A stretch of DNA of 63,989 nt, counting the filler, from Acidimicrobiia bacterium (GTDB lineage Bacteria > Actinomycetota > Acidimicrobiia > Spongiisociales > CAZKJJ01): NCBI GenBank assembly GCA_046759765.1. It is 16 parts of 16 records of this genome, joined end to end, with 100 filler letters (N's around TTAATTAATTAA, not from the genome) between each part and the next. Parts side by side here need not be neighbours in the genome. Positions count along the whole stretch, not along the records: positions 4,435 to 8,758 come from JBHICV010000188.1; 15 more parts are not named here. One strand, 5' to 3'. The translations under genes were made by a program, and so were the position numbers. Below the pieces are notes generated by a model. It was not told where the DNA came from. It made no database searches and saw only the letters and a program-made list of their open reading frames with translations. This document shows positions 1 through 63,989 of the stretch, in pieces (position 1 is the first letter of the stretch; each line of letters begins with the position of its first letter).

Positions 1-403
1 GGTAGGGGTCCGGAGCGCCTGGACCGGGGCGCGGGCACTCTGGGTGCCCGACGAGTTGGTCGAAGCCGTCATTGGGCTAGCGAGTCCCACCTCGGTTGGC
101 CTGGCGTCGGTGGCCGCTGGGCTGGGTCCCCTTCCGTCCAAAGCGGCCCGCTACCTGCGCTTCGGCGGCGGAACCAGGGTCAGGGCCGTATTGGCGCCGG
201 GCCTGGTGGTCGACGTGGGGGTCGCCGAGCACCGGCTCGTCGACGTGGGAGCTTCAGTGACGTTCTCGACGGCGAGCCGCACCCTGGCACTCGATGGTGA
301 GCGGCACCTCGTGACGAGCGAACCGCCGACCGTAACGGTGACGCCTGGTCCTCGCATCCTCGATCCGCTCATCGCGCTCGACGGACGCGAGGCTCGTTCT
401 TGA
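1..403 (+). CDS. C-terminal part of an ATP-NAD kinase/AcoX-like protein (5' truncated)
   Basis: ORF ending at 403 with P-T-S-V-G-L-A-S-V and T-L-A-L-D-G-E-R motifs of the NAD kinase/AcoX type; directly upstream of acoABC. Confidence 0.55.
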   Translation, partial: VGVRSAWTGARALWVPDELVEAVIGLASPTSVGLASVAAGLGPLPSKAARYLRFGGGTRVRAVLAPGLVVDVGVAEHRLVDVGASVTFSTASRTLALDGERHLVTSEPPTVTVTPGPRILDPLIALDGREARS

Positions 404-562
404 CGCCTTCTGGGACCCATACGAGGTCGCGAAAACCAAAGGACGTCCGGCCCTATCGAGGCGTGCTCGGAGGTGTTTGATAGGGATAGAGCCCCGGCGG
501 GGTCAGTCATATCAGCGCGGGTGCGACCGCTGGCGTTCGCAGGCCATCGGGAGGAGGCAAGT

Positions 563-1549
563 ATGGGGATACCCAACGAGCACTTGGTCGACATGTACTC
601 GACCATGGTGAAGATTCGCTACTTCGAGGAGCGGCTCAGGGAGATCTACACCGAAGGTAAGGCGCCGGTATTCGACATCGCGGCGGGAACGGTTCCGGGC
701 GAGATGCACTTGGCGGCCGGGCAGGAGCCGGTGGCGGTAGGGGTGATGCCTCACCTCAAAGAGGGAGACGCCATCACCGCGACCCATCGTCCCCACCACA
801 TCGCCATTGCTCAGGGTCTCGACCTCCAGAAGATGGCGGCCGAGATCTTCGGAAAAGCGACCGGACTAGGAAAGGGTAAAGGCGGTCACATGCACCTGTT
901 CTCCGCCGAGCCGAACTTCGGTTGCTCCGGCATCATCGGCGAGGGCATCCCCGTTGCGTGCGGGGCGGCCCTGGCTTTCAAACGGCGGGGTACCGATAAC
1001 GTGGCACTCTCATTCTTCGGCGAAGGGGCTGCGAATCAAGGTGCATTTCACGAGTCGCTGAACCTGGCCGCACTGTGGGAGCTGCCGGTGGTCTTCATCT
1101 GTGAAGACAACACCTTCGCGATCTCGGTTCCGAAGACGGTGTCGACTGCCATTTCGGATAACAGCGACCGCGCCTCCGCCTACGGCATTCCAGGAGTTCT
1201 CGTGTCGGAGAACGACCCGGTAGCCGTCTATGAGGCCGCTGGGGAAGCTATCGGTCGCGCCCGGAGTGGAGCAGGTCCCAGCCTGGTCGAGGTCAAGACC
1301 GATCGGCACTGGGGTCACTTCGAAGGCGACGCCGACGGCTATCGCACCGATGAGTTCAAGGCGCAGATGGCGGAGAGGGATCCGGTCAAGGTGTTCGCTG
1401 ATCGGCTGATCTCAGAGGGTGTGCTCTCCCAGAACGAAGTGGAGCAGATCCAAAAGCGCGAGCAGGCCGTGGTTGACGAGGCCATTGACTACGCCAGGTC
1501 CAGTCCGTATCCGGAGCCGGAGGATGCCCTCCTCCATGTCTTCGCCTAG
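563..1549 (+). CDS. acoA: TPP-dependent acetoin/2-oxoacid dehydrogenase E1 alpha subunit
   Basis: HLAAGQE, THRPHH, GKGGHMH, FFGEGAANQG...EDN TPP motif, GHFEGD; GGAGGAGG RBS before ATG at 563. Confidence 0.88.
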   Translation: MGIPNEHLVDMYSTMVKIRYFEERLREIYTEGKAPVFDIAAGTVPGEMHLAAGQEPVAVGVMPHLKEGDAITATHRPHHIAIAQGLDLQKMAAEIFGKATGLGKGKGGHMHLFSAEPNFGCSGIIGEGIPVACGAALAFKRRGTDNVALSFFGEGAANQGAFHESLNLAALWELPVVFICEDNTFAISVPKTVSTAISDNSDRASAYGIPGVLVSENDPVAVYEAAGEAIGRARSGAGPSLVEVKTDRHWGHFEGDADGYRTDEFKAQMAERDPVKVFADRLISEGVLSQNEVEQIQKREQAVVDEAIDYARSSPYPEPEDALLHVFA

Positions 1550-1558
1550 GAGGCCACG

Positions 1559-2581
1559 ATGACCACTGTCACAGCAGAGCGACAGCTCACGACACAAAAG
1601 GCGATCGCCGAGGCGATCGCCCAGGAGATGGAAAGAGACGACACGGTCCTGGTCATGGGCGAGGACATCGGCATTTACGGTGGGATCTTCGGCGCCACCG
1701 AGGGTCTACTCGACCGGTTCGGGCCGGAAAGGATCATCGACACGCCGATCTCGGAGACCGGCTTCATCGGGGCCGCGGTAGGCGCAGCCACCAACGGCCT
1801 GCGACCGATCGCAGAGCTGATGTTCGTCGATTTCTTCGGGGTCTGCATGGACCAGATCTACAACAACATGGCCAAGGTCCACTACTTCTCGGGTGGTGAG
1901 GTCACGGTGCCCATGGTGCTGATGACTGCGGCTGGGGGCGGCTATTCCGACGCCGGGCAACATTCGCAGACGCTATGGGGGACGTTCGCCCACCTGCCAG
2001 GGATGAAGGTCGTTATCCCCTCGAATCCCTACGACGCGAAGGGTTTGATGATCTCCGCCATCCGTGACGACAACCCTGTGCTGTACATATTCCACAAGGG
2101 TGTCCTGGGGCTGGGCTGGATGACACACAACCCGAGGGCGACGGGGCCGGTGCCCGAGGAGCCGTATACGTTACCGATCGGCGAGGCGGCGGTAGCCCGC
2201 GACGGTACCGACGTCACGATCGCTACCGTCGCGCTCAGTGTCCATCGGGCTCTGGACGCGGCCGAGCAGCTCGAGGCCGACGGGATCTCGGCTGAGGTTC
2301 TCGACCTCCGCTCGCTCGTACCGCTTGACCGGGGTGCGATCACTGACTCGGTCAAGAAGACCCATCGGCTGGTGGTCGTTGACGAGGATTATCAGTCCTT
2401 CGGCTTGACCGGTGAGGTCGTGACAACGGCAGTCGAAGGCGCCTTCGACTATTTGGACGCGCCTCCGATACGGATCGCGGAGCCGGACGTGCCGATTCCG
2501 TACAGCCGGCCGCTCGAGCAGTTCGTGCTGCCGGACGCCGACCAGATCACGCAGGCCGCAAAGCAGCTCGTCGCTGCCTAG
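1559..2581 (+). CDS. acoB: acetoin/2-oxoacid dehydrogenase E1 beta subunit
   Basis: GEDIG, DTPISE, ELMFVDF, QHSQ, DLRSLVPLD motifs; AGGAGG RBS. Confidence 0.88.
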   Translation: MTTVTAERQLTTQKAIAEAIAQEMERDDTVLVMGEDIGIYGGIFGATEGLLDRFGPERIIDTPISETGFIGAAVGAATNGLRPIAELMFVDFFGVCMDQIYNNMAKVHYFSGGEVTVPMVLMTAAGGGYSDAGQHSQTLWGTFAHLPGMKVVIPSNPYDAKGLMISAIRDDNPVLYIFHKGVLGLGWMTHNPRATGPVPEEPYTLPIGEAAVARDGTDVTIATVALSVHRALDAAEQLEADGISAEVLDLRSLVPLDRGAITDSVKKTHRLVVVDEDYQSFGLTGEVVTTAVEGAFDYLDAPPIRIAEPDVPIPYSRPLEQFVLPDADQITQAAKQLVAA

Positions 2582-2588
2582 AAGCGAG

Positions 2589-3653
2589 GTGGCCTCCGAG
2601 GTCCTGATGCCGGTCATCACCGAGGAGGGCGAGGACGCGGTAGTCACGGCCTGGATGGTGGTAGAAGGCGGTCCCGTCAAGGCTGGACAGCTCATCGCTG
2701 AGGTCCAGGCCGAAAAGATCGCGCAAGAGGTGTACGCGACCCAAGACGGTGTGGTCCGGCACCTCGTGCCGATCAACGTGGCAGTGCCGCAGGGCAAGGC
2801 CATCTGCGTAATCGAAGAGGGCCCTCGGGACGAAGGGGAGGTAGAGGAGCGGCGGCTGGAGGCCGAACCGGCCGCCGCCGCTTTGGACAGGCGGGTCCCC
2901 GTCTCTCCGGCTGCACGCCGTGTCGCCAGAGAGCTGGGCATCAACCTGACCGCGGTCACAGGTACCGGCCCTGGCGGACGGATCACCGAGGCCGATGTGC
3001 AGGCCGCAGTATCCGAGAGCAAGCCGGGCCGGGAGCTCACGGGGCTGCGAGCGGTCATCGCTCGCAAGATGCGAGAGAGCCATGCCACCACGGCTGCCGT
3101 GACCCTCACCACAGCGGCGGACGTCACCGACACCGTCCCCGATGAGATCACCGCCTGGGTGGTAAAGGCGGCCGCCCGCGCTCTGGACGATCATCCCGCC
3201 CTCAACGGGACCCGCGACGACGATAGGGTCGTGCCCACCGCGGCGACGGCCATCTCAGTCGCCATTCAGACCGACGAGGGTCTGATCGCACCGGTCATTC
3301 GGGATCCCGGGTCCCGTTCCCGACCGCAGATCGCCGGCGAGCTCGTAGACCTTGCAGACCGGGCCAGGGCGAAGCACCTCACGGCCGCTGACTTCGAGGG
3401 AGGCACCTTTGCCGTTTCCAACCTGGGTGCCTACGGGATCGACTTCTTCACGCCCATCATCAACCTTCCCCAGCTCGCGATTCTCGGGGTCGGAGCAATA
3501 CGTTCCGTGCCCGGCATCGACGCAGAAGGCCGGATAGGACCCCGGCGGCAAGTCACGCTGAGCCTGACGTTCGACCACGCGTTTGTCGACGGCGCCCCCG
3601 CGGCCGCTTTCCTGGCCCAAGTCAGAGCGCTACTGGAGGAAGGAAGGGACTAG
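2589..3653 (+). CDS. acoC: dihydrolipoamide acyltransferase E2 (lipoyl + E3-binding + catalytic domains)
   Basis: lipoyl site EVQAEK, SPAARRVARELGINL..GTGPGGRIT, catalytic FDHAFVDG. Confidence 0.85.
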   Translation: MASEVLMPVITEEGEDAVVTAWMVVEGGPVKAGQLIAEVQAEKIAQEVYATQDGVVRHLVPINVAVPQGKAICVIEEGPRDEGEVEERRLEAEPAAAALDRRVPVSPAARRVARELGINLTAVTGTGPGGRITEADVQAAVSESKPGRELTGLRAVIARKMRESHATTAAVTLTTAADVTDTVPDEITAWVVKAAARALDDHPALNGTRDDDRVVPTAATAISVAIQTDEGLIAPVIRDPGSRSRPQIAGELVDLADRARAKHLTAADFEGGTFAVSNLGAYGIDFFTPIINLPQLAILGVGAIRSVPGIDAEGRIGPRRQVTLSLTFDHAFVDGAPAAAFLAQVRALLEEGRD

Positions 3654-3994
3654 ATGCCGCTGTTCAGTGATGGGTGAAACCGAGTCAGATGCTTTCTGGG
3701 CTACGGCCTGAGTCAGCCCGATCGGTGACCAGCAGCATCTCGCTTACGCACCACACTCGCGGTGCTCGGGGGTGAGGCCGAGGGGTGACACGAAGGACCC
3801 AACAGCCCGATCCTGCAGCTGAAGAATGGCGCGGATCGCAGTGGCGCACTCGACGCCCGCCAGCATCGGTGTCGGTCAGGAGTCCCAGTAAGGCCCAGAA
3901 CCTCTCAAGCGGAGGCAGACGACGCCCGGACGGGCTCACCAGACGTGCGAGAGATCCGGCATTATGCGCCATCTACTCCCTAGCCAGACCCCGA

Positions 3995-4126
3995 TCACGT
4001 TCGGCCCACCCGGATGTGCTCCAGTTCGTCACGGCGCAACCAGCGCCGCACAGTCGAAACCGACACGGCTAAGTATTCAGCGGTTTCCTGGATGCTGAGA
4101 AGCTGGTCACTTGGACGGACAGGCAT
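3995..4126 (-). CDS. short excisionase-like helix-turn-helix protein, probably truncated
   Basis: LLSIQETAEYLAVSVSTVRRWLRRDELEHIRVGRT fits the HTH_17/Xis pattern but stops right after the wing motif; next to a tRNA fragment. Confidence 0.65.
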   Translation of the reverse strand: MPVRPSDQLLSIQETAEYLAVSVSTVRRWLRRDELEHIRVGRT

Positions 4127-4169
4127 CCCAAAGTCATCGGTGAGAACCGGCGGGATTTGAGTGTTTACG

Positions 4170-4200
4170 GCGTCCAGATGGACGCAGCTTGGACGCAGCT
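4170..4200. repeat. arm-type integrase-binding-like repeats
   Basis: TGGACGCAGCT twice in tandem (4179-4200) plus an inverted GCGTCCA (4170-4176). Confidence 0.55.
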
Positions 4201-4269
4201 GCCCAGATCGCTCAAAACGGATCCGTGGCCTGCTTGCCGAAGTCCCAATCCACATAAGGGATTCGGGCC

Positions 4270-4316
4270 GTGGGCGCTACTGGGATCGAACCAGTGAACC
4301 TCTGCCGTGTGAAGGC
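4270..4316 (-). mobile_element. 3' half of tRNA-Val(CAC), att-site duplication
   Basis: minus strand GCC-TTCACAC-GGCAGAGGTTCACTGGTTCGATCCCAGTAGCGCCCAC gives anticodon loop, T arm and 3' acceptor strand; no D arm or 5' acceptor in the 18 nt before the contig end. Confidence 0.75.
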
Positions 4317-4334
4317 TTATCGGGGGGTTCTCTG

Positions 4335-4434
4335 NNNNNNNNNNNNNNNNNNNNNNNNNNNNNNNNNNNNNNNNNNNNTTAATTAATTAANNNNNNNNNN
4401 NNNNNNNNNNNNNNNNNNNNNNNNNNNNNNNNNN
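4335..4434. other. artificial contig linker; others at 8759-8858, 13052-13151, 17342-17441, 21617-21716, 25847-25946, 30037-30136, 34166-34265, 38196-38295, 42215-42314, 46146-46245, 50073-50172, 53920-54019, 57767-57866, 61582-61681
   Basis: identical 100-nt N44-TTAATTAATTAA-N44 spacers with stops in all frames; genes are cut at both sides. Confidence 0.98.
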
Positions 4435-4483
4435 GGCGAGGAGGGCGAAGAGGGCGAGTACCAAGGGGGTACCTACCTCTAGT

Positions 4484-4590
4484 TTCCTGTCAATCTCAGC
4501 CGTGGAAAGCGCGGCTCATATTGACAGGAACGCGGACCCAGGTTTTCTGTCAATCTCAGTGCCGCTCAGCGCCATTGCGATTGACAGGAA
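4484..4590. repeat. two tandem 47-bp REP-like palindromes
   Basis: TTCCTGTCAAT..ATTGACAGGAA (4484-4530) and TTTCTGTCAAT..ATTGACAGGAA (4544-4590), each followed by CGCGG; third copy at 16791-16837. Confidence 0.85.
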
Positions 4591-4596
4591 CGCGGC

Positions 4597-5364
4597 CTAC
4601 CGGCCCTTCCACTCCGGCGGGCGCTTATCGAGGAAGGCCTGCACCCCCTCCCGGGCGTCTTCGGTCTGGGCCACCTCGGTCAAACGCTCATGGAGAATGT
4701 CCAAGGCGGTGTCCAGGTCGAGGTCCTCTACCTCGTAGAAAGATTGGCGGCCTTTCGCCAGGATCACGGGGCTCTTCGCAGCCAGCCCAGCAACGACTTC
4801 GTCCACGGCCGCGTCGAGCTCGGAGCCCGGCACCACCCGGGAAACGACTCCGAGCCGCTGGGCCTCATCGGCCGAGACCAATCGGCCGGTCATCATCAGC
4901 TCCAGGAGTGTCTTGTGGGGCATCACCCGCTGTAGCACCGCGGTGATCATCATCGGCCACAAGCCGACGTCGATCTCAGGTGTCCCGAACCGGGCCTCCT
5001 CGGTCGCCACCACGACGTCGCAGGCAGCCGCCAGCCCGAATCCGCCCGCCAGCGCGTGCCCGTTGACCCTGGCCACCGTCGGCTTGCCCCGGCGGAGCGT
5101 GCGAAAGAGGTCGGCCAACACTCGCCTCGCCTGGTGCAGCGCCTCGGGCTGATCGACGAACCCTGACCTGAGGTCGGCTCCCGCCGAAAAAGCCCGATCG
5201 CCGGCCCCGGTAATCACGATGACCCGCACCTCATCGTCGGCCTCAGCCTCCTTCACCATCTCTAAGACCTCCGCGATGGCGTCGGTGGAGAGCGGATTAC
5301 GACGCTCCGGATCGTCGATCGTGATGGTGGCGCGGGGCGGATCCACCTCGTACCTGACGGTCAC
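4597..5364 (-). CDS. enoyl-CoA hydratase/isomerase (crotonase) family protein
   Basis: AFSAGADL, NGHALAGGFGL, FGTPEIDVG, REGVQAFLDKRPPEWKGR. Confidence 0.92.
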   Translation of the reverse strand: MTVRYEVDPPRATITIDDPERRNPLSTDAIAEVLEMVKEAEADDEVRVIVITGAGDRAFSAGADLRSGFVDQPEALHQARRVLADLFRTLRRGKPTVARVNGHALAGGFGLAAACDVVVATEEARFGTPEIDVGLWPMMITAVLQRVMPHKTLLELMMTGRLVSADEAQRLGVVSRVVPGSELDAAVDEVVAGLAAKSPVILAKGRQSFYEVEDLDLDTALDILHERLTEVAQTEDAREGVQAFLDKRPPEWKGR

Positions 5365-5433
5365 TCCAACCTCCGCAAATCCAGAAACCGGGTGTCAATA
5401 CGGTAACCGGGTCCCCTGGTACGGTTCTCGCCC

Positions 5434-6021
5434 ATGGAGTGGCTCGCCTTGGTGCTGTTCGTGTCGGTCACGGTGGCGCTGCTTCGAGGAGGCCGGCTCA
5501 TCAACCTCGCCGACATCAGGCTCCGTGCGTGGTGGCTTCTGATTCTCGGGTTTGGTCTCCAGGTCGCTTCCAACTTCCTTCCGGAGGATGCCTCGTGGGC
5601 TAGCTCGGTGGGAGTCGGCTTGGTGCTCGCCTCCTTCGTACCGCTGCTGATCCTTGTTTTCCTGAACCGCGACAAGCCCGGCATGTGGCTTGCCGCCATC
5701 GGCATCCTCATGAACTTCACCGTGATCGCACTCAATGGGGGAATGCCCGTTCTGACGGAAGCCGCCCAGGTCGCCTCCGGCTCCGAAGGAGACGTCATAC
5801 TCGACGACTACAAGCACGTCGTCATGGACGCCGACACCTGGCTGCCTACCCTCGGCGATGTGATCCCGCTCCGTCTCCTCGGCGTGGGGACGGTCATTTC
5901 CCTCGGTGACGTGTTCCTGGCCGTGGGGCTGGGAGTGTTCCTGGAGTCGGAACTCCGACGCCCCATCCGCTGGTTCAAGAAGGGCGCCCGCTCCCGCAGC
6001 GGGTCGGCCGCCGGGGGTTAG
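5434..6021 (+). CDS. DUF5317-like integral membrane protein
   Basis: multiple TM helices; GG.L.NL, N...IALNGGMPV, LGDVIP, SLGDVFLAVG motifs recognised as DUF5317-type; adjacent to HD-GYP genes. Confidence 0.75.
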   Translation: MEWLALVLFVSVTVALLRGGRLINLADIRLRAWWLLILGFGLQVASNFLPEDASWASSVGVGLVLASFVPLLILVFLNRDKPGMWLAAIGILMNFTVIALNGGMPVLTEAAQVASGSEGDVILDDYKHVVMDADTWLPTLGDVIPLRLLGVGTVISLGDVFLAVGLGVFLESELRRPIRWFKKGARSRSGSAAGG

Positions 6022-6039
6022 GCCCCGGCGCCAAGGCCG

Positions 6040-7284
6040 CTAGCTCGCCACCACCTCTCGTCGGACCAGCACCTTACGAACCGCCTGGACCACCTGTGGG
6101 TCGTAGTCGTAGGCCGCGCCGCGGTGAAGAATCTCGAGCGCCTCCAGAGCAGACATGCTCAGGTCGACGGTGGCGTGATCGAAAGCGCTGGCCACCTTGA
6201 CGATCTTCGAGCTAATCGGAAGCGACTCGTCCTCGTGCTCGCCTGGTCGCCGATAGGGGCTGTGCTGCATCTTCACGAGCTCGGCCACCTCCGTCAGATA
6301 GGGCGCCTCGGAGATGATCTCGGCGCCCCACCGGGCGATGTCCTCGTCCGTGAAACCCCTCTTGATGATGCTCGGCTCGTTGAGCGTGATCCGTCCGATG
6401 TCGTGCATCAGCGAGGCATAGGAGAGTTCGGTTACTTGATCGGGGCTGAGTCCCAGCTCTTGACCGATGGCCACGGCGAGGTCGGCGGTCCGGTCGCTGT
6501 GGCCGTCGGGTGACAGACCGGCCACCTCCGGGATCCTCGCCAGCGCACGGATCGTCTGTGCATAGGTTCCCCGGGCTTCGTGATAACGGTGAAAAGCGAC
6601 GTGAACGAAGCCGTAAGGAATGAGCGCTATGACGAGCGCAGCCGGCCCAATGGTGGGGAATGCCACTCCGAACAAGGCACCGGTCGCCAGGAGGCTCGCT
6701 CCGACCGGCCAGTCCCTCAACGCGACGGTCCATAAGTACCGGCGTGATAGCTGTGACCGGGCGAACGTGAGGTACGCCCACAGGAACGTCTCCACGAGGA
6801 ACCAAAGCGTTCCCGCCAACGCCAGAGCCACCAGCTGTGCACCGAACCCGTCCTCCCTGAACGCGGTGAGCTGGGACAGCTCCTCGAAGGCCGCCGTGTC
6901 AATGACCAAGAACACCGCAATCCCGATCGTCTGCCGGACGAGGGCCGCGAAAACCGTTACGTCTGCTTCCTGTCGGAGGAGCTCTATCAGCCAGGCGATC
7001 AGTAGACCGGTAGCGGCAGCCGAGAGCGCCCAGTCCAACGCGACATCGCCTGTGAAGTCGGGACCGTTGCGGTAGAGGAGCGGAAAGGCGGCGGCCACGG
7101 CGAAGGCCAATGAGAAGCGATGCCCGCTAAGGGAAGGCACGGAAACGAGCCATCCGGCGGCCAGGACCATCGCACCGATGGCTACCTCCCATATGAACCC
7201 GGTCGTGAGCGCCACGAAGGCAACGAGTCCCCCGGCCCAGATCCAGGGCAGCGCTCGGGTGGATTGCCAGGCGAACTTCTTCAT
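6040..7284 (-). CDS. membrane-anchored HD-GYP-like protein, degenerate catalytic site
   Basis: multi-TM N-terminus; GHSDR, MHDIGR present but QHSPY replaces HHExxDGxGYP and VASAFD replaces VADxFD; ATG overlaps upstream TGA (7281-7284). Confidence 0.8.
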   Translation of the reverse strand: MKKFAWQSTRALPWIWAGGLVAFVALTTGFIWEVAIGAMVLAAGWLVSVPSLSGHRFSLAFAVAAAFPLLYRNGPDFTGDVALDWALSAAATGLLIAWLIELLRQEADVTVFAALVRQTIGIAVFLVIDTAAFEELSQLTAFREDGFGAQLVALALAGTLWFLVETFLWAYLTFARSQLSRRYLWTVALRDWPVGASLLATGALFGVAFPTIGPAALVIALIPYGFVHVAFHRYHEARGTYAQTIRALARIPEVAGLSPDGHSDRTADLAVAIGQELGLSPDQVTELSYASLMHDIGRITLNEPSIIKRGFTDEDIARWGAEIISEAPYLTEVAELVKMQHSPYRRPGEHEDESLPISSKIVKVASAFDHATVDLSMSALEALEILHRGAAYDYDPQVVQAVRKVLVRREVVAS

Positions 7285-8666
7285 GCTTGCTCTGCTCCGT
7301 CGCTCCGAGCGGCGACCCCCGCGGTCCACCCCGGCACCGACTTGCGGATCTCGGCCAGCCGCCTCGCTCTCGTTTCATCGTCGAGGTTGGGCGAGCCGTA
7401 GCGTTCCCCAGTCTTGGCAAGGGCACTTTCGAGCGCTTCGACCACCTCAGGGTCGAACTGCGTTCCCGCATGGCTTCTCAACTCCGCGATCGCATACTCC
7501 TGTGTCAGCGCCATCCGATAGGTGCGGGTGCTGGTCATCGCATCGAACGCGTCCGCCACCGCGAGGATCCTGGCCTCGGGCGAGGGTATCTCCCCTTCGG
7601 TATGACCGGTGCCGCCGTAGCCCTCACCGTTGAAGTGAGCGTGGTGCCCCGAGGCGATCTCCACCATGGGACGGAGGAACTCGACCTCGGCAAGGATCTC
7701 TTCGACCACCTGGGCGTGGCGCTGCATCTCGCCGTATTCGGCGGGGGTCAGCCTGCCCTTCTTTCGGATCAACTCCCGGGGGACGGCCAGCTTCCCCACG
7801 TCGTGAATGAGCGCTGCCCAGCGCAGCTGTTCGATCCTCGTTCCCGAGAACCTGAGCTCCTTCCCGATGATCTGCGTGAAATAGGCCACACGCTCCGTAT
7901 GGCCGCGCGTGTATAAGTCCTTCGCCTCCAGCGCTTTGATGAAGCCGCGCAGAGTGGCTTCGTGCGCTTCCCTGAGCTCCCCGTACGAGGCGAAGGAGAG
8001 ATATCCGATGACGAAGACCACGAAGATGAGGGGCAGGATCGTCGGCTCGAGGTGGTAGGTCGCACCGAGCAGGCCTCCCAGGGCCCCCATGACAATATGG
8101 GACGGGACAAGCTCCCCCAGGCCCGACCACGGACGCATCCTGCGATCGGCATAAAGCATGCGCACCGCGTAGGCGACCAGGCCCAGATTGACAGCCGCGT
8201 GCATTCCGGCGGCCAGCGCCGCGCCGACAGCGGCCAGGGCCACATCGGCCGTATCCCAGGTACCCGTCGAACTCAGGAACGGCTCGAGGACCAGACCGGC
8301 GACCGTCTCCGTGACCACGTACTGGCCGAAGTTCATCATCGGTACCAGCACGCGCCGCTCCTTCACGTCGCGCTGGTTGAACATCCCCAGGGCGCCGAGC
8401 GCGGCCATCCCGAGGGCGGCGGAGCCATGCCCGAATACGACACCGGCCACCAGAGCGACCATCACCGCGGGGCTGGCCTTCAGCCGCTCGTTGACCTCTA
8501 CCGAACGCCATTCGAGGAAAGCAAAGGCGGCGGCAAATGGGATCCAGACCGAGAGCGGCGGGAACTCTTGCCAAAAAGCCAGGCCGACGAGACAGGCAAC
8601 ACCGGCAGATGCATAGAGGACGGCCAGGCGCACCTTCTTGCGCTCTAGCCTTTGCAACTCCGGCAC
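7281..8666 (-). CDS. membrane-anchored HD-GYP phosphodiesterase
   Basis: about 7 TM segments, then EAKDLYTRGHTERV, IHDVGK, HHAHFNGEGYG, VADAFDAMTSTRTYR; GAGGAG before GTG. Confidence 0.88.
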   Translation of the reverse strand: MPELQRLERKKVRLAVLYASAGVACLVGLAFWQEFPPLSVWIPFAAAFAFLEWRSVEVNERLKASPAVMVALVAGVVFGHGSAALGMAALGALGMFNQRDVKERRVLVPMMNFGQYVVTETVAGLVLEPFLSSTGTWDTADVALAAVGAALAAGMHAAVNLGLVAYAVRMLYADRRMRPWSGLGELVPSHIVMGALGGLLGATYHLEPTILPLIFVVFVIGYLSFASYGELREAHEATLRGFIKALEAKDLYTRGHTERVAYFTQIIGKELRFSGTRIEQLRWAALIHDVGKLAVPRELIRKKGRLTPAEYGEMQRHAQVVEEILAEVEFLRPMVEIASGHHAHFNGEGYGGTGHTEGEIPSPEARILAVADAFDAMTSTRTYRMALTQEYAIAELRSHAGTQFDPEVVEALESALAKTGERYGSPNLDDETRARRLAEIRKSVPGWTAGVAARSDGAEQA

Positions 8667-8708
8667 CTCCTCAGCCCTTTTCGGTGAGGACGGCCCGGGA
8701 ATACTCGC

Positions 8709-8758
8709 TCAGTCGATTCTGAACCCAGCGCTTCCTACGACAATCAGTGTTGCCAAGC
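8709..8758 (-). CDS. C-terminus of a small hydrophobic peptide (...LATLIVVGSAGFRID*), 5' end cut by contig edge
   Basis: minus-strand codons TTG GCA ACA CTG ATT GTC GTA GGA AGC GCT GGG TTC AGA ATC GAC TGA ending 42 nt upstream of the HD-GYP start; missed by the ORF track. Confidence 0.55.
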
Positions 8759-8858
8759 NNNNNNNNNNNNNNNNNNNNNNNNNNNNNNNNNNNNNNNNNN
8801 NNTTAATTAATTAANNNNNNNNNNNNNNNNNNNNNNNNNNNNNNNNNNNNNNNNNNNN

Positions 8859-9559
8859 AGGCCCACCAGTCCGAGATCGCCGCGCTGGTGACTCGCATGG
8901 CCACCGGAATGGTGTGGGCGAGCAGAACTTTCCAGGACCAGGACGGCGTCCTCGCAGACATTGCACAGCTACAGCGGTATTGCCACATAGTGATCGGTGA
9001 GCCGACCCAATTCGTACTGCGCTTGATCGCTCGCCGCCCGCTGAACCCGACGGAGACCCACGATGCTCTGGAAGTAAGCGAGTTGATCCAGCTGGCGAAC
9101 GTCACCCGCGACATCGAGCGTGACCTGGCCCGCGGCGTTGCATACCACCCCGCACTAGCCCCCTATCTCGGAAGCCAACCATCGACTCAAGAGGCAATCG
9201 ACACGGTGCAGCGGGCAAGGCTCTCCTTGACCCGGGCGGCGTTGAGTCGAGTACCGGCCTATCGGCGGCTAGCGGACGCCATCCATCTGCGAACTGTCAG
9301 TCCCGAACGAGGTGCGGCCGTCGCAATGCTCCAATTCACGGCAGGGCACTACGAGCGCCAAGCCGCGCTGCTAGGCCTGCCCAAGGCTCGCCGCGCCTCC
9401 CCCAAGGGCAGCGTCGTGGCTGCGGCGCTGGCCGCCGGAGTGTCGCGAAGGTGGGCTGATCGGCAGCTCGAGCGGAGCGAGCGTCGGATGCTGTCGCTGG
9501 CCGCCGCGCTCGAGAGCCTCCCGGAGAGCGCAGTGACTCCTCGTAGGAGAGACACCTGA
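8859..9559 (+). CDS. squalene/phytoene synthase family protein (5' truncated)
   Basis: MATGM, LQRYCHIV.G, QLANVTRDIERDLARG motifs. Confidence 0.75.
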
Positions 9560-9580
9560 CTCGGATAGCCGGAAGAGAGG

Positions 9581-9946
9581 TCAGTCCTCGTCGCCCGTCC
9601 TCGACGCCGACGGAAGGACCCGCATCGATTGCGGTCGCGGCTTGCGGCCTCGCAACAATCCCCAAATGCCCAGGCCGAGCGCAAAGGTGAACACGATCAC
9701 ACCTTCGAGGAACAGCGTCCGAGCCGACCGGACACACTGCTGGGCCTCGGCGGGACGTTCAACATCGCGCTCAGCGTCGCCGACGATCAACCCCCACGGA
9801 CTAGGGCACTCGATCGAGACCTGCTCCAAACCTCCTAGCTCGTCGACGACCCAGCGCTCAACCGGCTTGTTGAACGTGGTGAACACCAGCGAGTAGGTCA
9901 GCGCAATGCCGGCGATCAGAACAATGATCCCCGAAGTCCGGTACAT
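9581..9946 (-). CDS. hypothetical two-TM membrane protein
   Basis: two hydrophobic helices flanking a loop with two Cys. Confidence 0.6.
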   Translation of the reverse strand: MYRTSGIIVLIAGIALTYSLVFTTFNKPVERWVVDELGGLEQVSIECPSPWGLIVGDAERDVERPAEAQQCVRSARTLFLEGVIVFTFALGLGIWGLLRGRKPRPQSMRVLPSASRTGDED

Positions 9947-10016
9947 GAGAACGCAATTGTATCGAGAGTCACAGACCTGCCGGGCCGGTCTGTGATCGGC
10001 ATCTGGACCCGACGGG

Positions 10017-10931
10017 TCAGTCCTCGGCCGGCTGTGCGGGTGGCAGTGAGCTTATGAATCGCCAAAGTGCCGTTAGCTCGTCATCGGTCAGTTCAGAGAA
10101 GATGGGCCAAGGCATGGCTTCGTCGTCCAGCCGGTCGCCGGCAGGCGTGATACCGGTCCGCAGCGCAGTGACAAAGTCGGTTTCGGTCCAAGTCCTCAGA
10201 TTTCCGGCCGGAGTCAGGTTCCTGGGAATCGGCTCGTCGGCGGGAAACTCGACCTGGCTCCCCTTGGGCTTGGTCCCGCCGGCGAAGTCAGTCCCGTGGC
10301 AGATCACGCACACCCCGTTGGCGATGTGGGCCCCGTACTCGATTGAAGGTGGCGGCGCCGGAGCCGGCGGCCGAGGAGCCTCATGGTCAATCAGGGCGGC
10401 CGTTGGGTTCAACAGACCCATGACTGTTCCCAGGCGGCCCATAGGCTTGATGGACGTGTTGGGAAGGATGTTGTCGACCGCAGGAACGTTCTTGAGGTAG
10501 GCGATGATCGCGCCCAGCTCCTCATCGCTGAGGCTGTGCAGAGTCTCGGGCATGATCAGGATCGAACGGCCGCTGGGCTTGATCCCGTGGCGGATCGCCA
10601 ACACCCAGTCCTCGTCCCGGTAGAAGGAACCCACGCCACCCTCGCCGGCCGTGAGATTCGGGGCTACGACCTTGGCCGCCTCGTCCTCGAACAGTATGTC
10701 CCCCTCCATGTGGTCGCCATGACAGGCGGCACACCCGGCCCAGGTGGTGGCGAGGTGCTCCCCAAACGCGATCGAATCCGCGTCGGTCGGGACTGCTACA
10801 GGGGAGGGCTCCACGTCGTAGGTCTTGCGGAGCTCGAGCTCGGACAGGACGAAGATCGCCAGGCCGGCCAGCAGCACCAGCCCCATCAATCCGACTACTA
10901 CGTAGATCAGCCATCTAATGACTCTGGCCAT
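10017..10931 (-). CDS. membrane-anchored diheme cytochrome c
   Basis: N-terminal TM; CAACH and CVICH, each followed by PNLT/RNLT and MP (Met ligand) motifs. Confidence 0.88.
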   Translation of the reverse strand: MARVIRWLIYVVVGLMGLVLLAGLAIFVLSELELRKTYDVEPSPVAVPTDADSIAFGEHLATTWAGCAACHGDHMEGDILFEDEAAKVVAPNLTAGEGGVGSFYRDEDWVLAIRHGIKPSGRSILIMPETLHSLSDEELGAIIAYLKNVPAVDNILPNTSIKPMGRLGTVMGLLNPTAALIDHEAPRPPAPAPPPSIEYGAHIANGVCVICHGTDFAGGTKPKGSQVEFPADEPIPRNLTPAGNLRTWTETDFVTALRTGITPAGDRLDDEAMPWPIFSELTDDELTALWRFISSLPPAQPAED

Positions 10932-10978
10932 TGCCTGAAACCTCGGTTACAGGATCCTGAGGGACCGTTACCGAATCG

Positions 10979-11944
10979 TTACGGAGGAGCCTCTCGAGCC
11001 GCCAGAACCGTCAACGCCTGGAAGTCCAGGTTGCCACCGCTGACGACCGCTACGACCCGTTGCATGCCGCGGAGATCTATCTTGCCGGCTAGAAGGGCGG
11101 CTACTGCGGCCGCGCCGGCGCTTTCCGAATAGAGTTTGGCTCTGGTCATAACGGCCTCGAGTCCCGTCAGTATCTCCTCGTCTGTGACCTGAACCAGATC
11201 GTCAACGAATGCCCTCGTGATCTGGAGAGGAAGTTCCCCGGCCATGGGCGCCGCCAGGCCGTCGGCGATCGTGGAGATGTCGGTGAGCTTCACCACTTCG
11301 TTTGCTTCCCAGGCGGCGTGGAGACCTGCCGCTCCTACCGGCTCGACTCCCACGACTCGAGCGGTCGAGCCCGCCAGCTTCAATGCAGCCGCGACCCCCG
11401 AGATGAGGCCGCCGCCGCCCACCGGCACGACGACTAGACCAACGTCGGGCAGGTCTTCGAGTACCTCCAGCCCGATCGTGCCATGGCCGGCAATGAGATG
11501 GCGGTCGTCGAACGGGTGCACGAAGGTAAGGCCGCGTTCAGCTTGCAGCTTCCACATCTGGTCGAAGACCTCAGACAGTGGCCCGTTGAGGACTACTTCC
11601 GCTCCGTAGCCCCGGGCGGCGCCGGCCTTGGTAGCGGGAGCATTCTCCGGCATCACTACCACGCAGTGCACGCCCACCTCGCGTGCGGCCCAGGCGAGTC
11701 CCTGGGCGGCGTTGCCGGCTGAGGCCGTGATCAGGCCCGCCTGAAGCTCCTTGTGCGACGTGTTCAGCACCCGGTTGAGCATGCCCCGCGGCTTGAACGA
11801 GCCGGTCTTCTGGAACAGCTCGGCCTTGAGCCAGAGCTCGACGCCCAGCTGCTCACCCAGCTGGCTGGAGCGAAGCAGGGGGGTGCGATGAAGCGCGGGA
11901 GAGATCGCGTCGCGAGCACTAAGAACGTCATCAAGCTCGATCAT
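10979..11944 (-). CDS. PLP-dependent threonine/serine dehydratase (racemase-like, no regulatory domain)
   Basis: KAELFQKTGSFKPRG, SAGN, VGGGGLISG, VVSGGN. Confidence 0.9.
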   Translation of the reverse strand: MIELDDVLSARDAISPALHRTPLLRSSQLGEQLGVELWLKAELFQKTGSFKPRGMLNRVLNTSHKELQAGLITASAGNAAQGLAWAAREVGVHCVVVMPENAPATKAGAARGYGAEVVLNGPLSEVFDQMWKLQAERGLTFVHPFDDRHLIAGHGTIGLEVLEDLPDVGLVVVPVGGGGLISGVAAALKLAGSTARVVGVEPVGAAGLHAAWEANEVVKLTDISTIADGLAAPMAGELPLQITRAFVDDLVQVTDEEILTGLEAVMTRAKLYSESAGAAAVAALLAGKIDLRGMQRVVAVVSGGNLDFQALTVLAAREAPP

Positions 11945-11977
11945 TGGGCGAGGCTCAGGCTGAGGCCGGTGGATGGT

Positions 11978-13051
11978 TCACCATCCGCTTCCGCCCCCGC
12001 CTCCCCCTCCTCCAAAGCCACCGCCGCCGCCGAAGCCCCCGAACCGGCCGGAGCTCCAACCCCCACCCCCCCCCCAGCTTCCCCCACCGCCTCCGCCGCC
12101 GAAGGTCCCTCCTCCGAAGCCTCCGAACCATGACGGCGTGTCATCGGACCACGAGCGGTCGCGGTAGACGGGTTCCCACCCGAACGACCCACCGTGGCCG
12201 CGGGTGATCACCCAGTGGTAGTAGAAGAACGTGAACGGATCGAAGTACCCCAGCATCGGAGGCAGTGGCCGCCCTGTCCACGAGTCTTCCTGCCGTGCCG
12301 TCCCGGCATGGGCGAGCTGCGGTGCGAAACGATCCGCATCCTCGATGTCTGACCTCGCCAGCGCCTGTCGTTGGGCCGCGTATGCCAGCGCAAACTCCTG
12401 GGTCCCACGGGGATCGGAGGCCCCGAAGGCCGCGGCCACGTCGGCATACGACCCTTCGAGTCCGAGCGCCTCCAGTGCGTCTCGAGCCTCGAGCCACCTG
12501 CGGACGGCTTGCGCCGGCTCCAATGAGACAGCCAATATGCCGGCGATCGTTCTCCGTGTGTCGCCGGTGACGTCGTGGTCACCCAACTCGGCGAAGACCT
12601 TCTCGTACACCTCGAAACCGTCTTCGCTTCGCCTCATCAAGGCGGCGGTGATCGAAACCGGCAATCCGCTCTTTTCAGCTCGAGCGCGCACCGCGCGTAT
12701 CTCGCGAGGACTGGAGAGGCCGGCGAGCGCATACTCGACCGATTCGGACGGATCCAGCCCGTCGGCCCGGTTGCGCCGATAGGACCTCACGAACTCGTCT
12801 GTCGCGAGCTCATCGTGGTTCAACAGCAGGAGCGCGGCGAGCGCGGCCACGTCGAGGCCGTCCCGAGTGAAGAGCGATTCCGATTCCCGAATCAGGCGCC
12901 GCACTCTTTCGTACCTCTCTACCGCGCTGTCCAGGTCATCGTCCACATCGGCCAACGCGGCCGCTACGGCTGGCCGGGCGACGTTATCGGGGAGCTTGTC
13001 GTAAAGAGCTTGGAGGCGGCCGGCCTTTTCGGTTGCCACCTCGGAGGTCGC
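11978..13051 (-). CDS. hypothetical helical protein with Gly-rich C-terminal tail (5' truncated)
   Basis: long ORF running from contig edge, ending in FGGFGGGGGFGGGGGGGGSGW. Confidence 0.65.
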   Translation of the reverse strand, partial: ATSEVATEKAGRLQALYDKLPDNVARPAVAAALADVDDDLDSAVERYERVRRLIRESESLFTRDGLDVAALAALLLLNHDELATDEFVRSYRRNRADGLDPSESVEYALAGLSSPREIRAVRARAEKSGLPVSITAALMRRSEDGFEVYEKVFAELGDHDVTGDTRRTIAGILAVSLEPAQAVRRWLEARDALEALGLEGSYADVAAAFGASDPRGTQEFALAYAAQRQALARSDIEDADRFAPQLAHAGTARQEDSWTGRPLPPMLGYFDPFTFFYYHWVITRGHGGSFGWEPVYRDRSWSDDTPSWFGGFGGGTFGGGGGGGSWGGGGGWSSGRFGGFGGGGGFGGGGGGGGSGW

Positions 13052-13151
13052 NNNNNNNNNNNNNNNNNNNNNNNNNNNNNNNNNNNNNNNNNNNNTTAAT
13101 TAATTAANNNNNNNNNNNNNNNNNNNNNNNNNNNNNNNNNNNNNNNNNNNN

Positions 13152-13543
13152 ATGGGCTGCCTTTTGCAATCTTCTTGCTAACCGCTTTCATCGCCGCCTT
13201 ACCCAAGGACCTGTTCGAGTCGGCGTTCATAGACGGAGCCTCGCACCTCACCGCCTTCTTCCGGTTGGTGCTGCCGCTCTCGATTCCTGCCTTGGCCGCG
13301 CTGGCGATCTTCCAGTTCCTCTGGGTCTGGAACGACTTGCTGGTGGCGCTGATCTACCTGGGAGGGACGGCCGAGGTAGCGCCGCTTACGGTGGCCGTGA
13401 GCAACCTGGTCTCCGCGCAGGGAAGTGCCTGGGAGCTGCTGACCGCTGCCGCTTTCGTTTCGATGCTGCTGCCGCTGATCGTGTTCTTGGCGATGCAACG
13501 GCATTTCGTGCGGGGCATAACGGCCGGAGCCGTCAAAGGCTGA
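13152..13543 (+). CDS. carbohydrate ABC transporter permease (5' truncated)
   Basis: EAA loop ESAFIDGAS, FQFLWVWNDLL, QRHFVRGITAGAVKG. Confidence 0.9.
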
Positions 13544-13597
13544 GTCTGGCTCCCTAGGCCGGTAACCGCGGCGCCCTCCTCCCTACACTCGCCGGAG

Positions 13598-15337
13598 ATG
13601 GCCTACGCCAAGGATGATATCGAGAGGGTCCGCCAGGCGACCAACCTCGTCGAGCTGATCGAAGCGACCACAACCGTCAAGAAGTCAGGGCGGTCCTTCA
13701 AGGCGATCTGTCCCTTCCATCAGGAGAAGACGCCGTCCCTATCGATCGACCCTGCCAAGGGCGTCTATTACTGCTTCGGCTGCGGGGTAGGCGGCGACGT
13801 CTTCACGTTCGTCGAGGAGACCCAAGGCCTGGATTTCAACGAAGCGGTCGAGGAGCTGGCCGCCGCGGCCGGGGTTACCCTCCGCCGTGACCCGGGTGCG
13901 GACCGACGCCGAGGTGAGCGTACGGACTCGGTTGAGGCAGTTGAGGCGGCGATTGCCTTCTACGTCGAACGCCTCAAGTCCGGGGACGACGCCGGGCCCG
14001 CCCGCGCCTATCTGCGTAGCAGGGGCTACGACGCCGAGATAGTCGAGCAGTTTCAGATCGGTTACTCGCCGACCGCTTGGGATGACCTCGTTCAGCATCT
14101 ACGGGCCAAGGAAGTGAAGGACCGCGTCATGTTGCGGGCAGGTTTGGCGCGACGTGATCGCCAAGGACGCCTGATCGACTACTTCCGCGGACGGATCCTG
14201 TTCCCGATCTTCGACCTCCGAGGGGATCCGGTCGGGTTCGGCGGCAGAAAGCTCGAGGGCGAGGGACCCAAATACCTGAACAGTCCAGAGACCTCGATCT
14301 ACCAGAAGGCCAGGCTCTTGTATGGACTGAACTGGGCCAAGTCGGAGATCTCGCGGCGTGACTACGCCCTCGTGGTCGAGGGCTACACGGACGTGATCGC
14401 GCTTCACATGGCGGGACTGCCGCTCGCCGTGGCGACGTGTGGGACGGCCCTGGGAGATGATCATTTCGATCTGCTACGGCGCTTCTGTGACCGGGTGATC
14501 CTCGCTTTCGACGCCGACGCGGCGGGTGCGGGAGCGGCGGTAAGGGCGGACGATCTACATCTTCCCGCCGACCTATCGCTGGATCTGCGGGTGGCGATCA
14601 TGCCTGATGGTCGAGACCCCGCCGACGTGGTGCAAGACGGCGACCTCGACTTGCTCCAGAAGGCGCTTGACGACTCGGAACCGGTGGTCCAGTTCCGGAT
14701 CGATCAGGAACTAGCGGGCTTCGAGCTCGACGAGCCGGAGGGGAGAGCGCGAGCCGTGCGAGCCGTGATTCCGCACGTTGCTCGGCTGAGCGATGGCATC
14801 GCCCGACGCGAGTACGCAGGGTTCATCGCCCGGCGGACGGGGGTCGATCGCGACGCGATCCTGGCCGAGGTCGAGCGGGCGGCCGTCAGGCGCGCTCGGC
14901 CCTCGACCGAGCAGGAGGACGAGTCTCGACTCACCGGACCGCTCAGAGGCGAGCGGGAGCTGCTCCGTCTACTGCTCTCCGGAGATGCACAGGTGGGAGC
15001 GCTCGAGATCTCCGCCGACTTGTTCAAAGACACTCTCCATCGAGAGGCTTTCGAGGTGATCGAGAACGAGGCGAGGTCTACCGGCGAGCCGCTCGACCTG
15101 GGGAGCCTGCTGGGCGACCGGCAGGATGATGCGGCTCGACTGCTACGACGATTGGCCGTCGATTCGTCGCCCCTGGCAGACGGCCCCGAGCTACTCGATC
15201 GTCTGGAGCGGGCCCGCGTCGCCGACGAGATCTCAGACCTGCGCCGGCAGCTCGAGAATCTGGATCCCGCCTCGGACGACTATTCAGCTGCGTTCCAGCA
15301 GTTGATAGATTTGGAACAGCGCAAGAGAGACGAGTAG
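13598..15337 (+). CDS. dnaG: DNA primase
   Basis: [14 protein letters not shown] zinc finger, [20 protein letters not shown] and FDAD. Confidence 0.97.
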
Positions 15338-15344
15338 GCGTGTC

Positions 15345-16475
15345 ATGAATCCGACCGTCCAAGGAGTTGTAGATCGTCTTTCCGAAAGGGGATCCCAGCG
15401 GGGATTCCTAACGGTGGACGAGATCCAGCATGAGCTGGTCGAAGCCGAGGCACCCGCGGAGGCTTTCGACTCCGTCATCGATGAGCTCCGTGAGGCAGGG
15501 ATTCCTCTCGAGGAGGAGCCCGACGAGCATCTCTTCGACCCGGTGGCGGATGACTTGGTATCCGTCTCTGACCCAGTCCGGATGTACCTGCACGAGATCG
15601 GCCGTGTACCGCTGCTGACGCCGCGCCAGGAAGTCGACTTGGCGATGCAGATCGAGGCCGGAAAGAGGGCGGAGAAACGACTGGCCGAAACCTCGGAGCT
15701 CACTGTGGAGGATCGGGTCATCCTCGAGCGTGCTGTGCGAGCCGGAGAAAGGGCGGAGGAGCGAGTCATCGAAGCGAATCTGCGTTTGGTCGTATCCATC
15801 GCCAAGAAATACGTCGGCCGAGGAATGCCGATGCTGGATCTGATCCAGGAGGGAAACCTTGGCCTGATGCGGGCGGTGGAGAAGTTCGACTACCGCAAGG
15901 GCTTCAAGTTCTCTACCTATGCGACCTGGTGGATTCGTCAGGCGGTAACCAGGGCTTTGGCCGATCAGGGCCGCACCATCCGGGTGCCGGTCCACATGGT
16001 GGAGACCATCAACAAGCTTTCCGTAGCGCAGCGGACATTGATGCAAGAGCTGGGTCGGGAGCCAAGCATCGAGGAAATCGCCGCCGAGTTGGAGGTTGAC
16101 CCCGACCGGGTCACGGAGCTGGCTCGGATCGCCCAAGACCCGGTTTCGCTGGAAACGCCACTCGGCGTGGAAGAAGACTCAACGCTCGGTGACTTCGTCG
16201 AGGACTCGGATGCGGTAGTTCCAGTCGAGGCGGCGTCGTTCAAGCTCCTCCAGGAATACGTCGCTCATGCGCTAGAGGACCTCAACGAACGGGAGCGCCA
16301 GGTGATCATCATGAGATTCGGCCTCGACGACGGCCGTGTCAGAACTCTGGAAGAGGTCGGCGCTTACTTCGACGTGACCCGGGAGCGGATACGTCAGCTG
16401 GAGACGAAGGCACTGGCCAAGCTTCGGCACCCCGCCCTCTCGAAGCGGCTCGAGGGGTATCTGGAGGAGGGCTAG
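15345..16475 (+). CDS. rpoD: principal RNA polymerase sigma-70 factor
   Basis: [45 protein letters not shown]; follows dnaG. Confidence 0.95.
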
Positions 16476-16478
16476 GAC

Positions 16479-16724
16479 TCAGCCCGAAGCTGACTCTCGC
16501 AGCACACGCGAAGCGTCTTCCATCCGCTCGCCAAGGTATTCGTTGACCCCATCCGTGGTCCCGTCGATGAAGTCCTGGCCTACTCCGGCCACACTCCTGA
16601 TCGGTTCCTTCCTCCCAAGCCGATCGAGGAACTCCTGGACCTCGTGGTAACGGCGGTGACCCACTTCGACTCCGATCAGAAAGCCAATCACTCCGCCGGC
16701 CGCCACCCCTGTCCGAAACTTCAT
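16479..16724 (-). CDS. small hypothetical protein with N-terminal hydrophobic Gly-rich helix
   Basis: MKFRTGVAAGGVIGFLIG...; GAGGAG RBS. Confidence 0.6.
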   Translation of the reverse strand: MKFRTGVAAGGVIGFLIGVEVGHRRYHEVQEFLDRLGRKEPIRSVAGVGQDFIDGTTDGVNEYLGERMEDASRVLRESASG

Positions 16725-16790
16725 GTTGTCTCCTCGGTTGAGCGGGCATTGTGACACACGGGCGTAAGCTGTGAGCCGGCCGTACCCGGT

Positions 16791-16837
16791 TTCCTGTCAA
16801 TCGCAGCCGCGCCTTCTGCGGCTCAGATTGACAGGAA
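16791..16837. repeat. 47-bp REP-like palindrome (third copy)
   Basis: TTCCTGTCAATCGCAGCCGCGCCTTCTGCGGCTCAGATTGACAGGAA followed by CGCGG. Confidence 0.85.
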
Positions 16838-16851
16838 CGCGGTCGCGCTAT

Positions 16852-16925
16852 TCCGGGGTAGCTCAATTCGGCAGAGCAGCGGACTGTTAATCCGTTGGTT
16901 GTGGGTTCGAGTCCCACCCCCGGAG
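16852..16925 (+). tRNA. tRNA-Asn(GTT)
   Basis: TCCGGGG/CCCCGGA acceptor stem, TAGCTCA D arm, CGGA-CTGTTAA-TCCG anticodon arm, GTTCGAG T loop. Confidence 0.96.
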
Positions 16926-17441
16926 CTACAACCGGTGTTCAGCCCTGGCCTTGTGCCGCGCAGGGATGTCACGATGTAGCCACTTACACGATCTGGGCTC
17001 AACAGAGCGTAGAGCCGGTCGATCACCTCGTACAGGTAGCCGCCAAAGAGGTAAAGGAAAGCGACGACGCCGTGGTGGTCTTCCCATCGAAGGAGCGTCT
17101 CGCTCGGTCGTGAGATGATCCTTGGTGTCAGCGACGTCGATCGCGTCTGTGAGCGGCTGGCTCTCGTGACGCTTCTCGCGCTTCCGAAGCGTCCAAGCCA
17201 CGATGACCGTCCATGCGGTCCAGCAAAGCTCAGGCCCAGCATCGTCCCTTATGCCGGTCGAGGCGGCCAGGCTGTATCACCCGACGAAGCCATGGGTGCT
17301 AGAACTGAAGAGACTCGTCAGGTGGGCGCCTTGGAGTCACCNNNNNNNNNNNNNNNNNNNNNNNNNNNNNNNNNNNNNNNNNNNNTTAATTAATTAANNN
17401 NNNNNNNNNNNNNNNNNNNNNNNNNNNNNNNNNNNNNNNNN

Positions 17442-18207
17442 CGTTGGGGTGATCAAGGTGCTTGCCCCGCTGCACCATGGGCTTGAGCTTGAGTGCCAGC
17501 CATTTGGGACCGTGAAACACCTGCACATTGACTTCCCCATCGGCGGGATCGGCGTGGGGTGCCATCTTCATGCCGCCGCCGAGAAAGCGGGCGTTGGAGA
17601 GAACGATCATCAAGGCATCCCCCTCGAACCACCGCTTTCCGCAAGTGACCTCTGCCTGAGCATGCGGATGTTTGATGAGCGCCGGCCAGATGCCGAGCTG
17701 ATAACGAAAGGCACCCATCCACGACGGCAACCGGTCAACCTGTTCTACAACGCCGGCCGTCAAGCCGCAGCCGGCGGAGTTCACGAAGAGCCGCTCCCCC
17801 CACGGCCCTCGAAGCCGAACGGCGTCCAGGGGAGCAGTCTCGGTTCCGACCAGGTGGCTCGCAGCCTCTTCGAGATCCTGCGAGATCCCGAAGGTTCGGA
17901 TCAGGTCACAACCGGTTCCCGAAGGCAGTACCCCAATGGTTGGTGGGCTGCCCCATTCCGACTGCAGGAGTGCGTTGACGACGAGGTTGACCGTCCCGTC
18001 TCCCCCCACAGCCAGGAACCGAGAAAAACCCTTCTCCACGCCCTGGTCGACGAGTTCGAGGAGGTGGGATCCATGATCAGTCGGGTTGAGCTCGGCCTTT
18101 ACCTTGCGCCAGGCGAGCACCTGGTGCACGCGGTCCAGAGCGTCGGTACGACTACCAGCACCCGGGTTGACAACGCCCCACCAACCCTCTGTCCCTTCGC
18201 CCGTCAC
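17442..18207 (-). CDS. diacylglycerol/lipid kinase family protein (3' truncated)
   Basis: VVNPGAG, VGGDGTVN, LPSGTG, FVNSAGCG, N.RFLGGGM..AP.A...DG; GTG overlaps upstream TGA. Confidence 0.88.
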
Positions 18208-19694
18208 AGGATGGAAGGAGTCTCTTCCTCGAGCACCATCTGGCCACGGTCCTCGATGAACGTCAGCCGGCCCTGAGGAACCTCGCTGGTGACGTTCAAG
18301 GCGCCCAGGTCCATCGCCTGCCAGATCTCCTCGAACGGTGCCTGATCCTCCACCCACTTCTCCGCGATCATTACGCCGTGACCCGGTAGAACCGTGAACA
18401 CCACCGTCCTCGGGTCGGCGGGGTCGCGGAGAGCCAGTGAACGGGAGAAGGCTTCCTTGACGCCCATCGCCTGCGCGTCGGAGGCACAGGAAACGAGATA
18501 GTCGTAGTAGGGGGGATCCAGAGGCACGAACTCCACCCGCTCCGGATCGAAGGACCCGATGCCTCGGTGACCATGCAGCTTGGAACGGAGTACCGGCACT
18601 TCACCCTCCGTGTCCCACGAATCTGAGAGTCCGATCCGAGGTAACAGCTGGTCCATCCCCATGAGCTCGACTCCCTCCGACGAGGGTGGCGTCGATTCCA
18701 GGCCTTCAATCGGTCGGAAGAAAGCCCCCATCCCGTTCGGTCTCAGACCCACAATCACAGCCAGGTCATGAGTGGTCACATGGCCTTTATGGACGGGCCG
18801 GATGCTCCCCGTCACTGTCGTCACGAGGCCGCCGAGCTCAGGCTCCCAGGTTCCGAAGCAGCCCTCGCTGTAGTGGTCGGCGACTGCCTTCGAGACCGCG
18901 GGCACCTTCACGAGATCGGCAATGACGACTGGGTCAGTGAAGAATCCGCGCTCATTGAGCTCACCTGAGGCGGCAGACATCGCCTTTGGCGTCGTAAGCC
19001 CGTCCCACATCGCCCTTGGCACAAGCTCAACGGTCGCCTCATGCTCCGCGACATCCTCGGTGGAAACGGTCGTCACCATTCGCAGAACTACATCAGTTGC
19101 GATCTCCGCCGGCGTGCCAGTGCTCTGCGGATGAGCCCCCACCAAGTCGAAGTGAAAGACTCGGGCGGGTTGTTCGTCACCCACGACGAGCAACACTCGG
19201 ATGCTCTTGACCTGCGCTTGCACCGCCCGCTCCAGCGCCAGGATGGGGCCCCCTCGCCTTCCCTGTTCGTGCAGCACCCGGTGGGCGGTGTCGCTCAGGC
19301 CTTGCATTCGAAAGTCTTCAGGATCGGGATCATCCGGCTTCAGGGCGACCTCGAGTTGATCGAGGAGAGCTCGGAACTCGGCCGAAGTTGCGTGCACGAG
19401 GCTGTAGACCACGGGGTCGTGCCTAACCCCAAATTTGGGTCGCAAACGAAAGATCACGGCACGTCGCCACGACAGGGGCCGGGCGAACGGACCACTGGTC
19501 AACACCAAGTCTGTGTTTTCGTCCGGTGCATCCTGGACCACATGACCCTGCCGGACGAACTCCTCTCGTAGCCTCTCCTCGAATTCACCGAGGAGATCGG
19601 TGAGCTCGCCCGGCAGGAACGCAACATGCACGGCTGGAAGGACGGGACGTCCATCCAGCCATCCCGCCGCGGCCGGGTGCCCGACGGCCGTCAT
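18204..19694 (-). CDS. uncharacterised 496-aa protein with C-terminal class II aldolase/adducin-like motifs
   Basis: PPSSE, KLHGH and LPGHG in the order of FucA-type PSSE..HxH..HG motifs. Confidence 0.6.
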   Translation of the reverse strand: MTAVGHPAAAGWLDGRPVLPAVHVAFLPGELTDLLGEFEERLREEFVRQGHVVQDAPDENTDLVLTSGPFARPLSWRRAVIFRLRPKFGVRHDPVVYSLVHATSAEFRALLDQLEVALKPDDPDPEDFRMQGLSDTAHRVLHEQGRRGGPILALERAVQAQVKSIRVLLVVGDEQPARVFHFDLVGAHPQSTGTPAEIATDVVLRMVTTVSTEDVAEHEATVELVPRAMWDGLTTPKAMSAASGELNERGFFTDPVVIADLVKVPAVSKAVADHYSEGCFGTWEPELGGLVTTVTGSIRPVHKGHVTTHDLAVIVGLRPNGMGAFFRPIEGLESTPPSSEGVELMGMDQLLPRIGLSDSWDTEGEVPVLRSKLHGHRGIGSFDPERVEFVPLDPPYYDYLVSCASDAQAMGVKEAFSRSLALRDPADPRTVVFTVLPGHGVMIAEKWVEDQAPFEEIWQAMDLGALNVTSEVPQGRLTFIEDRGQMVLEEETPSIL

Positions 19695-19703
19695 GGGTCT
19701 CCT

Positions 19704-20483
19704 CTATCTAGTCCAGCCTTCCAGCTTCAGCACCCTAACGGCGTAGTCGGCTAGCCGGGGGGTAAGCGACGCAGCCCATACGAGCAGGATGTTGAAACCA
19801 GGGATGACGACCTCAGCGCGGTTACGCTCCACCGCCTTGACGACGGCTTTAGCCACCTTTTCGGGCGGTATCGGTTTAGAGATCAGCGGGAAGCGGAACT
19901 CCTCCACAAACGGTGTGTCAACTCTGCCCGGCAGAACAGTCGACACTTGCACGCCGTGCCGGCGCAGCTCCTGACGCATGACGTCCCCGAACCCAACCAA
20001 GGCGAACTTGGCGGACGCGTACGGCGTGTCAAGCGGAAGGCCTTTCTTGCCGTCCACCGAGCCGATCAACACAATGTGGCCAGATCGTTTTTCGGTCATG
20101 TGCGGCAGAGCGGCGAGCACCACCCGGGCAGTACCGTAGAAGTTGACCTCGATCGAGCCCTCGATGTCGTCCATGGTCACATCCACGGCCGGACCTCGGA
20201 TGTATTGGCCGGCGTTGCCGACGACAATGTCGATCTTGCCCCAGGTGGCAATCACCTTCGCGATGAGGCCCTCGACCTGATTGTGCAAGGTGACGTCGGT
20301 CGGGACGACCAGCGCCGAACCTCCCCCAGACTCGACCAGACGGGCCGTCTCTTCGAGTTCTGACGAACGCCTGGCGGCTAGCGCGATTCGTCCCTTACGT
20401 TCCGCAAACGCCACGGCAACCGATCGCCCGATGCCGCTCGAGGCGCCGGTAATGATCGCTACGTGCTGATCGAGATTCGTCAT
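19704..20483 (-). CDS. short-chain dehydrogenase/reductase
   Basis: ITGASSGIG, NAG, catalytic S..YASAK. Confidence 0.93.
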   Translation of the reverse strand: MTNLDQHVAIITGASSGIGRSVAVAFAERKGRIALAARRSSELEETARLVESGGGSALVVPTDVTLHNQVEGLIAKVIATWGKIDIVVGNAGQYIRGPAVDVTMDDIEGSIEVNFYGTARVVLAALPHMTEKRSGHIVLIGSVDGKKGLPLDTPYASAKFALVGFGDVMRQELRRHGVQVSTVLPGRVDTPFVEEFRFPLISKPIPPEKVAKAVVKAVERNRAEVVIPGFNILLVWAASLTPRLADYAVRVLKLEGWTR

Positions 20484-20555
20484 GACTACTTGGAAAGCGT
20501 CGCCGAAGGCTACCCGGGGTGTGACACCCAGCCGGGCCTGTCTAGCCTCGCGTTT

Positions 20556-21616
20556 GTGGCCGACCGATATTGCTACGCGTGTGATCGCCCATCGGCAGAC
20601 GACACGTGCGATAACTGTGGACGGCCCACATCGCGAACAGGCACCGAGTCTTCAGCCCGAAGAGCCGGCCCTCCCGACTATCAGATCGGTCCGGTTCCCG
20701 AATCGGCGAGCCACCGGCCCCGCACCCGTTGGATTCTCGTGGCTGGCATCGGTGTTCTGGCCGCAGTGGCACTGGCGACGCTCCGATTGCCATCCGCCCT
20801 CGAGGAGTCCGAGCCAGCCAACGTCGCCGACCGTCTCACTCCCACGCCTACGACGACTTGGGTGTTCGAACCACCTCCGCGGACGGTGTGGCAGCCTCCG
20901 GCCGGTACTTGGGTGGGTCTCATTAGAAGCTCCGGACCAGAGATCGAACCGCTACTGGGTAGTCAACTCGCCTTCGAACCGCCTCCCGGAGCCATCGATG
21001 TGCTGCCAGACGGCTCGTACCTTGCTCTCGACGGGACCTCGCTGGCGGTCTATGGGAAGGAGAGCCAGTTCGAGCTGGGACACGCCAGAGCCGACACGGT
21101 GGCTCTTTCGCCCAACGGGAGGCTCCTGGCCTTCTTGAACTCGGAAGGGCAGCTAGAGATATGGGATCTGGCGGCTCGAATGTCGCTGGAGGCCGTGGCA
21201 CTTCCTGCGCCTGGCCAGGTAGTGACCTGGTCCCCCGACTCCAAGCTGGTGGGTCTTTCCTTCGAGGTCGGCTATGGAGTCTGGGATCTACGTACCGCGG
21301 CCCTACGCGCACTGGGCCAGACCGGAGAGCTGGTAGCCGTCTCCCCAGACAGTCTGGCCGTTTGGACCGAGGAGCGACTCGAGCTCCGCGACCTGGACGG
21401 CGGGCTGCTGCGAAGCTGGGAAGCCCTGGCCAACTCGGCGTCCGTGGTGGGTGCGTTCGATCCAACAGGACGCTATCTGGCGCTGACGGCGCAGGCGCGG
21501 CCTCCGGAGCGCGATGACGAGCAGGTGACCGAGCCGGAAGTGCCCGGCCTGTGGATGGTCTCGGTATTCGGGACCGCGGAGGTCCGACTGGGTGACGCCG
21601 GACCCTTTACCTGGTC
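20556..21616 (+). CDS. membrane-anchored WD40/PD40-like beta-propeller with N-terminal Zn ribbon (3' truncated)
   Basis: CYAC..CDNC, one TM, repeats LSPNGR, WSPDSK, FDPTGR. Confidence 0.65.
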
Positions 21617-21716
21617 NNNNNNNNNNNNNNNNNNNNNNNNNNNNNNNNNNNNNNNNNNNNTTAATTAATTAANNNNNNNNNNNNNNNNNNNNNNNNNNNN
21701 NNNNNNNNNNNNNNNN

Positions 21717-21996
21717 GTTCTCCGTAGAGGGTTGGCCGGTGCGAGATAAGACCGATCCGATGTCTGACTTCGTATACCTCGGGCGAGCCCAGCTGAGCGC
21801 CAAGAACGACTCCGCCTCCGGCACTGGGACGCGTCAGTGTCGCCAGCACACGCATGAGCGTCGTCTTTCCCGATCCGTTGGGTCCGACCACGCCGGCCGA
21901 GCTGCCGGCCAACACACTCAGGGCGAGATTGCTGAGTACCGGCATCCCGCCGAACTGGACGGAGAGGCCTTCGATACTGATCAGTGGCGAGGTCAC
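21717..21996 (-). CDS. ABC transporter ATP-binding protein, CcmA-like (3' truncated)
   Basis: Walker A GPNGSGKTT, LATLTRPSAG, IGLISH.P.LY. Confidence 0.75.
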
Positions 21997-22033
21997 CCGG
22001 CAATCCTACGGTCCGCCTCGACCAGTCGGATCG

Positions 22034-23706
22034 TCAGCTCCCAACCCGGAAAGAAGGTCCCGCGGCCGCCTTCTTTCGGTAAAGGGTTGTCACGGTCAGG
22101 GCGCTTCTGGTCAGGCCCCAACCCAGGGTCAGGACGACGACCAGTGCCACCAGCAGTCCGACATCCGGAGTACCACGGAGCGCCACCCACGGAGAGACGT
22201 CCAGCCGGGCGGGTATCAAGAACACGAGCACGTAGAAGACGGCCAGATCCACAACCAGAGGGAGCGCGACGAATCGGAGGAAAGCGCCCGGGCCCTCAGG
22301 CAGTCCGATCGGGGACTGTCGCCACCGGCGGATTCGGAACCACGAGATCGCCGCCGACGCCAGCAGCAGAACGAGCACAGTCAGGAGGATCCACCGCAGG
22401 TTCCGAGCCAGCACCGGAACGGTGTTCGTGACCGGCGTGGCCTCTTCCCCCAGAATCAGCTGCAGGATGTTCTCGAACGGAAACACATCACGTCCTGTCA
22501 GCTGGTCGTTGGAGTTGGCGAGCACCACGACGCCCCACTGGCCCTCAGGGACGATGGCCATGTACGTCTCGTAGGTCGGGTAATTGCCCTGGATCTCGAG
22601 AATGGTGGGGATGCGAAACTCTACGTTCTCGTCATCTCCGGAGAGCTGGATGGGCGCGTCCCAGAGCGGACGAACGTGCCAGCCCATGGCAAAGCCGGAG
22701 TAGCGCCCGTACATCTCTGGGGTCTGCATCAGCTTCATGCTGTCCGCGGTGAGGACACGAGCCCCGGAGTAGGCGCCCGCGTTGAGCTGCGCAACGAGGA
22801 GATGAGACAGGTCCTCGACAGTTGAGATCGTCATCGTGGACGGCACGAGCGCGCGCGAGAAGGGCATCCCGGTCGGGGCCGGGTTGCCGAACCACCGATA
22901 GAAACCCTCGGCCATCCCGTCGGCCCGGGCGGTGTCGGAGGCCAAGTGCGAGTGACGCATTTCGAGTGGATCCAGAACGTTTTCGGAGATATACGTCTCA
23001 AACGGCATCTCGGACAGGGTCTGCACGATCAGGCCGAGGATGTCGTAATTGATGTTGGAGTACTCGAACGTCCCGGGCGGGTTGGCGAGCTCCACGCTCG
23101 CCAACCTGCGCACGTTCTCCTCCAGTGCTACATCCGAGGCATTGCCGCTGAAGATGTTGTCCAGGCCGTCCTCTCCGAGAACCCGCTCTGGTGGTGAAGA
23201 AGCAGCCGAGGGGTGATCGAAGCCGGTTCTCCTGAGGCCGTCTCGAACCAGGGCAGGTAGCGCCGAATCGGGGCATCGAGATCCAGAACGCCGTCCTCTA
23301 CGAGCTGGAGCGTGGCGATGGCCGTTAATAGCGACGTAGGCGCGGCCAGCAAGAACGGCGTGTCGGGCGTTATGGGGCGGCTCCGGCCATCAGCGACCCC
23401 GAAGCCCCGGAGGTGAATGGGGAAACCCCCGGAGACGATTCCGAGGGCCAAGCCGGGAATGTCGCGCTCGAGCATCGTCGCCGTCACGAAGTCGTCCAGG
23501 GCTTGCAGGCTGGCGGCGTCGAGACGGGGGGCGACATGTGGCGGAACGCCGCGCTCGGGCTGCGCCTCGCCGAGAGCTTCTGCGCCCTCGGTGATCGGCA
23601 TTCCTGCCTGGTTAAAGGAGCCGCAGGCCCCGACCACGATGATCAGGAAAAGCCCGGGCAGCAGGCGGATACGAAGGGTCGACGGTTTCGCGGTTTCTGT
23701 GGCCAT
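22034..23706 (-). pseudogene. serine hydrolase/beta-lactamase-like protein split by a frameshift near 23170
   Basis: upstream ORF has IPGLALGIV, LLHHQSG; downstream ORF has PGTFEYSN and C-terminal TMs; the downstream frame stays open back to GLDNIFSGNASDVALEENVRRL. Confidence 0.75.
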
Positions 23707-23776
23707 CGGTGGCGCCGAGGATACGCGTTCGGTGGTATAGAGCTAGCGGGTGGCTGCGGGACGTAAGATCCTGTGA

Positions 23777-24439
23777 ATGCCGCGCTACCAGCGGGACCTT
23801 CTCAGCCCAGGCGAGGAGATCGTCAGGGAGTTCCGGCCTCACTGGAGTCGGGTGCTCAGGGAGATCCTCATCTTTGTGGGGACCATCGCGGTAGCGGCCT
23901 TCGTGCTGTGGCTTCCGATCATTCCCGACGAATGGCAATGGATAGGGGTGCTGGTGGTCGTCCTGGTCGCGCTGTTCGTCACGCTTCCCAACATCGTTCG
24001 GTGGAGGTTCAGCGAGTACGTGATCACGAACGAACGCGTGATCACACGCGAGGGCGTGATACGTAAGGCGGGCAAAGAGATTCCGCTGGAGGTCATCAAC
24101 GACGTCGCTTTTACCCAGAACATGTTCGAGCGGATCTTCGGCACCGGAGATGTCACCTTCGAGTCGGCAGGGGAATTCGGCCAGAACCACTACCGCGACA
24201 TCCCGCATCCGGAGCAGATCCAGACTCTCATCTACCGGCTGCGTGAGAATCGGAGCATGCAGCTGAGAGGCCTGGATCAGGCGCCTGAGGCTCCTATGGA
24301 GACGCTGGATGAAGAGATCACCGAGGGCTCTCCCAAATCGAAGGCTGAACAGCTCGAGATCCTGTCTCGGCTTCACGATGAGGGGAAGCTGACCGACGGG
24401 GAGTTCGAGGACCAGAAGCGACGCCTCCTCGACGACTAG
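23777..24439 (+). CDS. bacterial PH-domain membrane protein with C-terminal SHOCT domain
   Basis: YVITNERVI..G, ERIFGTGDVTFESAG, LSRLHDEGKLTDGEFEDQKRRLL. Confidence 0.85.
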   Translation: MPRYQRDLLSPGEEIVREFRPHWSRVLREILIFVGTIAVAAFVLWLPIIPDEWQWIGVLVVVLVALFVTLPNIVRWRFSEYVITNERVITREGVIRKAGKEIPLEVINDVAFTQNMFERIFGTGDVTFESAGEFGQNHYRDIPHPEQIQTLIYRLRENRSMQLRGLDQAPEAPMETLDEEITEGSPKSKAEQLEILSRLHDEGKLTDGEFEDQKRRLLDD

Positions 24440-25846
24440 CGGGCAGAGAAGCGTCTGAGCGCCGGTTCGAGCTCTTTCCAACCAACGGCGATCGCCGATG
24501 GGTCCCTTCGTAGAGCCTCCAGGGCGGCTTCTCGCAGCATTCCGGCTATGTCGGCGAAAGACAGCCCCTCCGTGAGCTCTGCCAGCCGCCCGAGGTCGAC
24601 GTCATCGGAGAAAGGTACGTCGGACAGATCCAGGAGAGCTCGCCGGGCGTCGAGAGCGGGGAGCCCGAGCTCGATCTGCACCTCGAACCTTCCTGGTCGA
24701 AGAAGCGCCGGATCGATGAGGTCTCGTCGATTGGTTGCCCCTATGACTGCCACGTCTCCACGACCGCCGATCCCATCCAACTCCGTCAGCAACGCGGCCA
24801 CCACCGAATCCATGACCGTCGTTGTCGAGCGACCCCTGACAGGAGCCAGGGCGTCCAGCTCATCGAAGAAGAGGAGTGACGGTGCCGCGGCTCTCGTCCG
24901 AGCGAAAACCTCCCTGACCCCGCGCTCAGACTCCCCGACGAACTTGTCGAGGAGCTCGGCGCCCTTCACGGCAAAGAAAGCAGCCCCGGACTCATGGGCG
25001 ACCGCGCGCACCACGAATGTCTTGCCGGTGCCCGGGGGCCCGAACAGCAGAATCCCGCGGGGCGGCTCGATGCCCAGCCTGCCGAATCGATCCGGATCGG
25101 TCACCGGCCAGATGACGGTCTCCGTGAGCCGCTGCTTGACCTCGGCTAAGTCCGCCACCTGATCGAAGCCGTAGGTGGGAATCTCGCCCAGAGGCACCGA
25201 TCCCAGGGATGGCGGTGTTTCCTCGATCGCTTGGGTAATGAGCTCCGTCGTCAAGCGTCCCCCACGGTGGGCCACGAGCGCCGAAGCGTGCACCACGGTC
25301 GCCACGACGTCCGCTCCTGAGAAACCGGCCGACCTCGCAGCCAATAGGTCGTAGTCGAGTTCGTCGGCCGGGACTCTGGCCGTGGCCGCCTCGAACAAAA
25401 GGCGGCGCCGATGGAGGTCAGGTGGAGGGATAGACAAGGTCCGGGGAAGCAGCGCCCGGTCGCCGACGGCTTCCGTGATATGTGTCACCGAGGTCACGGC
25501 CAGGACACAGGCGAGACCCGGGCGCGTCGCCACCGCGTCGAGGAACCAGCGGAGGATCGCGGCCACTTGGGTGCGGTAGGGAGCGAGACCCTCCTCGCCG
25601 GCCACCGCCTCCATACGGTCGACGAAGACGATCCGCGGGCCTTCCACCTTCACTGCTTGCTCCAGGAGATCGAGCAGACGTTGGGGCTTGAAGACCAGGT
25701 TGACGTTGACGGTGTGCACGGGTACGCCGAGCTCCGAGGCGGCGGCGGCGACCAGCTCAGACTTGCCGCCGCCGGTCGGCCCTTCCAGGATGATTCCGGC
25801 TACCTGCGGAAGACCCCAAGCCGTGGGCAGATCGTTGGGCGAGGTG
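24436..25846 (-). CDS. CDC48-like double AAA+ ATPase (5' truncated)
   Basis: GPPGTGKT, LFFDELD, ATNRRDLIDPALLRPGRF; degenerate first AAA module. Confidence 0.88.
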
Positions 25847-25946
25847 NNNNNNNNNNNNNNNNNNNNNNNNNNNNNNNNNNNNNNNNNNNNTTAATTAATT
25901 AANNNNNNNNNNNNNNNNNNNNNNNNNNNNNNNNNNNNNNNNNNNN

Positions 25947-26255
25947 TGCACGGGCCTCGAGCTCCCAGTCGCGAGCATCCAGCTGTGACATCCGCTCCTT
26001 CGTCTGCGCTTCGAGGTGGCCCGCGAACACCGGCCCGCTGTCGCCACCGTCGCCGACCACCGTCTCCAGCTCATAGGAGATCAACCCCGCCACGCCCTCT
26101 CCCATCGACAGGCCAACCGCCTGGCAATACCTCCTCCACGTCGACCACACCGCATCAGACAGCGGAACCTTCACCGCTTGTACCCCACCGGCATGATCCA
26201 ACTCGGCGAAGACCCGGCGGTTGATCTTGGCCAAGATGCCACGATTCAAAGCCAT
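25947..26255 (-). CDS. hypothetical protein with ribbon-helix-helix-like segment (3' truncated)
   Basis: AVKVPLSDAVWSTWRRYCQAVGLSMGEGVAGLI fits a beta-alpha-G-x-S-alpha pattern; GAGGTG RBS. Confidence 0.5.
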
Positions 26256-26787
26256 CAGGCCACCTCGCCGGTCTACCAGTTAACCGCCCGCAACTCGTTG
26301 CAGATGCGTATGGTTGAAAGGGTTCGGATCCGTGATGCGATCGAAGCTGTCGGAAATGCCCGTTATCGAGGTCGGGGCAGTAGATCTCGTTCTCGCAGAG
26401 GATGTCTAGGTGGACTTCCCGGTTGGTCATTTGGTCCCTTGCTCTGTAATCAGAGGTCTGGCCTGATCGTGGCTTGGGACCCTTTCAGTTCGATCGCAAA
26501 GCTTGCCGGTTGTCTTGATCGCGTGACCTATATCGGTTCAAGCTCTGCGGCTGGTCTGTTGGCACAGAGCTTCGAAACACCTGGAGATCTTGCTGTAGAT
26601 GGTTCTGGCGCCTTGGACTGGCTGTAGTCGCAGCCTTCAACGCCATATCCGTCTGCGGGCTCGAGCTCATGGGCCTCGATGTAGTCCTCCTTGGGCAGTG
26701 TCTGATGTGTCTCCGGAACGTCCGATATGTGTCCGGAACGATCCGTAACCGATCATCCCGGTCAGCACACCGGTTAGAACAAGCGCC

Positions 26788-26845
26788 GTTTGAAAGGGTG
26801 TTTGCGACTGGTTTGAAAGGGTGTTTGCGACCGGTTTGAAAGGGT
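26788..26845. repeat. 23-bp tandem direct repeat (~2.5 copies), iteron-like
   Basis: GTTTGAAAGGGTGTTTGCGAC(T/C)G at 26788 and 26811, partial copy at 26834. Confidence 0.8.
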
Positions 26846-27057
26846 TGCCGGGCACCTTCACCGTGTACTGCCGGCCCCCAGCTCCCGCGACCTGCAGCAC
26901 GTGATCCCTAGCAGTTCGACGTAGGTAACACCTCAGCGAGCGGCGCTTAAGGACTCAAGCGACCGGCATCTGTTGAGCTCGATGTCAACAGACGGACCGG
27001 AGACGGTCGCGTACCCTCTGGCTCCGAACGGCGACCGTTCAGAGCGAGGAGTTGATC

Positions 27058-28185
27058 ATGGGTCATATCCGCAAGTCACAGACGGGCAGCTGGCAAGCCC
27101 GCTATCGAGCACCGGATGGACGGGAGCGGGCCCGTAACTTCCCCCGTAAGGCCGACGCCGAGGCCTTTCTGGCCACAGTGGAAGCCGACAAGCTGCGGGG
27201 GGACTGGATTGATCCCCGTCTCGCTCGGATCGCGTTCGGCGAGTGGAATGCCAAGGTCCAGGCCGGGCGAGTCAATCTGGCGTCGTCGACTCGTGCGAGC
27301 GACGACTCTGTAATACGGAGTCTCATCCTCCCCACATTCGAGCAAGCGTTACTGGCAGCAATCGAGCCGAGCGATGTGCGTGCATGGGTCACCGATCTCG
27401 TCGCGGCGGGGTATTCGCCCTCGACCGTCCGCAGGGCCTACACACTCTTTCGGATGGTCCTTGAGCTCGCGGTTGAAGACGGGCGCCTGGCACGGTCCCC
27501 GTGTCGAGGAATCACCCTGCCCAAGATCGAGGCGACCGAGAAGCGTTTTCTCTCGATCGAGGAGCTGGAAGCCCTCGCCGCAGCGATCCGTCCCCAATAC
27601 CGAGCTTTCGTCTTAGCGGGGGCCTACACGGGTCTTCGTCCTGGCGAGCTAGCGGCACTTCGGGTCGACCGGCTCGACCTTCTCCGAAGTCAACTCCGCG
27701 TCGAGGAGCCGCTGAAGACGCCGGCCGCTCGTCGTACCGTGCACTTCCCGAGCTTCCTCACCGAGGAATTGGCTATTCACCTAGCGGCGTATCCCAGCCA
27801 GAACGGTCAAGTGTTCACCGCGCCGGAGGGTGGACGCCTTTTGCTGAACCAGTTTCGCAGGCGGATCTGGTACCCGGCCGTACGCGAATCGGTCGGGGAG
27901 CCGATGCGTCCCCACGACCTCCGCCACACCCACGTGGCGCTTCTCATAGCCGCAGGCGAGGACCCGTATGTCATCTCCAAGCGTCTCGGCCACGCTTCGA
28001 TCCGCACCACCTACGACGTCTACGGACACCTTTTCCAGGGACGTGACAAGGCAGCGGCCGAGGGCTCCTCGGAGATCCTGGACTCCCGGGCAGCGGCCGA
28101 GGCCCTCGAGACTGCCCGAACGCGGACTCTCGCGGACTCCTCGCGGACTGTGGCTGAAGCGCGGGTCGTTCAGCTCGACGCATAA
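27058..28185 (+). CDS. tyrosine recombinase / integrase
   Basis: WQARYR arm-binding N-terminus; TGLRPGE, HDLRHT, LGH, Y catalytic residues; ends 39 nt before tRNA-Ala 3' end. Confidence 0.95.
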   Translation: MGHIRKSQTGSWQARYRAPDGRERARNFPRKADAEAFLATVEADKLRGDWIDPRLARIAFGEWNAKVQAGRVNLASSTRASDDSVIRSLILPTFEQALLAAIEPSDVRAWVTDLVAAGYSPSTVRRAYTLFRMVLELAVEDGRLARSPCRGITLPKIEATEKRFLSIEELEALAAAIRPQYRAFVLAGAYTGLRPGELAALRVDRLDLLRSQLRVEEPLKTPAARRTVHFPSFLTEELAIHLAAYPSQNGQVFTAPEGGRLLLNQFRRRIWYPAVRESVGEPMRPHDLRHTHVALLIAAGEDPYVISKRLGHASIRTTYDVYGHLFQGRDKAAAEGSSEILDSRAAAEALETARTRTLADSSRTVAEARVVQLDA

Positions 28186-28191
28186 CAAGCC

Positions 28192-28218
28192 GAAAGCCCT
28201 TTCTGCAAAAGGGCTTTC
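28192..28218. terminator. hairpin between integrase and tRNA-Ala
   Basis: GAAAGCCCTTT-CTGCA-AAAGGGCTTTC perfect 11-bp stem between convergent transcripts. Confidence 0.6.
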
Positions 28219-28224
28219 TCGCAG

Positions 28225-28298
28225 TGGAGGTAACGGGATTTGAACCCGTGGCCTCTTGCATGCCATGCAAGCGCTCTGCCAGGCTGAGCTATACCCCC
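28225..28298 (-). tRNA. tRNA-Ala(GGC)
   Basis: GGGGGTATAGCTCAGCCTGGCAGAGCG-CTTGC-ATGGCAT-GCAAG-AGGCC-ACGGGTTCAAATCCCGT-TACCTCCA. Confidence 0.96.
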
Positions 28299-28323
28299 GT
28301 GAGTCAACGAGGATACCAGTAGG

Positions 28324-28695
28324 TCAAATCTCGCCGACAGCTACCGGGTAGTCCGTTCGGGGGGCGTCACCCCACAGTCGCTCGAGGTCGTAGTAGGTGC
28401 GCACCTCATTCTGGAATAGGTGAACGACGAAGTCCCCGTAGTCCATCAGCAACCAGCGGGCGTCCTGGACGCCCTCGGTCCGGAGCGGACGCCGGCCTTC
28501 GACGGCGAGGCGCTGCTCGACTTCCTCGGCGAGGCTCTTCACCTGACGATCGGTTGAAGCCGACGCGATGAGAAACAGATCGGTGATCCAAATCAGCTCC
28601 GACACGTCCAGAACTACGACGTGCTCGCCTTTCTTGTCATCGATGGCTGAGGCCGCGAGCTCGGCCAGACGGCGGCTTTCTGGAAGGTCAGCTAT
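28324..28695 (-). CDS. rsfS: ribosome silencing factor (probable non-canonical start)
   Basis: AASAIDDKKGEHVVVLDV, TDLFLIAS, WLLMDYGDFVVHLF..EVRTYYDLERLW. Confidence 0.92.
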   Translation of the reverse strand: MADLPESRRLAELAASAIDDKKGEHVVVLDVSELIWITDLFLIASASTDRQVKSLAEEVEQRLAVEGRRPLRTEGVQDARWLLMDYGDFVVHLFQNEVRTYYDLERLWGDAPRTDYPVAVGEI

Positions 28696-29972
28696 GGCCC
28701 GTCAGAGCTCCCAGAAGGCAGATCACCACCAACAATGATAGTTAGATCGACCACGCCGGAAGGCTGGCGTTGCTCGACCTCTACCTCGCCCAGCGTTAGC
28801 AACCTCTGCACCTCCAGGGCGCTTCTCTGATTCTCCCGGCCTTGCGCAATGACTTTGGTTGTCTCGTAGTCGAAGGCATCGGCGTTGTCGGTTCGAACGA
28901 CCCAGAAGCCCTCCGCGATCAGTTCCTCGGCCACCAAGTGGGTGGTGCCGATCAGACCGTTTCCGTTGAGCACTTCTACCCGCACTCTCGGAGCTTCCCC
29001 GATCCGCAGATACGGGAATTGGACCGTCGCGATCGCCGTCACGCTGTCGCCGGGCAAGTCATAGAGCTCGACATCACCTCCGGGCCGCTCCACCGGCCTG
29101 ACGGCGGCGGCTACCACTTGCCGTTCGGAGTCCGAAACAGTTCCCACGAGAGCTCGACTAACGGCCTCCGCGTCGGTGCCCGCCTGCGCCCCGAGACGCT
29201 CAAGGATCATCGGATCCGCCTCCGCGGCGAGGAGAACGGCCTCCCAGACAGCTCCCTGGCGGACCAACCAGGCCAACTGGTCTGCGGTCCCCTGCTCCGA
29301 GAGGAGCCGAGCCAGCTCGGCAGGTGACCGCTCGGACGCTCCCTCCCCGATCGCGACCACTTGGCTCGTGCCCTCCGAGATGATGAGCGCATTGGGTAGA
29401 TCCACTGCGAGCGGGATTCCGACCGCCTGTGCGAAGTCCTCCGCCGAGATCACCAAGGCACCGTCGACACGAATGCCCAGCAGGTTCATCAGCGTGTGCC
29501 GGGCCAGGCCCTGCCCTCCGAAGCGGGTCACATCGCCGAGCTCGGCTTCACCGAAGCCGGGAACGGTGGTCAGCAAAGCTGGCGGGAAAAGGACCAGCTC
29601 GGAGGCGAAGTCATCCTCGGTCCCTAGCAAGGCGATAGACGCCGCCGTTCCTTGGTTGTCGGTTATGACGACCGCCGCCGAAGCACCGCCTGACGGCGCT
29701 GCGGCTGGCTGCAGCGGGGCGGGCTCCTCTTGGGAGCTCAGCACCACCCACGACGCCGCCACGGCCGCCACCACGATGGCCAGCGCAGCCAGGGCAGCCA
29801 GCAGCATCCTCCTGGTCGCCCGCCTGCTGCTCGCTCTCCGGGCCGCCCGATTGAGCTCCCGCGGAGAGCTGGGAGTGTCCTCGAGAACACCGGACTGACG
29901 GCGCCGCCCCGGCGACGGAATGAGTGTCACGCCCCGTCTCCGCTTCGGACGGCGGTGGCGGGCATCAGCCAT
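28692..29972 (-). CDS. LCP-like protein with LytR_C domain
   Basis: TM anchor, C-terminal RVEVLNGNG..NAD..DLTIIVG.D; lies between nadD and rsfS. Confidence 0.75.
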   Translation of the reverse strand: MADARHRRPKRRRGVTLIPSPGRRRQSGVLEDTPSSPRELNRAARRASSRRATRRMLLAALAALAIVVAAVAASWVVLSSQEEPAPLQPAAAPSGGASAAVVITDNQGTAASIALLGTEDDFASELVLFPPALLTTVPGFGEAELGDVTRFGGQGLARHTLMNLLGIRVDGALVISAEDFAQAVGIPLAVDLPNALIISEGTSQVVAIGEGASERSPAELARLLSEQGTADQLAWLVRQGAVWEAVLLAAEADPMILERLGAQAGTDAEAVSRALVGTVSDSERQVVAAAVRPVERPGGDVELYDLPGDSVTAIATVQFPYLRIGEAPRVRVEVLNGNGLIGTTHLVAEELIAEGFWVVRTDNADAFDYETTKVIAQGRENQRSALEVQRLLTLGEVEVEQRQPSGVVDLTIIVGGDLPSGSSDGP

Positions 29973-30036
29973 AGAGCTCGTGCTCCTCGACGTACTCCCA
30001 CACGGGATCCGGCGTCATGAAACGGATGGACCTGCC
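29965..30036 (-). CDS. nadD: nicotinate-nucleotide adenylyltransferase, C-terminal fragment
   Basis: GRSIRFMTPDPVWEYVEEHELYG* matches the NadD C-terminus; synteny with rsfS. Confidence 0.8.
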   Translation of the reverse strand, partial: GRSIRFMTPDPVWEYVEEHELYG

Positions 30037-30313
30037 NNNNNNNNNNNNNNNNNNNNNNNNNNNNNNNNNNNNNNNNNNNNTTAATTAATTAANNNNNNNN
30101 NNNNNNNNNNNNNNNNNNNNNNNNNNNNNNNNNNNNCTCACTCCTGCGGCGGTCCGGCGACGACGAAGAAATGCTCATGCTGTTGAGCTTCCTAACCCAG
30201 ACCGACTGCCGCGGTGTCTCAGCGCGCCACCGAACCGAGTACGTCGATTACTACTTGTCGCTCCGGGACAATAAGGAAGACTCGATCTCACACCCAACGT
30301 CGATGCTGGTCGT

Positions 30314-31312
30314 GTGACGCTCGGACGAGTCCAAAAGAGTCAGCTGGAGAAGAAGTTCTCAGCTCGACGTCCAGAGGCGGAACAGGTCCGTGTCTCGGCG
30401 GTCACCGAGCTATCGGAGGGCTGGGAGACGGACGTCTACCGGATAGCGGTTCATTATCTGGTCGCGGGCACAAAACGTCGCGAGAACTATGTGGTGAGGC
30501 TTTACGGGGGTGCGTTCGGTGACGAACGAGCGGCCAGAGAGTCTCAGGTGTTGAAGCGGTCCCGCCAGGCCGGACTGCCCGTCCCGCGTGTCGAGTTTCT
30601 CGTGCGGTCCGGAGCAGGCCTCAGTGTTCCCTTCGTCGTACTGGAGGAAGTACGGGGAGCAACTTTGGCACGCGCTCTCACCGAAGGGTCCGACAGGGAA
30701 GGGTGGCTCGAGGCAATGGTCCGACTTCTTGTCAGCGTGCATCGAGTCAACCCCCACCGGCTGATGGAGGGACTATCTGCCCCACATGGGGTGATTCCAC
30801 CGGATCTGGAAGCAATGAACCAGGCGGCGGAGGAGTATCAATTAGCTGGCGCCGACTCGGTGCTCGGTTGGCTGGAGAGAAACGCAGCTCCAGTCGATCA
30901 CACCGTGTGTCTTCTCCACAGTGACTTTCACCCGGGAAACATCATGGTGAGGGACAGCCAGCTCGTAGCCCTCGACTGGTCGTTCGCCGAGATGGGCGAT
31001 CATCGGCTCGACCTTGCATGGACCGCGCTGCTACTCACGGACTTGCTCGGTGTTTCTTATCGCGCCTGGCTGCTCGACAGCTATGAGCGCCTTTCGGGTC
31101 GGAGCGTTTCGGGAATCGACTACTTCGAGGGGCTCAAACTGGGCGCGAGGCTGATGACCGTGGCGGCCTGGCTTGAAGGCTCTCTGGAGATTCCGGTGAA
31201 GAAGATCACCCCGGAGGCGATCAGAGGCGACTACCGGATTCATGTCGTGAACGTTTACAAACGCTGGAAGCAGGTGACGCGCGCGAAAATCGGGCTGTTC
31301 GAAGCCATCTGA
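30314..31312 (+). CDS. aminoglycoside phosphotransferase/kinase-like protein
   Basis: GWETDVY, LLHSDFHPGNIM, LDW. Confidence 0.85.
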   Translation: MTLGRVQKSQLEKKFSARRPEAEQVRVSAVTELSEGWETDVYRIAVHYLVAGTKRRENYVVRLYGGAFGDERAARESQVLKRSRQAGLPVPRVEFLVRSGAGLSVPFVVLEEVRGATLARALTEGSDREGWLEAMVRLLVSVHRVNPHRLMEGLSAPHGVIPPDLEAMNQAAEEYQLAGADSVLGWLERNAAPVDHTVCLLHSDFHPGNIMVRDSQLVALDWSFAEMGDHRLDLAWTALLLTDLLGVSYRAWLLDSYERLSGRSVSGIDYFEGLKLGARLMTVAAWLEGSLEIPVKKITPEAIRGDYRIHVVNVYKRWKQVTRAKIGLFEAI

Positions 31313-31332
31313 GGAACATTTGCGGCAAAGAC

Positions 31333-31725
31333 TCAGCCTGGGTGTCGGGCGGCGACGGTTCGCTCGATCTCCTCCGCCAGCGAAGGCATCTCCTTCATCA
31401 TCTCCTCGAAGTCCCAGGCCAGCATCGAGCCCACGCGCATAGGCGTGATCGCTACCACATTGGCGTTGCGTCGACCATGGGAGAGCAATGCGACTTCGCC
31501 AAAAAAGTCACCGGGGCCGAGAATGGCCAGGTGCGAGTCGGCGCTGGTGACGGCCGCATGACCCTCGAGGATGACGAAGAAACGGTACGCAAATTCGCCC
31601 GCCTCCGCGATCACGGTTCCCAGCGGAACCTCGACCTCTTCGAGTCGCTCGGCCAGCCAAGACAGATGACTCTCACTGACTCCGGAGAAGAGCGCCACTG
31701 ACTGCAGCTTGTGACCATCCACCAT
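31333..31725 (-). CDS. cyclic nucleotide-binding domain protein
   Basis: LGPGDFFGEVALL..RRNANVVA. Confidence 0.9.
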   Translation of the reverse strand: MVDGHKLQSVALFSGVSESHLSWLAERLEEVEVPLGTVIAEAGEFAYRFFVILEGHAAVTSADSHLAILGPGDFFGEVALLSHGRRNANVVAITPMRVGSMLAWDFEEMMKEMPSLAEEIERTVAARHPG

Positions 31726-31772
31726 TCAGATCTTAAGCTGCAAGCACCGGCATCCGGTTCGGCCGGAGGCTC

Positions 31773-32069
31773 CTAACGAGGGCGCTCGTAGTCGCGCTCC
31801 CGTATTCGCACGCCCTGAGTCTCGTAGGCCTCGTACCTCTCCTGCGCGGCTGCTTCGTCTGGATACTTGCCTCGCACGCCGAAGTAGACGAGCGCACCGA
31901 TGATGGGAAACCAGATTATGAACACCGCCCAGAGCCCCTTGGCAAGACCGGTGACCTCTCTGTTCCTGAACAAGTCGACCAGCGTGAAGACCCACAACAG
32001 GATGAGCGGAATCCAGATAATCAGAAAGACGTTGCCGTCGGACAGGTCGAAGGGCAACCCTGGTGACAT
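31773..32069 (-). CDS. PLDc_N-type small membrane protein
   Basis: LWVFTLVDLFR..K.LW..I..P.IGALVYF. Confidence 0.75.
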   Translation of the reverse strand: MSPGLPFDLSDGNVFLIIWIPLILLWVFTLVDLFRNREVTGLAKGLWAVFIIWFPIIGALVYFGVRGKYPDEAAAQERYEAYETQGVRIRERDYERPR

Positions 32070-32183
32070 AGGCATCCTTTCACTGGGGAGCGCCGTCCTC
32101 GGCTGCGAGGCTAACACTCGCGCGGGGAGCGTTCAGATGACTGAGCTTTCGGGCGTCTATCGAGCCAGCTATCCTCGCCCGCC

Positions 32184-32954
32184 GTGCTGTCCAGAGCCCC
32201 CCAATCCATTTGGCGAAGCCTGGTCTGGCTGGTGACGCTACTTGCTCTCCTCCTAGTCGTAACCGGGGCCGGGGCAGCTGTGGCCCTTGATACCTTTCCT
32301 GTCGAGGTCTTCGCCCAGGAGGAGCCCGCTCCGCCGGACACTGAACCGCCAGATACCACCCAGCCACCTGAGGGAGAGTCCGACTTCGATCCGGTCGTTC
32401 TTGTGCTAGTGATCCTCGGGGTCATTCTTCTGCTGGTCATCATTGGGGCCATATCCCGCGGGAGTGAGCGTCGTTCGACCAGGCAAGAGGCAGCTATCGA
32501 CGATTGGAAGGTGCGAGCACGCGGCTCGTATGGAAAGGCCAAGTGGCTGAGCGAGAACATGACCGCGGAGATGGCCCGCCAGCTCGGGGATGTTCACTAC
32601 AAGCGCGATGCTCTCGCAGAAGAGCTCAACATGGAGGACGTGGCTGTGCTGGATAGGTGGCACCAGATCGAACGGTCTGTCCAGGAGGCCACGTCGGAGC
32701 TTTACGCCTTGGAGGCCAATCCGCCGGTGTCCGGGTGGTCCCAGACTGTTCATTCCACAGCACTCGGTCTGCAACAGGTCCATTCCAGGATCGAGGAGGC
32801 CGCCAAGGCTCACGTCGCCTACAGGAAGGCCGAAGGCAACCCTGAACTCGACACCGCCGATGCCCTCGAAGTGAAGCTGACGTTCGAACGGGCCATCCGG
32901 GATTCGGAGGCCCAGCTGTCGGCCGGTCTGGATCAGATGCGGCAGATCGTCTAG
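32184..32954 (+). CDS. hypothetical membrane protein
   Basis: signal/TM, Pro-rich linker, TM, helical C-terminus. Confidence 0.6.
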   Translation: MLSRAPQSIWRSLVWLVTLLALLLVVTGAGAAVALDTFPVEVFAQEEPAPPDTEPPDTTQPPEGESDFDPVVLVLVILGVILLLVIIGAISRGSERRSTRQEAAIDDWKVRARGSYGKAKWLSENMTAEMARQLGDVHYKRDALAEELNMEDVAVLDRWHQIERSVQEATSELYALEANPPVSGWSQTVHSTALGLQQVHSRIEEAAKAHVAYRKAEGNPELDTADALEVKLTFERAIRDSEAQLSAGLDQMRQIV

Positions 32955-33044
32955 CTGGTCGTCACTAGTACCGACGCGCGGCTTATTGTCCCTCCCCCGC
33001 TGCCGGGCGTTTCCCCTCAGGCAAATCGCCCTGGGTGCCGAAAA

Positions 33045-33239
33045 ATGGGTATGGCTATGAGGCATGATCCGGTTCGAGAGATCGAGATGTCAGAGCGGAG
33101 CTGGTCGGCCATGGATCGTGAGTCCGAGCGGGTGCTCATGGAACTCCACAGCCGAGTCATCGATGCCCGAGTGGCAGCGCGAAAACTGGCCCTGGACCAA
33201 CTCCTAGGACGCATCGACTCAGTGATCACAGCCGCCTGA
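33045..33239 (+). CDS. small hypothetical protein
   Basis: 64-aa helical ORF filling the intergenic gap. Confidence 0.35.
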   Translation: MGMAMRHDPVREIEMSERSWSAMDRESERVLMELHSRVIDARVAARKLALDQLLGRIDSVITAA

Positions 33240-33319
33240 ACAGAGCGGCTTTCACACTTCACCTCAAGCATCTCATCTGCTTGTTCGAAAGTTGATCCTG
33301 AAGCTCCAGAGGAATCCGC

Positions 33320-34165
33320 GTGTCCTTAACTTCTGACAGAGGCTCAGTGGCGGTTGTGCTCGGAACCCGGCCCGAAGTCGTGAAGCTGGCGGGCCTGATT
33401 CAGCTCTTGGGTCCGCGGTGCCGTCTGATCCACACCGGTCAGCACTACGACGACCGGTTGGCCCAAGGCCTCCTGGAGGAGTTCGAGGTCGTGCCGCCGC
33501 ACGTATCGCTTACCGTCGGCGGGACCTCTCGGGGCCGCCAAGTAGCCGAAACGCTTCTGGTTCTCGACGATCTCTTTGAGCGGGAGCGCCCCGACGTTGT
33601 TGTTGTTCAGGGCGACACCAACAGCACGCTTGGCGGGGCACTGGCGGCCAACGCCCACGCCATCCCCTTGGTGCACATCGAAGCCGGCATGCGCAGCTTC
33701 GACCGGCGCATGGCCGAGGAACACAACCGCATCCTTACCGATCACGCCTCCGACGTCTGCTGCGCTCCTACGGAGGCCAATGCCGCCAATCTGGTACGGG
33801 AGGGCATACCCGCCGTACGGATCGCCGTGACTGGACATACGGTTGTAGCCGCAGTCGAGGAGCGACTGCCCGACGAAGACGACCGCGCTGAGATCCTCCT
33901 CGACTACGGGCTAGAGCCGTCGGCGTATGCGGTAGCGACCTTCCACCGGGCCGAGAACGTCGACGACCCTGACCACCTTGACCAGATCCTGGCGGCGCTC
34001 GGAAAGGTAGATGTGCCGGTGGTCCTCCCCCTGCATCCTCGAACGAGACGCAGGGTGGAAGAGTTCGGGCTCGGTGCCCGGCTCGACCCCCTCGTTCTGG
34101 TCGAGCCCCTGGATTACGCCACCTTTCTTGCTCTCTGTGCCGAGAGCGCGCTGCTGATCACCGAC
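33320..34165 (+). CDS. wecB: UDP-N-acetylglucosamine 2-epimerase (non-hydrolysing), 3' truncated
   Basis: GTRPE, HTGQHY, VQGDTNS, HIEAGMRS, HRAEN, PLHPRT. Confidence 0.93.
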
Positions 34166-34265
34166 NNNNNNNNNNNNNNNNNNNNNNNNNNNNNNNNNNN
34201 NNNNNNNNNTTAATTAATTAANNNNNNNNNNNNNNNNNNNNNNNNNNNNNNNNNNNNNNNNNNNN

Positions 34266-35425
34266 GAGCTCGCCGTCACACTGCCTGGTGCCGACGCCTC
34301 ATCGAAGAGGAGCCGTGCACGCACCTTGACGGGCGCGCCCGACAGTGTCGTGAGGAAGTGGGCGTAAAAGGCGGCCGGGTCAGGAACGGCGGTCGCCACG
34401 AGCACGCGGGCTCCCGAGGGATCGCGGACGGTGCTCCCATACATCGGACCGGGTTCTTCGACTACCACCAGGTTGATTGGTTCCGTGGTCACCAGATTCT
34501 CGCCCGCCGCCACCGACGCGGCCAGCTCGTCCCATAGATAGAAGAACCCGCTGGTCACGGCCGGGAAGATCCGCACCAGCGACCCGAGATACTTGACTGC
34601 CTCACTTTGTTCAGCCTCCTGCAAATCGAGCAGCCAAAAGGCTGGTACGGGCACGTGGTTGGTCGCATCGAGAGGCACTAGCGCGATCTGGGCCCCCGAA
34701 CCGAGCACTCGGGCGGCAGCGGGAACGTCGATCCAGAAGTTCCACTCAGCATCGGTCACTCCCAGGGGCACAGGGGCATCCACTCCGACGTTCCCACGGG
34801 CATCCACGGCTCCGCCCATGATCACAACCCGATCCAGTTGGTCGGCAACGTTCGGATGGAGATCGAGGGCACGGGCGACGTTCGTGAGCGGCGCCACCGC
34901 GTAGAGAGTCACTGGTTGATCGGACGCGGCCGCGACATCGGCGATGAGCTGGTGGGCCGGCCGGGGATCAGCGCCCACACCCGACACATCCGGCAGACCG
35001 AAACCGAGCGATTCGTGCCCAGTCAGGAATGCGGCAGGCCACTCTCCAGCGCCAAGAGCAGGCTCTGAGTCGCAAGCCACTGGGACCTCTGCACGTCCCA
35101 AAAGAGCCAGAATGCCGAAGGTGACCTCAACCCCGAGCTCGCAACCCGCCTCGCCGGTGACCGGCAGCGTGACCGCCAGCACGTCGACGTCGGGATGGGA
35201 AAGGAGATAAAGGAGTGCCCCCACGTCGGACACAGTCGGGCTGTAATCGACAATCACCGGCTGCCGCCCCTGACCCTCCGATTCGACCTCTGACGCGGAA
35301 GGCGAAGTCGCCCGGTTCGCGGTCGTCGAAGGCGACGCTCCTGGAGTACAAGCCACAGCCGCCAGCGCCGCCACCAGAAACATACGCACGGCCGGCAAGC
35401 CTCGCCTAGGTGGATACCTCGTCAT
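34266..35425 (-). CDS. nucleoside hydrolase-like lipoprotein (3' truncated)
   Basis: lipobox-like AVAC, APLTNVA, IMGGA, AEWNFWID, VPLDAT, WDEL. Confidence 0.8.
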
Positions 35426-35784
35426 ACGAGTTTCTCAACCTTTCTATGGCAGGCTAGAGACTCAATAGACCCCCGCTGACCAGCGATTTTCCAATGATGG
35501 ACCCGACCGGACTCCCAGGTTTCGCTCCTTGACACGATTCTCGTCCATTTCTTGTCAGGTGGCAGGGCCGGCCGGACATGAACCAGTGCCGGAACACCGG
35601 TTCGGTGATTCGGAGGGGAGCGTGGGGCCGGGCAATCGCCCGGCCTCACCGCTCAGCACGGGTGGAGCGATAAGTGCTGCACAACATGGCTATCTGCCCG
35701 ACTTGGCCCTAAGGACGCGTGGCTTTAGCGGGCGTATGCTTCCACAAGCGCGGGCACCTTGGGTGAGGGTGGAGAGGAGGAGGC

Positions 35785-36219
35785 GTGGAGTTCGACACCG
35801 AGTTTGTGATCAGGCAGCCGGTCGAGAAGGTGTTTGGCCACTTCGCTGACATTGAAGGACGTCCCAACTGGGTTACGCCGGCAGTCGAACGTGAGAAGCT
35901 CACTGAGGGACCGGTCGGGGTGGGTACCAAGTATCGGTCCGTAGACCGGTTACCCGGAAGGCGTATCGAGTTCAGCCAGGAGGTGACCGCCTACGTGCCG
36001 AATGAGCTCGTTTCGGAAGCTTGGACGGGGCCGCTTGCCGGTCGATCCGAAACGAGGTTCGCTCCGCAGGACGGGGCCACGAGACTGACGCTGCATATGG
36101 AGGTCGCCCCGTCGGGCATGTTCAAGGTGCTGGCGCCGATCATACGCGGCTGGGTACAGCGAGCGCTGCAGAAGGACCTTGCCCGCTTCGAAGCATGGGT
36201 TGCGGCGTCGTCCGGTTGA
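35785..36219 (+). CDS. SRPBCC/polyketide cyclase family protein
   Basis: I.QPVEKVF..W..GPVGVGT; GGAGGAGG RBS. Confidence 0.85.
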   Translation: MEFDTEFVIRQPVEKVFGHFADIEGRPNWVTPAVEREKLTEGPVGVGTKYRSVDRLPGRRIEFSQEVTAYVPNELVSEAWTGPLAGRSETRFAPQDGATRLTLHMEVAPSGMFKVLAPIIRGWVQRALQKDLARFEAWVAASSG

Positions 36220-36249
36220 GCATGACGGGCCGCTGCGACGGCCGATGGA

Positions 36250-36918
36250 CTATCCAGCGCCGGTTGCCTCGTCATCGAGCCCTATAACAACGCCGCTGAT
36301 CAAGCCGACGTCTTCGTAGTGCTCGGTGTGCGCCAGACCGATCCCGGGCGTCAGACCGAGTTGCTTAGCTGCGGCGTCGGTCATGAAGAGGTAGCCGCGA
36401 TGGCCGGTCTGCTCGGTAACCGAGTTCTTTAGTAGCCGATGGACCAGGTTGACTGCCGGTCCGATCAGCTTCTCTCGGCCAGCGATTCGTTGAACAACCT
36501 GGGTTCCGTGGTGAACCAGGAACTCGAGTTCGAGCGTGGGGAGAACTGGGCACGCCTGACAGTCGTGCCTTGGCATTTCGATGGCCATCGCCTCCTCGAT
36601 CCGATCCTTGAAAGCCCCATATGCCGACCGAACCATCCCGAGCAGCATCGCAGCGCCGCCCACCTGTCGATCATCCGGCGCATATGCGAATACAGCATCT
36701 CCCTCGATCTCCTCAAGCTGGAAAGTTGGGGCAGTCGCTTCCACCACCACGTTGAGGAGGTCGCTCAGGATTGGATAGGCGGGCGCCACCGTGTTGCCGG
36801 CACGGGCCATCTCGGGATGGGCGACCGCCACCGTTTCCAGAAACGTGGTGTATCCGGAGATGTCGCCCAAGAGCAGGGTCCCGTGGGTGACATGCGGAGC
36901 TTCTACGCGGGTGGTCAT
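36250..36918 (-). CDS. DUF2652-type nucleotide cyclase-like protein
   Basis: DISGYT.F, IEGDAVF, C..C, VH.G, G.AVNLVHRLLKN. Confidence 0.8.
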   Translation of the reverse strand: MTTRVEAPHVTHGTLLLGDISGYTTFLETVAVAHPEMARAGNTVAPAYPILSDLLNVVVEATAPTFQLEEIEGDAVFAYAPDDRQVGGAAMLLGMVRSAYGAFKDRIEEAMAIEMPRHDCQACPVLPTLELEFLVHHGTQVVQRIAGREKLIGPAVNLVHRLLKNSVTEQTGHRGYLFMTDAAAKQLGLTPGIGLAHTEHYEDVGLISGVVIGLDDEATGAG

Positions 36919-37184
36919 GGGTGCAGTGGTCTCGGTGGCTAGGGGGTTCGATCCTCAGGGTTCTGTCCGAATGGAACTGCAATGTGGCCCCCCTAGCTTC
37001 ACCAATCGCTCTGGGTGGCCAACGTGTGCAGACGTTTCCAAACCTTACGGATCGCCGTTTACACCGATCGTCTCCTACTCGATTAGAAGAGGCACAGCCG
37101 GCAGGGAAGAACCCGCCCACAGGCACCACCCTGGGTGATCGCAGGCTCACCCTGGCAATGCGCTCGAGGGTCTACGCTCGGTCC

Positions 37185-37955
37185 ATGGCCGACTCTCCGC
37201 GGACCCGCCGCGAGCCGCCGCGGTTCCGGCGGGTATTTGTTCGGGGCGTCGAGTTTCTGACCCCATACATGGCTCGGGTCACCTTCAGTGGGGAAGAGCT
37301 GACCGGGTTCACGGTCGGTCAGCCGGCGGCGAGTGTGCGGCTGTTGCTGTCCACCCCGGGCGAAGCCGCGCTCGTCATGCCGACATGGGACGGCAACGTG
37401 TTCCTGCTTCCCGACGGCGAACGAGCCACGATCCGAACCTTCACCCCACAGCTGTCCGATTCGGCGGCCAAGGAGCTGGGCCTCGATGTGGTCATCCACG
37501 CAGCGGGGGCGGCATCGGACTGGGCTCAGCAGGCCGGCCAGGGCGACCCGGCAGCTATCTCCGGTCCCGGCCGCGGCTATCCGATCGATCCCACCGCGAC
37601 GGGGTTCGTCTTGGCCGGCGACGAAACGGCGATACCGGCGATCGGTCAGCTGCTGGAGGCACTCCCTCGCGACCGCCCAGTACAGGCAATGATCGAGGTC
37701 AGGCACCCCGAGGCGCGCATGAGCCTGTCCGACCACCCCCTGGCCATTGTCGACTGGGTCGACCTTCCCACCGATGCGGCTCCTGGAGACGCCCTGCTCG
37801 AAGCTGTGGCCGCAGCCGTGATCGAGCCCGACAATCGAGTGTGGGCGGCCGGCGAAGCAGCAGCTATGCAACGAATCCGCCGGCACCTCTTCGAGGAACG
37901 GGATCTGCCCCGAGCCGCGGCAACGGTTCGCGGCTACTGGAAACTGCGCGGCTAG
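37185..37955 (+). CDS. siderophore-interacting protein (FAD/NADPH ferric reductase family)
   Basis: RTFTP, GPG, AGDETAIPAI, WAAGE, GYWK. Confidence 0.9.
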   Translation: MADSPRTRREPPRFRRVFVRGVEFLTPYMARVTFSGEELTGFTVGQPAASVRLLLSTPGEAALVMPTWDGNVFLLPDGERATIRTFTPQLSDSAAKELGLDVVIHAAGAASDWAQQAGQGDPAAISGPGRGYPIDPTATGFVLAGDETAIPAIGQLLEALPRDRPVQAMIEVRHPEARMSLSDHPLAIVDWVDLPTDAAPGDALLEAVAAAVIEPDNRVWAAGEAAAMQRIRRHLFEERDLPRAAATVRGYWKLRG

Positions 37956-37995
37956 CGGCTCACGCCCGAAATCTCGGCTGAATTGGGATTTCGCG

Positions 37996-38044
37996 TGGTG
38001 GCCCCGACCGGATTCGAACCGGCGTTACCGGCTTGAAAGGCCGG
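37996..38044 (-). mobile_element. 3' half of tRNA-Glu(TTC), att-site duplication
   Basis: CCGGC-CTTTCAA-GCCGG-TAAC-GCCGGTTCGAATCCGGT-CGGGGCC-ACCA; upstream sequence is not a tRNA 5' half; TGGCCC x3 at 38161-38188. Confidence 0.8.
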
Positions 38045-38295
38045 TTCATGGGGTTTTCGCCCATTTTGGCTGACCTGCGAAAACGCCGAAAAACGCAGGG
38101 TGAGCAGGCGTTTTGTCCCGATTGCGGTTCGCAGTGGTTCGCGTCATTTTGCGTCTCTTTTGGCCCTGATGTGGCCCAGGTGTGGCCCAAGCGTGNNNNN
38201 NNNNNNNNNNNNNNNNNNNNNNNNNNNNNNNNNNNNNNNTTAATTAATTAANNNNNNNNNNNNNNNNNNNNNNNNNNNNNNNNNNNNNNNNNNNN

Positions 38296-38838
38296 AGCCT
38301 GGCGCCATCGCTCATGGCGATACCGCAGTGCCCCGAATCCCCATCCCACCACCGTGGCCACCACGAAGAAGACCACCAGGTTGGTGACCAGGAACGTCGG
38401 GACACTGACGGTCTGCGCACCGACCAGAAACGCCACGACCTGGGTGAGGGCCAGAAGCCCGGCTGCCACCTCTGCCCACAGCAGCCCGTGCCCGTAGGCG
38501 ACGAGCACCATCCATGAGATCGGGTAGCCACCGAAATAGTTGTTGGTCGCCTCGGCCAGAATTGGAGATAAGGCGATCGCCAAGCTCACCGCCCCATCCA
38601 GCACGAGGTAGGTAGGAGTTCGGAGACGTTGCTCGTCGCGGGCAAGCGCCAATGTAACAGCCGTTCCTCCCGTGGCGAGCGCCAAAGCCCCGAACACAAT
38701 CGCCGGCTCGGCAGAAGGATCCGTGGCGACTGTGGCCCAGACCAGCGCCCCCATCCACACCAATGCCAGGACGCGGAACGCCACGACTCCCCTCAGAATC
38801 GTGACATCGATGGCCTCCGCGGCCGAGTGACTCACCAT
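38296..38838 (-). CDS. membrane sensor domain, probably of a histidine kinase (3' truncated)
   Basis: six TM helices starting RGVVAFRVLALVW, like actinobacterial MacS-type sensors; kinase part beyond the contig edge. Confidence 0.5.
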
Positions 38839-39175
38839 GTCCCTATCTGAGAAGCGTACCGATACGGCTATTGCCAGACGGGGTCGTGGACAAGTCATGC
38901 ATGATGGTTTCCCTCGATCTGGCCAGACGACCGGCCCTCACATCGGGGTATCTCCCGATAGTCGGGTAGCAGGAGTGCCCTTCGGCGTTCCTCTCTTGGG
39001 CAGATCCGTCGCCTGTGGCTGATATGGAGGGGTGGTCTGACTCGACCGGCCCTAACTCCGTTTTAGGGGGAATCCCCGATTGTCAAAGCCGCGCTATTGG
39101 CGATGATGGGCGTGAAGGAACACCCACCATGGCAAGGCTCAATCGGTCCCAAGGCCCAGGCGTAGGGTCGATGAC

Positions 39176-39646
39176 ATGACCAACCGGTCCAATCTCGTCT
39201 ACTTCGAGGATCTGGAAGTGGGGATGGAGCTGTGGGGAACCGAAGAGGTCGCGAACCGTGATGAGATGCTCGGGTACGCGCGGCGGTATGACCCGTGGCC
39301 GATGCACATCGACGAGGAGGCCGCCGCCCAGAGCCCGTTCGGTGAGCTGGTAGCCAGTGGCGGATACACGATCAGTCTCTGGTACCGCTCGGGCCACGGG
39401 ATCTGGCACCGGCCTGATTGGACGGCGGCTTTCCTGGGCGGCTTCGACTGGCAGGTGAAGTTTCCCCAACCTCTCCGTCCTGGTGAGAAGGTGCGGGCCC
39501 GTTCGGTGATCAGCGACATGCGCCGCAGTTCTAAACCCGGAAGAGGGGTGGTCACACACAAATCGGACCTCCTCAACCAAGAGGGTGACACTTTCCTGGT
39601 GGTAGACGTCGTCTTCCTGATCGCAACCCGGCCGGAGACTTCTTAG
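39176..39646 (+). CDS. MaoC-like dehydratase (hotdog fold)
   Basis: YFEDLEVG, YDPWPMHID, FGELVASG, F..PLRPG. Confidence 0.9.
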   Translation: MTNRSNLVYFEDLEVGMELWGTEEVANRDEMLGYARRYDPWPMHIDEEAAAQSPFGELVASGGYTISLWYRSGHGIWHRPDWTAAFLGGFDWQVKFPQPLRPGEKVRARSVISDMRRSSKPGRGVVTHKSDLLNQEGDTFLVVDVVFLIATRPETS

Positions 39647-39856
39647 GGTCTTGGCTGACGGCCCGCGCCGACGTGGCCGAAAAGACCAGCCGCCTACCGA
39701 CCTGCTTCGGTCCCGTTTCCGGACGTATCGCTCTGGGAGGTTCGGCGGCTGGGGCGTTATCCCGCCGTATCAGAGTGATCAACGCTCTCTCCTGTCCACG
39801 GCAATCCGAGATATAGGGGATTTCCCCGATAGGCAGGCGACTTCGGTCTGAGGACG

Positions 39857-41596
39857 ATGTCCTTGATGACGACGGATCAGCGCAGCCGCAGTCGAGTGAA
39901 AGGGAGATCGACCATGTCGCCTGCCCAGCCAATATCACCGCAAACCAACCCTTCGAATCGGTTACTACGTGGCCGCCGCCATGCCGAACCGATCCGGCCG
40001 CTCGGCTATGTGACCGTGGCATTGCTGGTGGCCTTCACCCTGGCCGCCTCCGCCTGCAGCAGGGGTGACGCTCCCGCCGAGGCGACCGGGTCGACTGCCC
40101 CGCCAGACGTGGCTTCGGATACCCCAACTACCGGCACGGTCAGTCCTCTGGAGGAGCCTGCGGCAGGGGATGCCACCGTCGCCCTCGAGTGGACAGAAGC
40201 CGGCCTATCCGGCGAGACGTTCATTGACCAACTGCTGAGCACGGACCAAGGGTTCGTCGCCTATCGCTTCGCTCACGGCTCCCAGACGTGGGTATCGGAA
40301 GACGGCATCGACTGGACCCCGACGGATCTTGTCGTCGAAGCCGCAACCGAGGACTTCTTCCTGGGTCCGATCACTGCCGGTGGTCCCGGATATGTCGCCA
40401 TCGGGAGCGACCGGTGGGACAACGATGTGATGTGGACCTCCGAGGATGGTTTCACCTGGAAACGCCACGAGCTCGAGCTTGAGATTCCCTACGGGGACTT
40501 CGAGGGTTTCGAGCAGCTCATTGCGGGGCCTGACAGTTTCCTGCTGCAAGGCTTCCGCACCACATCAATCGAAGGCGAGGAGGGCGAAGGCCACGAGCAT
40601 CCTGTCGTGCTCGCGCACTCGGAAGACGGCCTCAACTGGAGCCTGCTTCCCGACCGCGACACGCTGTTCGGCCCAGGTGCTCAGCTCGTCGAGATCTTGT
40701 CAACCAGCCGGGGTTTCGTAGCGGAGGGCCACAACGGCCACAACGAACTGTGGTGGTCACCAGACGGCCGGTCCTGGGAGGTGCTGCCCGTCGACTTTCT
40801 CGACTCCGACTCAAGCCTGGCCGACCAGCACGGACTTGCGCTGTGGAAGGACAAGTTGCTGGCCGTCGCCAACACCGAAGACGGCATCAGGTTATGGGCC
40901 TCTACCGACGACCGGAACTGGGAGCCCCTCCCCCCGAGCCCGACGTTGGACAACACCGACCAGTTCATCCTTAGCGTGAACCAGGTCGCGGCCGGCCCGC
41001 TGGGGATAGTGCTGATAGGTAGCCTCCGGCCACCTCGGCAGCCGGAGCCTCCAGTGGTCATCGAGAAAGACAACCGGATCCTCATCGTTGACCTCGAGGC
41101 CGGCCGACTGACAGTCACCGACCGGTCCACCGGGGATGCAATGCTCGATGTCGGGCTCGACGCACTGGAGACCGTGGTCATCTTCGATGAGGACGCCGGA
41201 TCGATCACCGTCATCGATCCCGACACCGGAGAAGAATTGATCACCATCACCAATGTGGAGTTTGAAAGAGCCCGAGAGAAGGCGTACGAAGACGCAGGCA
41301 TCGAGGCTGATCCCGGGTTCCGAGACGATCAGTCCACCCCCGTGCTTTGGTTCTCGCCGGATGGGCGGCGCTGGACCAGCGTGGGGATGCAAGAGATGTT
41401 CGGAACCCCTCAGCCTCCGACCGAGGTGGTCGTGGGCAACGATGCCGTGATCGTGCGTTGGTCCGGCTGGCTTTTCGAAGGCGAGGAGGAGTCTGAAGAG
41501 AGCCCGCCCGCAAGCGCGGCGCCATTGCCCGCCCCAGAGTTCGGGGAAGACCCGCCCGACGTCATGTGGGTGGGACGGCTTACAGATCAACCCTGA
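39857..41596 (+). CDS. acidic lipoprotein with BNR/Asp-box-like repeats (start uncertain)
   Basis: ASAC lipobox-like site; repeated W-x-S-x-D-G-x-x-W. Confidence 0.7.
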   Translation: MSLMTTDQRSRSRVKGRSTMSPAQPISPQTNPSNRLLRGRRHAEPIRPLGYVTVALLVAFTLAASACSRGDAPAEATGSTAPPDVASDTPTTGTVSPLEEPAAGDATVALEWTEAGLSGETFIDQLLSTDQGFVAYRFAHGSQTWVSEDGIDWTPTDLVVEAATEDFFLGPITAGGPGYVAIGSDRWDNDVMWTSEDGFTWKRHELELEIPYGDFEGFEQLIAGPDSFLLQGFRTTSIEGEEGEGHEHPVVLAHSEDGLNWSLLPDRDTLFGPGAQLVEILSTSRGFVAEGHNGHNELWWSPDGRSWEVLPVDFLDSDSSLADQHGLALWKDKLLAVANTEDGIRLWASTDDRNWEPLPPSPTLDNTDQFILSVNQVAAGPLGIVLIGSLRPPRQPEPPVVIEKDNRILIVDLEAGRLTVTDRSTGDAMLDVGLDALETVVIFDEDAGSITVIDPDTGEELITITNVEFERAREKAYEDAGIEADPGFRDDQSTPVLWFSPDGRRWTSVGMQEMFGTPQPPTEVVVGNDAVIVRWSGWLFEGEEESEESPPASAAPLPAPEFGEDPPDVMWVGRLTDQP

Positions 41597-41856
41597 CTCC
41601 GCTGACAGGAGGGCGGAACTCAGCCGGGATGACGTGTGGTCGCAGTCCCAGGGATTCCAGGTCGCCCCCCTGACCTCAAGAGCCCCGTCACAGTACGGGC
41701 TCCTCGCTGTCTTTGGACCGCACAGAATGACGCTGAAGCGAGCGGGGCCAGGACAACGAGACACCACAACTCTCGCCATGCTGTTGCCACACTTTGAGGC
41801 GGCTGCCGATATGGGCGGGTGGTGGAGGGGACCTCGTCGGGGTCCTCGCGTTACGA

Positions 41857-42072
41857 CTAGTGGTCGGCGGTATCGGCCAACAGCCGGCGCATTTCGTGTA
41901 CTGCCTGACCAAAGGCGGTGTTCCAGCTCACGTAAGACCTCCCCACAGCTCGGAGGCCCGTGAGCCGATCCTGCAGAGCTATCCACTTGATGTTGCTGCC
42001 GCCCCACCAGAGCTCGAACCGACCCGTCTGCACCAGCTCATCGACCAACGGGACGTCATCGAACTCGAACAC
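41857..42072 (-). CDS. small hypothetical protein
   Basis: 71-aa ORF with globular composition. Confidence 0.35.
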   Translation of the reverse strand: MFEFDDVPLVDELVQTGRFELWWGGSNIKWIALQDRLTGLRAVGRSYVSWNTAFGQAVHEMRRLLADTADH

Positions 42073-42520
42073 CGCTGCGGAGCCTACATATGTAGGCCAA
42101 CCCCAAGATGGCCTCTCTCGATCCAGGCGCGTTCCTTAAGGGCTACTGGACACTTGGCGGCGGGCCCTGCCGCCGTTCCTGCGATCCTTACATCCCGCTC
42201 AGCCGCCTGCCGGTNNNNNNNNNNNNNNNNNNNNNNNNNNNNNNNNNNNNNNNNNNNNTTAATTAATTAANNNNNNNNNNNNNNNNNNNNNNNNNNNNNN
42301 NNNNNNNNNNNNNNCCACATTCCCGTACCCATCCACTACAAAAAGTGGTTATTCGCATGCTAGAATACGTTCCAAAGCGCCGTCAACTCGTTTGCCAAGG
42401 CGCGCTAAGACGGTTGGGTCCATTCAGGCATCCCTGAGTGGGCCGTGCCTGCCAAGAGCGGTGTCAGTACGCGCCGTGAACCGGTCCGGGTTCGCCCCTG
42501 TTTCTGGCCTGTTTCTGGGC

Positions 42521-42940
42521 TCAGCCGTCGCCGCTCTTGAGATCCGCGTGCTCGAGAATGTGGCACACACGTTTCTCGCCCGGCGGGTTGTCGGGAAGTT
42601 CCGGGGCAACTTGGTGCAGTCGGAGGAGTTCGGCGCGGAGCGTTACGAGTTGCGCAATCCGATCCTCGATGGCTGCGGCTTCCCGAGCGATCACCTCACG
42701 CACGTATGGGCAGGGGGCTTCTCCCTCCTCTCGCAGGGCGAGGATTTCCCTGATGTCGTCGAGGGGAAGATCGAGAGATCGTGCTTGCCTGACGAATCGG
42801 AGCCTCTCGATGTCGGATTCGTCGTAGTCCCGGTAGCCGGACGGGCGTCGGGCAGGTTCGGGCAGCAGACCCACCGACTCGTAGAACCGAATCGTGGGGG
42901 TATCGACCCCGACCGCTCTGGCGAGTTGGCCGATCCTCAC
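42521..42940 (-). CDS. MerR-family heavy-metal-responsive regulator
   Basis: MRIGQLA..TIRFYE..GLLP.P.R..SGYRDY; Cys in EAPCP and RVCHILE. Confidence 0.92.
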   Translation of the reverse strand: MRIGQLARAVGVDTPTIRFYESVGLLPEPARRPSGYRDYDESDIERLRFVRQARSLDLPLDDIREILALREEGEAPCPYVREVIAREAAAIEDRIAQLVTLRAELLRLHQVAPELPDNPPGEKRVCHILEHADLKSGDG

Positions 42941-43149
42941 GATCCCACTACCCGGTATCCGACGTCTTCCACGGCGCGGCGGATCTCGTCCACGGTGATG
43001 AGGGCCGGGTCGTAGTCGACCTCGACGGTCTTCGCCTCGTGGTCGTGGACGCGGCCCACGCCCTCGAGCGAGGCGAGGGCGAACTGGATTTTGTTCTCAC
43101 AACCCGTGCAGGTCATGCCCTCCACGGGCAGGGTGGTTGGGGCGATCAT
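42937..43149 (-). CDS. HMA-domain metal chaperone (CopZ-like)
   Basis: VEGMTCTGC..GY. Confidence 0.88.
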   Translation of the reverse strand: MIAPTTLPVEGMTCTGCENKIQFALASLEGVGRVHDHEAKTVEVDYDPALITVDEIRRAVEDVGYRVVGS

Positions 43150-43260
43150 GTTGTGATTTCCTTTCTCGTATCGGCGTTGAGCTCTTGGCGCCGAGATACC
43201 CCACAACGGGTGACCCTTCGGGTGGGCGGGACGGTCATTGACGACCCAAGCCGCATCAGA

Positions 43261-43587
43261 TCAGCCGAGTGCCTTGTCGAGCGAGCGTTTCAGGTCGCTC
43301 TTGGGCCGAAGGCCCATGATCGCGTCCACCTGCTCGCCGTCTTTGAACACGAGCAGGGCAGGAAGGCCCATGATGCCGTAGCGGGCGGGGGTATCGAAGT
43401 TCTCCTCGGTGTCTAGCTTCACGAACTTGATCCTGCCGTCGTACTCCTCGGCCAGCTCCGCGATGATCGGGTCGAGCTGGTGGCATGGGCCGCACCATTC
43501 GGCCCAGAGGTCCACCAGGACCGGGGTATCGGCCTCCAGCACTTCCTGATCGAACTCGCTATCAGTCACCGCGAGCGGCTTTGCCAT
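43261..43587 (-). CDS. trxA: thioredoxin
   Basis: WAEWCGPC active site, 108 aa. Confidence 0.9.
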   Translation of the reverse strand: MAKPLAVTDSEFDQEVLEADTPVLVDLWAEWCGPCHQLDPIIAELAEEYDGRIKFVKLDTEENFDTPARYGIMGLPALLVFKDGEQVDAIMGLRPKSDLKRSLDKALG

Positions 43588-43624
43588 CTGGCACCTCTCT
43601 TCTCCTTCGTTTCCTTCTCCGGCT

Positions 43625-44557
43625 TCACAGGGTCACCCAGCGGTACAGGAGCACGCCGCCGAAGAGGACGACCAAATAGGAGCCGGTCGCCGTCAAGAAG
43701 CCGTTCGTGATCCAGCTCGTTCGCTCCCGGAACCTGGTCATGCCATGGGATACCCGGCGCCGCTCCATCCCGGCGACGATGAGACCGCCTAGGCCCACCG
43801 CCGGCAGGACCCGGCCGAGGCCGTATGCGCCGAGCACGATGGCGCCGTAGGCGGGGTTGGCCGACGCCGCCACCCAGCCGAGCAGTACGTAGTAGGTGGG
43901 CATCGGGCAGCCCATGCCCATCCCGGCTCCCATGGTGCCCCCCAAGACCAGCGCCCGCCGGTAGGGCCTATCCTCGCCGGGCATGTCCGGGCCACGAAGT
44001 CGTTGCGTCAGGCTGGGAAGCCGGAAGAGGCCAAGCTCGCTGAGGGCGTAGACGAGGGCGACGATCCCCAGGAGGGAGTAAAGGACGACGGCGAAGCCCA
44101 TCCTCGCTTTCATCGAGTCGAGGAGCCCGAGGATGGCATCGCCACCAAAGGCCAGGCCGACCCCGAGCGCGGCGAGCGGCAGGGCGCTGGCCGCCACGAA
44201 GAGGACGCTCAGCGTCGTCCGGTCCCGCAACCGCTCCCGCGAGCTGAGGATCGAGGGCATGGCGAAGACGCTGGGATAGCCGCAGGGGAGAACGATCATG
44301 CTGGCACCGATCAGGAACGCCGCGCCGATCGCCACCGCGGTATCGGGGCCTCCCGCCGAGACAGCCGACTCCTGGAGGCCACCGAAGATGTTGCTGCTCC
44401 CGTCCAATATCCCGGCCTGCCAGCTGATAATCGCAAGCACCGCCCCCACAGCGACCGCAAACAGGAACTGTCCCTTCTTGCTCGCGCGGGCCCACAAGGC
44501 GCCGGGCCGCACCCTTGAGTCCTGATCAAGTTCGGGGCTTGTCTCGATCTGTTTCAC
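43625..44557 (-). CDS. CcdA/DsbD-like transmembrane thiol-redox protein
   Basis: ~7 TM with two membrane Cys in LPCGYP and GCPMP; AYGLG motif. Confidence 0.65.
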   Translation of the reverse strand: MKQIETSPELDQDSRVRPGALWARASKKGQFLFAVAVGAVLAIISWQAGILDGSSNIFGGLQESAVSAGGPDTAVAIGAAFLIGASMIVLPCGYPSVFAMPSILSSRERLRDRTTLSVLFVAASALPLAALGVGLAFGGDAILGLLDSMKARMGFAVVLYSLLGIVALVYALSELGLFRLPSLTQRLRGPDMPGEDRPYRRALVLGGTMGAGMGMGCPMPTYYVLLGWVAASANPAYGAIVLGAYGLGRVLPAVGLGGLIVAGMERRRVSHGMTRFRERTSWITNGFLTATGSYLVVLFGGVLLYRWVTL

Positions 44558-44583
44558 TTTGAAACACCTTGCTCCTTCGTGGG

Positions 44584-44796
44584 CTAGTCGTCGGGGCTGA
44601 AGCCGACCTGATCGAGTGCCTCCCGGATCTCCTCCAGGCTGATGGTCGAGTCGTCGAACTCAAGCTGCACTTGCTTCGACTCCGGATCGGTCTCGGTGAC
44701 CTCGACGCCCGGGAGGGCCTCCAAGCTCCGTGTCACGGTCTTGGCGCAGCCGCCGCAGTGCAGGGCGGGAATCCTCAGGGTTGCCTCTTGTGTCAT
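44584..44796 (-). CDS. HMA-domain metal chaperone
   Basis: IPALHCGGC..VGF. Confidence 0.85.
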   Translation of the reverse strand: MTQEATLRIPALHCGGCAKTVTRSLEALPGVEVTETDPESKQVQLEFDDSTISLEEIREALDQVGFSPDD

Positions 44797-44885
44797 CGCG
44801 TTCTCCCTTGGTGTTGAGTGGCCTTTCGTGGTATCTCGACCCTTTGTGCCTTGCTGTCCTTGGGTCGATGCCACTTCCTACGAAG

Positions 44886-44916
44886 ATCCTAGACCTTCAA
44901 CTCACTTGAATGTCAA
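44886..44916 (-). promoter_or_regulatory. MerR-type promoter/operator
   Basis: TTGACA-N19-TAGGAT with dyad ACATTCAA-GTGAG-TTGAAGGT. Confidence 0.85.
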
Positions 44917-45239
44917 GCGGTTCTTCTTTATTCCCGAATCTTGTCCCGATTCGGAGCAACCTGCCCTTGGGTCTCCGCTCTAAGTCGCTGCCGCGAATGT
45001 TGGCGGATTCGACAGATGGGCCGGCATCGAGGGGCCGATTACGGAAGTCGGCCACGGTCACGTCAGTGGACGTGACCCTTTTGGGTGACAGGCCCTCTAT
45101 ACGATCTCGCCGTCATCGGCGTGGAGCGACCGATCTCGAGTCGCGCCGAGGGGGGCAAGGTGGGCGGCGCAGTCCGGACGGAGGGAGTGGTCCGTTCCAG
45201 TGCTGGGGGGCTTCGCACCGGCTATCCGCCGGCCGCCTG

Positions 45240-45767
45240 CTACGTTGTCTCGACCTCCACGGTTGTGGGGACCGCCCGGCGAACCGCATCTGATACCGGG
45301 GAGTGATGGTCCGCCCACTCGACGATTTCTCGCAGCCGCTCGGCCGAGACGCCCTCGGCAGCCACCCGGACGCGGATACGGGAGCTAAGAGGTCCGGCAG
45401 GCACTGAGTCGTCCATGCCCAACAGGCCTCGGTCGTCTGATTCGCTGTCGACAGTCACCTCCAGGTGCTCGAGTGTGATGCCTTCCTGAGCGGCCCGCAT
45501 CGCGATCACCGTGGCGTCGCAGCTCGCTATGGCCGCTCGCAGCAGCCAGCCAGGTGAGGGCGCCGCGCCGGTTCCGCCAACACCCTCTGGCATGTCGGAG
45601 ACGACTACTGCGCCGTCCGGCCCTTCAACCCGGGACCTCAGCCCCTCCACCACCGCGGTGGCGGGACTGTCCGTGTAGCGCGCCTGGTCGGGATGCTCCG
45701 ACAAGTACTCGATGGCCTCCTCGATGGAATCTGCGATGTGATCGGTGGACACGGCGACCTCCCTCAC
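45240..45767 (-). CDS. OsmC-like protein
   Basis: SDMPEGVGG.G.APSPG.LL.AA.ASC; HSPV at the second Cys position. Confidence 0.85.
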   Translation of the reverse strand: MREVAVSTDHIADSIEEAIEYLSEHPDQARYTDSPATAVVEGLRSRVEGPDGAVVVSDMPEGVGGTGAAPSPGWLLRAAIASCDATVIAMRAAQEGITLEHLEVTVDSESDDRGLLGMDDSVPAGPLSSRIRVRVAAEGVSAERLREIVEWADHHSPVSDAVRRAVPTTVEVETT

Positions 45768-46245
45768 GCTCCTCGCCTGTACGACGATCCCTCTGTTGGC
45801 AGTCTGAGATTGCGTTCCACGGACTCTGCGAACCGAACGTACCCATCAGGCGGTGGGCATGCACGCCCGCGGTCCGGTACCGGGTTGGCTCAGAAGTCTG
45901 AAGACTGGAAGGCCGATCGGATTCAGCGCGGTGATTCTTCCGAATCGGGTGCGCCTGGCGTCTCCAGGTGGCGAACGATCTCGTCGAATTTCCGGTCGTA
46001 CCGCTCCTGGGCCGTCTCGTGCAACGTGTCATGCAACCAGGCCCAGCACAGGGCCCCGACGATGATCAGGCCTGCAAAGGCGACCGTAGCACCGAGGGTC
46101 AGGACCAACACCTGGCTCTCCGTTTACGACGATGAAGTCCTAGTCNNNNNNNNNNNNNNNNNNNNNNNNNNNNNNNNNNNNNNNNNNNNTTAATTAATTA
46201 ANNNNNNNNNNNNNNNNNNNNNNNNNNNNNNNNNNNNNNNNNNNN

Positions 46246-46498
46246 AGAGGTGGGTCCTGCCGGCTAGGGCGATCACGCCGGCATCGCCTAACTCAGCCGA
46301 GAAGAGCGTTCCGGCATGACCCTCGACGGTAGGGGTAGTAAAGCCTGGGAGCTCTGTATAAGGAATGGCCTTGGCTCGCGGCAGGGACTCGGCGTATGAG
46401 CTCAGACCGGAGCCGAGGACCAGCACGAAGTCGTGAGTCTCCCGCCCAGCCAGAGCTCGTATCTCGGAAGCCGCCCGCTCCAGGTCCTCGTAGCTCAT
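46246..46498 (-). CDS. punA: purine nucleoside phosphorylase (3' truncated)
   Basis: LVLGSGL, PY.ELPGF...TVEGHAG, GR.H. Confidence 0.85.
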
Positions 46499-47802
46499 GC
46501 ACCTACCTCCCCCAGGACCAGTGGGCGAGGGGAGGCGGGGAGGGTGCCGATGCTCCAAGCCTCCTCGAGGCCCGGCATTGCCGCGTCGAGTTGCTCGTCA
46601 TCGTCGTAGGAGATCCTTGCCAAGGGTTCGCCTTCCTCCACTCGGTCTCCTTCCTTGGCGAGGACCGTTATTCCTACGCCGGGATCGATGGTGTCGCCCT
46701 TGCGCAGCCGACCGGCGCCGAGGCGGACCGCGGCCATGCCCAGAGCCAGCGCGTCGCATTGATGAATGAATCCGGCCCGCGGAGCGACCGGGGACCAGGA
46801 GCGGCTCGCGCGGGGCAGGAGGCTTCGATCTTCGATCACGTTCGGATCCCCGCCCTGGGCTTCGATGACCTTCCCGAATAGCTCCAGGGCCTCCCCACTG
46901 TGGACTGCCTTCGCCAACCGGTCCCGGGCGGCGTCGCGATCGGGAGACGCCCCGCCCAGGACGAGCATCTCTGAACCCAGTAGATAGATGAGCTCCTTGA
47001 GGTCTTCCGGCCCGCCGCCGGCGAGGATGTCCAGCGCTTCCGCGATCTCGTTGGCGTTACCGACCTCCCGGCCCAGCGGCTGGTCCATCGACGTCAGGAA
47101 CGCGACGGTCCGCACGCCGTGGCTTGACCCTATCTTGGTCATCGTGCCGGCCAGCTCTTGTGCCAGCTCTGGCTCCCGCATGAAGGCACCGCGTCCGACC
47201 TTCACATCCAAGACCAATCCATCCAGGTCTTCGGCGAGCTTCTTGGCCATGATCGAGGAAGCAATGAGAGGTATCGAGGCGACGGTGCCACTCGCATCTC
47301 GGAGCGCGTAGATCTTCCGGTCGGCAGGAACAAGCGTGTCAGACGGGCCCGCCAGGACGAGTCCATGGGCATCGAGAATGTCCGAAAACGTAGCGGGATC
47401 GAGCTCAGTCGTGAATCCCAGAATCGACTCGAGTTTGTCGAGCGTCCCGCCCGTGTGGCCGAGCCCCCGCCCACTCATCTTCGGCACGGCGACCCCACAG
47501 GCGGCCACCATCGGCCCCAGTAGGATGCTGACTGTGTCTCCTACGCCACCCGTCGAGTGCTTGCCGATCTTGGGCGCCGCGATCTCCGAAAGGTCCAGCA
47601 CATCTCCGGAGTGCAGCATCGCCTCGGTCCACGTGGCCAGCTCTTCGACGGTCAAGCCCTGGAAGAACACTGCCATCAGGAGAGCCGACATCTGATAGTC
47701 GGTCACCGATCCACCGGTATAGGCGGAGATAACCCACCGGATCTCACCGGGCCTGAGCACACGGCCGTCCCGTTTGCGCTCGATGATCTCCTTGGCGTTC
47801 AT
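46495..47802 (-). CDS. pdp: pyrimidine-nucleoside/thymidine phosphorylase
   Basis: KHSTGGVGD, MSGRGLGHTGGTLDKLE, LDVKVG.GAFM. Confidence 0.93.
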   Translation of the reverse strand: MNAKEIIERKRDGRVLRPGEIRWVISAYTGGSVTDYQMSALLMAVFFQGLTVEELATWTEAMLHSGDVLDLSEIAAPKIGKHSTGGVGDTVSILLGPMVAACGVAVPKMSGRGLGHTGGTLDKLESILGFTTELDPATFSDILDAHGLVLAGPSDTLVPADRKIYALRDASGTVASIPLIASSIMAKKLAEDLDGLVLDVKVGRGAFMREPELAQELAGTMTKIGSSHGVRTVAFLTSMDQPLGREVGNANEIAEALDILAGGGPEDLKELIYLLGSEMLVLGGASPDRDAARDRLAKAVHSGEALELFGKVIEAQGGDPNVIEDRSLLPRASRSWSPVAPRAGFIHQCDALALGMAAVRLGAGRLRKGDTIDPGVGITVLAKEGDRVEEGEPLARISYDDDEQLDAAMPGLEEAWSIGTLPASPRPLVLGEVGA

Positions 47803-48968
47803 GCGATGGTCCCGAGGAAGGAGCTGCTGCGGCTCGGGGTTGGCAGCCCCAGCCCTTCCGAGATGGTCGCGGCGATGTCACAGAACTGGGAGCGCGTGCC
47901 CAGATCGACACCGGTGGCCCTCAAGCCTGACACGAGCAGGGGAACATACTCCCGCGTGTGGTCGGTGCTGCCGTCGGTGGGGTCGTTGCCGTGATCCGCA
48001 GTAAGGAGCAGGAGATCCCGGGGACCGAGCGCGGCGAGGAGGTCCCCTAGGTGGTCGTCGATGAGCCTGAGGCCCTCTGCGAAGCCCTGCGGATCCTCCC
48101 GGTGTCCGTAGGACATGTCGAGATCGACGAGGTTCACAAAGACCAGGCCAGCGTCGATCGACTCGATGGCCTTACGCGTCTGTCTCAAACCGTCTGCGTC
48201 TCCCTCGGTGTGCACGACCTCAGTCACGCCTCGTCCCGCGAAGAGGTCCTCGATCTTCCCTATGCCCCATACTTCGAACCCTGCCCGCTCGGCGTGGTCG
48301 AGGAGCGTCGGTCCGTGCGGGGGCATGACGAAATCGCGCCTTTCGTAGGTCCGCTGGAAGGAACCGGGACTTCCTTCGAAGGGCCGGGCGATAACACGTC
48401 CGATTCTGTAGCGGTCTGCGTGGCTGCGCGCGATCTCGCACACTCGGTACAGCTCCTCCAGCGGCACGACCTCCTTGTGAGCGGCGAGCTGAAAAACCGA
48501 ATCAGCGGAGGTGTAGAGGATGATCGAGCCCGTCCTGAGATGCTCGGGGCCGAGTTCCTCGATTATCCCGGTGCCGGAGGCCGGGTAGTTACCGATGAAC
48601 GAGTGTCCGGCCTCACTTGAGACTGCTGCTAGCAGCTCGGCGGGAAATCCCTCGGGAAAGGTGGCGAACGGCTCGGGCGTCACCAGACCTGCGATCTCCC
48701 AGTGGCCGGTGGTCGAGTCCTTTCCCGCCGAGGCCTCTCGCATGCGGCCATAGGCCATTTGGGGCTTCGATGCCGGTGGAACCCCCTTGAGGCCCGGACG
48801 GAGGTTCCCAAGCCCTGCGGCCTGGAGTTTGGGGAGGTCGAGCCCTTCCACGGCCTCCGCGGTGTGGCCCAGCGTGTCGGCACCTTCATCGCCGTAAGCG
48901 GCAGCGTCGGGGGCGGCTCCGACCCCGCAGGCGTCCATCACCACAACAACAGCTCGCTGCAAGATCAC
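47799..48968 (-). CDS. deoB: phosphopentomutase
   Basis: MDACGVG, GKDSTTGHWE, YTSADSVFQ, TADHGNDPT..TDHTRE. Confidence 0.96.
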   Translation of the reverse strand: MILQRAVVVVMDACGVGAAPDAAAYGDEGADTLGHTAEAVEGLDLPKLQAAGLGNLRPGLKGVPPASKPQMAYGRMREASAGKDSTTGHWEIAGLVTPEPFATFPEGFPAELLAAVSSEAGHSFIGNYPASGTGIIEELGPEHLRTGSIILYTSADSVFQLAAHKEVVPLEELYRVCEIARSHADRYRIGRVIARPFEGSPGSFQRTYERRDFVMPPHGPTLLDHAERAGFEVWGIGKIEDLFAGRGVTEVVHTEGDADGLRQTRKAIESIDAGLVFVNLVDLDMSYGHREDPQGFAEGLRLIDDHLGDLLAALGPRDLLLLTADHGNDPTDGSTDHTREYVPLLVSGLRATGVDLGTRSQFCDIAATISEGLGLPTPSRSSSFLGTIA

Positions 48969-49024
48969 GGCAAGTCACACTAGAGGCAGTAGGCCGGCTG
49001 GCTATGTTCCCGGAGCTGATCGCC

Positions 49025-49354
49025 CTATTTGGACGGCAGGCTCTCGGCGAAGGCGACGCCCTGGTCGATCCAGGCGTACAGGTCAGCGTCGTCGGCGAAG
49101 CCCTCCGGCGCGACCGACACCCATCCGCGCATCGGGCTTCGAGACTTGTCGAATGTGCGAGCGCCTGGCCGGGCGACCGCCTCGTCATGGGCATCCTTGC
49201 CGACCCGAACCATCAACTCGTCTTCGCTGACACCGACCGCCATGTTGCCGTTGACCATGAAGGCGATCCCGCCAAACATCTGTCTCTCGGTCATGGCGGG
49301 ATGGTCACTGAGCCTGCCTCGGATCTCGTCCGCGAGAGCTTCGCTGTACGCCAT
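49025..49354 (-). CDS. TfoX/Sxy N-terminal domain protein
   Basis: MFGGIAFMVNGNM, MRGWV. Confidence 0.85.
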   Translation of the reverse strand: MAYSEALADEIRGRLSDHPAMTERQMFGGIAFMVNGNMAVGVSEDELMVRVGKDAHDEAVARPGARTFDKSRSPMRGWVSVAPEGFADDADLYAWIDQGVAFAESLPSK

Positions 49355-49371
49355 CTGCTGAGACTAGAGCC

Positions 49372-49638
49372 TCACTTGCCGAGGACGACCCGACCGGCGC
49401 GGACCTCGACCCCCTCACTGCTCAGCCTCTGCGCCTGGACGGTCTCGTGTCCGGGAACCAGACGGCCGCTAGCCGTTACGACCCGCCACCAGGGGAGGCC
49501 TTCGGAAGTACGAAGGAGGTTGCCGACGGCTCGGGCCGCACCCGGATGCCCCGCTTCGGAAGCCACCTCGCCGTATGTCACGACCTCACCAGGCGCCAGG
49601 CTGCGAAGCACGCGCAGAACGTCGTCCTCGAAGGACAT
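49372..49638 (-). CDS. alkyltransferase-like (ATL) DNA-binding protein
   Basis: TYGEVA, ARAVG, PWWRVV (Trp in place of the MGMT acceptor Cys). Confidence 0.85.
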   Translation of the reverse strand: MSFEDDVLRVLRSLAPGEVVTYGEVASEAGHPGAARAVGNLLRTSEGLPWWRVVTASGRLVPGHETVQAQRLSSEGVEVRAGRVVLGK

Positions 49639-50072
49639 CAGAGTGTTCCGAAGAGCCGGTCTCCCATGTCGCCCAGTCCTGGACGGATGTAGAAGTTCTC
49701 GTTGAGGTCCCGATCCAGCGAAGCCGTCACGATCTGTACGTCTGGATGATCGCTCTCCATCCTCTCGGCGCCCTCCGGCGCCGTCACGATGCACAGCGCG
49801 GTGATGTCTTGGGCGCCGTGGTCTTTGACCACCTGAGTCGCCCACGAAAGTGATCCTCCCGTTGCCAGCATCGGCTCGAGGACGAGTACCCGCGCCCGGT
49901 CCACTGAGGGGAGCTTCGTGTAATACGCCTGCGGGGAGGCGGTTTCTTCATCTCGCTGGACGCCGGCATAGCCCACGTGGACGTGCGGCAGCAGGTCGAG
50001 CACCGCGTCGAGCATGCCCAAACCAGCCCTCAATACCGCCACCGCCACCAACTCCCGGTCGAGGAGGTAACC
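49638..50072 (-). CDS. upp: uracil phosphoribosyltransferase (5' truncated)
   Basis: VLRAGLGM, PMLATGGS, YI.PGLGD.GDRLFGT. Confidence 0.95.
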   Translation of the reverse strand, partial: GYLLDRELVAVAVLRAGLGMLDAVLDLLPHVHVGYAGVQRDEETASPQAYYTKLPSVDRARVLVLEPMLATGGSLSWATQVVKDHGAQDITALCIVTAPEGAERMESDHPDVQIVTASLDRDLNENFYIRPGLGDMGDRLFGTL

Positions 50073-50172
50073 NNNNNNNNNNNNNNNNNNNNNNNNNNNN
50101 NNNNNNNNNNNNNNNNTTAATTAATTAANNNNNNNNNNNNNNNNNNNNNNNNNNNNNNNNNNNNNNNNNNNN

Positions 50173-50508
50173 GGCGAGGGCGACTACGTGCGAGGCGAGG
50201 AGCACCTCGTACTTGGCCTCGAGGAGTACCAGGATCTCCGCAATCCATATGGTGTTGCCAACGGCCTGCGACGGATGGGCTGGCTCGCGGCTGCGGAGGG
50301 TGACCACGAGCGAGCCGCCCGCTTGCTCGGCGCAGCCGAGGCGCTTAGCGACGAGCTTGGTCATATATCCGCACACGACACCGACCGAATGAGTGAGGTC
50401 ACCACCTCACTTCGGGCGGCGGATGCCGCCGACCAGATCGACGAGTGGTGGCATGAGGGAGCGGCCATGAGCCGCGACGAAGCCATCGCCTACGCGCTCG
50501 GCCATTGA
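50173..50508 (+). CDS. C-terminal TPR-like region of an ATPase/regulator (5' truncated)
   Basis: ERAARLLGAAEAL..EGAAMSRDEAIAYAL typical of STAND/adenylate-cyclase regulators. Confidence 0.65.
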   Translation, partial: GEGDYVRGEEHLVLGLEEYQDLRNPYGVANGLRRMGWLAAAEGDHERAARLLGAAEALSDELGHISAHDTDRMSEVTTSLRAADAADQIDEWWHEGAAMSRDEAIAYALGH

Positions 50509-50541
50509 TCGCGGCCAATGCCCGAGACATAACATGAGCCA

Positions 50542-51705
50542 GTGACGAGTCCGGCTCCTATCGATGCGATGGCCCTGTCCGAGGTCGTCAAACCCTTCGG
50601 GGAGAGCCGCACTCTCCCTGCCACGGCGTATACATCGACGGCGGTCTTCGATTGGGATCTCGAGCACTTCTTCGATGAGGCCTGGGTCTGTGTAGGCCGG
50701 GAGGAGGAGCTGGCGGCAGGATCCGTTACCGAGCGTCGAGCTGGCAAAGAATCGATTCTCTTGAGCAGTCCCGGTGATGGGCAGCTAGCCGCCCACTTCA
50801 ACGTCTGTCGTCACCGCGGCCACGAGCTGCTATCCGGCGGCGAGAGAGCCCTGAGCCTCTCCTGCCCTTACCACGGATGGTCCTACCGCTTGGACGGCAC
50901 CCTGCGCTCGGCGCCACGTTTCGGTGACACCATCGAAGCTTCCGACTTTGAGCTCATTCCTGTTCGGCTGGAGGTCTGGGAGGGTTGGGTCTTCGTAAAC
51001 GTCGCCGGCGACGCGCCTGAATTGGCGAACTACCTGGGGAACCTGGCCGACCTGGTGGGTCCCTATCGCCCGGCAGAACTAAGGATCGGAGCCCGGCTCG
51101 CCTATGAGCCGGCCGCGAACTGGAAGCTGTTGTGCGAGAACTACCACGAGTGCTACCACTGCTCAGTCATCCACCCCGAACTGTGCGAAGTGACTCCGCC
51201 CGACAGCGGAACAAACCTGTCGCCGACCGGCGCTTGGATCGGCGGGACCATGGATCTGCGGCCAGGCGTGGACACGATGTCCTTCGACGGGTCGAGCCCG
51301 CTCGAGCCACTCCCCGGCCTGGACCCCTTTCGAAAGCGCACGGTGGGTTACTTTGGCGGGTTCCCGAATCTCTTCCTCTCGCTTCATCCCGACTACGTGA
51401 TGACGCACAGGCTCGAGCCGCTTGCTCCCGGCGCGACTCGGATCGTGTGCGAGTTCTTGTTTCCGGCCGAACAGGTGGCGGACTCTGGCTTCGACGTTGG
51501 CTTCGCAACCGAGTTCTGGGACCTGGTCAACCGGCAGGACTGGGCCGCGTGTGAGGCAGTCCAGCGAGGCGCGGCGTCCAAAGGCCACCGGGCTGGACCC
51601 CTGGCGCCGAACGAGGACGCCGTCTACCAGTTCCTGGCCCTAGTCGGCAGAAGCTACGCGGCGGGCCGGCTCGTGCTACCGCCTCCTCCGGCTCAGCACA
51701 GATAG
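50542..51705 (+). CDS. Rieske non-heme iron oxygenase alpha subunit (GbcA/choline monooxygenase-like)
   Basis: NVCRHRG..CPYHGW, ENYHECYHC...HP, NRQDW..CE.VQ. Confidence 0.9.
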   Translation: MTSPAPIDAMALSEVVKPFGESRTLPATAYTSTAVFDWDLEHFFDEAWVCVGREEELAAGSVTERRAGKESILLSSPGDGQLAAHFNVCRHRGHELLSGGERALSLSCPYHGWSYRLDGTLRSAPRFGDTIEASDFELIPVRLEVWEGWVFVNVAGDAPELANYLGNLADLVGPYRPAELRIGARLAYEPAANWKLLCENYHECYHCSVIHPELCEVTPPDSGTNLSPTGAWIGGTMDLRPGVDTMSFDGSSPLEPLPGLDPFRKRTVGYFGGFPNLFLSLHPDYVMTHRLEPLAPGATRIVCEFLFPAEQVADSGFDVGFATEFWDLVNRQDWAACEAVQRGAASKGHRAGPLAPNEDAVYQFLALVGRSYAAGRLVLPPPPAQHR

Positions 51706-51713
51706 TTGAAGCG

Positions 51714-52271
51714 GTGGCTGAAGATGCCAGGGCTCGGTGGAACCGTCGCTGGCGCGAGGACCAGTTGCGTTCCGAGCCGTCGGGGTATCTGCTCTCGGTG
51801 GCCCATCTCCTTCCCGCGTCTGGTCGGGCCTTGGACGTGGCCGGCGGGGCGGGCCGCAACGCCTTCTTCCTCGCGGAACACGGCTTAGACGTCACGCTCC
51901 TCGACATCTCGGCCGTGGCGGTGGAGCTAGCTCAGACCGAATCCGCCCGACGGGGCTTGGCGGTCGCGGCACTGGAGTTAGATCTCGAAGCACAGCCCTT
52001 ACCCGATAGCCCGTGGGACGTAATACTTGTTTTTCACTACCTCCAGCGCAGCCTGTTCCCGGCGCTGATCGAAGCGTTGTCCCCCAAGGGGTTGCTGGTC
52101 TGCGAGCTCGCCACGGTCAGGAACCTCGAGCGACACGATCGTCCCTCGCTTCCTTATCTTCTCGAGGAAGGCGAGCTCCTCGCTCTCATACCCGGCCTTG
52201 AGGTCCTTGACCACTCAGAGCGGTGGACGGAGGAAGGCCGGCATGAGGCTCGGGTCACAGCTACCAGGTAG
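51714..52271 (+). CDS. class I SAM-dependent methyltransferase (TehB-like)
   Basis: ALDVAGGAGRNA, DIS. Confidence 0.85.
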   Translation: MAEDARARWNRRWREDQLRSEPSGYLLSVAHLLPASGRALDVAGGAGRNAFFLAEHGLDVTLLDISAVAVELAQTESARRGLAVAALELDLEAQPLPDSPWDVILVFHYLQRSLFPALIEALSPKGLLVCELATVRNLERHDRPSLPYLLEEGELLALIPGLEVLDHSERWTEEGRHEARVTATR

Positions 52272-52349
52272 TTAGGCGAGTGCGACAAAACCAACCTTTT
52301 GGGCGCCGCACTCTCGGTGGTCGTGATACCGTAGATCCAACGGAAGCAT

Positions 52350-53027
52350 TTGGGGGGCCGAGCGTTGGCGGAGTCGCTCGCCGCATCCGAAGACTGGGAG
52401 CCGTCGGCAAGCGGCGGTGTTACGTCGCGGGCCGAACCCCTGCTCACGATCGAGCCGTTTGTTGGCTGGCGCCGATGGTCGGTCGTTCCCTATGGCAAGC
52501 AGTACGCGCCGGTGCTGGCCAGCACGATTCTGGGTCATCGCTGGGGAGAGAGTCGGCACCGTGCGTTCTGCACACCTTTGGATAACGAAGAACCGCCGAC
52601 ACAGACACATCGTGCCCCCGACCCCGACTGCACTTGTGGGGTCTATGCCTACAAGGGGCCCCTGAGCGAAATCTGGTCCGGAATCGGCCTGTGGGCCGAG
52701 GGGCATGTGATGTTATGGGGCCGGGTGCTGGAAGGCCGCCTGGGTTACCGAGCGGAGCAGGCCCAGATCATGGCACCGCTCTCGGTACGGATCCGGTGCG
52801 AACCGGAACCGGGTGTTCCCGGCTGGAGCGGAATTCTTTGCCAGCGGCGACCTACGACGGTTGTCTTCCAAGAGAGAGCCTTCGTTCCGCTCTGCGAGTA
52901 TCACCGCAAAGGTAAGAACGGCGCCTACGAACTCGCGTCGGATGCCTTCGGCGTGATGGTGCGGAAGGAATTGCGCGACCGATACGGCACGGAGGTCTAT
53001 TGGAGGGGGTCAGGCGAATGGACATAG
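52350..53027 (+). CDS. Cys/His-rich hypothetical protein, possible ADP-ribosyltransferase-like fold (start uncertain)
   Basis: GWRRW, C..H.AP...CTCGVYA, WG.VLEG..GYRA motifs. Confidence 0.65.
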   Translation: MGGRALAESLAASEDWEPSASGGVTSRAEPLLTIEPFVGWRRWSVVPYGKQYAPVLASTILGHRWGESRHRAFCTPLDNEEPPTQTHRAPDPDCTCGVYAYKGPLSEIWSGIGLWAEGHVMLWGRVLEGRLGYRAEQAQIMAPLSVRIRCEPEPGVPGWSGILCQRRPTTVVFQERAFVPLCEYHRKGKNGAYELASDAFGVMVRKELRDRYGTEVYWRGSGEWT

Positions 53028-53128
53028 GCGAGATCGAGAGGATCTGGGAAGTCGAGCCGATCGATATCCCAGTCGAACCTGAGCGGGAGCCGGCGCCGGA
53101 AGAGCCGGCCGAAGAGCCAGTCGAATAA
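53018..53128 (+). CDS. 36-aa acidic Pro/Glu-rich peptide MDIGEIERIWEVEPIDIPVEPEREPAPEEPAEEPVE
   Basis: ATG 53018 preceded by GGAGGGGG, overlaps the upstream stop, TAA at 53126-53128; below the ORF-track cutoff. Confidence 0.75.
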   Translation: MDIGEIERIWEVEPIDIPVEPEREPAPEEPAEEPVE

Positions 53129-53165
53129 ACGGCCGCAGAGCGGCCTTCGTCCTCGACCTCGCGCG

Positions 53166-53919
53166 CTACCGAAGCCGCGCCGGCGCTAGGTCCTCGGCCT
53201 CCAGCCCCCCCTCTTTGACGTCGGGAGGGAGCCCGCCCTCAGTGACCAGGCCAGCCAGAGCTCTTGCGGAAGCGGGAGACGTCATGATGCCAAACCCTCC
53301 CTGTCCCGCCAGCCAGAAGAAGCCGGGCAGCTCGTCATCAGCACCTATGACGGGTATTCGGTCGGCCACGAAGGACCTGAGCCCGGCCCATGCGCTGTGA
53401 ACGTGACGGATGGGAAAAGTGACGGCCGCTGAGATCCTTTTGATCGCAAGGGCAACATCCCGCTCCGTATGACTTACGTCGTGGGGCTCCATCGGGGTCT
53501 CCTCGGACAAGGAGCCCAAGAACCCGACTCCCTCCGGCTTGAAGTACCACTGTTCGTCGACATCGTTGATGAAGGGCAGGCCGCGCACGTCGACGCCTTC
53601 GGGCGCCGGGAACGTAAAAGCGGTGCGTCGCATCGGCTGAAGCCCGACGGGACGGGCACCCGCTAAGCGAGCAACTTCGTCACACCAGGCACCAGCGGCG
53701 TTCACGACGACGCCCGTGTCCCAGCGACCTGAACTCGTTGTCAACGTCCAGCCATTGCGCGTCTGCTCCAGGGCAACAACCTGTGAGCTGGGTTGAATCG
53801 ACGTTCCCAGCCGGCGGGCGCCGCGGACGAAGCCCTGGTGTAGAGCGTGAACGTCGATCTCCCTGGCGTCGGGCTCGAAGACCCCGGCTCCCACATAGGA
53901 AGGCTTGAGCACCGGGCAG
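53166..53919 (-). CDS. FAD-dependent oxidoreductase, DAO family (5' truncated)
   Basis: VVNAAGAW, WAGLRSF..D..PVIG, AGQGGFGI. Confidence 0.88.
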
Positions 53920-54019
53920 NNNNNNNNNNNNNNNNNNNNNNNNNNNNNNNNNNNNNNNNNNNNTTAATTAATTAANNNNNNNNNNNNNNNNNNNNNNNNN
54001 NNNNNNNNNNNNNNNNNNN

Positions 54020-54769
54020 GCCAAGCTCTACCTCCTCGTCCACGAGGGCGACGAAGCCAAGGCCGAGTTCATCCGGTCCAACCTCAGGCTGGTCATCTCG
54101 ATCGCCAAGCGCTACACCGGCCGTGGGCTCGACCTGCTGGACCTGGTCCAAGAGGGAAACCTGGGGCTGATCCGAGCAGTCGAGAAGTTCGATTGGCGCA
54201 AGGGCTTCAAGTTCTCCACCTACGCCACCTGGTGGATCCGCCAGGCCATCACCCGGGGCCTGGGGAACCAGGGGCGGACGATCCGCCTCCCCGTTCACAT
54301 GGTGGATGTGGTCAGAACCGTTCAGGAGACGGCCATCGCCCTTTCCGAGAAGTTACGACGGCCAGCCACGGTCGAGGAGATCGCCGAGGCCAGCGGGCTC
54401 GAAGCGGAGCGGGTTCGGGTGGCGCTCGAAGCGCCCGGGGACACCGTCTCCCTAGACCGGCCGGTGGGGACCGAGGGGGACGCCGAGCTGAGCGATTTCG
54501 TGGAGGACGACGACGCCATCGATCCCTTCCTGGTGGCGGCCGAGACAACCCTCCGCAACCAGCTGGAAGAGGCGATGGAGTTCCTGGACGAGAATGAGCG
54601 GAACGTGATCGAGCTGCGCTATGGACTCGACGGCAGCAAGCCCCGCACCCTCTCCGACGTCGGAAACCTGTTCGACCTGACCAGGGAGCGGATCCGGCAG
54701 ATCGAAGGCCGCGCCCTGGCCAAGCTCCGCCACCCCTCCTGCTCGTTCGACCTGGACTCACTGCTCTGA
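54020..54769 (+). CDS. second RpoD-like (group 1/2) sigma-70 factor (5' truncated)
   Basis: [34 protein letters not shown]. Confidence 0.9.
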
Positions 54770-54950
54770 GGGGAGCCGCGCTACAAGGTCCGTCGCCCAA
54801 GAGCGAACCGCTGCCCGGAACTCAAAGTCACTCCCGAGAGGCAGTGGGCCTCACCCACCCCTCGCGTGGATGGCCGGAGAGTGCGCGGCGGGGTCTGATA
54901 TAGTCCGACAGCTACTCACTTCCCCTCGTCTCGACTCTGGGAGGGTGAGA

Positions 54951-55556
54951 ATGCCTGTGCCTGTGACTCTCAGCCAGGAATTTGACGAAGTGATTCGTCC
55001 CTGGAAGCTTCTCGAGCACCCGTTCTACCGGGCCTGGACCGCAGGAACCCTTCCCATCGAGGCTCTTCGGAGCTACGCCCGAGAGTATGGGGCGTTCATC
55101 GCGCGCCTCGCCGACGGCTGGAAGAGCGTTGGAAACACTCAGCATGCCGACGAAGAGCGCCAGCACGCCGCGCTCTGGGAAGATTTCGTAGAAGCCCTTG
55201 GCGCTCAGGTCGGCGAGCCGGCTATCCCTGAGGTCAAGTCCTTGCTAGAGACCTGCGATGACCTCTTCAACGAGCCGGACCAAGCCTGGGGGGCCCTCTA
55301 TGCGTTCGAGGCCCAGCAGCCGGCGACGAGCGCTTCAAAGCTCGCAGGTCTCGCCGCCTTCTACGACCTCCCGACGAGAGCTGGGGCGTACTTCGAAGTC
55401 CATGCCAACGACACATATGAAGCCGACATGATCATCGAGCACCTCCGGGGTGCCACCGAGGAGGCCCGCCACGCGGCCCTCCGTGCCTGCCGCACGATGG
55501 CCGAGTCGCTGTGGAACGCGCTCAGCGGCGTTCATGCGCTCTACTGTCCCAACTGA
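54951..55556 (+). CDS. CADD/PqqC-like heme-oxygenase-fold diiron enzyme
   Basis: LLEHPFYRAW..G.L, DEE..H..LW, LYAFEAQQP..S.SK..GL, YFEVH. Confidence 0.8.
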   Translation: MPVPVTLSQEFDEVIRPWKLLEHPFYRAWTAGTLPIEALRSYAREYGAFIARLADGWKSVGNTQHADEERQHAALWEDFVEALGAQVGEPAIPEVKSLLETCDDLFNEPDQAWGALYAFEAQQPATSASKLAGLAAFYDLPTRAGAYFEVHANDTYEADMIIEHLRGATEEARHAALRACRTMAESLWNALSGVHALYCPN

Positions 55557-55560
55557 ATCG

Positions 55561-55730
55561 GGCGGAGCAACCCCTACTGCTTTCGGCAGGCAGCTCACTT
55601 CGAGCCGGTGAGACCGGCGATCGGAGAGGGAATTGCCTTGGCCCAACGAGACTGCACGATAAGCGCCCGATAGAGGATGTGCGCGCCTGCCAGCCGGAAG
55701 GTGGGTGGCTCAGATCGAGTGGGCTGTGAG
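55561..55730. ncRNA. candidate structured non-coding RNA
   Basis: long-range stem 55591-55603/55715-55726 enclosing several hairpins in a gap between convergent genes. Confidence 0.35.
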
Positions 55731-55732
55731 GC

Positions 55733-56956
55733 TCAGGCGCCCAGCCCGTACCACTCGAAGTGGCCGGGGTCCGGGTTGATCCAGTCGTGTCCGGAGGTGA
55801 TTCCCATCGCTTCCATCGTCTCAAGAAGCACCGGAGCGATCGGGGAGCCCGGCCCTTCGAGGGGGTTGCCGAAGTTGATGTCGGCGGCGACGCCCCAGGC
55901 GTGTCTGGAGAGATCTCGCCTCCCCCTGATGAACCGCGGGTTCCAGCACCCCTTGAATGCGCTGGGATCGATGACCCCGTCCAGCCCGGCGGCGTCGAGA
56001 CGCTCCATGACCTGCCGCAGCAGGTCCGCGAAGTCGCGGTGGCAGGTGACGTTGCCGAGGAGCGGCAGCTCGACCGTGACGATGTTGGCGGAGACCCAGT
56101 CTGGATCGATCCCGAAGCGCTGATCGTCCCCGGGCCTGTAGGCGAACTCACCAAAGCGCTCCTTGATGGCGATCTGGGAGCGGACGGGATCGGCGTGGCG
56201 GAGGATCGGGATCTCGCCTTCTGCCCAAACCCGCACGGGCTGCTCGGTGAGGACGGCGAGCGCGGATTCGAGATCGCGGCGGCTGCCCTCATAGCGAAGA
56301 ATGGCGTAGCGGGCGCGATCAGCGCCCAGTGGAACGGGGTCCGATCTCGTAGTGACCAACTCGGCAGCACCGATCCATTCATCATCGATCACCGCCGCAA
56401 CGGTGACGGAAGTGCCGTCTTCGAGTGTGAGGGTGGCTCCCAGGCCGAGACGTCGGAGGCGGGCCGACGAGCGACCGAGGGCGACCTCGTCGTCGGCCAG
56501 TCCGGCGAGGAGGGCGGCCACCTGGGGTGGAACGAACTCTGCATGGCTGACCGGGTCGATACCTTGGAGCTCGACCGGGATGACGAACCCTTCCGGCGCC
56601 CGGTCGACCACCGTGCCGTCTTCGGTCATCGTCTCGACGACATGGGCATTGCCGACCCAAACGACCGAGACCACATCGACGCCGGAAACCTCACGCAGAC
56701 CCTCAGCGAATCCCTCGGGAAGCCAACCGGTGACCCAGACGAGATACCAATCACCCCTCGGCAGCGCAGCGCTGCTCGGGGCCGTAGTGGTCCCAGAAGC
56801 CCGAGACGACGGCGCCGACGTGACCGACGGCCTGACCTCGGACGAACTCGGTCCGGTGGCATCCTCAGTCGCAGCGTTGCTGCACGCGCCGACAACCAGC
56901 AACACCACGATGACCGCAAAACAAAAGCGCCGCACAAGGCCGGCCCCTGTCCACAC
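55733..56956 (-). CDS. M15 family D-Ala-D-Ala carboxypeptidase-like lipoprotein
   Basis: VGAC lipobox; SRHAWGVAADIN and DPGHFE zinc motifs. Confidence 0.85.
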   Translation of the reverse strand: MWTGAGLVRRFCFAVIVVLLVVGACSNAATEDATGPSSSEVRPSVTSAPSSRASGTTTAPSSAALPRGDWYLVWVTGWLPEGFAEGLREVSGVDVVSVVWVGNAHVVETMTEDGTVVDRAPEGFVIPVELQGIDPVSHAEFVPPQVAALLAGLADDEVALGRSSARLRRLGLGATLTLEDGTSVTVAAVIDDEWIGAAELVTTRSDPVPLGADRARYAILRYEGSRRDLESALAVLTEQPVRVWAEGEIPILRHADPVRSQIAIKERFGEFAYRPGDDQRFGIDPDWVSANIVTVELPLLGNVTCHRDFADLLRQVMERLDAAGLDGVIDPSAFKGCWNPRFIRGRRDLSRHAWGVAADINFGNPLEGPGSPIAPVLLETMEAMGITSGHDWINPDPGHFEWYGLGA

Positions 56957-57103
56957 CCTCTCATCCCACCACAGTCACCACCGGCGGCCAAGGCCCCGCA
57001 CCCTAAAAGCACGAACTAGCCAGCGACATGCACGTCGTCGTTCTGGCCGACCAGCTATGCGGAGGTCCCTCAGACCCGTCCCGACGAGCGTAAGGCTACG
57101 GAG

Positions 57104-57649
57104 TCATGCGTGGGCAGTGATGACCAGCTCTTTGCGATGACGTTCGACTCGGGCGTCGCTGAAGCCGGCCCCGATGAGGCGTTCGGTGAGTGCCTCCGCT
57201 TCTGGCGTCGTGAGGCCGTGGCTGCGCCGGCTGTGGTGCTCCACGACGAGGAACCGACCGTCGGGTCGGAGCACCCGCAGAGCCTCGGCGATACCGGCGG
57301 ACTGTTCGGACCAGTGATGGAACGCGTGGACGGTCCACACCCGATCGAAGGTAGCCGCGGCGAACGGTAAAGCTTCTGCCGATCCCACCTGATATTCGAC
57401 GTTGGTCATATCTCCAGAACGTCGTGCTGCGATGCGGACCATGGCAGCGGAGTTGTCGACGCCGACGGCCCGCCGCACGAGCGGTGCGGCCGCCCGAACT
57501 GCGGCGCCCGGACCACAGCCCACGTCTAGCGTCACATGATCTGGGGCCGGCTCGGCGAGTTCGACTACCAGCCGGTTCGACCTCGGGTTGCGACCAAAGA
57601 GCGCATACAACTCGGCCTGGATCCTGGACCACGGGCTCGCTTCCGCCAT
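57104..57649 (-). CDS. class I SAM-dependent methyltransferase
   Basis: LDVGCGPG, AEALPF...FD, HHW, RVLRP.G. Confidence 0.88.
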   Translation of the reverse strand: MAEASPWSRIQAELYALFGRNPRSNRLVVELAEPAPDHVTLDVGCGPGAAVRAAAPLVRRAVGVDNSAAMVRIAARRSGDMTNVEYQVGSAEALPFAAATFDRVWTVHAFHHWSEQSAGIAEALRVLRPDGRFLVVEHHSRRSHGLTTPEAEALTERLIGAGFSDARVERHRKELVITAHA

Positions 57650-57866
57650 GCCACCATTGTGGTGCTTCTCGCTCACTCGACCTCACAACCCGGCGGCCGG
57701 CGGCCGGTGACGGTCGGGTAGGGAGCTGGCGCGGTGGCGGTTGTTGACCGGTAGGCCCGGCTGCCGNNNNNNNNNNNNNNNNNNNNNNNNNNNNNNNNNN
57801 NNNNNNNNNNTTAATTAATTAANNNNNNNNNNNNNNNNNNNNNNNNNNNNNNNNNNNNNNNNNNNN

Positions 57867-59759
57867 TCTTCCATCGACGTGACGCGTGGCGATACCGTAG
57901 AAGTGACCGGGATCTTTCGAGACGCAATGGGTGGTCGCATCTCCGGTGTGATGTGGGGGGTCACCGACGAGGCGGCTATCTTCGACGTACAGCCGATCAA
58001 GGACACCAAACCGGACACCTATTTGCTCCGCGGTGTTGCTCCAGGCGAGGGCGAGCTGGGCGTTTGGCTGGCGCTGCCCGCCGGCAGTTCGTTCGAGTGG
58101 AAACAGCTGAGCGCGGTTCCGGTCCGCGTGAGAGAGTGGCCGGCGGCTCGAATCGAGATCGATCCTCTTGCCTATCGGCCCTACGCTGAGAGCGCCTTCC
58201 GACTCACTGGTCGTGTGATTACCACGCACGAGACGGAGCACGTCACCGCGGTCATCTCGTGGTCGAGCGGCGACCCTGAGATCATCTCCCTCACCAGCGA
58301 GGGTGGGGCCACGCTCCTGAGACCCGGCCGTGGCGAGATCCGGGCCGAGGCTGAGGGAGTGGCCTCTGTTCTCGAGCTCGAGGTGCTGACTAACCCGGTC
58401 GCCGGCATCGGACTCCGGTTGCAGCGCGCAGAGGTTCGAACCGGCGATGTGGTCCGCCTGGAGCCGAAAGTCACCGATCAGGCGGGCCGACTGTTGAGCG
58501 ATGTCCAGGTGGCGTATTCGGTTTCCGCTGTCGATGGCCCAAGTGGCGGAGCGGTCGTCGAGGGCGATGGCGCCTTCGTGGCTAACAAGCCGGGGATTTA
58601 CCAGGTGATCGCTACGGCGGGCGGTCGCTCTGCTTCAGATCTTATCACGGCATCGCCGCGCGGCGGCGATCGAGCCGCCAAGCTCATCGGACGGGGGCCT
58701 GTCGCACATGTCGAGACCAGCGACCTGTGGGTTTTCGAGGGACGTGACGGCCGGGATTACGCCTACACCGGCACCCATATCGGCGGTGGCGGCCAACGGA
58801 TGTTCGTCTGGGATGTCACCGACCCGACGAGCCCGGTGCTCACCGACTCTGTGGTCGTCGATGCCAGGGCGGTGAACGACGTCAAGGTCAATGAGGATGC
58901 GACGATCGCGGTCATCACGCGTGAGGGCGCCAGCAATCGCCGCAACGGGATCGTGCTGCTGGACCTCAGCGAGCCGGCGCACCCCACTGTCCTCTCGGAA
59001 TTCACCGATAGCCTGACCGGTGGTGTTCACAACACCTGGATCAACGGGGAGATTGTGTACGCTATCAACGACGGCACCAACGCGGTACACATCATCGACA
59101 TCGCCGACCCAGCGCACCCGAGGCACGTAGGTCGGTGGGAGCTGAGGCCGGGAGAACAGAACAAGTACCTTCATGACATATGGGTCAAGGACGGGCTGGC
59201 CTACGTATCGTACTGGGACGACGGCCTCGTGATCCTCGACGTGGGCGCCGGCCTAAAGGGTGGCACTCCCCACGAGCCGAAGTTCGTCTCACTATACAAG
59301 TATCCCGTCGGTAATACGCACGTGGCGTTCCGGTATCGGGACTACGTCTTCGTCGGCGATGAGTTCCTGACCTGCCCCGACTGCATCAATGGTCCACGGG
59401 GCTACATCCACGTGATCGATGTGAGCGATATCGACGCGCCGAACGAGGTCGCCCGCTTCGAGGTCCCCGAAGCAGGTGCACATAACATTTGGGTGGAGGA
59501 CGATCTCCTGTACATCGCGTACTATCAGGGCGGTCTCCGGGTCGTTGATGTCTCGGGCGAGCTGAGGGGCGACCTTTACGCCCAAGGGCGCCAGGTCGGC
59601 TGGTTCCATTCTGGGGGCCAGGTGGGCGAGGCGTTTCGACCCAACTCACCGATGGCCTGGGGGCCACAGCCCCACAAGGGCTACATATTCTTCTCCGATC
59701 ACTTCAGCGGATTGTGGGTCGTACAGGTGGGGCCGCCGAAGGACGCGCTGGTGCCATGA
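57867..59759 (+). CDS. Ig-like + LVIVD-repeat beta-propeller protein (5' truncated)
   Basis: WSSGDP Ig-like module; repeats WDVTDP, LDLSEP, IDIADP, IDVSD, VVDVS; periodic HN/HD. Confidence 0.8.
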   Translation, partial: SSIDVTRGDTVEVTGIFRDAMGGRISGVMWGVTDEAAIFDVQPIKDTKPDTYLLRGVAPGEGELGVWLALPAGSSFEWKQLSAVPVRVREWPAARIEIDPLAYRPYAESAFRLTGRVITTHETEHVTAVISWSSGDPEIISLTSEGGATLLRPGRGEIRAEAEGVASVLELEVLTNPVAGIGLRLQRAEVRTGDVVRLEPKVTDQAGRLLSDVQVAYSVSAVDGPSGGAVVEGDGAFVANKPGIYQVIATAGGRSASDLITASPRGGDRAAKLIGRGPVAHVETSDLWVFEGRDGRDYAYTGTHIGGGGQRMFVWDVTDPTSPVLTDSVVVDARAVNDVKVNEDATIAVITREGASNRRNGIVLLDLSEPAHPTVLSEFTDSLTGGVHNTWINGEIVYAINDGTNAVHIIDIADPAHPRHVGRWELRPGEQNKYLHDIWVKDGLAYVSYWDDGLVILDVGAGLKGGTPHEPKFVSLYKYPVGNTHVAFRYRDYVFVGDEFLTCPDCINGPRGYIHVIDVSDIDAPNEVARFEVPEAGAHNIWVEDDLLYIAYYQGGLRVVDVSGELRGDLYAQGRQVGWFHSGGQVGEAFRPNSPMAWGPQPHKGYIFFSDHFSGLWVVQVGPPKDALVP

Positions 59760-60910
59760 AACAACTAGCTGGCATACACGTGGGCGGTCTTCTTGTCGCC
59801 GCAGCGGTGGCGGCCATCGCTCGTCCGGTGCTGCCCGCGGACCCAGCCGATCCCTATTATGCCCAGTTGGCCCCTCCCGCTGCCCGCTACTGGGTCTACG
59901 TGGCGAACGAGTCTTCCGACCTGGTAAGCCTTCTCCGGTTCGGTCCGGAGGGTGCGGTTCTAGAGAAAGACATTCCGGTCGGGATCATGCCCACCGATAT
60001 CGATGGGGCGCATGGCCTAACCGTTGCGCCTGACGGCGGCCACTTCTACGTATCGATCGCCCATGGCACGCCGTTCGGCAGACTGTGGAAGTTCGAGACC
60101 GGGACCGATCTGTTGGCCGACAGCCTCACGCTCGGGCTTTTCCCGGCCACCATCGGGATCACACCCGACGCTGCATTAGCCTTCGTCGTCAACTTCAACC
60201 TGCACGGTGACCCCATCCCGTCCTCGGTCTCCGCCGTTTTCCTGCCCGGGATGGTCGAGGTGGCTCGGATCGAGACCTGTGTGAAGCCCCATGGGAGTCG
60301 GGTGAATCGTGAGGGCACCTTCGCCTACTCCGTTTGCGTGGCGGACGATCAGCTGGTCGGGATCTCGATCGAGGCGTTGCAGGTGAGCCGCCGTCTCTTC
60401 CTAGCGCCCGGCCGTGAGCGTATCCTGGACGGTCCAGAGCTTGCCTCGGAGCCGGGTGCCGCCCGTTGTGGTCCGACCTGGGTCATCCCGTCGCACGATG
60501 ACCAGGCCCTCTATGTGGCGTGCAACGCTTACGGTGAGGTGCTGGAGATAGATTCCGAGACCTTCGAGATCACGCGGAGATTCAGGTCCGGTAAGGGCCC
60601 CTACAATCTCGCGGCCACGTCGGATGGTCGGTTTCTGCTGGCCACTAACAAGGGAGAGCAGTCCGTCAGCGTATTCGACTTGCGATCGGGTGAGAAGGTC
60701 GCGCGGATCCCAACAACACAGCCGATCACCCATGGCATCACGATCTCTTCGGACGACCGCTACGCCTTCGTCTCGAACGAAGCTATCGGCGCAGTTCGAG
60801 GGACCGTGGACGTCATCGATCTTGCTGAGCCGAGGCTCGTCGCGTCTGTTCAGGTGCATCATCAGCCGGGCGGCATCGACTTCTGGAAGATGGAACCGTT
60901 GGATAACTAA
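59756..60910 (+). CDS. YncE/YVTN-type beta-propeller protein
   Basis: YVANESSD.VS, PHG, PYN, THG repeats; ATGA overlap with the upstream gene. Confidence 0.8.
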   Translation: MKQLAGIHVGGLLVAAAVAAIARPVLPADPADPYYAQLAPPAARYWVYVANESSDLVSLLRFGPEGAVLEKDIPVGIMPTDIDGAHGLTVAPDGGHFYVSIAHGTPFGRLWKFETGTDLLADSLTLGLFPATIGITPDAALAFVVNFNLHGDPIPSSVSAVFLPGMVEVARIETCVKPHGSRVNREGTFAYSVCVADDQLVGISIEALQVSRRLFLAPGRERILDGPELASEPGAARCGPTWVIPSHDDQALYVACNAYGEVLEIDSETFEITRRFRSGKGPYNLAATSDGRFLLATNKGEQSVSVFDLRSGEKVARIPTTQPITHGITISSDDRYAFVSNEAIGAVRGTVDVIDLAEPRLVASVQVHHQPGGIDFWKMEPLDN

Positions 60911-61063
60911 CGGTGACCCTCCGACAACAGGTATCTCAACACCTACTAACGCTACGCCACGTTGGCTGCGCGTCTTCCTCTTTGGTCTATATCTTGCGAG
61001 TGCATGAGATGGGTGGCGCCTGTGCAGGCCGCCGCTTTGAGATTCTAGGAAGGAGACTTCTTT

Positions 61064-61581
61064 ATGGATCTCCTGAGTCGAGAGGAACTCCGGCTTCTGA
61101 TGGAGGAGCGCCGATCGCCTTGTGTTTCAATCTACATGCCCACACATCGAACTGGCTCCGCGAGCCAGCAGGACCCAATCCGCTTCAAGAATCTAGCCCG
61201 TAGTGCAGAAGAACGTCTGATTGACGGTGGTCTTAGGAGTTCAGAGGCCCGGCGGATACTTGGTCCCGCCCGGCGGCTGATGGCGGATGACCTCTTCTGG
61301 CGACATCAGAGCGGCGGCCTCGCCGCGTTCTCGGCTCCCGAAAGGTTTAGCTGTTACCGCTTGCCTCTCGATTTCGACGAACTGGTCGTCGTCACGGACC
61401 GATTCCACATCAAGCCTCTCCTTCGGCTGCTGAGCGGCGATGGACGGTTCTATATCCTGGCTCTGAGTCAAAAGCAGGTCAGGCTCCTTCAGGGCACGCG
61501 GCACAAGGTCAGTGAGGTTGACCTAAAGGGTATGCCGCGTGGGCTCTCGGACGCACTGCAGTACGACAACTTGGAGAAGCA
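61064..61581 (+). CDS. bacterial archaeo-eukaryotic release factor-like (baeRF) protein (3' truncated)
   Basis: CVSIYMPTH, IRFKNL, FW..GLA.F, FHIKPLL, FYILALS..VRLL.G. Confidence 0.75.
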
Positions 61582-61681
61582 NNNNNNNNNNNNNNNNNNN
61601 NNNNNNNNNNNNNNNNNNNNNNNNNTTAATTAATTAANNNNNNNNNNNNNNNNNNNNNNNNNNNNNNNNNNNNNNNNNNNN

Positions 61682-62711
61682 ACCGGTTCGCATCTATGAC
61701 GTTATCTAGGAAGTGAGTCGACCGGTGGACCGTCTCCCGCAGCTTGTCCCAATCGACGGCGCCGTCTATGACGAAAGCCCCCAGGTTGATGGAGCCGAGA
61801 TTGCAGACGTCGTAGGCGAGCAGCGGCTGCTCACCACACGGGTTCGTCGCTTCGTAGGAGCCGAGATGTGGCACTGGGTTGAAATAGTTCGCCCGGTCGA
61901 TGAAGTAGACGCCTGGCTCGCCATTTAGCCACGCTCCTTCCACGATCCTGTCAAAAACGTCCCGCGCTCGTAGACGTTTCACTACCTCGCCGGACCGCGG
62001 GTTCTTAAGCTCGTGCTCCGCGTCGGCCTCCACGGCCTCCATGAACGCGTCGGTCAGCGCGACCGAGATGTTGAAATTTGTGACCCGATGGCTGTCGCGC
62101 TTGCACGTGATGAAATCGAGGATGTCAGGGTGGTCCACCCGGAGGATGCCCATATTGGCACCGCGACGGGTCCCGCCTTGCTTGACCGCCTCGGTCGACG
62201 CGTCGTAAACTTCCATGAAAGAGACCGGTCCAGAGGCGACACCCATCGTCGACCGCACCACATCCCCTCCAGGTCGGAGCCTTGAGAACCCAAACCCGGT
62301 GCCGCCCCCGGACTGGTGGATGAGCGCCATGTTCCGCAGCGTCATGTAAATCCCATCTAGGGAATCCTCGACAGGCAGGACGAAACACGCTGAAAGCTGA
62401 CCGAGTGGACGGCCCGCGTTCATTAGGGTCGGCGAGTTGGGCTCAAACAGCTCGTCAGCCACGAGATGATAGAACTGCCTTGCCGACTCCAGCGCCTCCG
62501 CCTCGCTTGTCCCGTAACGCTGGTCCACAGCACCCATCGTCCGGGCCACCCGCCAGAACAGCTCCCGCGGAGTCTCCACGGGGCGCAAGTGGTCGTCCTT
62601 TATCAGATAGCGCCGCTCCAGGACGGTCACGGCGTTCTCTGTAAGATCTGGATCTGGGAGCTCGGCGGGTGGTGCGATGGGCAGCGCTTGATCGGTTGCG
62701 ACGGACGTCAT
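61682..62711 (-). CDS. nrdJ: class II (B12-dependent) ribonucleotide reductase (3' truncated)
   Basis: [44 protein letters not shown]. Confidence 0.9.
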
Positions 62712-62884
62712 CGAGGCCTCCGCCTCTCTCTTGGTGCAAGTGATGAATACCCTAGCGGGCGAGCGCCCGTGTCCCCGATTCCTTCCCCGCGACTCTATTC
62801 CTGGAACTACCTTGAGACTAAGAACGGCCTCCAGAAAGGCGTTGGGCAGCGGAGGCCGGCTGTGCTCTTTGAGCTACTCGACTG

Positions 62885-62948
62885 CTACTAGATCTTGTGG
62901 GGTACGACCAAGCGGGCTTCAATATATTGGGTGGTTCTCTTTTGTCAA
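62885..62948 (-). promoter_or_regulatory. tandem NrdR boxes overlapping a sigma70-type promoter
   Basis: ACCCAATATATTGAAG (62932-62917) and CCACAAGATCTAGTAG (62900-62885), 32 bp apart; TTGACA-N16-TATATT. Confidence 0.8.
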
Positions 62949-63072
62949 GACTCCATACCCTACCGGTAGCCTCCGGTATCCAAGAGGCACAACATGTTAC
63001 GGGTGTGACGCCCTGTGCTGGCCTGAGACCCGTGCCGGGACGGGGTTATCTCTCGCTTTGCCTGGCTTCGAT

Positions 63073-63603
63073 CTAGGAATTATGCGCCACACCGTAGCGT
63101 CCCGCTCCATGCTCCCGAGCCAGCTCTAGGTAGTCGCGCCAGGTGTGCTCGATTCGGCCACGGAGGGTATCGTCCACTTGGCGAACGACTTTGGCCGGGG
63201 CTCCCATAATCAGGGAGCCGGGGGGCATCCGGGTCCCCTCGGTGACCAGAGCGCCCGCCGCGACCACCGAGCCGGCTTCGATCACGGCACCGCTCAGGAC
63301 GATGGCGCCCATGCCGATGAGACACTCTTCTTCGATAACGCATCCGTGAAGAAGGCTCCGGTGGCCCACGCCGACCCTAGGACCGATGGTAGTGGGGAGT
63401 CCCTTGTCGACGTGTATTACGGTGAGATCCTGGATGTTTGTTTGCTCTCCGATCGTGATCGGCTCGACGTCCCCTCTCAGCACGCAACCGTACCAGATAC
63501 TGGCTTCGCGCTCCACGCTCACACGGCCTACGACGGTCGCATTGGGCGCGATAAACGCGTTGGGATGTACTCGGGGTTCTTTCGTATTGCGCGCGCCGCT
63601 CAT
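63073..63603 (-). CDS. gamma-class carbonic anhydrase family protein
   Basis: hexapeptide repeats, LRGD, NIQD...H, GH...HGC. Confidence 0.9.
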   Translation of the reverse strand: MSGARNTKEPRVHPNAFIAPNATVVGRVSVEREASIWYGCVLRGDVEPITIGEQTNIQDLTVIHVDKGLPTTIGPRVGVGHRSLLHGCVIEEECLIGMGAIVLSGAVIEAGSVVAAGALVTEGTRMPPGSLIMGAPAKVVRQVDDTLRGRIEHTWRDYLELAREHGAGRYGVAHNS

Positions 63604-63684
63604 TGGTCCTCCAGATTCGAGATCTCTTCACAGGGGTGGGAATCGCGCCAGGCGGCGTGGTGGCCTAGAAGGCGATTTCCGCCT

Positions 63685-63989
63685 TCACTCAAGCCTCCCC
63701 TCGAGGAACTCACGGAGCCCCTCAACCACGCCGCGAGCGTACGCTTCTTGAAACGCGGGGGTTCTGAGCGCGGCCTCCTGAGCCGGGATCATCATGAAGG
63801 CGCCCTCGGTGAGCGCCGACGGCATCCAGGTCGGCCTCGCTAACGCCAGGTTCGCCCGACCGATCCCTAGGTCGCGCAGGCCGAGCTCACGAAGCAGACC
63901 CCTCTGGAGCGCTCGGGCTAGATCGACCTCGAAGGAATGGAAATAGAAGACAGACGTGCCGTGATTCTCGAACGGGTTCACGCCATCGG
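63685..63989 (-). CDS. N-acetylmuramoyl-L-alanine amidase C-terminus (5' outside window)
   Basis: G.SVFY, LARALQ, NLALARP..MPS.L.E.AF. Confidence 0.8.
   Translation of the reverse strand, partial: DGVNPFENHGTSVFYFHSFEVDLARALQRGLLRELGLRDLGIGRANLALARPTWMPSALTEGAFMMIPAQEAALRTPAFQEAYARGVVEGLREFLEGRLE

Follow-up and report, generated by a model that had tools for sequence, protein, structure and literature searches.

What could a short open reading frame (ORF) encode that lies at the very end of a contig, directly ahead of two genes for membrane-bound HD-GYP proteins, and what might its product do? This question is raised by a locus of an Acidimicrobiia bacterium, found in a window of 63,989 nucleotides (the whole stretch of DNA analysed) that consists of 16 short contigs with 15 N linkers between them. 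The preliminary description of this DNA suggested an agr-like cassette, in which a DUF5317-like membrane peptidase releases a peptide from a small precursor and the membrane domains of the HD-GYP proteins sense it to tune c-di-GMP. The contig with the cassette comprises 4324 bp (4435-8758, with 8758 as its last real base), and the features considered here are the following:

4597..5364, minus strand: enoyl-CoA hydratase gene (ECH_1, E 4.8e-55), a syntenic neighbour.
5434..6021, plus strand: DUF5317 membrane protein (PF17248, E 2.3e-31), convergent on HD2 with 18 nt between the stops.
6040..7284, minus strand: HD2, with a degenerate HD-GYP domain after its membrane domain (HD_5, E 8.4e-13).
7281..8666, minus strand: HD3, whose MASE9-like membrane domain (six TM helices and a re-entrant hairpin) precedes an HD-GYP domain (HD_5, E 2.1e-34).
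8709..8758, minus strand: 3' end of the microprotein gene (codons 15-29 plus TGA).
8759..8858, no strand: linker of assembly filler (N44-TTAATTAATTAA-N44), a contig boundary and not biology.

On the minus strand, positions 8758-8709 encode LATLIVVGSAGFRID, followed by TGA, exactly as first reported, and this stop is separated by 42 nt from the GTG start of HD3 at 8666, or by 51 nt from an alternative TTG start at 8657, which is used in a database copy of the protein (P0001, 458 aa). The two HD-GYP genes are translationally coupled through an ATGA overlap at 7284-7281 (HD2 ATG at 7284-7282, HD3 TGA at 7283-7281), and they converge on the DUF5317-like gene, whose product scored 109.3 bits against a profile cut-off of 25. 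The ORF, the 42-nt gap, coupling and convergence of the original layout were all confirmed, with the qualification that the minus-strand ORF is truncated: because the contig ends at 8758, the window lacks roughly the first 14 codons of the gene, together with its start codon and ribosome site.

The complete gene is present in related genomes. Among 80 related Acidimicrobiia loci, 73 have more than 150 nt of upstream DNA, and the ORF was found in 70 of these 73, in each case on the same strand and directly upstream of HD3, at the position orthologous to that of the tail in the window. Its length is 29 codons: in 63 of the 70 loci, codon -29 is a start codon, and a Shine-Dalgarno-like 4-mer accompanies it in 61 of these 63 (background 25%). 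The median gap between the stop of the ORF and HD3 is 46.5 nt (62/70 loci). The stop-to-stop frames span at most 33 codons in 12 and at most 45 codons in 34 of the 70 loci. Pairwise differences at codon positions 1, 2 and 3 amount to 0.447, 0.319 and 0.629, and pN/pS is 0.54 in frame versus 0.89 and 1.35 in the shifted frames, a ratio that is only rough because pS is near saturation; the 70 nucleotide sequences include 69 unique ones. In a search of 1.84 billion library proteins, 50 representatives matched the microprotein (E<=0.001), of which 49 are short; 48 of the short ones align at their own C-terminus, the remaining one (P0167) ends three residues short, and a length of exactly 29 aa was found for 14. 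Neither Pfam nor NCBIfam has a family that matches the microprotein, and Rfam has no element for its locus. Judged by these comparisons, the small ORF is what remains of a genuine gene for a conserved membrane microprotein of 29 residues: its counterparts in relatives are complete, short and conserved, and therefore it is neither the tail of a long protein nor a chance frame. The expectation that homologous HD-GYP/DUF5317 loci would carry a conserved small ORF, with a start codon of its own, was thus borne out.

The consensus of the family is MKxKLxRLxxTxGSLAAALxAGxASxKVG. Inspection of the column profile revealed signal-peptide geometry, with basic residues within positions 1-7 (K2, K/R4, K/R7), a hydrophobic core of about 13-17 residues, G22/A24 at -3/-1 and five residues after A24, in line with the signal-peptide-like architecture previously read from the window, and Sec-type cleavage is possible. 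G22 occurs in 67 and A24 in all of 69 distinct sequences, over which positions 24-29 are conserved, and the tail (S/N/T-L/F-K/R-V/I-G) is kept class-wide. The mid-helix residues L15 and A16 are strongly conserved too, small residues occupy positions 13, 17, 21 and 24, as expected of a helix-packing face, and the column profile has no conserved Cys. In the window, 12 of the 15 tail residues are the commonest or second commonest of the family at their position, among them the invariant A24 as well as G22, R27 and I28.

Of the two proteins encoded downstream, HD3 appears to be an intact enzyme. It scored 119.1 bits against Pfam HD_5 (PF13487; cut-off 27.2), and its metal/catalytic set (H, HD, K, H, HH, D, D) is invariant in 59 of 59 orthologues. 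The protein of the window has N346 at a position occupied by D in 58 of the 59; within the GYP motif, G349 and Y350 are invariant, and the third residue, instead of Pro, is G in 28, H in 24 and V in 3 of the 59. The top PDB matches were 5z7c (E 1.9e-35), a 3'3'-cGAMP phosphodiesterase, and 4mcw, and the putative substrate of HD3 is c-di-GMP or another cyclic dinucleotide. The membrane domain is less easily assigned: HD3 of the window had no match to the MASE9 profile (PF20972) at E<=5, whereas its relatives P0009 and P0020 (62-64% identity) reached 26.6 and 27.7 bits, above the cut-off of 24.3. MASE9, which is fused to HD-GYP, has been described as having eight hydrophobic segments, two of which form a short hairpin, and polar core residues, and was proposed by Galperin and Chou to bind a ligand within the membrane (10.1101/2021.11.05.467447). 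Both the segment layout and the polar core of HD3 agree with this description. By hydropathy, the orthologue at locus L022 shows six long segments and a 36-residue hairpin region, and in the membrane core E51, N53, S59, D94 and Q109 are invariant, while D54, N106 and N153 are invariant or nearly so.

HD2 also passes the HD_5 cut-off (48.8 bits; cut-off 27.2), but its domain is degenerate: in 71 aligned rows, H317 is absent from 69, H341 is replaced by Q in 54, D372 is replaced by S in 63, and the GY motif is deleted in 69. An HD2-type gene lies downstream of HD3 in 70 of 71 loci. On sequence evidence, HD3 and HD2 are an intact/degenerate pair in one operon, resembling HdgA/HdgB, and HD2 is probably the non-catalytic partner of HD3. 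In Streptomyces venezuelae, HdgA and HdgB (vnz24090/vnz24095) are encoded by a tandem operon, an intact 6TM HD-GYP protein being followed by a degenerate 6TM protein without GYP (PMC6205966). Compared by description, the present cassette has the identical intact/degenerate order, with the ATGA overlap, whereas the available part of the Streptomyces report describes no microprotein, DUF5317 or protein X (a fifth conserved gene product, considered below) with that pair. Deletion of hdgA or hdgB caused no developmental phenotype, and according to the authors the activating signal was perhaps missing (PMC6205966). An HdgA/HdgB-like tandem is also present in Nonomuraea, the one Actinomycetes genome examined, with no microprotein, protein X or DUF5317 nearby; therefore, the microprotein is not obligatory for such pairs.

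The suggestion that the peptide contacts the membrane domain of an HD-GYP protein gained support from co-folding. With the membrane domain of HD3 alone as partner, the score was 0.66 (runs 0.71, 0.66 and 0.63), compared with 0.00 for the best of three controls, which were unrelated natural proteins and maybe not hydrophobic helices, so that specificity versus any TM peptide lies outside this comparison. Among solved complexes, 116 of 157 attain the mark applied, as against 2 of 215 mismatched pairs; these counts are a rough guide here, own alignments having been supplied. The runs share at least 95% of contacts, with a partner pLDDT of 71-78. In the model, microprotein residues 15-16 and 18-29 would contact HD3 at residues including the invariant E51, S59, D94 and V157 as well as the nearly invariant D54, N106 and N153, and HD2 is without these pocket residues. 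Entropy is lower at the HD3 contact residues (mean 1.29 bits, n=45) than elsewhere in the membrane domain (1.68 bits, n=187; one-sided p 0.0045), which means that they are the more conserved part. The peptide is placed parallel to TM5, with its tail in the cytoplasmic half of the helix bundle and its C-terminus toward the cytoplasm; its N-terminus, with three Lys/Arg, would then be outside, which conflicts with the positive-inside rule. Both the binding to HD3 and its site are purely in silico predictions.

The proposed explanation, which is given roughly an even chance of being correct, is that the microprotein docks in the membrane sensor of HD3 as a built-in subunit or ligand and is not a secreted quorum signal. 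It builds on gene conservation, coding signatures, synteny and the contrast between an intact HD3 and a degenerate HD2, all of which were demonstrated by the comparisons above. The microprotein gene would open an operon that continues with the two membrane HD-GYP genes, and residues 15-29 of the microprotein would dock within the membrane, in the conserved polar core of the MASE9-like domain; once docked, the microprotein would serve as a built-in subunit or intramembrane ligand of HD3 and set or gate c-di-GMP hydrolysis, with DUF5317 and the cytoplasmic protein X as conserved accessory parts. An effect on enzyme activity, as well as the pairing of HD3 with HD2, would be expected. A precedent is offered by MgrB and SafA, small membrane-protein regulators that act on PhoQ. 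Like them, the microprotein is a single hydrophobic helix of fewer than 50 residues that is genetically linked to a sensor, and it is proposed to bind the membrane part; however, it has no sequence relationship to them (no Pfam/NCBIfam family matched), its target is a putative c-di-GMP phosphodiesterase rather than a histidine kinase, and its modelled site is inside the bundle. MASE-type membrane domains are common among c-di-GMP enzymes, and the available part of the MASE9 report (10.1101/2021.11.05.467447) names no ligand or partner, whereas a candidate encoded partner is proposed here. If true, an unannotated 29-residue partner would provide a concrete handle on MASE9 sensing, with a peptide and about a dozen mutable residues per side, and would also be a further example of functional genes of about 30 codons being overlooked on short contigs.

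Several other parts of the neighbourhood are conserved. DUF5317 is present in 62 of 63 loci (convergent in 61), has two invariant Asp residues (D142 and D159) and is predicted to lie partly outside the cytoplasm. A Foldseek search of its AF2 model (pLDDT 83.9) against the PDB yielded 0 matches at E<=0.001 (best query-normalised TM about 0.3), only DUF5317 clusters resembled it among Atlas structures, and Pfam/NCBIfam identified no peptidase family in it. Intramembrane peptidases (GxGD aspartyl, rhomboid, site-2, CAAX/Abi, AgrB) were considered and rejected in view of the absence of fold or profile likeness, and the peptidase role originally assigned to DUF5317 thus found no support. Synteny extends to the enoyl-CoA hydratase gene, which comes after DUF5317 in 46 of 58 loci; there is no evidence for a functional tie to the cassette. 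Protein X (about 205 aa, with a LeuA-regulatory-like fold) flanks the cassette outside the window. In two Bacillota records, protein X, a microprotein-like ORF (core AG-x-A-S/F-F), one TM-HD-GYP gene and DUF5317 are found on a single strand.

The reading closest to the preliminary description is that the 29-mer is an exported precursor, cleaved after AG-x-A by DUF5317 or signal peptidase I to give a peptide of 5-6 residues, which the HD-GYP membrane domains sense outside as a cell-cell signal. Its signal-peptide geometry (basic N-terminus, hydrophobic core, G22/A24), the predicted contact between tail and membrane domain, and the invariant Asp residues and extracytoplasmic part of DUF5317 are compatible with such a role, yet the likelihood appears low. 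In agr, AgrD is the precursor, AgrB the peptidase and AgrC the histidine-kinase receptor, SHP and Phr are short pheromones of Bacillota, and known pheromones diversify between lineages. The cassette resembles these systems in grouping a small precursor-like ORF with genes for membrane proteins, and SHP in particular in the basic N-terminus and hydrophobic core, but an AgrB-like enzyme, a Cys-containing AgrD-like precursor, a kinase and an RRNPP receptor are all missing from it, and the neighbours examined include no conserved gene for an exporter or importer. The tail, which is conserved across the class rather than lineage-specific and still recognisable in Bacillota, is therefore a poor fit to a pheromone; the modelled site in the cytoplasmic half of the bundle argues against external sensing, DUF5317 resembles no peptidase fold in the PDB or Atlas, and a mere export signal would not need such strong conservation of L15 and A16. 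As a whole, the agr-like reading is only partly supported, the parts that found no support being the peptidase role, a diffusible signal, external sensing and the agr layout itself.

It is also conceivable, though rather unlikely, that the microprotein is a membrane subunit of DUF5317, of HD2 or of a complex of all of them, and not of HD3 specifically. The near-constant co-occurrence with DUF5317 would suit this, as would the two Bacillota records, in which DUF5317 accompanies a single HD-GYP gene; nevertheless, the microprotein gene is immediately upstream of HD3 in every case, and the co-fold with HD3 alone passes and uses invariant HD3 residues that HD2 lacks. A short ORF with its own ribosome site, placed shortly before HD3, might instead be a cis-acting leader whose translation controls the downstream HD-GYP genes, the peptide having no function in trans. 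Little probability is attached to this, because purifying selection acts on amino acids along the whole helix, including the small-residue face, the length of 29 codons is fixed despite divergent nucleotides, no Rfam element was found, and the co-fold passes. Even less credible is a chance open frame in GC-rich DNA: just 15 codons are visible in the window, and this tail alone is not significant against the family profile (E 0.05), but conservation, start codons, ribosome sites and frame-specific substitution in relatives already contradict this reading, and the best match anywhere else in about 0.8 Mb of six-frame sequence had an E-value of 0.035.

Beyond docking in HD3, a broader and fairly improbable proposal is that the five genes form an undescribed self-contained module, in which the 29-mer would be the encoded ligand of an orphan MASE-type sensor, DUF5317 a new membrane enzyme or chaperone that processes, removes or delivers the 29-mer, and protein X a LeuA-type link to a cytoplasmic metabolite. 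If true, c-di-GMP hydrolysis would depend on how much of an intramembrane peptide is present, or in which form, and in the boldest version the cleaved tail would also act between cells. The cassette unites three uncharacterised families (microprotein, DUF5317 and protein X) and is seen in two phyla. Protein X matches the Pfam LeuA_dimer profile weakly (E 0.013) and differs from LeuA/citramalate synthases in standing alone, with no catalytic domain; its fold resembles their allosteric domain (1sr9, 3fig and 3f6h; Foldseek E 1.5e-5 to 1e-3, probability 1.00), and its isolated domain gave target-normalised TM values of 0.55-0.59 against these three structures.

The analysis points to a cassette of five genes in Acidimicrobiia, which consists of X, a microprotein gene of 29 codons, two membrane HD-GYP genes (HD3 and HD2) and the gene for a DUF5317 membrane protein (PF17248), and which some Bacillota carry with only one HD-GYP gene. 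The best reading is that the microproteins form a new family, and that an HdgA-type HD-GYP phosphodiesterase has them as membrane partners, or as intramembrane ligands, of its MASE9-like sensor. The features concerned are as follows:

8758-8709, minus strand: 3' end of the microprotein ORF, a frame ending LATLIVVGSAGFRID-TGA
7281-8666, minus strand: HD3, membrane protein, Pfam HD_5 (E 2.1e-34)
6040-7284, minus strand: HD2, membrane protein, Pfam HD_5 (E 8.4e-13)
5434-6021, convergent with HD2, stops 18 nt apart: DUF5317 gene (E 2.3e-31)
L022:4911-5525, minus strand: X, in the related locus L022 and not in the window, no family
L022:3355-4911: gamma-glutamyltranspeptidase gene (PF01019), beyond X, with an equivalent in 7 other loci (8/8 loci examined)

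The window is made up of 16 contigs, ordered by length from 4.3 down to 2.3 kb, and is not one stretch of the genome. Between them stand 15 linkers (N44-TTAATTAATTAA-N44, such as 4335-4434 and 8759-8858, with 13 further sites), so that features near these junctions are cut off and genes on the two sides of a linker do not adjoin in the genome. The finding is on the second contig (4435-8758; 4324 bp, 64.6% G+C), and the relatives of its proteins come from metagenome-assembled Acidimicrobiia genomes. The small minus-strand ORF that the preliminary description had placed directly upstream of HD3 is real, with 42 nt between its stop and the GTG of HD3 (8666), but it is truncated by the assembly: as 8758 is the final base of the contig, only 15 codons are visible, and the start codon and ribosome site cannot be in the window. 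P0001, a database protein identical to the HD3 of the window, occurs in the records of two contigs, and the larger one (5238 bp) could hold the missing start. The next contig carries two ORFs unrelated to the finding, a truncated squalene/phytoene synthase-like one (8888-9559; PF00494, E 5.1e-8) and one of 304 aa with two CxxCH motifs and the appearance of a membrane-anchored cytochrome c (10017-10931).

The microprotein was followed as a gene in related loci. Thirty HD3 relatives were aligned, that alignment was used to collect 80 loci from a genome collection, and a profile of the C-terminal 32 residues of 11 upstream ORFs was run on all stop-to-stop frames of these loci and the window. Each locus gave a single match, which in all cases lay immediately before HD3 and on its strand, and the best match at any other place in the 80 loci and the window had an E of only 0.035. 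The conserved small ORF anticipated beside HD-GYP/DUF5317 loci was thus recovered by the profile scan in 70 of the 73 loci having more than 150 nt upstream; among the three exceptions, L073 had no such ORF upstream of HD3, and L076 and L077 retained a recognisable but degenerate copy with AD for AG and a lost stop. Whether the visible frame was the tail of a long unrelated protein or lacked a start was also judged from the related loci. In 63 of the 70 loci a start codon (GTG 30, ATG 18, TTG 10, CTG 5) was found at a distance of exactly 29 codons upstream of the stop, with a Shine-Dalgarno-like 4-mer 4-16 nt upstream in 61 of these 63, compared with 25% of random 13-nt windows. The stop-to-stop frame was no longer than 33 codons in 12 of the 70 loci and no longer than 45 in 34, which rules out the end of a long protein. 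The 69 distinct nucleotide sequences differed, on pairwise average, by 0.447, 0.319 and 0.629 at the first, second and third codon positions, and pN/pS was 0.54 in frame versus 0.89 and 1.35 with the frame shifted either way.

A profile search of 1.84 billion representative proteins returned 50 matches at E<=0.001 (best 1.7e-9). Short proteins accounted for 49 of them, of which 14 were exactly 29 residues long and 48 matched at their own C-terminus (P0167 ends 3 residues short); the fiftieth, a repeat protein of 1218 residues, was taken for a false hit, and no HD-GYP fusion was found among the 50. Pfam and NCBIfam assigned no family to five microprotein copies, the best E values (0.25 and 0.28) being noise. 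Rfam detected no element on the contig of the finding or the leader of L022, where a promoter scan gave 0 sites and 3 terminator-like hairpins lay within about two standard deviations of chance.

The consensus of the microprotein is MKxKLxRLxxTxGSLAAALxAGxASxKVG. Across 69 distinct sequences, A24 never varies, A21 and G22 are each found in 67, K2, K/R4, K/R7, L15, A16, K/R27, V/I28 and G29 are strongly conserved, and positions 13, 17, 21 and 24 are always small, a spacing which, judged from the sequences, is that of a helix-packing face. The visible tail in the window corresponds to positions 15-29 and has one of the two commonest residues at 12 of these 15.

The preliminary description was borne out in its account of two multi-TM HD-family genes on the strand of the small ORF, convergent on a DUF5317-type gene, and HD3 and HD2 are coupled through an ATGA overlap at 7284-7281. 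All HD-GYP metal and catalytic residues of HD3 are invariant in 59/59 orthologues, with the Pro of the GYP motif replaced by G, H or V; the window HD3 itself has N346 where 58 of the 59 have the D of the HH..D.G.GY motif, and in its VEVND motif the nearly invariant Asp is replaced by Glu. HD2 retains the HD dyad but is without H317 and without the GY motif in 69/71 rows each, with Q for H341 in 54/71 and S for D372 in 63/71. An HD2-type gene lies downstream of HD3 in 70/71 loci (63/71 under a strict spacing rule). In L005 (5998-8514) the HD3 frame is open for 838 codons and runs over HD2 in another frame, probably because of a missing stop or an assembly error.

An intact followed by a degenerate HD-GYP gene is also the arrangement reported for Streptomyces venezuelae in the accessible portion of PMC6205966, in which hdgA (6TM-HD-GYP) and hdgB (6TM, degenerate HD-GYP) form one operon and their deletion is described as giving no developmental phenotype. 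A further match to hdgA (10.64898/2025.12.10.693408) proved to be hgdA misspelt. In the HD3 membrane domain, hydropathy picks out six long hydrophobic stretches plus a hairpin region, and the Pfam MASE9 cut-off is reached by HD3 relatives at 62-64% identity, but not by the window HD3. Galperin and Chou (10.1101/2021.11.05.467447) describe eight segments for MASE9, including a pair that makes a hairpin inside the membrane, and suggest that the ligand is bound within the membrane. Literature judged mostly by titles and the openings of abstracts yielded no small protein linked to HD-GYP or MASE domains, and one candidate, 10.1101/2020.04.24.060822, was irrelevant to such a link, judged from passages of it.

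The possible contact between the microprotein and HD3 was modelled with residues 1-232 of the L022 HD3 (31-row alignment) and the 32-residue ORF version of the L022 microprotein (31-row alignment, loci in the same order). The co-fold scored 0.66 (runs 0.71, 0.66 and 0.63) versus 0.00 for the best of 3 controls, and the mark was reached by 116/157 solved complexes and 2/215 mismatched pairs, counts that hold only roughly here because our own alignments were used. Contacts agreed by at least 95% between runs, with a partner pLDDT of 71-78. The model supports, although it does not demonstrate, binding of the microprotein to the HD3 membrane domain. Confident contacts on the microprotein side involve residues 15-16 and 18-29, the conserved half, and on the HD3 side residues 46, 49, 51-52, 54-65, 91, 93-94, 99, 102, 105-106, 110, 146-164, 179-189 and 214-221. 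Among them are four invariant residues (E51, S59, D94, V157) and three that are nearly so (D54, N106, N153). Conservation is higher at the contacts, with a mean entropy of 1.29 bits at contact positions versus 1.68 in the rest of the membrane domain (one-sided p 0.0045). At the equivalent positions HD2 has P for E51, S for D54 and R/E/D for N153. In L076 and L077, where X is absent, HD3 has HH or HD in place of its conserved R98-R99 pair, a change that is only anecdotal because it represents one evolutionary event; these loci may be a natural loss of the microprotein partner.

The same model bears on the agr-like quorum-sensing scheme of the preliminary description, according to which DUF5317 would cleave the precursor and the released peptide would be sensed by the HD-GYP membrane domains. 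Co-folding of the peptide with the HD3 membrane domain passes, but the site of the tail is in the cytoplasmic half. Higher-numbered peptide residues touch higher-numbered TM5 and lower-numbered TM4 residues, and the topology of HD3 follows from its cytoplasmic HD-GYP domain and Arg/Lys-rich loops (92-106 and 166-177), which directs the peptide C-terminus toward the cytoplasm and the tail into the inner half of the bundle, as far as a membrane-blind model goes, and argues against the sensing of an external peptide. The same membrane-blind orientation puts the basic N-terminus of the peptide outside, contrary to the positive-inside rule. Conservation of the microprotein tail also speaks against the scheme, as does the lack of likeness of DUF5317 to any peptidase, making it rather improbable compared with a membrane partner or intramembrane ligand of HD3.

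No support for DUF5317 as a peptidase came from its AlphaFold model (59-row alignment; pLDDT 83.9, pTM 0.76), in which five helices are followed by a beta-rich segment and one more helix: a Foldseek search of the PDB returned 0 matches at E<=0.001, and in the Atlas it resembled only DUF5317 clusters and DUF5317-MFS fusions. Its invariant polar residues include R18, N24, N78, N94, N101, K127, D142, S156 and D159, and an enzymatic role is possible given the two invariant Asp. The gene is present in 62/63 loci, convergent in 61, and is followed by an enoyl-CoA hydratase gene in 46/58. Among six longer DUF5317 proteins, five are MFS fusions and none is fused to HD-GYP; no mention of DUF5317 was found in the literature searched. 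P0172-P0176 join DUF5317 to MFS transporters (PF05977/PF07690), and the Atlas fusion cluster is mostly from Chloroflexota.

X, of about 205 codons, is divergent from the microprotein gene, 280-450 nt upstream of it on the other strand, and is present in all 59 loci with at least 1300 nt there. It had no sequence match in Pfam, NCBIfam or the PDB; among 120 listed of its 2374 database relatives, all source names shown were "hypothetical protein". Its AlphaFold model (pLDDT 87.4) resembles the allosteric domains of LeuA and citramalate synthase (Foldseek E 1.5e-5 to 1e-3, probability 1.00). The adjoining gamma-glutamyltranspeptidase gene may be only local synteny.

Outside Acidimicrobiia, a tblastn search of a plasmid collection with DUF5317 returned three records. 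Cassette genes are present in two Bacillota, Natranaerobius thermophilus (NZ_CP144220) and Subdoligranulum variabile (OY725879), both with X, a short ORF, a TM-HD-GYP gene and DUF5317 in this order on one strand. The Natranaerobius X is 35% identical to that of L022 (E 6e-37), and the short ORF is the best microprotein-profile match in each record (E 0.0056 and 0.019), with the core motif retained as LAGGASF or LASGAFF. Nonomuraea gerenzanensis, examined for class Actinomycetes, differs: its DUF5317 gene stands alone with no HD-GYP gene nearby, and an HdgA/HdgB-like tandem at another place in the genome is without microprotein, X or DUF5317 within 6 kb. In the Natranaerobius plasmid record (NZ_CP144220.1, 4520-6318 of locus L083), the HD-GYP and DUF5317 genes are annotated in two pieces each and a nearby oxidoreductase in three; this record carries frameshifts or pseudogenes.
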